19,000 nt of DNA from Candidatus Krumholzibacteriia bacterium. Its GTDB lineage: Bacteria > Krumholzibacteriota > Krumholzibacteriia > WVZY01. Where the stretch lies: positions 1 through 19,000 of the forward strand of contig JAZGDW010000011.1 in assembly GCA_036478295.1 (NCBI GenBank), given 5' to 3'. The notes under the pieces were generated by a model that did no database searches, was not told the DNA's origin, and saw only the letters and a list, made by a program, of their open reading frames with translations. A program made the position numbers and the translations under genes. Of this stretch, positions 1-19,000 are shown in pieces (within the stretch, counting starts at the first letter, position 1; the number at the start of each line of letters is the position of its first letter).

Positions 1-72
1 CCTGCGAAACGCTTGGGAGAGCGGATCGTCGTAGGAATTACCCTCGGGGCGAGTGGGGTTCGGGGTTTTCAT
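1..72 (-). CDS. 5' end of a gene running off the left edge (MKTPNPTRPEGNSYDDPLSQAFRR...), product unknown
   Basis: ATG at 72-70 on the minus strand, GAGG 7 nt upstream, frame open for 24 codons to the window edge. Same strand as, and 74 nt downstream of, the DUF2207 gene. Too short to appear in the ORF track. Confidence 0.45.
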   Translation of the reverse strand, partial: MKTPNPTRPEGNSYDDPLSQAFRR

Positions 73-146
73 AGTGATGCCTCTGGGTGACAAACGCAGT
101 AGTAACCTTCGGTCCGGGCGCGTTGTCCGTTCGCGACGGGTTGAGC

Positions 147-2030
147 CTATCCCGCCCCGACGCTGCCTCCGCCGCTTCCGCCACCACCCCCACCACTCGC
201 TCCCCCGCCGGTGCCGGATGCGGAACTCATCGTGGTCGAGACGGTATTCACCATGGAGGTCAGGCCGGAGGCCAGAGAGGAGAGGCTGTCGTCGAACGTC
301 CCGGCCGGGTTAGCGCCCCCGTAGAACCATACCGGTGCCATGCGGCGGCCGTCGTCACCGATGAGCTCCAGCTTTGGGAACAGCTGTTTGTGCATACCGA
401 AGACGATAGCCGCTACCATGTACCGTTCCCACGCCGTCGAATCCAGCCGGACCGGCCCCATCGCTTTGCCGACCTTCGTGAGATGTTTGCGGAATGCCAT
501 CCACGCGACGTGTAGTCGTTTTCCTTCCTTCGTGCGCCGCTGCAGCGTCACGGTCAGAATGGCTATCGTGACACCGGCCGCTATCGCCGCCGCGCCGGAG
601 GGCGAATCGGTAAGCGTCGAAAAGAGGATCCCCATCCCCAGGAGTAGCGCTCCCGCGATGCCGTTCACGGCCATCGCCCGCACGGGGTACGGTTCGTAAA
701 AGTCCATCGTTTTACCGAGTTTCTTGACTTCCTTCATCCACTCCATGAACCATTTTCGAAACGCGGTGCGCTTGCGGGTCGCCGCTTTCTTGAGGCCGGA
801 CATCGTAAACCCGGTGACGTCACCCGCCTCGGTGATCATGAATTCCACCAGCTTCATTTCGAACGGATCGAGGTCCGCCATTCGTTTCTCGGTCAGGTCA
901 AAACGGTAGTCCTTCTCCTTGCGCGTTCTGCCGAACCACCCCTTCTTCTCCCGCTCGGTCTCGGTAATCGTAAAGTAACCGCGGTCGGCGAGGTTCAACA
1001 GGGTAGCCACGATCGCCGGGCCGGCAACGCCCCGGTAGAGCAGATAGGAGAGCATCGCGGGCCGGTGCTTGCTCGGGATTTCACCGGGCACCGCATGGGA
1101 CTTCACACGATAAGGCCGGCCGTAACGCTGGAACGCCCGGTACCACATAAAAAGGCCCATGGCGCCGGCCACCAGAGAGACGAACATGAACTTCTTCCCC
1201 AACTCCTTCTTCCTCTGCCGCTCGATGGCCGCCTGCCGCGCGCGCTCGATGTGCGCCTGTCGTCTACGGTTTGCCTCCTCAGCCCAGCGTCGCTCCTCAT
1301 CCAGAATGGTCGTGAGCGCGGGCCCACCACCCGACGCGGGTACGTCCATGAATCGATCCGTCGGGTAGAGGATGCGCCCTTCCCAGAAGGCCCGTGCCGG
1401 CAGGTGGGACACGTTGAAATGAACCTTACCGTCGGCCCCGATCTCGACTGTCCCGCTGAGCGGCCCGTGCGCCCACGCCCGGATGTCCGATTTGTACATC
1501 CCCGCGGGCGGGTGTACGGTCACCCGCAGCTCACGAATCCTCCGGTCCCGGTCCCCGCCGATAAACTTGTAGTACAACTCGGCGACATCCGCGTGACGCT
1601 TCACGACGCCCCCAATGATGTAGGAGAAATGAAAGGTGCGCCTTTCGTCCACGGCCCGGTAGTACCAGGTGATTTTCGTTTTCGAGCCCTGCGAAAGCAT
1701 CGTGAACGTACCGGGGCTCTCGCCGCCCGCACGGCGGTAAACGCCACTCACGTCGCTCACACTCACGTCGCTGAGCGTCTCCCCCGTTTTAAGGGGAATC
1801 TCCCGGAAGGCGAACCTGAAGTTACCGTTGAACACGTAGGTGATTTCTTCCTCGATGGCCAGCGACCCGTCACCGCGCACGGTCGCCTCGACGTGGATGC
1901 TTTCGATGGAATACGATTTTGCCCAGCCGGGCGCCGGCCGACCGGTCAGCGCGAGCACCACGATAACGAAAACAAGCGCCGCCCAGCGGCATGGCGTGGC
2001 AAGGGCTCCGTGGGGAGTGTGTGAGGTCAT
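147..2030 (-). CDS. DUF2207 family (YciQ-like) membrane protein, about 627 aa
   Basis: Signal peptide (WAALVFVIVVLALTGRPAPGWA|KSY). N-terminal 'YSIESIHVEATVRGDGSLAIEEEITYVF' and 'WAHGPLSG' segments, several TM helices, 'WERYMVAAIVFG' and a Gly/Ser-rich tail, all typical of DUF2207. Start placed at ATG 2030; the ORF is open back to ATG 2258. Confidence 0.88.
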   Translation of the reverse strand: MTSHTPHGALATPCRWAALVFVIVVLALTGRPAPGWAKSYSIESIHVEATVRGDGSLAIEEEITYVFNGNFRFAFREIPLKTGETLSDVSVSDVSGVYRRAGGESPGTFTMLSQGSKTKITWYYRAVDERRTFHFSYIIGGVVKRHADVAELYYKFIGGDRDRRIRELRVTVHPPAGMYKSDIRAWAHGPLSGTVEIGADGKVHFNVSHLPARAFWEGRILYPTDRFMDVPASGGGPALTTILDEERRWAEEANRRRQAHIERARQAAIERQRKKELGKKFMFVSLVAGAMGLFMWYRAFQRYGRPYRVKSHAVPGEIPSKHRPAMLSYLLYRGVAGPAIVATLLNLADRGYFTITETEREKKGWFGRTRKEKDYRFDLTEKRMADLDPFEMKLVEFMITEAGDVTGFTMSGLKKAATRKRTAFRKWFMEWMKEVKKLGKTMDFYEPYPVRAMAVNGIAGALLLGMGILFSTLTDSPSGAAAIAAGVTIAILTVTLQRRTKEGKRLHVAWMAFRKHLTKVGKAMGPVRLDSTAWERYMVAAIVFGMHKQLFPKLELIGDDGRRMAPVWFYGGANPAGTFDDSLSSLASGLTSMVNTVSTTMSSASGTGGGASGGGGGGSGGGSVGAG

Positions 2031-2085
2031 GTCCCTATTTACCCTCGATCCATTCGCCCTGGCAACAAGAAAACCCGGGTCAGGG

Positions 2086-2214
2086 GGCGTGACCGGTACC
2101 CGCGGCGTGACCGGTACCCGGCGGCGTGACCAGTACCCGCAGCCTGACCGGGTTCGGCGGCGCGACTGGGTCCGCGAGCGTGACCGGTACTCACCCGGCG
2201 TGACCGGTACCCGC
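2086..2214 (+). repeat. Degenerate tandem repeat, 7 units of about 18 bp, consensus GGCGTGACCGGTACCCGC
   Basis: Units start at 2086, 2104, 2123, 2141, 2159, 2177 and 2197 (lengths 18, 19, 18, 18, 18, 20, 18). First and last units are identical; no unique spacers. Confidence 0.9.
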
Positions 2215-2254
2215 GGGGCGCCCCACCGATTGCAGGTCGCGTCTTCCGGTGGTT

Positions 2255-3016
2255 TCATGGCTTCGCCACATACTTACCCGCCCAGGCCGATATCACTTCC
2301 CCGACGTAGCGGGAGTCGCTTTCGTCGAGCAGCAGGTGATCCGCACGGTCGAGCGACACAAAGCTCTTGGGATGACGGGCGGTCAGGAAAATGTTCTGTG
2401 CACTCTCGATCCCCACGACCGTGTCCGCCGGCGAATGGAATACGAGGAGCGCCCTCCCCAGCTCACGGATCGCCTGACGCATGCCGCTCTCCTCGAGATC
2501 GTCGAGAAATTGCTTCTTGATCCGGAAGCGAGTGCCGCCGATCACGACTTCGGCTTCGCCCCGCTCCTCGATGACGGCGCGTACCGGCGCCAGCAGACCG
2601 GCCAGGTGAGCCGGGTCGAACGGTGCGGCGATTGTCGCCACCGCCACGCACGCCGGCACCTGCGACGCGGCCCGTAGAACCGCGGCGCCACCCAGCGAGT
2701 GGCCGATGAGAATCTTCGGAGCCTGGTACTCATCCCCAAGAAAACCCGCAGCGCTCACCAGGTCCGTTACGTTGGTCGAGAAGTTCGTGTCACCGAACTC
2801 ACCTTCGCTCTCACCGAGGCCGGTGAAGTCAAACCGCAGCACCGCGATGCCCCTCGCGCATAGCGCACGGCTGATGTTGGTAACGGCCTTGTAATTCTTG
2901 GAACAGGTGAAGCAATGCGCGAATAGTGCATACGCGATCGGGTCTTCGGGAAGCTCGAGCCGCGCCGCCAGCTCGTGCCCGTCGGCATTATGGAAAACCA
3001 CTTTGCGAGAATCCAA
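2255..3016 (-). CDS. Alpha/beta hydrolase, stand-alone version of the N-terminal domain of hydrolase/OsmC fusion proteins, 253 aa
   Basis: 'ALFAHCFTCSK', 'RFDFTGLGESEGEF', nucleophile elbow GHSLGG, 'HSPADTVV' (Asp) and 'ADHLL' (His). TTG start at 3016 with AGGAG 8 nt upstream. Confidence 0.9.
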   Translation of the reverse strand: MDSRKVVFHNADGHELAARLELPEDPIAYALFAHCFTCSKNYKAVTNISRALCARGIAVLRFDFTGLGESEGEFGDTNFSTNVTDLVSAAGFLGDEYQAPKILIGHSLGGAAVLRAASQVPACVAVATIAAPFDPAHLAGLLAPVRAVIEERGEAEVVIGGTRFRIKKQFLDDLEESGMRQAIRELGRALLVFHSPADTVVGIESAQNIFLTARHPKSFVSLDRADHLLLDESDSRYVGEVISAWAGKYVAKP

Positions 3017-3119
3017 ACGTGCGGCTCCTTTCCTGACAAAAACCAAGTGCCGGATGAAACCTGCTGGCTGGACGAAACCTCCCGTCTGGCAGGAAGCGCT
3101 GTCCCGGACGTCGGGTCGG

Positions 3120-3148
3120 ATTATAGCCACATGGCGGGGCAATTCCAA
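3120..3148 (-). promoter_or_regulatory. Sigma70-type promoter for the hydrolase (and possibly DUF2207) transcript
   Basis: Minus strand TTGGAA (3148-3143), 17-nt spacer, perfect TATAAT (3125-3120). Lies about 100 nt upstream of the TTG start. Confidence 0.65.
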
Positions 3149-3257
3149 GACAGAGAACGCCGTTGTCTCCGACGACACACTCACCGCGGACCTCATCCTC
3201 CATTTGTAATCGGTTAGGTTTTCACCCGGTTACGGAACACCTGTACGTGATCTTGAC

Positions 3258-3285
3258 TTGAAAAACCGCCGCAATCACGTATCAT
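3258..3285 (+). promoter_or_regulatory. Possible sigma70-type promoter for the beta-propeller/RND operon
   Basis: TTGAAA (3258-3263), 16-nt spacer, TATCAT (3280-3285) in the divergent intergenic region. Confidence 0.45.
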
Positions 3286-3391
3286 TCGGGGGACGGCTCC
3301 CTCACTCGATCAGGTCAGGGGGGGGCAAGCGTTGAATATTCTTCGACCTCCCGTGTAGATGGCCCGTGACCCCGCCCCAGGGGGGGCGCGC

Positions 3392-3429
3392 GTTCAGTTT
3401 CCTGGAACCTGAACACCGTGAACGACGTA
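3392..3429 (+). promoter_or_regulatory. Possible ECF-sigma promoter overlapped by an inverted repeat
   Basis: GGAACC (3404-3409), 16 nt, CGTA (3426-3429), which fits the AAC...CGT ECF pattern. Inverted repeat GTTCAGtTTCC-t-GGAAcCTGAAC at 3392-3414. Confidence 0.35.
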
Positions 3430-3476
3430 CGCAACAATGGGTCTGTCCAAAGAAAACTATCCGAAGGGAGTCATCC

Positions 3477-4742
3477 ATGATCAAAAGATTACTGGCGCTT
3501 GGCGCCGTGGGCTTGCTAGTGCTGGCCGCTTGGCAGCCGGCGACAGCGGGCGAGTGGAAGGGCAAGGAGACCGTCAAGGACGGGGTCAAGCACGTTATGA
3601 ACCCCGCACAAGCTATGGAAGCGCCGATGAGCTCCGAGCTCGAAGAGCTGTGGCGCCTGGGCGGCGACACGGACGACGAGGACGAATTCTTCGGGGTTAT
3701 CGGCGCGATAATGGCCGACGACGAGGGCAACATCTATCTCCTCGATTCCCAGCTGGCGGAAATCAAGATCTATACCGCGGACGGCGAGTTCCTGCGCAGC
3801 ATCGGCCGTGAGGGTGAGGGCCCCGGCGAGTTCAAGCTTCCCACCGCCATGTTCTTTACACCGGACGGCAACATCGCCGTCGTGCAGGTCCAGCCGGGGA
3901 AAATCGTCCTGCTCACTCCGGATGGCGAACCGGTCGGCGAGCATCCCCTGCCAGAACAGGAGGCGGGCGGCTTTGTCAGCCTGGTCGGCGGCCAGGCCAG
4001 GGGCAAGAACGTCGTACTGGCCGCCGCGGTCAGCGCCTTTAGTGAGGGCAAGTTCGAGCAGACCCGGTACCTGGCCTCGGTCGATAGTGACGGCAACGAG
4101 CTCGCCCGTTACTGCAGTGACGTACGCACCATTGACTTTGCCAACGCGCTGATGGAGGAGGTGGCGTGGGATACATTCGACCGGCGCTGGATGGTCGACG
4201 ACCAGGGGCGGGTGTATGCGGCCACAAGTTTTTCGGACTACCGGATTCATGTCTGGAATCCCGACGGCAAGGTCGCGTACGTGGTCGAGCGCGAGTACAC
4301 ACACCGCAAGCGAACTGCCAAAGAGCGCGAGCAGATCGAGGCTTTGTACGGCGTCTTCGCCAAGCGCATACCGAACAGTACGGTGCGCGTCAACGATTTT
4401 CACAAGGACATTGAATCGTTCTACGTCCGCGACGACGGCAGCATCTGGGTCCTGCCCAGCGACGGCAGCTACGATCTCCCCGATGGAACCGTGGGAACCT
4501 TTGACGTGTATGACAATGAAGGACGGCTGGTGCGCCAGGTGACGCTCAAAGGTGAGGGTGACGCGCTGACCGACGGCTTCTACTTCGTCAAGGACCGTCT
4601 CTACGTCGTGACCGATTTGGTGCAGGCGTCGATCGCCCTGCAGTCCGGAGGCGAGTCGTTCCAGATCGGCGACGAGGAGCCGGAGCCGATGAGCGTGATT
4701 GCCTACAAGCTCGACGGCGATGTGCTCACCTTGCGGCGCTAG
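3477..4742 (+). CDS. Secreted 6-bladed beta-propeller (NHL/TolB-like repeat) protein, 421 aa
   Basis: AAGGGAG RBS before ATG 3477. Sec signal MIKRLLALGAVGLLVLAAWQPATA. Repeat motifs 'DDEGNIYLLD', 'SIGREGEGPGEFKLP', 'TPDGNIAV', 'DDQGRVY', 'DDGSIWV', 'FDVYDNEGRL'. Confidence 0.85.
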   Translation: MIKRLLALGAVGLLVLAAWQPATAGEWKGKETVKDGVKHVMNPAQAMEAPMSSELEELWRLGGDTDDEDEFFGVIGAIMADDEGNIYLLDSQLAEIKIYTADGEFLRSIGREGEGPGEFKLPTAMFFTPDGNIAVVQVQPGKIVLLTPDGEPVGEHPLPEQEAGGFVSLVGGQARGKNVVLAAAVSAFSEGKFEQTRYLASVDSDGNELARYCSDVRTIDFANALMEEVAWDTFDRRWMVDDQGRVYAATSFSDYRIHVWNPDGKVAYVVEREYTHRKRTAKEREQIEALYGVFAKRIPNSTVRVNDFHKDIESFYVRDDGSIWVLPSDGSYDLPDGTVGTFDVYDNEGRLVRQVTLKGEGDALTDGFYFVKDRLYVVTDLVQASIALQSGGESFQIGDEEPEPMSVIAYKLDGDVLTLRR

Positions 4743-4802
4743 TAAGGCCGTCGTACCACCGCTGGAAGTGTCCCGCGGATTCGAGGGTCAGGAGGGTTTA
4801 AC

Positions 4803-6110
4803 GTGTTACCCCGTTTTTTTCGCCGTGCTTTGTGCGCGACAATGGTAATGAGCCTGGTCGTAGTGTCCATCGGTTGTGGTTCGAACTCGTCATCCGGCAA
4901 CGCAGCCGCCTCGGACAGCGCGGCGGTGGCCGAATCTCCGGGTGACAAGAGCGATGCCGCCGCCGCGGACAAGCCGAAGAAGACCAAGAAGCGGCGCGAG
5001 CGCACCACGTCGGTCAATGTCTCCCGCGCTTTGCGGGGCGACCTCGTCGTGCCCGTGATCGCCGAGGGTACGTTCAGGGCACGACACAGCGCTGAGCTCC
5101 GCACCGAAATTGCCGGCCGCCTCGTTCGCATCACAGCCAGCGAGGGACAGTCCGTCCGCAAGGGCGACCTGATCGCCAAGTTGGACTCGCGCGAATACGA
5201 GGTGGCGGAAGAAGAGGCGCGCTCGAAATATTTTCAGGCGCTCAGCCTTCTCGCTATCGAAGACGAGCAGATGGAACCTCTCGAGCGGCCGGCCGAACTC
5301 CAGAAAAAGATCGACGAACTGTTCCAGCTCGAAAGACGGGGCGCCATCACTCGCGAGGAGCGCCTCGCCCGTGAGGTGGCCCTGGATGTCGAGGCGCTCA
5401 AACAGGGTTACTTTCGCGTGGACGTCGTGGCGGGCCGCAGCGGTATCGCCGCCGCGCGCGCCTCGCTGGAGCGCGCCCGCCTCGACATCGAGCGCACGGA
5501 GATCCGGGCGCCCTTCGACGGCATTATCACCGAGCTCGAGATTAGTGCGGGCGAGCAAATGACCGTCGGCCAGACCATCTGCGCACTGGTCAACAACACG
5601 GATATCGAAGCCAAGGTCGGCGTGCTCGAAAGCGACATCGGCAAGCTCGCCGTCGGACGTCCCGCCTTGCTGGCCGTGCCCGCCCTCGGGGAAACCCTGC
5701 GTGTAACGGTCGACGTCATCAGCCCGCGCTTCGACCGGGAAAGCCGCACCTGCCAGGTGTTGCTCCGCCTCAAGAACACGCGGGGGCGCGTGCGCCCCGG
5801 GATGTTCGTGCGTGCCATCATCGCGGGCGAGACCTTCGACGACCTGCTGCTGGTTCCCCGCGAAGCCATCCTGACGCGCGACGGTCGCCCGCTGCTCTTC
5901 AAGATCGACGGCGACCGCGCCAAGTGGCTCTATGTCAAGATCGGCCACCAGAACGACCACCTGGTCGAAATCAACCGTGTTCTCCAGGGCGGCGCTCTCA
6001 CGCCCGACGATCAGGTGGTGGTGACCAACCACCTCACGCTGGCGCACGAGGCCAAGGTCAAAGTCAAGAAAGTACTCCCCGTCCGCGACCCCTGGGCGCC
6101 CGCGAACTAA
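4803..6110 (+). CDS. RND efflux periplasmic adaptor (membrane fusion protein), probable lipoprotein
   Basis: AGGAGG RBS and GTG start. Lipobox-like VSIGC, lipoyl halves 'EGQSVRKGDLIAKLD' and 'EIRAPFDGII', long helical hairpin, 'RPGMFVRA', 'LLVPREAI'. Confidence 0.92.
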   Translation: MLPRFFRRALCATMVMSLVVVSIGCGSNSSSGNAAASDSAAVAESPGDKSDAAAADKPKKTKKRRERTTSVNVSRALRGDLVVPVIAEGTFRARHSAELRTEIAGRLVRITASEGQSVRKGDLIAKLDSREYEVAEEEARSKYFQALSLLAIEDEQMEPLERPAELQKKIDELFQLERRGAITREERLAREVALDVEALKQGYFRVDVVAGRSGIAAARASLERARLDIERTEIRAPFDGIITELEISAGEQMTVGQTICALVNNTDIEAKVGVLESDIGKLAVGRPALLAVPALGETLRVTVDVISPRFDRESRTCQVLLRLKNTRGRVRPGMFVRAIIAGETFDDLLLVPREAILTRDGRPLLFKIDGDRAKWLYVKIGHQNDHLVEINRVLQGGALTPDDQVVVTNHLTLAHEAKVKVKKVLPVRDPWAPAN

Positions 6111-6119
6111 GGCGACCTC

Positions 6120-9100
6120 ATGCTGCGAGTCGTCATCCAGCGCCCGATTGCCATCGCGATGCTGTTTCTCGCGCTGGTGCTCATCGGGGGGTTGAGTTAT
6201 AAACGCCTGCCCGTCGATCTGCTGCCGTCGATTACCTACCCGCGTCTGACCGTCATCACGTCCTACGAAGACATTCCCGCCGAGGACCTCGAGCGCCTCG
6301 TCACCCAGCCCATCGAGGAGGTCGTGACCGCCCTCTCCGGCGTGCGCCGGGTCGTGTCGCGCACGCGCGAGGGCGTCTCCAACATCACGGTCGAGTACGA
6401 GTGGGGTACACAGATGGACTTTGCCAACCTGCACCTCCGTGAAGCGGTGGACCGGGTGGCCTTCCGTGACGATTTTCCGGAGGATGCCGAGCGTCCGGTG
6501 ATCCTGCGCTGGGATCCCCTGTCGCGGCCCATCAGTATCTTGACCCTGCGCGGCGACGACGGCGGCCGCATGCAATCGATTACCGACTTCGCCACGGAAG
6601 TGGTGAAGCCCGCGCTGCAGCAGGTCAACGGCATCAGCCAGGCCGAAGTGGTTGGCGGTGAGGACCGCGAGATCCTGGTCGAGCCCGACGTCAGGAAAAT
6701 GGATATCTACGGCGTGACCATTGAGGACATCCAGCAGGCGCTGGTGAGAAGCAACATTTCTTTTCCCGGGGGAAAAATTCGCCAGGGTCCCCTTCATCTC
6801 AGCCTGCGGATCGACGGTGAATACCAGTCGCTGGAAGACATCGCCGCAACCGACGTCGCCCGGGCGTCCGACTCGCCGGTGCGTATCTCCGACCTGGCGC
6901 GTGTAATCGATACGGTGAAAGAGGTGGAGGGTGTGACGCTGCTCGGTGACCAGCCGGTTGTTTCCATCCTCGTCTACAAGGAGCCGGAAGCCAACACGCT
7001 TCAGGTATCGGGAGAAATCGATCGCGCCCTCGGGGTACTCACGGAAGACTACGGGGATTTTCAATACGAATTCGTCTATCGCGACGCGCATTACGTGCGA
7101 GCATCGTTCAACGGTCTGGTCCAGTCGCTCATTGCCGGCGCCGGCCTGGCCTTTCTGGTTCTGTTTTTCTTTCTGCACAACTTTCGTACTCCGCTCGTCG
7201 TCGGCATCTCGATTCCCGTGTCCATCTTCATCACGTTCGCGCTGCTCTATTTCGGCAAGGTCAAGCTCAACCTGATGAGCCTCGGCGGCCTGTCATTGGC
7301 GGCGGGGATGCTCGTCGACAACGCCATCGTCGTACTGGAGAACATAAACCGCCACGTGCACGAACGATTCGGCACGGGCAAGGCCGGCGGCCCGGACAAG
7401 AGCCGGGGGCTGTCCCCATTGCAGCGCCAGCGCATGGTCGCCGATTCGGTGATTACCGGTACCGGTGAGGTGGCCCGCGCCGTCATCGCGGCGACGCTGA
7501 CCACCGTCGCCGTCTTTTTCCCCGTGGTGTACGTGCCCGGCATCGCGGGGGCGTTCTTCCGGGACCAGGCGCTGACGGTGACCTTCTCGCTGATCGTGTC
7601 AGTGGCCGCCGCCCTGCTCCTGCAGCCGATGTTGGCCGCCCGCCTGCTGTCGCGGCGACCTCGTGCACCCCGCGGTCTGTTCCGGCTCTTCGACAGGGTT
7701 TACCAGGCGTTCTATCGTCGCTACCACCGGGTGCTGGTTTCGGTCCTTCGCCGCCCCGCACCGATGCTGCTCGCGCTGCTCGCCGGTCTCGCGGTCACAG
7801 CCGTCATCGGCAGCCGCCTCGAGCGAAGCCTGATGCCCGAACGCAGCTCCGGGGATTTTGGAATCGACCTCGAGCTGCCCGCCGGCACGCCGCTGGAAGA
7901 AACCGTCGCCGCGGCCGCCGGCTTCGCCGCGTGGATCGAAGCGGACCCCGATGTTCGCACCGTGTTCACCCAGGTGGGGCGTACAGAGCGCACGCTGGCG
8001 GCGGTCAAGGACTACAGCGGCCCCAATACCGCCGATATGCGGGTGATTCTCGAACCGGGTCGCGGCGGGCGGCGCAAGGGCCTGCGCGTCCAGCGTGAGG
8101 CCGTCGAGCGTCTGAACGCGATGCCCGAGGTGCAGTACGTCTTTCACGAAGAAGGCATCGGCTTGCGCGAGCTACTCGCCTCCGACGAGGCTCCGTTCAG
8201 TCTTGGCGTGGTCGCGGATGACCCGTTGACGGCGCTCGAGTACGCAGAGGAGATTATACAAGCTCTGCGCGATCGGCAGGTCGTCGATGACCCGCACACC
8301 GACCGCGTGCTCGGAACGCCCAACCTGGTCATGCGGCTGGACGCCGAGCAAATCGCGCGGCACGGCCTGGACCCAGACCGCCTGGCGCGCGAGATCCGCA
8401 ACCGGGTCCGCGGCGTCGAAGCCACAACCTTCAACGAAGTGGATCAGCGCATTGACATCTCGGTCCGTATTCCGAGGGACCAGCGCCGTGACCTGACGGC
8501 GGCTCTAGATTCACCGGTCCAGCTCCCATCCGGAGAGACCGTTCCCCTGCGTTCGTTCATCGACCTCAAGGAGGAACGGCCGGTGCGTGAGCTGACGCGC
8601 CGTAACCAGCAGCGCATGGTCACGATTTCGGCCGAGCTGAGGAGTGGATCTCTCGACGACGCGTGGCGCGAGACGAGAGCGATTGCCGCCGCCATCGACC
8701 TGCCGCCGAACGTGCGGTTGGTGCCCGGCGGTGAGCAAAGCGAAATGGTCCGCAGCTTCAAGGACCTCGCGTGGGCGATGGCCCTGGCCATCCTGCTGGT
8801 CTACATGATTCTGGCGGCGCAGTTCGAGTCTTTCGTCGATCCCCTGCTGATCGCGTCGGTGATTCCGATGGGGCTGGCCGGTTCGATCCTCGCCGTCACC
8901 TTCTCGGGCGGCTCGCTCAACATGCTGTCGATTATCGGCATGGTGGCGCTGTTGGGGATCGCAGTCAACGACGCCATTATCAAGATCGATACCATACGAC
9001 GGCTGCGCTCCGACGGCATGGGCGGCTATGAAGCCATCCTCGAGGCCAGCCGCCTGCGGCTGCGGCCCATCCTGATGACGAGCGCCACCACCATTCTTGC

Positions 9101-9260
9101 CATGGTTCCGATGGCCATCGGCATCGGCAGCGGCGAGCAGCTGCAGCGACCGCTGGCGCTGACCATCATCGGCGGACTCTTCCTGACGACCGCGCTCACG
9201 CTGCTCTACACACCGATCCTTTACAAACTTGCGCACCGTATCGAAGAGGTGCGCTCATGA
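6120..9260 (+). CDS. RND efflux permease subunit 1 (AcrB/MdtB/SwrC-like), 1046 aa
   Basis: 'RPIAIAML', 'LPVDLLPSITYP', TM4 'GMLVDNAIVVLENI', 'ATLTTVAVFFP', 'LVYMILAAQFES', 'RLRPILMTS'. Confidence 0.95.
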   Translation: MLRVVIQRPIAIAMLFLALVLIGGLSYKRLPVDLLPSITYPRLTVITSYEDIPAEDLERLVTQPIEEVVTALSGVRRVVSRTREGVSNITVEYEWGTQMDFANLHLREAVDRVAFRDDFPEDAERPVILRWDPLSRPISILTLRGDDGGRMQSITDFATEVVKPALQQVNGISQAEVVGGEDREILVEPDVRKMDIYGVTIEDIQQALVRSNISFPGGKIRQGPLHLSLRIDGEYQSLEDIAATDVARASDSPVRISDLARVIDTVKEVEGVTLLGDQPVVSILVYKEPEANTLQVSGEIDRALGVLTEDYGDFQYEFVYRDAHYVRASFNGLVQSLIAGAGLAFLVLFFFLHNFRTPLVVGISIPVSIFITFALLYFGKVKLNLMSLGGLSLAAGMLVDNAIVVLENINRHVHERFGTGKAGGPDKSRGLSPLQRQRMVADSVITGTGEVARAVIAATLTTVAVFFPVVYVPGIAGAFFRDQALTVTFSLIVSVAAALLLQPMLAARLLSRRPRAPRGLFRLFDRVYQAFYRRYHRVLVSVLRRPAPMLLALLAGLAVTAVIGSRLERSLMPERSSGDFGIDLELPAGTPLEETVAAAAGFAAWIEADPDVRTVFTQVGRTERTLAAVKDYSGPNTADMRVILEPGRGGRRKGLRVQREAVERLNAMPEVQYVFHEEGIGLRELLASDEAPFSLGVVADDPLTALEYAEEIIQALRDRQVVDDPHTDRVLGTPNLVMRLDAEQIARHGLDPDRLAREIRNRVRGVEATTFNEVDQRIDISVRIPRDQRRDLTAALDSPVQLPSGETVPLRSFIDLKEERPVRELTRRNQQRMVTISAELRSGSLDDAWRETRAIAAAIDLPPNVRLVPGGEQSEMVRSFKDLAWAMALAILLVYMILAAQFESFVDPLLIASVIPMGLAGSILAVTFSGGSLNMLSIIGMVALLGIAVNDAIIKIDTIRRLRSDGMGGYEAILEASRLRLRPILMTSATTILAMVPMAIGIGSGEQLQRPLALTIIGGLFLTTALTLLYTPILYKLAHRIEEVRS

Positions 9261-12200
9261 CCCAGTTCTTCGTGCGCCACCCGGTCACGACCTGGATGAT
9301 TTTCGCCGTGTTCGTCCTGCTGGGAGTCTACGCCCTGCCCAAGCTCCAGGTTGAGGCAATACCTGAAATAAACCTGCCAACCCTAACCGTTCAAACATAT
9401 TGGAATGGTGCCTCTCCGAGAGCCATCCAGCGCTCTATTACCATTCCCATCGAGGAGGCGGCGCGGAAGATCCACGGTGTCGAGGAAATCGTATCGACGA
9501 GTTATGCGGGTCGCTCGCGCGTCCAGATCAAATTCCGGCGCGATATCAATATCGACTTCGCCCGCGTCGATCTGAACGAGCAGCTGGGCTCTGTCCGCCG
9601 CAATCTGCCGCTCAACGCCGCGCAGCCGCAGATACTGCCCTACGTACCGGAAGAATTCGCGACCGAAAACTTTTTTACCTTCAGCCTCGAGTCGGATCTC
9701 TCCCCGAACGAGCTGCGCGACCTGGCGGAAACCTGGGTAGTTCCCCAGATCCTGGCGTTGGAAGGTGTGGCTGACGCACGGGTGCTGGGCGGCGCCGATC
9801 CGTTGCTCAAGATCTACCTGGACCGGCAGAAGCTCGACCTCTACGGCATCACACCCGATGAGGTCTTCGCAGCCGTCAACCGTCTCGACGAGCTCAGCGG
9901 CGCGGGCGTGGTGCAGCAGTCGGGCATGGAGAAGATCGTTGCCCTTCGCGACCCGGTCGATCTGCGGCGCGTCCGCCGCGCCGTCGTGGCGCGGCGCGGC
10001 GACCGCGTCTTTACCCTGAACATGCTGGGCACGGTGGAGCGGGACTTCGAGGATCCAGTGTATTTCGTACGCACCAATGCCCGCAACGTCGTGCAGATTT
10101 CCGTCGACAAACGCAGCGGCGCCAACACCATCACCGCCAGCCGCGTGCTGCGCAAGGCGCTGCCGCACCTGCAAGACGAGGTTCCGTTCGCCGCCAGCTT
10201 CGACATCGATGAGGACCAGGGAGAGGAGCTCGAGGCCAAGCTGCGCGAGCTGGTTCTCCGGTCGTTCGTGATCCTGGGGCTGCTGTTTCTATTGCTGTCG
10301 ATAACGCTGCGCCAGCTGCGACTCACCGCCATCATCACGGGCTCGATCATTTTCTCGGTGCTGATTTCGCTAAGCCTCTTCTATTTCCTCGGCATCTCGG
10401 TGAATTTCATTACCATCAGCGGGCTGACCGTCTGCTTCGGTCTGATTCTCGATAACAGCATCCTGGTGCTGGACGCGATCCACCGGCGCCTTGGGGCCAT
10501 GGAGCACGCAGAGGCGGCCGGCCTGTCCCGCGCGGCCCGGCTCAAGGTGGCTCTCGAAACCATCCTCGGCGGCAGCCGCGAGGTGCTCTTCCCCATTCTG
10601 GCCACGACCCTCACCACCATCGTCGCCTTTGTGTCGTTCATATTCTTGTCCGGGCGCCTGGCGTTGTTCTACGTTCCGCTGGGTGTCTCGGTGGCCACCG
10701 CGCTCGGGGCCTCGCTCTTTGTCGCCTTCGGATGGGTACCGATGGTGCTGCACCGCGGCTGGGCGGTACCGCTCGTGCGCCGCGCGCCGGACGGTCCCAA
10801 CGACGTCACCGACCCCAAGGAGCTTGCCCGGTTCACCGAAGACCTTCCCGACCTGTCGGCGCGCCCCCCGCGGCTCGAGCGGCTGTGCCTGTGGAACCAG
10901 CGCTTGTGGTGGCTGGTGTTACCGCTGCTCGCCACCCTCTTCGTGTGGAGCGGTCATGTTTACAAGACCCGGGTGGTCAAGGGCGGGTTCTGGCGTCTGC
11001 CGGACCCGGAGCAGCTTCTCGTCTACATCCGCATGCCTCCCGGAACGGACATCACGCTGACATCGGAAACGATGGCGCTGTTCGAGTCTGCGATCCTGCC
11101 CGTTCCGGAAGGGGCCCGCATGCGCTCGCAGACCTTCGGCAATCAGGCGGTCATGCGCGTGGAGTTCGAGGGCGATGTTCTCCAGTCCGAAGTGCCGCTT
11201 TATTTTCGCACGGTGTTCGTCGACCAGGCGGACAAGCTGGCGGGAATGGCGATCTATATCTCCGGATTCTCGGAGACGCCGTACATCAACGGCGGCTTCT
11301 CGGGCTCGTCGCTCAACTCGCTGGTCAAGATGACCGGCTACAACTCGCGCCGCCTGCAGGAAATCGCGGAGGAAGCGCTCGCCCAGATCGAGCGCAACCG
11401 CCGCGTGCGCAACCCTCGTATCACGACCGGTTCGCGATTCGGCCGCGCGTCGCAAGAAGAGGTCGTCATCAACATCGACCGCGACCGGCTCGCTACACAC
11501 GGCCTGAGCGTCGCCGATGTGGTCAGCCGCATCCGCCGGCTGCTCGGTGTAGACGTTCCGTGGAACATGCTCATCGAGGGTGACAACCAGCGCGTGCAGC
11601 TCTCCTTTACCGATTCCGAGGAGATGGAATACCACGACGCCGTCCAGACCCTTGTCACGACGCCGTCGGGAGCGAGCGTGCGACTCGCCGATCTCATCTC
11701 GATCGAGACCGTTCCGCTCTCCGGCGAGATCACGCGCGAAGATCAACGTTATTCCACGTACCTCAACTGGGAATACATTGGTACCGACCAGATGCGCCAG
11801 GCGTATATCAAGAGTGTTATCGGATCGATGACCCTTCCCTACGGTTACGAGGCGGAAGAATCGACACGCGAGTTTTTTACGGAGGAAGAGGAAGAGGAGC
11901 TAATGATGGCGCTGGTGCTGGCCATCGTCTTCATATTCATGGTGCTCGCCGCGCTGTTCGAAAGCATCACGTTGCCGGTGATGGTGCTGATGTCGCTGCC
12001 GATGGCCCTGGTCGGCGTTTTCCACGGCTTTTGGTGGACGAACTCCTCTTTCGATTCTTCGGCCCGCATCGGGCTGATCCTGCTGTTCGGCATCGTGGTC
12101 AATAACGCTATTCTGCTGCTCAGCCGTTTCCGCACCGAGGCCACACTGACCTTGCAGGTTCGCCTCGGCGGCGATCCCACGGCCGAAGCGTCGCTCTTTC

Positions 12201-12589
12201 CCTCCGTCGGCAAGCAGCTCGGCGGCAGCGACCTGTGGAAGCTGCCAAAGAAGGACCGCGTTTTCCTGCTGCGGCGCGCGATCGCACGGGGACTGCACGT
12301 CCGCCTGCGGTCCATTCTCCTGACCAGCGGCACCACCATCGTGGGTCTTGCGCCGCTGCTCATCCATTTCCGCGACACCGAGGACAAGGACATTTGGGAG
12401 AACCTCGCGCTCGCTTCCATCGCAGGCCTCGCCTCCAGCACGCTCCTCATCCTGGTGGCCATCCCGCCCTTGTACTACGTGTCGGTGCGGTTCAACTGGC
12501 TGTGGCGCCGTATGTACCAGGCGGTGCGAAGGTTCTTCACGCGCAGGCGCGCAGGCGCCGAGCGGTCGTCCTCAGTTCCACAAGTGTAA
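9257..12589 (+). CDS. RND efflux permease subunit 2 (divergent paralog), 1110 aa
   Basis: ATGA overlap with subunit 1. 'RHPVTTWM', 'GLILDNSILVLD', 'TTLTTIVAF', 'FMVLAALFES', 'GIVVNNAILL', 'RLRSILLTSGTTIVGLAPL'. Confidence 0.95.
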   Translation: MTQFFVRHPVTTWMIFAVFVLLGVYALPKLQVEAIPEINLPTLTVQTYWNGASPRAIQRSITIPIEEAARKIHGVEEIVSTSYAGRSRVQIKFRRDINIDFARVDLNEQLGSVRRNLPLNAAQPQILPYVPEEFATENFFTFSLESDLSPNELRDLAETWVVPQILALEGVADARVLGGADPLLKIYLDRQKLDLYGITPDEVFAAVNRLDELSGAGVVQQSGMEKIVALRDPVDLRRVRRAVVARRGDRVFTLNMLGTVERDFEDPVYFVRTNARNVVQISVDKRSGANTITASRVLRKALPHLQDEVPFAASFDIDEDQGEELEAKLRELVLRSFVILGLLFLLLSITLRQLRLTAIITGSIIFSVLISLSLFYFLGISVNFITISGLTVCFGLILDNSILVLDAIHRRLGAMEHAEAAGLSRAARLKVALETILGGSREVLFPILATTLTTIVAFVSFIFLSGRLALFYVPLGVSVATALGASLFVAFGWVPMVLHRGWAVPLVRRAPDGPNDVTDPKELARFTEDLPDLSARPPRLERLCLWNQRLWWLVLPLLATLFVWSGHVYKTRVVKGGFWRLPDPEQLLVYIRMPPGTDITLTSETMALFESAILPVPEGARMRSQTFGNQAVMRVEFEGDVLQSEVPLYFRTVFVDQADKLAGMAIYISGFSETPYINGGFSGSSLNSLVKMTGYNSRRLQEIAEEALAQIERNRRVRNPRITTGSRFGRASQEEVVINIDRDRLATHGLSVADVVSRIRRLLGVDVPWNMLIEGDNQRVQLSFTDSEEMEYHDAVQTLVTTPSGASVRLADLISIETVPLSGEITREDQRYSTYLNWEYIGTDQMRQAYIKSVIGSMTLPYGYEAEESTREFFTEEEEEELMMALVLAIVFIFMVLAALFESITLPVMVLMSLPMALVGVFHGFWWTNSSFDSSARIGLILLFGIVVNNAILLLSRFRTEATLTLQVRLGGDPTAEASLFPSVGKQLGGSDLWKLPKKDRVFLLRRAIARGLHVRLRSILLTSGTTIVGLAPLLIHFRDTEDKDIWENLALASIAGLASSTLLILVAIPPLYYVSVRFNWLWRRMYQAVRRFFTRRRAGAERSSSVPQV

Positions 12590-13990
12590 CTGCACGAAGA
12601 GGTCCCAGTCGGTGGCGCCCGCCGTCGGGACGAGCATGCGAATGCGTCCATCGAGAGTCACGCCCGGGATGGGCGTGAACCGGCCGCCCGCCGCGTAACG
12701 GTTGGACTCGTCGTCCACGACCTCCCGGTCCGGGTCCGCCCAGTCGTGCGCAAGCAGGAGATTGACCCCGTTGGCAAGGAGCCAGTCGATCTCCTGGTAG
12801 AACGCAGCCTGGTCGGTGCGCAGGCCGCTTGCCCGCGTTCGCGACCCGTGATCGAATTCCGTCTGGTAGGTAAACGGCAGGTCAGGGCGGTAATGCAGCA
12901 GGTTGATGACCCCGTAGGCTCCCAGGGTCGAGGTATCGCCTCCCTCGGCCAGCGGCCGGCGCTGCAGAAGCAGACTCCCGCCGACGCTCCAGCCCAGGTC
13001 GCGATAACCGAGATTCAGCGCAGTGCCCCAACTCTCGTCGACATCGAAGATGTCGAACGGTGAGGGCTCGCGCGCGCGGGATGCCTTGCGAAACCACGAC
13101 AGGTTTATGAAAGGGTAATTGGGGGCCGCACCAATTTCGACACCGGTGACACGGGTTTCGGGCAGCGACCCATCCAGTTCGAAGCGCCTCCGGATCTGCG
13201 AGGTGTGGTCGTCGAGCCTCAGCCCGTAGGCCGGTGTGAACCTGCCCAGTTTCACATAGGACTGGTACGGCGCCTGGTGCAACAGGAGAAACGCTTCACG
13301 AAGGTACGGTGTGCGACTCTCGTCGAAGGTGCTGGAGTAACCGCTCGCGCGCCCGCGGAACCCCGTGTTCAGGAACACGGTGACATGACGCACCGGGTGC
13401 ACGGCCACCGGCAGGTCGCCCTGCATCGGAAAGGTGATGACCAGCCCCGAAAACAAAACGGCCAGGCGGACGTCCCACCCGATGCGGAGCAAAGGGTCGG
13501 CGGCGAGCCCGCCGTAGCGGCCCTGAAAAGGTGCGTAGCGGCTCGCCGCCCCATAGGGTCTGCCATAGGACCAGCGGTCGTCTATGGTCTCGTAGTAATT
13601 CTCCACCTGTTCGAACCGGTCCGGTCCCACGGGCAGCGAATCGCTATATGTCGTCGCGCGGTCCATGCGCGGGACCCGGCCAAAGAAACTCCGGTCCCAG
13701 TCGCGTGTCGGCCGCGGGCTGGTCGCGATCATCGGCAGCGTCGCACGGCCGTAAAAACGCCCCGACGTGTTTCGCATGCCGCCGCCGGCGGGATCCACGT
13801 GGCACGTCTGGCACGACAGGCTGCACTTGCGCTCGGCGAGCTTGGGGTTCTGCCATTTGTTGGGCGTCAAGTGGCAGTTGTCGCACGCCCGGCCCGCACG
13901 CGCCGCGTATAGCGGTATGGCCTCGGCAGCGCGGTTTTGCACCGCCGCGAGCATTACCGTCAGCAGAAAGAGCGTGCGCGTCAGTTGCAT
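12572..13990 (-). CDS. Diheme c-type cytochrome fused to a predicted outer-membrane beta-barrel (Cyc2-like architecture), 472 aa
   Basis: Signal peptide MQLTRTLFLLTVMLAAVQNRAAEA, then IPLYAARAGRA-CDNCH and a second motif CQTCH. C-terminal about 300 aa of alternating amphipathic strands ('YLREAFL', 'YVKLGRFTPAYG', 'TGVEIG') ending DLFVQLHLWN. Start ATG overlaps the upstream gene's stop. Confidence 0.75.
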   Translation of the reverse strand: MQLTRTLFLLTVMLAAVQNRAAEAIPLYAARAGRACDNCHLTPNKWQNPKLAERKCSLSCQTCHVDPAGGGMRNTSGRFYGRATLPMIATSPRPTRDWDRSFFGRVPRMDRATTYSDSLPVGPDRFEQVENYYETIDDRWSYGRPYGAASRYAPFQGRYGGLAADPLLRIGWDVRLAVLFSGLVITFPMQGDLPVAVHPVRHVTVFLNTGFRGRASGYSSTFDESRTPYLREAFLLLHQAPYQSYVKLGRFTPAYGLRLDDHTSQIRRRFELDGSLPETRVTGVEIGAAPNYPFINLSWFRKASRAREPSPFDIFDVDESWGTALNLGYRDLGWSVGGSLLLQRRPLAEGGDTSTLGAYGVINLLHYRPDLPFTYQTEFDHGSRTRASGLRTDQAAFYQEIDWLLANGVNLLLAHDWADPDREVVDDESNRYAAGGRFTPIPGVTLDGRIRMLVPTAGATDWDLFVQLHLWN

Positions 13991-14493
13991 GGTGCCGTCG
14001 CTCCGTTGGCAATCCAGCGTTCGATGGTCAGTCGTTCCACCTCTGTCAGGCGCGGCCAGGCCCCGGGCGGCATCTTGTTGAGAACGAAAATATCGGTCGC
14101 GATGTCGGCCAGGTTGGCGATGATGGCCTCGCACGTCTCGAGATTCGGCCGGGTGCCCCCGGGCGGGTCGTCGGTGGCGTGACACGGTATGCACTCACGC
14201 TGAAAAATCGGAAAGACCTGCGACCAGGTCGGTTGCAAGGGTGCGGCGTTGGGGTCGACCTGATCCAGCGGCAGGTCACCGGAACCGCATGCGGACAGCA
14301 GTATGAGCAGCAGCATGCAACAGGCGACCAGGAGACCGTTTCGCGCGGGGACGGGTCTTCCCCTTCGCGTGGGAGCGGGTCTCCCCGTTCGCGCGGGGAC
14401 CGGGTTACCCCTTCGCTCGGCGACCGGGATACCGCTTCGCGCGGGGACGGTGCTCCCGCCGCGGGAGTGTTGGCATATGAAGAGCGATTTCAT
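13981..14493 (-). CDS. Monoheme cytochrome c lipoprotein (planctomycete-cytochrome-like domain); start uncertain (14493 or 14316)
   Basis: Hydrophobic stretch with lipobox LSA|C, then 'VFPIFQRE-CIPCH', distal 'KMPP' and 'LTEVERLTIERWIANGA'. Neither candidate start has a clear RBS. Confidence 0.78.
   Translation of the reverse strand: MKSLFICQHSRGGSTVPARSGIPVAERRGNPVPARTGRPAPTRRGRPVPARNGLLVACCMLLLILLSACGSGDLPLDQVDPNAAPLQPTWSQVFPIFQRECIPCHATDDPPGGTRPNLETCEAIIANLADIATDIFVLNKMPPGAWPRLTEVERLTIERWIANGATAPCN
14336..14455 (+). repeat. Tandem repeat, 5 x 24 bp, consensus approx. CCSYTTCGCGCGGGGACSGGKYTH
   Basis: Units start at 14336, 14360, 14384, 14408 and 14432, each exactly 24 nt. On the minus strand they encode PVPARxG-like octapeptides ahead of the lipoprotein signal. 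Confidence 0.9.
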
Positions 14494-14537
14494 CGAGGAC
14501 GGCACGCAAGGGGAAACTGACGAGTGGGTATTGACCG

Positions 14538-14549
14538 GTGTTATAACAC
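14538..14549. promoter_or_regulatory. Perfect 12-bp palindrome, candidate operator
   Basis: GTGTTATAACAC is self-complementary and covers the minus-strand -10 box. Confidence 0.45.
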
Positions 14550-14568
14550 GAACCGAAGTCGTTGTCAA
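14540..14568 (-). promoter_or_regulatory. Near-consensus sigma70 promoter for the cytochrome pair
   Basis: Minus strand TTGACA (14568-14563), 17 nt, TATAAC (14545-14540), with an extended -10 TGn. Confidence 0.7.
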
Positions 14569-14590
14569 ACCTCGCGGTGAAGGTTATGAT
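14562..14590 (+). promoter_or_regulatory. Near-consensus sigma70 promoter for the radical SAM gene
   Basis: TTGTCA (14562-14567), 17 nt, TATGAT (14585-14590). Confidence 0.7.
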
Positions 14591-14683
14591 GCATGCACTA
14601 TGTGCGCGACTTTTATACGGCCACCAAGAGAATCGCCACCGCCCGCGTCGGGGCGTCGTGCTGTGGCGTGTGAGCCGGGTGCG

Positions 14684-16114
14684 GTGCGGGCGCCGGGTGC
14701 GGTGCTACTCATCTCGTGTTACGAGCAGGGCCACCAGCCGTTGGGACTGGTGATGCCGGCGGCGCGTCTCGAGGCGAAGGGATTCTCGCCGTCCCTCCTG
14801 GATATCTCGGTCGAGGAGTTTGATGAGCTGAGAGCCGCTCGGGCGTCACTGGTGGCCATTTCGGTGCCCATGCACACGGCGCTCCGCCTGGGTATAGAGG
14901 TCGCGAAAAGGGTCCGCAGAGTCAATCCCCGTTGCCATATTTCTTTTTACGGACTCTACGCCGCGCTCAACGCCGAGCACCTTCTGGACACCGTGGCCGA
15001 CAGCTGCTTCGGTGGTGAATTCGAGGACGCCCTCGTGCGTCTTGCCGTGACACTCGATGGGGGCGGTAACGTGCAGCCGTTCCAACATCCCCCCGTACGG
15101 CGCGAGGAGCTGCAAAGCGCCCGGCGCCACAAACGGCGGACCGCACTCGCCAGCCGCAAAGGTCTTCCGCCGCTCGAGCGCTATGTCAAACTTATCGACG
15201 GCACCGCACGCCGCACAGTCGGTTATGTCGCGACCACGCGCGGGTGCAAGCATCTCTGCCTGCACTGCCCGATTCCCCCGGTGTACGACGGCGCGTTCAT
15301 CGCGGTTCCGGCCGATGCGGTTCTCGAAGATGTTGCGCAGCTCGTCGACGCGGGCGCCACGCACATCACATTCTCCGACCCCGACTTTTTCAACGGACCG
15401 GCGCACGCCCGGCGCATCGTTCGGGCGATGCACGAGCGGTTTCCCTTCGTGACGTTCGACTACACCGCCAAGGTTGAGCACCTCCTGCGGCACCGCTCTC
15501 TGGTGCGGGAGCTGCAGGCGCTCGGTTGCGTGTTTGTCGTCTCCGCCATCGAGTCGCTGAACGACCGGACCCTCGACAATCTCAAGAAAGGTCACAGCGG
15601 CAACGATGTCATAGACGTGATTCACTTTTTCAAGTCAATCGGGCTCGCGCTCCGTCCGTCACTTCTTCCCTTTACTCCGTGGGACTCGTTGCAGGATTAC
15701 ATCGAACTGCTCGACATGATCGAGCGCGAAGGGATGATCGATCACGTCGATCCCGTTCAGTACGGGGTTCGTTTGCTGGTGCCACCGCGCTCGTCGCTCC
15801 TCGCATCGGACGCGATGACACCGCATCTCGACGCTCTGGACCGGGAAGGGTTGACGTACCGCTGGCACCACCCAGACACTCGCATGGACGAGCTGCAGCG
15901 GCGTGTGAGCCGTCTGGTCGAGGACGCCACAGCCTCGGGCGAGGATGCGGCGGTGACGTTTTATCGTATCAGGGACCTGGCGGATTCGCTGGGCGGCAGG
16001 GACGCTTCGTCGATCCTCCTCGATTATCCGGCGGATCGACCGATGCCGCCGCGGCTGAGCGAGGACTGGTTTTGCTGAGCGGAGCCCACCGGGCGCCAGT
16101 TAGGCGCTTTCTGA
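14684..16114 (+). CDS. CUAEP-tail radical SAM selenoprotein with N-terminal B12-binding-like domain; UGA 16076-16078 read as Sec; alternative start ATG 14600
   Basis: CxxxCxxC motif (TRGCKHLCLHCP), N-terminal 'LLISCYEQGHQPLG...ISVPMHTALRLG', 'HITFSDPDFFN'. In-frame TGG TTT TGC TGA GCG GAG CCC reads W-F-C-U-A-E-P, then TGRQLGAF and a stop at 16112-16114. Matches the CUAEP/CCAEP-tail family as I recall it. Confidence 0.88.
16091..16109 (+). promoter_or_regulatory. Bacterial SECIS-like hairpin
   Basis: GGGCGCC-AGUUA-GGCGCUU: 7-bp stem (two G-U pairs) and a 5-nt loop with G at position 2 followed by U. 19 nt separate the UGA from the loop. Confidence 0.72.
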
Positions 16115-16143
16115 GCCTGCAGTTCAGCGAGTGGGCACTGTAC

Positions 16144-16172
16144 TTGCAATCGTGCGTTCCAGGTAGTAGTTT
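16144..16172 (+). promoter_or_regulatory. Possible internal sigma70 promoter for the NifU-like gene
   Basis: TTGCAA (16144-16149), 17 nt, TAGTTT (16167-16172) in the 160-nt gap. Confidence 0.3.
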
Positions 16173-16274
16173 TGGGAATGTAGCAACGCGCCCGGAGGAC
16201 GTATCATCGACGAGCGGGCGTCAACAAATTCGAGCCGTCGGCGCGATTGCGACGGCTCCGATCGAGGAGATACC

Positions 16275-16913
16275 ATGAGCGAAGAACTCAGTTTCAGCTG
16301 GCGTACGCAAGACGGTGGCCGCATCCGCGTGACGGTCGAGCCGTCGCTGAACCAGGCGAACGTGTGTCGTTTCCTCGTTGAGCCCGCACTTTACGAGGCG
16401 GGCGGCGCTCATTTCGCAAAGGGCGACGACCTGAGTGCCTCGCCATTGGCCACCAGTCTTTTCGCGGCCAGCGATGTGACGGAAGTTCTGATCGCCGGCA
16501 ATACCGTGACCCTCACCACAGAGACCGCGCCGGATTGGAACGAGCTTTCCGCGAAGATCGCCGAGCTTATCCGGGCCCAGCTAAACTCGGGCGCCCCGCC
16601 CGTGTCCGATGATTTTACCGAGGGCCTGCCCGCATCCGATGTCATCCGTGAAAAAGTGCAGGGCGTCATCGATGACTCCATCAATCCGTCCGTCGCCTCT
16701 CACGGCGGTGTTGTAACGCTGCTCGACGTTAAGGGCAACAACATTTTTCTCGAGTTCGGCGGCGGTTGCCAGGGCTGCGGGATGGTCAGTGTCACTCTGA
16801 AGTACGGGGTTGAGCGTCTCCTGCGCGAGCAGGTACCGGAGGTCGGCCAGATACTGGATACCACCGATCACGCCGCCGGCCAGAATCCGTACTATGCGCC
16901 GTCGGCGAAATAG
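16275..16913 (+). CDS. NifU/NfuA-family Fe-S cluster carrier (Nfu N-terminal domain plus NifU C-terminal domain), 212 aa
   Basis: GAGGAG RBS. 'SPLATSLF...VTEVLIAGNTVTLT...W' (Nfu N-terminal domain) and 'INPSVASHGGVVTLLDV...FGGGCQGC...TLKYGVERLL...DTTDHAAGQNPYY'. Confidence 0.93.
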   Translation: MSEELSFSWRTQDGGRIRVTVEPSLNQANVCRFLVEPALYEAGGAHFAKGDDLSASPLATSLFAASDVTEVLIAGNTVTLTTETAPDWNELSAKIAELIRAQLNSGAPPVSDDFTEGLPASDVIREKVQGVIDDSINPSVASHGGVVTLLDVKGNNIFLEFGGGCQGCGMVSVTLKYGVERLLREQVPEVGQILDTTDHAAGQNPYYAPSAK

Positions 16914-17032
16914 CGGGGCACGCGGCAACGATTCGGCGGTTGCCGGCCCTACGCTGCTGCCGGTCCACACCCGTGCCGGCCCCAGTCCGCTCCCGGTTCC
17001 ACACACGTGCCGGCACGATCGATAGCGACACC

Positions 17033-18262
17033 ATGTCACGAATTCTTCTGTTAGTCCCCACGACCAGCTACCGTGCCGCCGCGTTTGTGAGCGCCGCCCA
17101 GACGCTCGACGTCGAAATCACCCTCGCATCGGAAAAGACGAGTTCTCTCGAGAAATTCCTGCCCCTCGATCTCATGACACTGGACTTCTCCGACCCGCAC
17201 GCCTGTGCCGCGAAGACGATGGCGTTTGCGCGTGAGCATCCGGTCCACGCGGTCATTGGCGTGGACGACCAGACGACGGTCGCCGCATCCGCCGCCGGCG
17301 CCGCGCTGGAGCTGCCGCACAACCCCCTGGACGCTGCCTATGCCACTCGCAACAAGCACACCATGCGCAAGCGGCTCGATGAAGCGGGCGTGCCGGTGCC
17401 TGGATTCCGCACGCTGTTTGTCGACCTCGATCCGCGCGAGGCGGCGAGTGATGTCGAGTTTCCCTGTGTCATCAAGCCGCTCATGATGGCGGCCAGCCGC
17501 GGTGTCATCCGCGCCGATAACACGGAAGAATTCGTAGCGGCGTTCGACCGCGTGCGCTCGATTGTTCAATTGGAGGACGCGCCGCTGGATGATGAATCCC
17601 GCACGCAGGTGCTCGTCGAAGATTACGTACCCGGTTGGGAGATTGCCATAGAGGGTATGTTGACCGGGGGCCGCCTCCATGTCTTTGCCGTATTCGACAA
17701 GCCCGACCCCCTGGAAGGCCCGTATTTCCCGGAGACGATTTATACGACGCCATCGCTCCTGCCGGCGGAGGTGTGGCAGCGCGCCTGCCGCCTCACCCAG
17801 GAAGCGATCCGGGTACTCGGACTGCGCCACGGGCCCGTGCACGCGGAGATCCGCGGCACATCGGACGAGATGTGGTTCATCGAAGTGGCCGCGCGGTCGA
17901 TCGGCGGTTACTGCTCCAAAGTACTGCGCTTCGACGGCGGGCTTTCTTTGGAGGACATTATTCTACGCCATGCGCTCGATCCGAAAGTAGCTCTGCCCGA
18001 GCGCGATGAGGGCGCCGCGGGTGTGATGATGCTGCAGTCGCCTCGCAAGGGCGTTTTTGTCGAGGCGCGTGGAGTCGAGGCCGCGCGCGACGTGAAACAC
18101 GTCGACGAGATTATCGTTTCCGCCTACCCGGGACAGGAGCTCTCTCCCCTGCCCGAGGGATTCTTGTACGTTGGTTTTATCTTCGCGCGGGCCGGGACGC
18201 CGGCCGCCGTCGAGCATGCCCTGCGGCAGGCCTATGGAGAACTGGAGTTCGTTATAGAATAA
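17033..18262 (+). CDS. ATP-grasp ligase (L-amino-acid-ligase-like), 409 aa
   Basis: 'NKHTMRKRL', 'FPCVIKPLMMAASRGV', 'VLVEDYVPGWEIAIEG', 'HAEIR', 'FIEVAARSIGG'. Start placed at ATG 17033 (MSRILLLVPTTSYRA). Confidence 0.9.
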   Translation: MSRILLLVPTTSYRAAAFVSAAQTLDVEITLASEKTSSLEKFLPLDLMTLDFSDPHACAAKTMAFAREHPVHAVIGVDDQTTVAASAAGAALELPHNPLDAAYATRNKHTMRKRLDEAGVPVPGFRTLFVDLDPREAASDVEFPCVIKPLMMAASRGVIRADNTEEFVAAFDRVRSIVQLEDAPLDDESRTQVLVEDYVPGWEIAIEGMLTGGRLHVFAVFDKPDPLEGPYFPETIYTTPSLLPAEVWQRACRLTQEAIRVLGLRHGPVHAEIRGTSDEMWFIEVAARSIGGYCSKVLRFDGGLSLEDIILRHALDPKVALPERDEGAAGVMMLQSPRKGVFVEARGVEAARDVKHVDEIIVSAYPGQELSPLPEGFLYVGFIFARAGTPAAVEHALRQAYGELEFVIE

Positions 18263-18457
18263 CGCCGCGCACCGCTAAGGACCATATCGCAGGATTTTCC
18301 CCGACAGTAACACCGCGCTCTGATCAATCCACCGCTTGTGAAAAAAGTGCGTACTCCCGCAGCGGGAGCGATATTATGTTAACCTGGCTGCCCGCCCCCC
18401 GTTTTCCCAGGAACCGGGACCGCGAGTTCTAGACCACTTTGGGGAGAGAACACGAAG

Positions 18458-19000
18458 TTAATCTGCGTAGAGGGCTTTCACGGCGCCCCAGGTCGTTGCT
18501 TCCACCGGTACTGGCGCCTGACAAGGGCACGTGGCATCTCCATTCACTGTGGCTGCAGCGCCCTGCGCCGGTATCGGGTTGCCGTCACAGTCCTCCACGA
18601 TTATTAGCCCGAGCTCCGGATGAGGCAACACAGGATAGGCGCAACACGGTTCGCTCGTCCCCTGGACAAAGAAGCTCATGGTCAAAACGTGGATCGTTCC
18701 CGAAAGGCACCCACCATAGGCTCTACTGGTACCGGTCTGCGAGTTGCCGGGACAGAGGAAGGGACAAGTATCACTGAGGTACGTCGCCCCTACCATGCAC
18801 GCTGGCATCGGTGCTGAGAACGCCGAAGCGGTGGCACCGTCAGGAGCAGTGTGGACCACAAAAATATTCAACACCCCCGGCTCATCATCGATAATCTGGC
18901 AATCCATACCCCCGTCATCAGCGAAGAGCCCTATCGCGTCACCGCTCGCAGCCGATACGATGGAAAGCAATGTGAACAGTCCCCCTAAACATACCGTTCG
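18458..19000 (-). CDS. Secreted Cys-rich protein with C-terminal TWGxxKxxY motif; 5'-partial
   Basis: Frame stays open to the window edge (RTVCLGGLFTLLSIVSAASG|DAIG, signal-peptide-like). Ten Cys in the mature part; ends PVPVEATTWGAVKALYAD. Confidence 0.8.
   Translation of the reverse strand, partial: RTVCLGGLFTLLSIVSAASGDAIGLFADDGGMDCQIIDDEPGVLNIFVVHTAPDGATASAFSAPMPACMVGATYLSDTCPFLCPGNSQTGTSRAYGGCLSGTIHVLTMSFFVQGTSEPCCAYPVLPHPELGLIIVEDCDGNPIPAQGAAATVNGDATCPCQAPVPVEATTWGAVKALYAD

Follow-up and report, generated by a model that had tools for sequence, protein, structure and literature searches.

The stretch of DNA analysed here, called the window, comprises the first 19,000 nucleotides of a contig from an uncultured Krumholzibacteriia bacterium (GenBank JAZGDW010000011.1). 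The features of interest are listed in Table 1. They include a predicted gene for a radical SAM selenoprotein with a hairpin inside its last codons, followed by genes for an Nfu-type iron-sulfur cluster carrier and an ATP-grasp ligase, with which it probably forms an operon. The reading frame of the ligase is open from 16940, the ATG at 17033 being its likely start, and the product gives weak NCBIfam matches to BacD and DdaF. A promoter-like site, TTGTCA-17-TATGAT, recognized by consensus match only, ends at 14590. A gene for an RND pump lies further upstream. Its inclusion in one unit with the radical SAM gene was considered and rejected for the window, where the two are separated by an intergenic region of 600 nt and a gene on the minus strand. 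In a same-genus relative the RND pump and radical SAM genes abut.

Table 1. Features of the radical SAM locus and its downstream neighbours, in window coordinates (+, forward strand).
Feature	Position	Strand	Basis and details
Predicted radical SAM selenoprotein gene, NF040546 family, 504 aa including Sec	14600..16114	+	Probable ATG to predicted true TGA; NCBIfam and Pfam matches
CxxxCxxC motif CKHLCLHC, predicted radical SAM [4Fe-4S] cluster site	15245..15268	+	Cys columns kept in 31-32 of 33 aligned members
C-U-A-E-P tail motif	16073..16087	+	TGC 16073-16075; predicted Sec codon TGA 16076-16078; read from sequence
Predicted SECIS hairpin, 7-bp stem and loop AGUUA, inside the last 12 codons	16091..16109	+	Covariation across Sec forms
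TGA predicted as the true stop of the selenoprotein gene	16112..16114	+	Read from sequence
Nfu-type Fe-S cluster carrier gene (Nfu_N and NifU, CQGC motif)	16275..16913	+	Pfam NifU 71.4 bits, Nfu_N 46.9 bits
ATP-grasp ligase gene, L-amino-acid-ligase type	~17033..18262	+	Pfam ATP-grasp_4 106.4 bits, LAL_C2 51.1 bits, ATPgrasp_N 30.7 bits

In an ordinary listing of open reading frames the radical SAM gene runs from 14303 to 16078 and encodes 591 residues ending at WFC. This tripeptide (TGG TTT TGC, 16067-16075) is followed by the in-frame TGA at which the listing stops. Past 16078 the frame continues as GCG GAG CCC ACC GGG CGC CAG TTA GGC GCT TTC, encoding AEPTGRQLGAF, up to a second TGA. An earlier reading of the locus, referred to below as the original prediction, had given the same succession of WFC, TGA, AEPTGRQLGAF and second TGA, which matches the letters of the window exactly. 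It had also proposed a protein exceeding the called one by 12 residues, and this is supported: the family profile described below aligns across the first TGA, and the second stands at 16112-16114.

The listed frame is probably too long at its 5′ end, and the true start is probably the ATG at 14600. The first 99 codons of the listed frame overlap a tandem repeat of 24 nt in 4.8 copies (14340-14454), they gave no match when relatives were searched with tblastn, and the family profile begins only at residue 134. On these grounds the N-terminal extension encoded by 14303-14599, with its AGTGLPLR-like repeats, was rejected as coding sequence. In the same-genus relative L033 the first in-frame start codon is the ATG of "MCAT...", equivalent to position 14600 of the window. 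Because of all four observations the gene was taken to extend from 14600 to 16114, and in the resulting protein of 504 residues the pair in the tail is numbered C492-U493.

The read-through protein scored 631.6 bits against NCBIfam NF040546, "CUAEP/CCAEP-tail radical SAM (seleno)protein", for which the curated cut-off is 500 bits. Its residues 134-601 aligned with profile positions 1-467 of 468, across the TGA, and a six-frame search of the genome with the same profile gave 626.2 bits with 1 TGA inside the match. By these scores the window protein is a member of NF040546, and the original prediction was right in stating that a radical SAM family with such a tail is recognized. The second-best NCBIfam family was ArsL (NF040542), with 316.4 bits over profile positions 1-413 of 423, that is, all but the tail; families other than these two scored 46 bits or less. 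Pfam identified a Radical_SAM domain (PF04055, 47.7 bits) and a B12-binding domain (PF02310, 38.2 bits). A B12-binding-like domain followed by a radical SAM core with CxxxCxxC is the domain order that characterizes NF040546, and it is present here together with the C-U-A-E-P tail and the alternation of Sec and Cys. No difference from the family definition was found; the window copy comes from an uncultured lineage and carries a probably spurious 99-codon 5′ extension of its reading frame, caused by the upstream tandem repeat. Among 33 aligned members the only conserved cysteines are those of the CxxxCxxC site, whose exceptions include two frameshifted loci, and the pair in the tail, and therefore nothing points to an auxiliary cluster.

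The family is a large one: 7,429 of the 8,000 candidates scored gave E ≤ 0.001. In the searchable literature it is named by a single preprint, the accessible text of which calls it uncharacterized (Haft, 10.1101/2022.07.06.499078), and the same literature yielded no experimental read-through for any member of NF040546. The family and its selenocysteine are already curated in NCBIfam, and the finding is not new. The original prediction spoke of a hidden selenocysteine. This is apt for most other gene callers, which truncate the protein, but needs qualifying because the NCBI annotation rules already name NF040546 as a selenoprotein. What is added here is a quantified covariation of the SECIS hairpin, a control in which Sec and Cys forms are compared, a corrected, if probable, start codon and a census of the neighbouring genes.

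The codon at the Sec position was compared in 36 loci, 12 from relatives and 24 (L033-L056) from a scan of public genomes. It is TGA in 22 of them, counting the window itself and one duplicate, and TGC or TGT in 12, counting three actinomycete forms with CCAVP or CCAMP; in the other 2 it is cut off by contig ends. Homologs with CCAEP or C-UGA-AEP, for which the original prediction had suggested looking, were thus found. Among the relatives of the window, all 21 of the matches that extend to the profile's C-terminal end contain exactly one TGA, and each of the six family-level matches that lack a stop ends no further than profile position 406. On a tree of 31 sequences the label switches between Sec and Cys 5 times, and 4 or more switches are required by well-supported branches; this tree was built without the tail columns and left out L033 (a duplicate) and L044 and L048 (both frameshifted). 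None of the 33 aligned sequences departs from C, U/C, A and P in the tail or from the upstream pattern P..E.W.C; the invariant A and P are A593 and P595 in read-through numbering, just past the TGA. Taken at the level of sequence, the apparent stop TGA almost certainly encodes selenocysteine, and the protein would therefore be 12 residues longer than gene callers report.

A hairpin with a G-containing apical loop had been placed at SECIS distance in the original prediction. Its 5′ arm is GGGCGCC (16091-16097), its loop AGUUA (16098-16102) and its 3′ arm GGCGCUU (16103-16109), with 7 of 7 positions paired. It begins 15 nt past the TGA, spanning +15 to +33, and from the U of UGA to the loop G the distance is 23 nt. 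This position of the loop G and the loop G-U appear to resemble those of the Escherichia coli fdhF SECIS. Folded as a single sequence of 81 nt, the region gave z = -2.58, and 2 of 200 shuffles folded as well. As this is only modestly better than the shuffles, the single sequence proves little, and the weight has to come from relatives.

For this purpose 21 distinct Sec-form sequences in a gap-free alignment were compared with 500 shuffles. With the reservation that the compared sequences are kin, so that the shuffle counts and the Mann-Whitney p overstate independence, 89.1% of the helix cells are paired in the Sec forms vs. 64.8% in the shuffles (0 of 500 as high), cells with double changes number 41 vs. 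12.7 (again 0 of 500 as high), and the pairs in register are 6.24 of 7 in the Sec forms (n = 21) vs. 2.25 of 7 in the Cys forms (n = 12; Mann-Whitney p 1.6e-6). When the partners were slid by 1-3 columns, at most 59.9% of cells paired, and the covariation score, 0.741 in register, was at most 0.248. The Sec forms never vary in the closing C-G pair or the loop G, and their loop consensus is A-G-(U/G)-U-N. The predicted hairpin has been upheld by its covariation in the 21 Sec forms, and it is not kept in the 12 Cys forms. The tail Q and L/F are partly conserved in Cys forms too, so some of the loop conservation could stem from the peptide. In locus L047, however, the reading frame ends four codons past Sec, and the hairpin, which there lies outside the frame, still has 6 of 7 pairs in register; this argues that the constraint is on RNA structure rather than on the peptide.

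A search of the whole window against Rfam at gathering thresholds gave 0 matches, and a search of 16040-16180 at E ≤ 10 gave three chance-level matches, with no SECIS family among them. Rfam evidently does not cover short bacterial SECIS elements. The window sequence has no U-run after the hairpin.

The genome was also searched for selA, selB, selC and selD, whose presence the original prediction had proposed checking. In the assembly, which is 91% complete, profile searches found selA (476.2 bits), selB (383.5 bits) and the tRNA-Sec (68.1 bits), the anticodon of which is tca by ARAGORN. Of selD, only an N-terminal fragment was found, which lies at a contig end and matches profile positions 1-79 with 80.2 bits, below the cut-off. 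Because this fragment has an in-frame TGA of its own in the N-terminal motif (...CAG-TGA-ASK), the SelD of this genome appears to be a selenoprotein as well. Elsewhere, searches for selA succeeded in 5 of 5 other Sec-form genomes, above the cut-off in four and with the gene in two pieces in the fifth, and in 3 of 5 Cys-form genomes.

On the comparison with relatives, insertion of selenocysteine by the SelB/SECIS route is very probable. SelB, carrying Sec-tRNA(Sec) with anticodon UCA, would be recruited by the hairpin at 16091-16109, with its loop A-G-U-U-A, selenocysteine would be inserted at the TGA at 16076-16078, and translation would end 11 codons later at the TGA at 16112-16114. That the first TGA is an ordinary stop, the protein ending at WFC, the hairpin being a transcript-stabilizing or terminator structure and the AEP frame arising by chance, is in keeping with standard gene calling, with the W[FY]C end seen in 101 of the best 120 public protein records and with the lack of an Rfam match to the hairpin, but is very improbable in view of 12 homologs that have a Cys codon at the exact position and read on into AEP, AVP or AMP, an A and a P past the TGA that never vary among 33 sequences, a hairpin that is kept in TGA forms only and has no U-run behind it, a family model that aligns across the TGA, and the Sec machinery in the genome. 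The explanation that we prefer, and consider highly likely, is a 504-residue NF040546 selenoprotein in which the TGA at 16076-16078 does not end translation and the hairpin directs the insertion of Sec.

An AlphaFold2 model based on an alignment of 121 sequences had a mean pLDDT of 92.4 and a pTM of 0.91. The predicted enzyme would consist of a Rossmann-type, B12-binding-like N-terminal domain and a radical SAM barrel with one CxxxCxxC, followed by the tail with its vicinal Cys-Sec. In the last two blocks (residues 491-504), which contain this pair, pLDDT is 71 and 64. The tail had been described as flexible, and these values, set against the mean, lend that description slight support. The best match among solved folds was AprD4, a diol dehydratase (Foldseek E 9.7e-17, query-normalized TM-score 0.64), after which came TsrM, OxsB, MgmA, CysS and MiaB. 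AprD4, TsrM and OxsB, whose N-terminal domain is of the Rossmann (B12) type, share the overall fold of the model (Foldseek E 1e-15 to 1e-16; query-normalized TM-scores 0.53-0.64 for the first-listed chain of each), but they have only 11-17% sequence identity to the window protein and none has a Cys-Sec tail. A sequence search of the PDB gave one marginal match, 9ccb_A (E 2.7e-4), and neither the sequence nor the fold search of the PDB returned a structure of ArsL or of an NF040546 protein.

To our knowledge, no canonical radical SAM enzyme other than ArsL is known to join carbon to a metalloid. As described in the accessible text of a preprint, ArsL is the radical SAM enzyme of arsinothricin biosynthesis that forms the carbon-arsenic bond, and it lacks an auxiliary cluster (10.1101/2024.02.01.577332). 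The accessible portions of this and a second preprint have ArsL splitting SAM to methylthioadenosine and a 3-amino-3-carboxypropyl (ACP) radical or an Fe-C organometallic species, and attaching ACP to As(III) held by the cysteines of a C-terminal CCxxC (10.1101/2024.02.01.577332; 10.64898/2026.04.29.721666).

On the profile evidence, ArsL is the closest characterized relative of the window enzyme. The resemblance extends over the B12-like N-terminal domain and the radical SAM core, and both proteins have a single CxxxCxxC, a vicinal dichalcogen close to the C-terminus and no cysteines for an auxiliary cluster. The score of 316.4 bits is, however, below the NF040542 cut-off of 450, and the window protein is not a member of that family. 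Its tail, WFCUAEP, has two conserved chalcogens, whereas that of ArsL, RCCLKC, has three As(III)-binding cysteines. Neither arsM nor arsQ occurs near the window gene or in the 24 wider loci, the partners here being Nfu/YggX and an ATP-grasp ligase.

The rare Cys-Sec dipeptide is shared with other CU-motif selenoproteins, namely HgcA, the SAO locus proteins and some MerT, which belong to unrelated folds and families. In the accessible text of the Haft preprint, CU motifs are linked to heavy-metal and organometallic chemistry, and the Cys-Sec pair is proposed to interact with a heavy-metal atom (10.1101/2022.07.06.499078). By analogy with the ArsL tail, it is plausible that the Cys-Sec tail of the window enzyme serves as a soft-metal or metalloid ligand.

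The B12-binding domain found by Pfam raises the question of a class B cobalamin-dependent radical SAM methyltransferase, or something similar, in which Sec is inserted but no ACP is transferred. Matches of the predicted fold to TsrM, OxsB, MgmA, CysS and TokK (E 1e-11 to 1e-16) and weak NCBIfam matches to HpnR and PhpK would agree with such an enzyme. We consider it improbable, since the NCBIfam matches of the HpnR and PhpK type reach 46 bits or less vs. 316 for ArsL, the best fold match is to the diol dehydratase AprD4, and neither B12 nor cobalamin is mentioned in the accessible text of the ArsL preprint (10.1101/2024.02.01.577332).

Neighbouring genes were counted in 11 loci from relatives, with 1.5-kb flanks, and in the 24 wider loci. 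A gene with an Nfu/NifU domain adjoins the radical SAM gene in 8 of the 11 and 7 of the 24, respectively. A gene for a YggX-type Fe(2+)-trafficking protein (PF04362) is found in 12 of the wider loci, and either Nfu or YggX in 19; of the 5 that have neither, three are contigs under 5 kb. An adjoining ATP-grasp ligase is present in 5 of the 11 relatives' loci and in 12 of the 24 wider ones. Where longer flanks were available, one relative (G015) had the radical SAM, Nfu and ATP-grasp genes in the order of the window, in another (G023) radical SAM was accompanied by Nfu alone, and neither partner was present in two genomes from a different family. Genomes with the cassette of CUAEP radical SAM protein, Nfu or YggX and L-amino-acid ligase are Krumholzibacteria-like or belong to Acidobacteriota, Chloroflexota and Actinomycetota. 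In neither the window nor the 24 wider loci were ars, mer or other metalloid genes found.

Other genes recur in some of the wider loci. A formyltransferase-like gene is present in seven (L045-L051), six of them from Chloroflexota, the match in L048 being weak, and a POT peptide transporter is present in two loci from Acidobacteriota.

If the enzyme works as ArsL does, SAM would be cleaved at the S-C(gamma) bond, and its 3-amino-3-carboxypropyl group would be passed to a soft element that the Cys-Sec pair holds. Supply or repair of the cluster would fall to the Nfu or YggX partner, and condensation of the new amino acid into a dipeptide to the ligase. ArsL-like ACP chemistry with these roles for the partners is offered tentatively, as a possibility that we rate below even. 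Two ligands in place of the three of ArsL, and the lack of ars genes nearby in the loci compared, suggest that the acceptor would be a different one, if the analogy holds. The failure to reach the ArsL cut-off (316 < 450), the presence of only two chalcogens in the tail and the neighbourhoods without metalloid genes also count against ArsL-like chemistry itself, as does the fact that no ligase was seen in half of the 24 loci. A more specific form of the proposal, which we regard as rather unlikely, is that the radical SAM enzyme, Nfu/YggX and ligase constitute an undescribed pathway in which ACP is placed on a soft element held by the Cys-Sec pair only, and the ligase then makes a dipeptide. 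The element in such a pathway may, for example, be arsenic or antimony in an already alkylated form, selenium, tellurium or mercury.

Mammalian thioredoxin reductase has a Gly-Cys-Sec-Gly tail, and this provides a model for a different role of the inserted selenocysteine, in which Cys-Sec is a redox-active selenenylsulfide that supplies the radical SAM site with electrons or a hydrogen atom and does not hold a metalloid. A vicinal C-U near the C-terminus, in a segment predicted with lower confidence (pLDDT 71 and 64), would suit this role, and the tail has no third conserved cysteine to compare with the CCxxC of ArsL; the neighbourhoods without metalloid genes are also as expected for it. The closest characterized enzyme, ArsL, however, binds its substrate with a Cys-rich tail according to the accessible text of the preprints (10.1101/2024.02.01.577332; 10.64898/2026.04.29.721666), and that of the Haft preprint ties CU motifs to heavy-metal and organometallic chemistry (10.1101/2022.07.06.499078). 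A redox tail is rated below even, about as likely as the ArsL-like chemistry. A 504-residue selenoprotein with hairpin-directed insertion of Sec, the reading preferred above, is common to both of these views of the tail.

The gene should accordingly be recorded as encoding a 504-residue selenoprotein that probably starts at 14600, and not as the 591-residue frame ending at WFC. Most public records of the family are cut short in this way, to judge from the best 120. NF040546, the nearest relative of ArsL, is a large and unstudied family found in many phyla, and its Cys/Sec tail, with the conserved iron or Fe-S and ligase partners, provides concrete handles on the chemistry of the family. If the proposed pathway is correct, there would be a family of organo-element natural products beyond arsinothricin.

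Among 24 wider loci from public genomes (L033–L056), the gene beside the radical SAM gene varies in kind. In other phyla a YggX-type Fe(2+)-trafficking gene (PF04362) takes the place of the Nfu gene found in the window; such a neighbor is present in L034, L035, L037, L040, L044–L047 and L049–L052, and it is tandem-duplicated or fused in loci of the Ktedonobacter group and in L052. One or the other, Nfu or YggX-type, is found in 19 of the 24.

Upstream of its radical SAM gene, the window carries an RND efflux system, consisting of one HlyD-type adaptor and two AcrB-family genes (1046 and 1110 aa), which is 83–87% identical to that of a same-genus relative. Between this pump and the radical SAM gene lies a further gene on the minus strand. 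Its product has an N-terminus resembling a signal peptide and two CxxCH haem-binding motifs, CDNCH and CQTCH; a Pfam search with it returned no family, and an NCBIfam search gave matches at chance level only. The same-genus relative (L033) lacks this gene: there the start of the radical SAM gene, at 6049, follows the end of the second pump gene at 5958.

The divergent intergenic region of about 600 nt on the 5′ side of the radical SAM gene contains a tandem repeat that does not occur elsewhere in the assembly. An AGTGLPLR-like N-terminal extension of the open reading frame is a spurious product of this repeat. The 3′ end of a promoter-like site in the same stretch is 10 nt ahead of the proposed ATG at 14600, a spacing that would leave at most a very short leader.

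Features located in the window and in a contig piece of the same assembly
Feature	Location	Strand	Description
RND efflux system	window 4803-12589		upstream of radical SAM gene
CxxCH gene	window 12572-13993	-	~473 codons
Tandem repeat	window 14323-14454		24-nt unit x 4.8, or 48-nt x 2.6
Promoter-like site	window 14562-14590		TTGTCA-17-TATGAT; consensus match only, 10/12
selD	L001 (G000:C118) 1-260	-	

Relatives also vary in the tail and its SECIS hairpin. The reading frame in Ktedonospora (L047, 7386–7434) stops four codons past Sec, as CUAEPA-stop, so that the hairpin falls in the 3′ untranslated region. Three Ktedonobacter loci (L045, L046, L050) have a weaker hairpin, with four of seven pairs in register, and a 4-nt loop with a one-base shift gives a better fit. 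The radical SAM frame of L044 and L048 is open for just 97–98 codons upstream of the tail, and the ATP-grasp gene of L044 was matched as three pieces; these two loci look like frameshifts, arising from assembly error or gene decay.

In the window's own genome the selD gene runs into the end of its contig, and only about the first 79 profile positions are covered. Its N-terminal motif contains an in-frame TGA (AACAG-TGA-ASKFD), and the SelD of this organism therefore appears, from its sequence, to be a selenoprotein itself.
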